IMG/VR virus record: IMGVR_UViG_3300022758_000032
Span: 1-5,897 of that record
DNA: 5,897 bases
Direction: 5' to 3' (one strand)
Source of the DNA: a virus
Shown piece after piece: positions 1-5,897 of this stretch. The position numbers were made by a program, and so were the translations under genes. The notes under the pieces were generated by a model. The model saw only the letters and a list, made by a program, of their open reading frames with translations, did not search any database and was not told the DNA's origin. Each line of letters opens with the position of its first letter. Position 1 is the stretch's first letter.

Positions 1-127
1 ATCTTCTTTTGTTTCTTCTCCTTTCCACTCATGTCTTTTCCCTATTCGTTTTACATATCCTGCTCCTAGTCCTGGAGAACATAATACTTTTCCTGTATAT
101 TCGGGATTGTCTTCGTCTTTTTTTGTC
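1..127. repeat. Terminal redundancy, copy 1. Identical to 5771-5897. This is the overlap that closes a circular contig.
   Basis: Base-for-base identity of 1-127 with 5771-5897, checked by eye over every 10-mer block. The repeat lies inside the Rep reading frame, and joining the ends keeps the frame. Confidence 0.97.
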
Positions 128-657
128 ATGTACTTTGATACGTAGTTTATTGTCTTTTCGTTGCAGTATTTCCCGTTGTAGCAATAACCGTCTATCCAGT
201 TGTTTCTTAGTATGTTTATCAGCTTGAATTGTGTCATTCCGTTTGGTGCATAGAATATTCCGTGCAAATGTATTCTTCTTGTATTGGTGTGCCCTTTTTC
301 TGTTACACACCAGTGTTTCATGCTCTTTCCTGTTTCTTTTCTTATCCTTTCTAGGAATAATCTGTGTATTTTTGTGATTATTTCGTTGTCCGTCTTTAGG
401 TTATACTTTTCTTTGATATAATCGTATCTTTCTGGAGACACCGTTCCCGTGAAGAATATCGCTGTAGGTGTTTCTCTTAGTTGCTCGAAGTTTCTTACTC
501 TCCATGCGTTTCTTTTTTTCTTCCTGCATTCGAAGCAGTATCCGCATTCTACCTCGATATATTTTAGTCGTTCGTCTGTACAAACGGGCGGTTCGTACCC
601 GTTTTTCTTTGTAGGTACAAACCGCTTGTTTTTGATTTTGATGGGAAAGTAGCACAT
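1..657 (-). CDS. VP4: Replication initiation protein (HUH rolling-circle endonuclease; microvirus VP4 / phiX gpA-like). N-terminal 219 codons. The ORF runs off the window start and continues at 5770.
   Basis: Hand translation of the minus frame from ATG 657-655 gives 219 codons with no stop: MCYFPIKIKNKRFVPTKKNGYEPPVCTDERLKYIEVECGYCFECRKKKRNAWRVRNFEQLRETPTAIFFTGTVSPERYDYIKEKYNLKTDNEIITKIHRLFLERIRKETGKSMKHWCVTEKGHTNTRRIHLHGIFYAPNGMTQFKLINILRNNWIDGYCYNGKYCNEKTINYVSKYMTKKDEDNPEYTGKVLCSPGLGAGYVKRIGKRHEWKGEETKED. Microvirus Rep hallmarks: MCxxP N-terminus; Cys cluster C26/C38/C41/C44 (CGYCFECR); motif I IFFTGTV; HUH motif HLHGI (262-270); two-tyrosine catalytic motif YVSKYMTK (121-144), cf. phiX gpA YxxKYxxK. 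The ATG lies 1 nt after the VP2 stop (TGAtATG). Confidence 0.93.
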   Translation of the reverse strand, partial: MCYFPIKIKNKRFVPTKKNGYEPPVCTDERLKYIEVECGYCFECRKKKRNAWRVRNFEQLRETPTAIFFTGTVSPERYDYIKEKYNLKTDNEIITKIHRLFLERIRKETGKSMKHWCVTEKGHTNTRRIHLHGIFYAPNGMTQFKLINILRNNWIDGYCYNGKYCNEKTINYVSKYMTKKDEDNPEYTGKVLCSPGLGAGYVKRIGKRHEWKGEETKED

Positions 658-658
658 A

Positions 659-1792
659 TCAATTTTTGTTTATTACGATTGTTTTTGATTGCTTAGCTAA
701 TGCTTCTAATGCCTCCATTCCGTTCTTTATTTTGCCGACTACTCCTACTATATTGGTAATTTGGTCGATTCCGTTGTATATCCATTCTCTTAGGTTTTTT
801 TGCTCCTCTAGGCTTAGATGCCCTTTGCCGAGTTCATATTCTTTTGCTATTTTGTCGATAGCTGCATCAGCTTGTTTTTTCAGCGCTTCTGCACTTGTTC
901 TTCTTGTTATTGCATCGTACCATAGTATGTCTATTTCTTTTCTTACCTTTGAAGCTTGTGCGTTGGTTAGGTCTATTACCGCTTCTTCTTTTAGTCCTTG
1001 TTTCTGTATCAATGAAAGTTGGTCTGTTACCGTTTGTATTCTTTGCTGCTGCGTCTTGTCCAGATATTCTGTGTTGAGCATTGCTTGGTTAAATTCTTCC
1101 ATTGCTTTTTTTGCATTGGCTTGGGCTTCTTTTATGTTGCTAGATGCAATCTGTTCCCTGCTTTCTTGGACTCTGTTTTCAATCTCTTGCCATTTGATTT
1201 CAAATTCCGTTTTTTTTGTGTCGACTCCGCTTGTTTTTTTGGCTTGTGCAAGAGCTTTTGCTGCTTCTGCTTGGTTAAGTATTGTTTGAGACTTTATCGC
1301 TTCATTTTGCTGCTCTATTTGCTTGTATTGAAGCGCCATTCCTACTGGATTACTTGTTGGCCCGCTTGGTTGTGTTGCTTGTCCGCCTGCCGTGCTTGTG
1401 CTTCCTGCTCCGCTTCCTCCGTACATTAGCGCTGCGCTTAAGCCTGCTTCTTCCATGTGTTTGCGTTGCTGTTCAAAGTTGGTTGATTCCCACATTTCGA
1501 GATTTCTTTTTTGTGCTTCATTTGCAGCCATTTGTCCGTATTGGTATTGCATTCCCATACCTTCCTTTTCGTATTCCCAGGCTTTATCCATTAGCTCTTT
1601 TTGTTCCTTTGTACTATTCCCACTTCCGAATAATCCTCCCAGTAGTCCCAGTCCTCCGCCGATAATTCCGCCGACTGTTGTTCCCAATCCTGGTATTGCA
1701 CTGCCTATTGATGCTCCTTTTGCTGCACCTCCTAGTGCTCCATTGATTCCTAATCCGAAACTCATGATTTTTAAGTTTTTAAAATTTGACAT
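659..1792 (-). CDS. VP2: Minor capsid / DNA pilot protein (microvirus VP2, functional analogue of phiX H).
   Basis: 377-aa ORF with ATG start (a second in-frame ATG is at 1765). It has a glycine-zipper-like hydrophobic N-terminus (GLGINGALGGAAKGASIGSAIPGLGTTVGGIIGGGLGLLGGLFGSG). It carries the conserved VP2-type block EEAGLSAALMYGGSGAG (cf. AGLNPxLxxGG in gokushovirus VP2). The C-terminal half is long, Q/E/K/A-rich and probably coiled-coil. Position is between VP1 and Rep. Confidence 0.85.
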   Translation of the reverse strand: MSNFKNLKIMSFGLGINGALGGAAKGASIGSAIPGLGTTVGGIIGGGLGLLGGLFGSGNSTKEQKELMDKAWEYEKEGMGMQYQYGQMAANEAQKRNLEMWESTNFEQQRKHMEEAGLSAALMYGGSGAGSTSTAGGQATQPSGPTSNPVGMALQYKQIEQQNEAIKSQTILNQAEAAKALAQAKKTSGVDTKKTEFEIKWQEIENRVQESREQIASSNIKEAQANAKKAMEEFNQAMLNTEYLDKTQQQRIQTVTDQLSLIQKQGLKEEAVIDLTNAQASKVRKEIDILWYDAITRRTSAEALKKQADAAIDKIAKEYELGKGHLSLEEQKNLREWIYNGIDQITNIVGVVGKIKNGMEALEALAKQSKTIVINKN

Positions 1793-1830
1793 TCTTCGCG
1801 CTTCTTTCTAAGTAAGCGTTACTATATTAT

Positions 1831-1844
1831 ACTTGATATAATAG
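1831..1844 (+). other. phiX174-origin-like motif ACTTGATATAATAG on the strand antisense to the genes. Function unproven.
   Basis: The phiX174 viral-strand origin core, from memory, is CAACTTG/ATATTAATAAC with gpA nicking after the G. Here ACTTGATAT (9/9) is followed by AATA, allowing a one-T gap. It sits in the largest intergenic region, 1 nt from the base of a nested hairpin. Confidence 0.25.
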
Positions 1845-1845
1845 T

Positions 1846-1922
1846 CTACATGCGTACTGCGCTTTTTGGGCTGGAAAAAGCGGGAATATTATTTGACATC
1901 CCCGCCTTTTTTTTGCATGTAG
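1846..1922. promoter_or_regulatory. Nested stem-loop cluster in the ORF116-VP2 intergenic region. Candidate weak intrinsic terminator on the coding strand and/or ssDNA origin/priming structure.
   Basis: The outer 8-bp inverted repeat CTACATGC (1846-1853) / GCATGTAG (1915-1922) encloses two inner pairings. Hairpin A is CGCTTTTT (1860-1867) / AAAAAGCG (1875-1882) with a 7-nt loop. A competing pairing joins AAAAAGCGGG (1875-1884) to CCCGC(C)TTTTT (1901-1911). On the minus-strand RNA this reads A8-GGCGGGG-loop-CCCGC-UUUUU, which is terminator-like, but the GC stem is only 5 bp and the loop is 16 nt. Confidence 0.4.
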
Positions 1923-1932
1923 TGTTCGAAGC

Positions 1933-2283
1933 TTACGCGGCTGAGTCGTCCCCTGCATTGATTGTCTTATCCGTTGCTGTTTCGCCTTCTTTCGCTTCTT
2001 CCTTCATTTCTGGATTCCGTCCATTCTTCGTGTAATCTGATAACTTGTACGCGTTTACTCTATCCATAGCGTTGATAGCTATCTGCCACTTGTCCGTTCG
2101 TATGTCATATTCTGGTTTTACTCCATCTTCTTTCGGTGTGTATATGAGTGGTGCACCGTCTGTTAATGGTTCGTTCTCATCGAGTATTCTTCTTACTTTT
2201 GTAAGTATGTTTTCACCTTCCTCGTATTTTGTTGGAAATTCTTTGAACGGATTATACCTTGTAAGTCCTTTTTTTCTAAGCAT
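1933..2283 (-). CDS. Conserved-looking small microvirus protein, function unknown. A scaffolding-type role is possible but unproven.
   Basis: 116-aa ORF with ATG start. It begins 11 nt after the VP1 stop, on the same strand as all other genes. The protein has an acidic C-terminal tail (EMKEEAKEGETATDKTINAGDDSAA). The block KEDGVKPEYDIRTDKWQIAINAMD resembles a motif I associate with small proteins of gut microviruses (memory only, not verifiable here). Confidence 0.65.
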   Translation of the reverse strand: MLRKKGLTRYNPFKEFPTKYEEGENILTKVRRILDENEPLTDGAPLIYTPKEDGVKPEYDIRTDKWQIAINAMDRVNAYKLSDYTKNGRNPEMKEEAKEGETATDKTINAGDDSAA

Positions 2284-2294
2284 AGTCGTAAGTT

Positions 2295-4268
2295 TTAAAA
2301 GTTAGGAATTTGTTTTGCTGAATAATTACCGCGTCTCGTGATTTCACAAGCTGTTTGCACCCAAAAGTTCTGGCTATCCAATGCTGTATCTGCAAAGATG
2401 TCGATATGTTCTTGTGGGTTGATGTATGTTGACCCGTTTGAGATTCCGTTGTTATCGTCTCTTTCGTAGTTTCGATTTAATACCATAAAGTCCTCGCTTT
2501 CTCCTGTTGCAAAGTTACCGAATGTTTTGTTAAAGTTTGTCATGTAGTCAATCCATGCAACTGATTTTCCGGGTGTGGTGTCTTTATTTAATTTTGCGTC
2601 TTGTTCTGCTGTCCACCATGCCCGTTGTTCATTCATGAGGTCTTGGTATCCGATACCATCAAGTGCTGGTTTGTGCAAGTCATCCATTGTGAACAAATTC
2701 AAGTCAAAGTCATTTCCTTGTGAATAGTCGACCATTGGAGTGATTGCTACGATACCCATTACATACCCTGGTTCTTCGATTTGGAAATGGAGCCTTCCAC
2801 TTGTGTTCGGTTGTCTTGCATAACCTCTACCTGCTAGCTCTCCTAAAACCTGTCCTTCTGCGTTTCCTGTGGTTGCTACTACTTCATCGAATTCAATCAT
2901 TTGACTCATACCTCCTTGGAATACTGGAGTTTCTGGTCTGTCAAGATATCTTCCTGCTGTATATACGGTTTCCAACCAGTCTCTGTATGTACCTCCTGAA
3001 ACTGCGATACGATTTAGCATGTTATATACTTTTTGTTGCAGGTTGAGTGCATCCATTGTAATTGTACCGTCCTCGTCTGGTTTCAGTGCGGTTACTTTTG
3101 AGATTCCGTTTTCGCCGTCAATCCAATCTGTTTTTACCCAATTGTTGAAAATATCACTGTCATATGTTTTTAATATTAGTCCTCCCAACTTGTTTGTTGA
3201 TGCCATTCTTATTTTTTCAAAAAGATTGTCAACATTAGTATTTCCTGTGTTTGACATATCAAGCTCTGTATTCCCTGGCTTCTTTAGTATCTCGTCACGC
3301 ACACTGTCGAGCGTTTCTAACTTTTGCTCATTCAGTATTGTGTGTAATGAGTTGTTGAATAGTGTTTCGTCTCCTGGAAATTTTCCTACGTAGATACCTT
3401 GTATTGTGGTATATCCATTTAGTGAATTTCCGCTTGAAAATATTGTTGATATTTTATCTGTTGTGATTTTTTTTGTTGCGCTGTTTGATGTTAGGTAATT
3501 AACGTATGCCTCTTTAGTCATGCCATTAGATGGATTGTAAAATCTTATTTTTATACTTTTCCAAAAAGTAGCATAATCTTTTACCTCTGTTCCTGCTTCT
3601 AATGTCGCGGTGTCTTTCATTGGTTCCTGCCAGTTAATTTCGGCGTCTGTATTTACTTTTATTGTTTTTTGTGTTTGGTTTTGCTGGTCTATGGTTACTG
3701 TTGCTTCTGTGCTTCCTGTGATGATATAGAAATTATCTTCTTGCGTGTTTGCGAAGTAGTTTTTGAATATGTCGAGATATATTAATACTGGTATCGCATT
3801 TTTTTTTGGAATGTTTCCCGTATTTTTAGACCTTGCCCCTTTCCATCCTATGTAACTATATAGAGATGACGGGTTAGACTTTACTTCTGCTTTGCCCGTA
3901 TTATATGAACCTCTGCGTATTGTCGGAAACTTGATGTCACTCATCTTCATACCAATTCCTGTCCGATTGTTGTGCAACCAACTGTTGTATAGTCTGAATC
4001 CTGCCGTGAAGATAAAGTGTTGTAGTTTGAAGCTTCCGAATAATGGCCCAAGTGTTGGATGCGTCATTGTTTTGTTTGTCAGCTTGATGTCGAAGATATC
4101 TCCTTTCTGACATACGATTTTCATGAATGGTACGAGCATTCCTACTCCCATTGTACTTCTGAATACGTAACTTAGATTTTGAGAGGACATGTCGTATTCT
4201 CTCAATCTCACCTTCATTTTGTTGTTGTCACCTAAGGTGTTTTTCCCGATAGTTCTTGTAATTGCCAT
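2295..4268 (-). CDS. VP1: Major capsid protein (Microviridae VP1 / phiX F-protein family).
   Basis: 657-aa ORF with ATG start. The N-terminal block YDMSSQNLSYVFRSTMGVGMLVPFMKIVCQKGDIFDI corresponds to the (F/H)DLSH...G.L.P....PGD signature. The C-terminal block YINPQEHIDIFADTALDSQNFWVQTACEITRRGNYSAKQIPNF is typical of the F-protein jelly-roll C-terminus. It is the largest gene, as expected for a microvirus. Confidence 0.97.
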   Translation of the reverse strand: MAITRTIGKNTLGDNNKMKVRLREYDMSSQNLSYVFRSTMGVGMLVPFMKIVCQKGDIFDIKLTNKTMTHPTLGPLFGSFKLQHFIFTAGFRLYNSWLHNNRTGIGMKMSDIKFPTIRRGSYNTGKAEVKSNPSSLYSYIGWKGARSKNTGNIPKKNAIPVLIYLDIFKNYFANTQEDNFYIITGSTEATVTIDQQNQTQKTIKVNTDAEINWQEPMKDTATLEAGTEVKDYATFWKSIKIRFYNPSNGMTKEAYVNYLTSNSATKKITTDKISTIFSSGNSLNGYTTIQGIYVGKFPGDETLFNNSLHTILNEQKLETLDSVRDEILKKPGNTELDMSNTGNTNVDNLFEKIRMASTNKLGGLILKTYDSDIFNNWVKTDWIDGENGISKVTALKPDEDGTITMDALNLQQKVYNMLNRIAVSGGTYRDWLETVYTAGRYLDRPETPVFQGGMSQMIEFDEVVATTGNAEGQVLGELAGRGYARQPNTSGRLHFQIEEPGYVMGIVAITPMVDYSQGNDFDLNLFTMDDLHKPALDGIGYQDLMNEQRAWWTAEQDAKLNKDTTPGKSVAWIDYMTNFNKTFGNFATGESEDFMVLNRNYERDDNNGISNGSTYINPQEHIDIFADTALDSQNFWVQTACEITRRGNYSAKQIPNF

Positions 4269-4274
4269 AATCTT

Positions 4275-4505
4275 TTACTTTTGAATTGTTTCACTTTTGT
4301 TTTCTTCTGATTCTTGAGCGTTCAGCGCTTTGTGTGCCGCATAGGCTATTGTGAATATTAAGTCCCATGGTTTGGTATTAATATACTCCTGTGCTGCTTT
4401 TACCGTTTTGAAATGTTCTTTTGATGCTTGAACATTACCACATACGATTACATAATCGTTTTCTTCCGTGTTCATTGGAAGGATTTTAAAGAAATCTTCT
4501 ACCAT
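4275..4505 (-). CDS. Hypothetical small protein (76 aa) immediately upstream of VP1.
   Basis: ATG start. The stop lies 6 nt before the VP1 ATG. It shares the strand and codon style of its neighbours. No motif I can assign. Confidence 0.6.
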   Translation of the reverse strand: MVEDFFKILPMNTEENDYVIVCGNVQASKEHFKTVKAAQEYINTKPWDLIFTIAYAAHKALNAQESEENKSETIQK

Positions 4506-4517
4506 AATTTTGTAAAT

Positions 4518-4898
4518 TTAAATTGTTAATGTTTCGCTTATTCCCATATGAATAAAAGTCGTATAGTTAATAAGCTCTATAATTTTGAACTCTTTATGAT
4601 TTTCTTTTAGGAATTCAAACATTTTGTTGATGTCCTCTATTTTATCTGTTTTGAAATCTGCTGCTAATCCTCTGGTATGCATTGATTCGTGAACTCCTCC
4701 CACTATGTCGTTTAGTTTTCTGCATCTATATCCGCTGTTGACAAATATAGCTTTTCCTATGTATACTCTTACCATGTCAAGTACATACATTACCTTTTTC
4801 AGGTTTTCGATTACTTCTTCGGTTGGAGTGTTGTCTATATTCTCCAATTTCGCCATTTGCGATTTTGTCATTTCTTTGATAGTAAAGTAGATAGCCAT
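4518..4898 (-). CDS. Zinc D,D- or L,D-peptidase of the M15 family (Peptidase_M15_3 / VanY-like LAS fold). Putative endolysin or entry-associated peptidoglycan hydrolase.
   Basis: 126-aa ORF with ATG start. Family-typical N-terminus F-T-x-x-E...A...I-x-N-x-P (FTIKEMTKSQMAKLENIDNTP). SGYR box (aa 55-58). Exact SxHxxGxAxD zinc-ligand motif SMHTRGLAAD (aa 72-81, nt 4656-4685). Distal His in FIHMG (H117, nt 4548-4550). No signal peptide, TM segment or wall-binding domain. Confidence 0.85.
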   Translation of the reverse strand: MAIYFTIKEMTKSQMAKLENIDNTPTEEVIENLKKVMYVLDMVRVYIGKAIFVNSGYRCRKLNDIVGGVHESMHTRGLAADFKTDKIEDINKMFEFLKENHKEFKIIELINYTTFIHMGISETLTI

Positions 4899-4947
4899 TT
4901 CAGTAATTTGATTAAAATTGTTAATACTTTTTTGATTTTCTCTGTTT

Positions 4948-5238
4948 TCATAATAGTGTAATTATTGTTAGTTGTTTTGCTTTTGCTTTTGCTTGTTCTT
5001 CTTTCCATCTTGAATATGTCTGTTTCTGGAATATTGGTCCTTCTTTTGTGTACTTCATTAGATAGATATCATTGATTACTCCTGTGTTTTTGTCAATTAC
5101 ATCTACTCTGTAGTTTTCCCCTCTTTTCCCTTGGGTGTAAATCTTTCTTTTTATTCCTCTTAGTTCGTTGCATGTGGATGTTTCTCCGTTAATTGTTATC
5201 ATACAAACGCATTCTGTTTTAAATTGACGATGTTTCAT
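4948..5238 (-). CDS. Hypothetical protein, first gene after the promoter. 96 aa from ATG 5238; the track's 106-aa version starts at TTG 5268.
   Basis: The ORF is open from 5268, but the first codon there is TTG and overlaps the putative -7 promoter element. The first ATG is at 5238-5236 (MKHRQFKTECVCMITING...). The termini are basic (KHRQFK, AKAKAKQ). No recognisable family. Confidence 0.55.
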   Translation of the reverse strand: MKHRQFKTECVCMITINGETSTCNELRGIKRKIYTQGKRGENYRVDVIDKNTGVINDIYLMKYTKEGPIFQKQTYSRWKEEQAKAKAKQLTIITLL

Positions 5239-5265
5239 GATTCTTTGTTTTTTTGTTTTCTGCGA

Positions 5266-5297
5266 CAAACATATACAACCTTTTTTAGCCCGACAAA
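5266..5297 (-). promoter_or_regulatory. Bacteroidetes-type promoter: TTTG (-33) - 20 nt - TATGTTTG (-7, consensus TAnnTTTG).
   Basis: The minus strand reads caaataTTTGtcgggctaaaaaaggttgtaTATGTTTGtcgcag. TTTG is at 5297-5294 and TATGTTTG at 5273-5266. The 20-nt spacer falls within the 19-21 nt I recall for Bacteroides primary-sigma promoters. It lies about 28 nt upstream of ATG 5238, in the only non-coding stretch preceding the gene string. Confidence 0.45.
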
Positions 5298-5310
5298 TAT
5301 TTGCCTGGCT
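5287..5310. repeat. Imperfect 24-nt palindrome AGCCcGaCAAATATTTGcCtGGCT (10 of 12 pairs) overlapping the -33 element.
   Basis: Pairs are 5287-5290 with 5307-5310, 5292/5305, and 5294-5298 with 5299-5303. Mismatches are at 5291/5306 and 5293/5304. It could be an operator or an ssDNA hairpin. Confidence 0.5.
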
Positions 5311-5328
5311 TTAACATTAAATTAACAT
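5311..5328. repeat. Two direct copies of TTAACAT (minus strand ATGTTAA), spaced 11 nt start to start.
   Basis: TTAACAT at 5311-5317 and 5322-5328. On the coding strand these read ATGTTAAt and ATGTTAAa, matching the core of the canonical XerD arm of dif (TTATGTTAAAT). Confidence 0.6.
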
Positions 5329-5333
5329 GTATA

Positions 5334-5350
5334 TAACTTTTAGTAACTTT
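5334..5350. repeat. Two direct copies of TAACTTT spaced 10 nt start to start, just downstream of the Rep stop.
   Basis: TAACTTT at 5334-5340 and 5344-5350. The spacing is one helical turn, in a non-coding region. Confidence 0.55.
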
Positions 5351-5359
5351 CCGTCGCCG

Positions 5360-5897
5360 CTATACCCTTAAATAATATATTTCCTGTTCGTATATCTTTT
5401 TAAATTCTTCGATATCTTTTGCTAGTTTTATGTTGTTGTTTATTTCTTTTCTTAATTCTTTCCCGTATAGCTCGAAGAGTCTCTGTGCCTTACTTTTTTT
5501 GTTTTTATCTCTTCTGTTTTGTAATTTTTTGATAATGATTTCTTTGATATCGTCTTTATGTGTTTTTATTCCATCTTCATTGTGTTGTTTTCTTAGCGTG
5601 TTATAGTATTCTTCGCTTTCTTCATCTGTGATTTTTATTTTGAAGTTTCCCACAAACTTTTCTCCAGAGTTTTCTCGATATATCCATAGTTGTTCTCTCT
5701 GTTCTTCTGTAAAAAGTTTGTATTTGTAATACTTTGGTAGTGCTATATATGTCCCTTGTCTTGTATAGTAATCTTCTTTTGTTTCTTCTCCTTTCCACTC
5801 ATGTCTTTTCCCTATTCGTTTTACATATCCTGCTCCTAGTCCTGGAGAACATAATACTTTTCCTGTATATTCGGGATTGTCTTCGTCTTTTTTTGTC
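5360..5897 (-). CDS. VP4: Replication initiation protein VP4, C-terminal part. The unique portion is 5360-5770; 5771-5897 duplicates 1-127. Full gene = join(657..1, 5770..5360), 355 aa.
   Basis: The frame is open from the window end down to TAG at 5362-5360. It is in phase with the 1-657 segment across the junction (5770-5653 = 117 nt). Translation continues ...KED/YYTRQGTYIALPKYYKYKLFTEEQREQLWIYRENSGEKFVGNFKIKITDEE...YYLRV*. The 97-aa track ORF (5360-5653) only reflects the first GTG in this open frame. Confidence 0.9.
   Translation of the reverse strand, partial: TKKDEDNPEYTGKVLCSPGLGAGYVKRIGKRHEWKGEETKEDYYTRQGTYIALPKYYKYKLFTEEQREQLWIYRENSGEKFVGNFKIKITDEESEEYYNTLRKQHNEDGIKTHKDDIKEIIIKKLQNRRDKNKKSKAQRLFELYGKELRKEINNNIKLAKDIEEFKKIYEQEIYYLRV
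5771..5897. repeat. Terminal redundancy, copy 2. Identical to 1-127. True genome unit is 1-5770.
   Basis: Same as copy 1. A 127-nt overlap is the length typically left by de Bruijn assemblers on circular molecules. Confidence 0.97.

Follow-up and report, generated by a model that had tools for sequence, protein, structure and literature searches.

A predicted M15-family peptidase and an overlapping small reading frame in the Rep–capsid slot of a gut microvirus

Gene layout of the circular genome

The window, i.e. the whole stretch of 5,897 nt that was analysed, carries a 127-nt direct repeat at its termini and therefore represents a circular genome of 5,770 nt. The terminal copy (5771–5897) repeats positions 1–127 exactly and reflects the overlapping ends of an assembled circular contig rather than a biological repeat. 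Genes for a Phage_F-type capsid, a pilot protein, a VP3-like protein and a Rep protein all lie on one strand, the minus strand of the window, as do the other genes described below. Together with the circular form and a size in the ~4–7 kb class, this arrangement of F-type capsid, pilot and Rep genes on one strand places the virus in the Microviridae (Petitvirales), in agreement with the 5.8-kb microvirus context given in an earlier note on this DNA. A placement in the Alpavirinae/'Family 5' is suggested by the relatives, by the origin from the gut and by the affinity of the peptidase to Bacteroidales. Comparison of the whole genome with 50,697 phage records by megablast revealed no near-identical deposited genome, and no Rfam matches were obtained in the window. 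The clade has no cultured member. Since a single-protein locus search gave one IMG/VR relative, an alignment-based capsid search was used for the related genomes, 91 in number, to which the counts below refer.

The major capsid protein VP1/F (657 aa; 2295–4268) was recognised by Pfam Phage_F (27.7 bits) and phrog_514 (E = 8e-33), with the closest GenBank capsid being ~55% identical. The VP3-like gene (116 aa; 1933–2283) is present in 88 of the 91 relatives and owes its functional label only to its position, which is that of an internal scaffold gene. The DNA pilot protein VP2 (659–1792) has a Gly-rich, hydrophobic N-terminus and comprises 377 aa as the longest ORF; VP2 of the relatives begins at MSFGLG and has 342 aa. 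The gene for the replication initiator Rep/VP4 (355 aa as a circularised ORF) spans the window ends, with its N-terminal part at 1–657 and its C-terminal part at 5360–5770, and Rep of relatives matches PF23343 (REP_ORF2-G2P). The remaining genes form a tight late operon in the order orf96–p27–M15–orf76–capsid. It includes orf96 (96 aa; 4948–5238), which contains a KY.KEGPIF motif, has no assigned function and occurs in only 13 of the 91 related genomes, followed by the 27-codon ORF p27 (4868–4951) and the M15 peptidase gene (126 aa; 4518–4898). Directly upstream of the capsid gene lies orf76 (76 aa; 4275–4505), which is found in 89/91 related genomes, gave only a weak, sub-threshold match to DUF7945 and marks the downstream edge of a variable slot.

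Active site, fold and relatives of the M15 peptidase

The peptidase gene, for which the earlier note gave no strand, is read on the minus strand; the plus-strand translation of the same coordinates is riddled with stops. Its product matched Peptidase_M15_3 (PF08291) with 67.9 bits at a gathering score of 23.2 (E = 1e-18), and did so nearly end to end, with protein residues 4–118 corresponding to profile positions 2–107 of 108. A second match was obtained to PHROG phrog_894 'endolysin' (E = 1.8e-26). The LAS/M15 zinc site, the SGYR box and the N-terminal block that had been read from the sequence beforehand were all present at the residues named, and the codons of the zinc ligands were verified on the DNA. 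The zinc ligands are encoded at 4679–4677 (H74), 4658–4656 (D81) and 4550–4548 (H117) of the minus strand; SGYR occupies residues 55–58 (4736–4725), SMHTRGLAAD residues 72–81 and FIHMG residues 115–119, so that the second LAS motif reads F-x-H instead of H-x-H, and the N-terminal block consists of F5, E9, A16, N23 and P25. In alignments of 29 close and 10 distant homologues, H74, D81 and H117 were invariant, as were S55 and R58, the putative substrate-binding residues of the SGYR box. The acidic residue ahead of the distal His, E108 (4577–4575), was E or D in all ten sequences of the distant alignment.

An AF2 model of the protein (pLDDT 75.9, i.e. moderate) was used for fold searches. The top matches in the PDB were all LAS/M15 enzymes (9flk, 1lbu, 4mph, 8q2g and 5hnm; TM 0.43–0.58), and those in BFVD (reaching TM 0.75–0.78 and E = 1.7e-10) included 'Peptidase M15A' entries from microviruses and Caudovirales, the entries 'Peptidase M15A [Microvirus mar50/52/54/59]' having folds near-identical to that of M15. 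By sequence, the only solved structure found was the zinc D-Ala-D-Ala carboxypeptidase of Streptomyces albus G (PDB 1LBU; MEROPS M15A), the founding structure of the M15 family, with a marginal E = 0.08 for the single protein and 5.5e-5 for a profile. It ranked second in the fold search with a probability of 1.0, and its H154 and D161 align to H74 and D81 and its GFRS to SGYR; at 22% identity, and with an extra N-terminal wall-binding domain in 1LBU, its substrate preference is not transferable. The MepK equivalog model (NCBIfam NF053624) scored 19.4 bits, far under its cutoff of 185, so that MepK is a distant relative only and its specificity cannot be assumed for M15. T5-type M15C L-Ala-D-Glu endopeptidases (EndoT5, LysECD7, LysPH) gave no sequence match, and 8q2g corresponds to M15 at the level of the fold only (E = 0.067, TM 0.48). 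The hallmark of the T5-type/LysPH enzymes is a His/Asp/His triad with a catalytic Asp at position -3 from the last His, whereas the corresponding residue ahead of H117 varies between Thr, Lys, Asn and Ser in the homologue alignment. The proposed family assignment held in both the HMM and the structure-prediction checks, which confirmed the product, at the level of sequence and modelled fold, as a single-domain LAS/M15_3-type zinc peptidase with an intact predicted His-Asp-His site. Calculated on 126-codon sequences only (L014 has an indel), pN/pS was 0.37 in frame versus 0.61 and 1.32 out of frame; the M15 gene is under purifying selection. The protein has no N-terminal hydrophobic segment and hence neither a signal nor a SAR sequence, in line with the earlier note. 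Canonical holins, spanins, signal sequences and SAR sequences were absent from the genome, whose sole transmembrane protein is VP2 with its N-terminus.

Database searches returned 440 homologues of M15. The 120 matches listed were 77–99% identical and nearly all located on contigs of 5.8–6.0 kb, and synteny around the gene is conserved in relatives. A 79% identical NR entry is already named 'peptidase [Microviridae sp.]', and ~100 or more GenBank microviruses carry the annotation 'peptidase'. The affinities of M15 lie with Bacteroidales and tailed phages and, as anticipated from its likeness to Peptidase_M15_3-type phage endolysins, its closest relatives are the endolysins of tailed Bacteroides/Bacteroidales phages (B124-14 ORF017, B40-8, BF3-TP1 gp15, BKR1 gp39; phrog_894) and crAss-like cr4_1 gp11. 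These enzymes, which belong to holin–endolysin–spanin cassettes, are 40–48% identical to M15 over nearly the full length and are likewise single-domain proteins of ~130 aa sharing the F..E..S..A..IDNTP block, SGYR, S.H..G.AAD and the distal His. The C-terminal signature differs, being Y-x-TF-x-H in microviruses and FSWVHVSY in the tailed-phage and bacterial copies, of which the microvirus protein lacks the last ~10 residues. Tailed-phage endolysin genes are flanked by a gene for a holin-like protein with three transmembrane segments and by one for a ~200-aa product that carries a membrane anchor at its N-terminus, whereas the microvirus has neither and has kept only the enzyme of the cassette. 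The best tblastn match, MT838663, proved to be a tailed-phage fragment rather than a sister microvirus; its M15 gene is followed by that of a lipoprotein with a C-terminal transmembrane segment, resembling a unimolecular spanin. The 80 bacterial M15 loci examined contained no microvirus prophage copy.

That a microvirus encodes a muralytic enzyme is not new. The earlier note had implied novelty while flagging it for checking, and this did not stand: M15_3 peptidases were reported in 11 human-associated microviruses (five gokusho- and six alpaviruses) by Roux et al. 2012, who also showed that they had been transferred horizontally and suggested that they act as endolysins (PMC3394797), and such genes have since become a routine annotation. 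Kirchberger et al. 2022 described peptidases as the standard lysis-associated accessory gene of microviruses (PMC9239249), and cultured marine microviruses, namely Occultatumvirinae roseophages (PMC11499846) and the Amoyvirinae member vB_RpoMi-Mini (PMC9865509), carry them as well. The present case shares with these four reports the PF08291 domain, the type of host genome, the proposed role in lysis and the evidence for a horizontal origin, and in three other M15 microviruses inspected the peptidase gene is likewise located between Rep and capsid. The peptidases of bajarodmic microviruses, by comparison, are only 37–41% identical to that of the clade, which, unlike the reported M15 microviruses, is absent from deposited phage records. 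Neither a p27-like partner ORF nor the displacement of a lipoprotein gene is mentioned in PMC3394797, PMC9239249, PMC11499846 or PMC9865509, and our literature search turned up no report in which a microvirus M15 peptidase had been tested experimentally. What is newer is the location: M15, together with a tiny, conserved and membrane-active-looking peptide gene, occupies the slot that in most relatives holds a small, uncharacterised lipoprotein gene.

p27 and the occupants of the variable slot

The absence of any evident E-like overprinted gene or holin, as stated in the earlier note, is doubtful given the conserved ORF p27, which encodes the product MKTEKIKKVLTILIKLLKWLSTLLSKK and overlaps the start of M15. 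Its ATG overlaps the TGA of orf96 (ATGA), a start-stop overlap that is kept, and its last 31 nt (last 10 codons) extend over the start of M15 in a different frame. The reading frame is open in 12/12 unique clade sequences, which, being related, provide weak evidence in this respect. Based on 16 codons in 12 related sequences, pN/pS was 0.31 in its own frame versus 0.52 and 0.63 in the others. Leu13 and Leu17 are invariant while using two and four synonymous codons, respectively, and the replacements seen are conservative (K/R, I/V/L/A, E/D). The product is predicted to form a cationic (+7), melittin-like amphipathic helix (muH 0.57), about half of its residues being Leu, Ile or Val, and the moment of its core was reached by only 0.1% of shuffles (fraction 0.001). 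No gene was called at this position by gene callers, nor in relatives, and searches gave neither a family match nor a detectable homologue. These properties suggest p27 as a candidate membrane-active partner of M15.

Several other views of p27 were considered and rejected. An extended form of 46 aa is excluded because L095 has a stop three codons upstream of the conserved ATG. Descent from a lipoprotein signal peptide, based on a common (I/L)TIL core, was unsupported by profile comparisons, in which 117/500, 39/500, 5/500, 60/500, 75/500 and 244/500 shuffles scored as well. A programmed frameshift that would join p27 to M15 and yield a membrane-tethered enzyme was dismissed as well: relative to p27, M15 is read in the -1 frame, and no slippery heptamer of the form X_XXY_YYZ occurs in the 31 nt shared by the two reading frames, AAATGGCTATCTACTTTACTATCAAAGAAATGA. 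A J/VP8-like DNA-binding protein does not fit the high content of Leu, Ile and Val, and relatives with the lipoprotein gene have no equivalent.

Among known lysis proteins, p27 may be compared with the 'disruptin' gp28 of phiKT, which sets a precedent for lysis by a small cationic peptide; it is also charged +7, is predicted to form an amphipathic helix without a membrane-targeting signal, is encoded with lysis genes and resembles antimicrobial peptides (bioRxiv 10.1101/515445). In terms that are descriptive and not functional, p27 has the attributes of a disruptin (<80 aa, charge >= +4, amphipathic helix, location beside lysis genes). The two share no sequence similarity, so that the likeness is a functional analogy for a candidate: gp28, with 56 aa, has the outer membrane as its target and works beside a holin, whereas p27 has 27 aa, is more hydrophobic and would act without a holin. 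As a small candidate for a lysis-related role in a microvirus, partly overprinted on another gene, p27 also resembles the E gene of phiX174; E achieves single-gene lysis as an inhibitor of MraY. It possesses a true transmembrane helix (muH 0.25), whereas p27 is amphipathic (0.57), lysine-rich and paired with an enzyme, and Lys15 and Lys18 inside its helix leave no E-type stretch of ~20 hydrophobic residues.

The survey of related genomes showed that the slot between Rep and orf76–capsid is variable. M15 was found in 9/91 related genomes, all in this clade, whereas in 76/91 the same position is taken by a small, uncharacterised gene of lipoprotein-like type, with both genes together in none (0/91). 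The lipoprotein is abundant (>550 protein clusters) and has a mature part of ~38 aa, and the capsid tree places it as the ancestral state. In two further genomes, L010 (Dulem virus 214) and L039, which lack both the peptidase and the lipoprotein, the slot holds only a 31-aa cationic amphipathic peptide (p31). The slot thus has three mutually exclusive kinds of occupants, i.e. the small lipoprotein, the 31-aa peptide, and p27 plus M15. In shuffle tests, p31 was, like p27, more amphipathic than its composition predicts. Homology of the two peptides could not be established, as 104/1000 and 542/1000 shuffles scored equally; their common ground is limited to position, size and chemistry.

Proposed role in lysis and alternative explanations

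We propose that M15 is a horizontally captured, zinc-dependent peptidoglycan peptidase and the predicted wall-degrading endolysin of this gut microvirus, a reading to which we assign a probability of roughly 0.7; the virus probably infects a Bacteroidales host. Zn2+ bound at H74, D81 and H117 would activate water for the cleavage of a stem-peptide or cross-link amide, which would weaken the sacculus late in infection. Since M15 has no signal sequence, its access to the wall may come from p27, the amphipathic product of which is the only candidate for an export or trigger device in the genome. According to this weaker part of the model, co-translated p27 might permeabilise the membrane in a holin-like or disruptin-like manner. 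Such an arrangement cannot be a general solution: in bajarodmic 539, 578 and 721, other microviruses with M15, no membrane segment was present in the peptidase or in the one annotated neighbour ORF that the scan covered.

The same observation favours the view that p27 is nonfunctional, either as a chance-open or leftover frame or because its conservation reflects the translation-initiation region of M15, which would then reach the wall through host factors, by stochastic leakage, or after damage to the membrane from VP2 or from the assembly of virions. The shortness of the non-overlapped stretch (16–17 codons), the relatedness of the sequences in which the frame is open and the lack of a gene call or family match all fit this explanation. 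It is nevertheless somewhat unlikely, because pN/pS is lowest in the frame of p27 itself, the invariant leucines are retained through synonymous codons with conservative replacements elsewhere, and both the non-random amphipathic arrangement and the ATGA overlap are preserved. Conversely, p27 could be the primary lysis effector, acting on the membrane or blocking the precursor pathway, with M15 only speeding or completing wall breakdown. The occurrence of p31 alone in the slot of L010 and L039, the excess amphipathicity of both peptides and a selection on p27 about as strong as on M15 are in favour of this idea. It is distinctly unlikely, however, given that the homology of p27 and p31 is not demonstrable, that the lysine-containing helix differs from the transmembrane domain of E and that no clade member seen lacks M15.

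Two further explanations concern the enzyme itself. M15A-type domains exist inside phage proteins of 905–1,191 aa that look structural, which would be compatible with a virion-associated enzyme opening the wall for DNA delivery, the alternative raised in the earlier note. In microviruses, the role in entry is ascribed to the pilot protein VP2/H. M15, by contrast, is a free-standing protein of 126 aa that is unfused to a structural protein and has cassette endolysins of tailed phages as its nearest relatives, and 82/91 close relatives manage without it, which puts it outside the conserved entry apparatus; a wall-digesting entry factor is therefore unsupported here and extremely unlikely. As a dispensable passenger, the gene would serve a purpose other than lysis, such as wall remodelling or the exclusion of other phages, which would agree with its patchy distribution and its repeated gain and exchange among microviruses. 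Yet the 381-nt gene takes up ~7% of the coding capacity of a 5.8-kb genome, has an intact, invariant catalytic site across hundreds of variants and displaced the gene otherwise found in the slot, making this possibility very unlikely.

The endolysin reading of M15 and the slot pattern can be joined in a broader and more tentative scheme. Gut alpavirus-like microviruses might own a dedicated envelope-attack slot whose lipoprotein is a lysis (or possibly exclusion) protein; this clade would have swapped in p27 and the signal-less M15 as a translationally coupled, overprinted pair, and another lineage the 31-aa peptide alone. Taken as a whole, this scheme is doubtful. The slot may simply be a hot spot for accessory genes, in which case the replacement of the lipoprotein need not mean equal function. 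If the scheme is true, p27 and M15 would constitute the smallest holin-free endolysin system described.

In itself, the finding that a microvirus encodes a muralytic enzyme leaves the field unchanged. Non-phiX microviruses rank among the most abundant ssDNA viruses in the gut of humans and animals, and the comparative slot pattern could matter for how they lyse their hosts, as it provides three very small and easily synthesised lysis candidates from one slot. If p27 gives a signal-less endolysin access to the wall, the peptide would represent a compact alternative to holins and, with M15, a ready-made pair of peptide and enzyme against Bacteroidales.

Genome organization and identity of the M15 protein

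The genome is circular and complete (5,770 nt, 37% GC), with the first 127 nt of the window repeated exactly as its last 127 nt (positions 1–127 and 5771–5897). Repeats like this typically arise when a circular contig is assembled with an overlap of k=127; this one is the reason why the window ends cut Rep in two and a plain ORF list misses it. The minus strand carries all genes, in the order Rep (355 aa), orf96, p27, M15, orf76, capsid (657 aa), VP3-like (116 aa) and pilot VP2. The capsid protein matched Pfam Phage_F and phrog_514, and PF23343 is present in the Rep proteins of relatives. orf76 (4275–4505, minus strand), located directly upstream of the capsid gene, was detected in 89/91 genomes of the lineage and contains a conserved W(D/N)LI motif; its match to DUF7945 was sub-threshold only. 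Residues 15–195 of VP2 (659–1792, minus strand) matched phrog_10341 'endolysin' (E = 8e-10) and 'tail associated lysin' PHROG families. These matches run through the Gly-rich hydrophobic N-terminus and do not represent a catalytic domain, and the lysin label could mislead automated annotation.

The M15 gene (4518–4898, minus strand) is an ATG-to-stop ORF encoding 126 aa, and the plus strand of this interval contains stops throughout. The earlier note had read its product, from the sequence alone, as an M15-family peptidase lacking a signal sequence, and had suggested profile and structure-prediction searches. All motifs quoted there were recovered with correct residue numbers, the codons for His74, Asp81 and His117 were checked on the DNA, and no hydrophobic segment was found at the N-terminus. 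Pfam Peptidase_M15_3 was covered end to end with 67.9 bits (gathering score 23.2), and phrog_894 'endolysin' was matched with E = 1.8e-26. Residues S55, R58, H74, D81 and H117 were invariant among 29 close homologues and again among 10 homologues down to 38% identity, with position 108 always acidic in both alignments. The only solved structure reachable by sequence was 1LBU (Streptomyces albus zinc DD-peptidase; profile E = 5.5e-5), whose H154 and D161, two of the three zinc ligands of that enzyme, align to H74 and D81. For the AlphaFold model (pLDDT 75.9), the top PDB matches of the predicted fold were LAS/M15 enzymes only (VldE C-domain, 1LBU, LdcB, LysECD7 and VanY) and were modest (TM 0.43–0.58); matches to viral models were clear (TM up to 0.78, E = 1.7e-10). 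The identification of the enzyme family is very probably correct. Cleavage specificity is not assignable, because the MepK model reached 19 bits (cutoff 185) and T5-type enzymes were matched at the fold level only.

Relatives and ancestry of the peptidase gene

The protein database held 440 M15 homologues; the 120 listed were 77–99% identical and almost all located on 5.8–6.0 kb contigs, some already being named 'peptidase [Microviridae sp.]' or 'zinc D-Ala-D-Ala carboxypeptidase'. Every M15 contig fetched had the same gene order. M15_3 genes were previously described in 11 human-associated microviruses, with horizontal transfer shown and an endolysin role proposed (Roux et al. 2012, PMC3394797), and peptidases were later treated as lysis-associated accessory genes of microviruses (Kirchberger et al. 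2022, PMC9239249). Together with about 100 or more deposited microviruses in which the homologue is annotated 'peptidase', these papers make the muralytic gene a correct but already known finding. The observation and identification in the earlier note stand; its possible novelty does not. Among the papers searched, none was found to report testing a microvirus M15 enzyme experimentally.

The protein's best matches beyond its own clade were endolysins from tailed Bacteroides phages (B124-14, B40-8, BF3-TP1 and others; 40–48% identity) and from crAss-like phages. In the tailed Bacteroides phages, the endolysin gene has a holin-like gene with three transmembrane segments on one side and, on the other, a ~200-aa gene whose product carries a membrane anchor at its N-terminus. 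The nearest 80 relatives in IMG/VR were almost all on 24–200 kb contigs. Of 498 bacterial relatives (one genome per species), the nearest 80 were overwhelmingly from Bacteroidales (39–56% identity), and none of these 80 loci contained a microvirus capsid or Rep gene. In distance trees, the window clade was recovered in 34/40 bootstrap replicates, and it grouped with three other microvirus peptidases in 26/40, despite lower raw identity. In an alignment of ten M15 proteins, the microvirus sequences (window, L013, L014 and L103–L105) have the C-terminal signature Y-x-TF-x-H, whereas the tailed-phage and bacterial copies (L012, L092, L093 and L107) have FSWVHVSY at that place. The grouping and the shared signature hint, with weak support, that the peptidase may have spread between microviruses rather than by separate captures, which would fit the peptidase exchange described by Kirchberger et al. 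2022 (PMC9239249).

Several comparison loci had features of their own. The best tblastn match (L012, MT838663.1, 4458–4856; 47%) lies on a 5-kb record titled 'Bacteriophage sp.' that does not represent a microvirus. Next after its M15 gene comes a 129-aa ORF whose product has a lipoprotein signal at the N-terminus and a transmembrane helix at the C-terminus, resembling a unimolecular spanin. In the crAss-like phage cr4_1 (1995–2390), the endolysin and neighbouring genes show in-frame stops when read with table 11, which would fit a reassigned stop codon in this phage. The peptidase of bajarodmic virus 539 (L103, 5431–6078), which overlaps the Rep end, has a 95-aa N-terminal extension lacking any membrane segment; in this record, the capsid gene is annotated 'spliced'.

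Occupants of the slot between Rep and orf76

The slot was surveyed in 91 lineage genomes (capsid identity 42–87%). M15, whose presence in related genomes the earlier note had wished to see surveyed, was detected in 9/91, all in the window clade. A small lipoprotein-like family was found in 76/91, immediately upstream of orf76 or its homologue (L007, 5747–5953; L009, 5612–5800; L011, 5598–5804; ~70 more loci among L015–L091). It was absent wherever M15/p27 (0/91 with both) or a 31-aa peptide occurred. The slot taken up by M15 is elsewhere the place of a small protein targeted to the membrane.

Members of the lipoprotein-like family (56–72 aa; for example MDKKKIIYEIIKIICTAIISIAAVLTAQSC|TMSLSVSKNNSNSTQKTEQTTTSSVDSTQININPKK) start with a basic stretch and a hydrophobic helix, and in 73/76 a Cys in a lipobox-like context comes next (AQSC 29, VQSC 28, TTAC, LQAC, GVSC, LGGC and others); the mature part after it, of about 38 aa, is conserved. 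The family comprises >551 protein-database clusters, almost all on roughly 6-kb contigs, with no Pfam domain, only the name 'hypothetical protein [Microviridae sp.]', and weak, sub-threshold holin matches confined to the transmembrane segment. No paper linking gut microviruses with such a lipoprotein was found among those searched. Among individual genomes, L052, L054 and L062 have the lipoprotein gene directly preceded, at ~90 nt, by an additional 30-aa ORF that encodes a strong transmembrane helix (MPREVFGIVILLLIIAFIGGSYLYIKNGNL), L061 has two tandem copies of the gene (offsets 1091 and 1391 after Rep), and the ORF is altered or truncated after the helix in L046 and L081. In L008 and L030, the ATG-started ORF holds the mature part alone, a pattern suggestive of a frameshift or a different start site.

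The 31-aa peptide (MKKGWKIVITILKVIVKTVESIFDKKNEPNN) is free-standing, cationic and amphipathic (Dulem virus 214, L010, 5461–5556, CDS XCD03934.1; and L039). The capsid tree shows the lipoprotein as the ancestral occupant, and in it the p27+M15 and 31-aa clades are each monophyletic (50/50) and not sisters; the lipoprotein was therefore replaced twice. When p27, the 31-aa peptide and the signal peptide of the lipoprotein were tested for homology, none scored above shuffled controls; the three are linked by position, size and chemistry only.

p27 and possible routes to lysis

The apparent 49-nt gap between orf96 (4948–5238) and M15 is filled by p27 (4951–4868, minus strand), an unannotated ORF of 27 codons (MKTEKIKKVLTILIKLLKWLSTLLSKK). 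It begins on the orf96 stop, the two codons sharing an ATGA, and its final 31 nt run into the start of M15 in a different frame. The claim that no E-like overprinted gene or holin was evident is doubtful, given this conserved ORF. p27 was open in 12/12 unique clade sequences available; a 46-aa form was ruled out by a stop three codons upstream in L095, one of the loci compared. The peptide has a net charge of +7, a hydrophobic moment of 0.57 and a mean hydrophobicity of 0.34, values close to those of melittin (0.55/0.30); the transmembrane domain of phiX174 E is different (moment 0.25). When its 20-residue core was shuffled, a moment this high was reached in only 0.1% of cases, and this held for six other variants too. 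On the coding strand, it is the only membrane-type candidate besides the Gly-rich VP2 N-terminus.

We infer the function of p27 from short related sequences. Over the 16 codons free of any overlap, in 12 related sequences, its pN/pS was 0.31 in its own frame versus 0.52 and 0.63 in the others, and Leu13 and Leu17 were constant across two and four synonymous codons, with conservative replacements elsewhere. One small cationic amphipathic lysis peptide is known in phiKT gp28, the 'disruptin' (bioRxiv 10.1101/515445). In one rival reading, p27 may be non-functional. In another, less probable one, p27 could itself be the main lysis effector; the 31-aa peptide is the sole slot occupant in its lineage. 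The neighbouring M15 gene is under purifying selection (pN/pS 0.37 in frame versus 0.61 and 1.32 out of frame). Two further rivals, both improbable, are that it is a non-lytic passenger or that it encodes an entry enzyme carried in the virion. The locus holds an intact M15_3 zinc peptidase, kept by selection and descended from tailed-phage endolysins, whose gene lies in the late operon a short way upstream of the capsid gene.

We favour a lysis role for M15 (probability about 0.7), in which the enzyme, as infection ends, would cut the host sacculus at a stem-peptide or cross-link bond. More tentatively, p27, translated immediately before M15, would permeabilise the inner membrane, perhaps also destabilising the outer membrane, and the signal-less M15 would then reach the wall; that p27 is this access factor is a possibility we regard as rather doubtful. 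To an otherwise known finding, the slot adds somewhat by offering a testable pattern: a lipoprotein, or a 31-aa peptide, or a 27-aa peptide together with M15.
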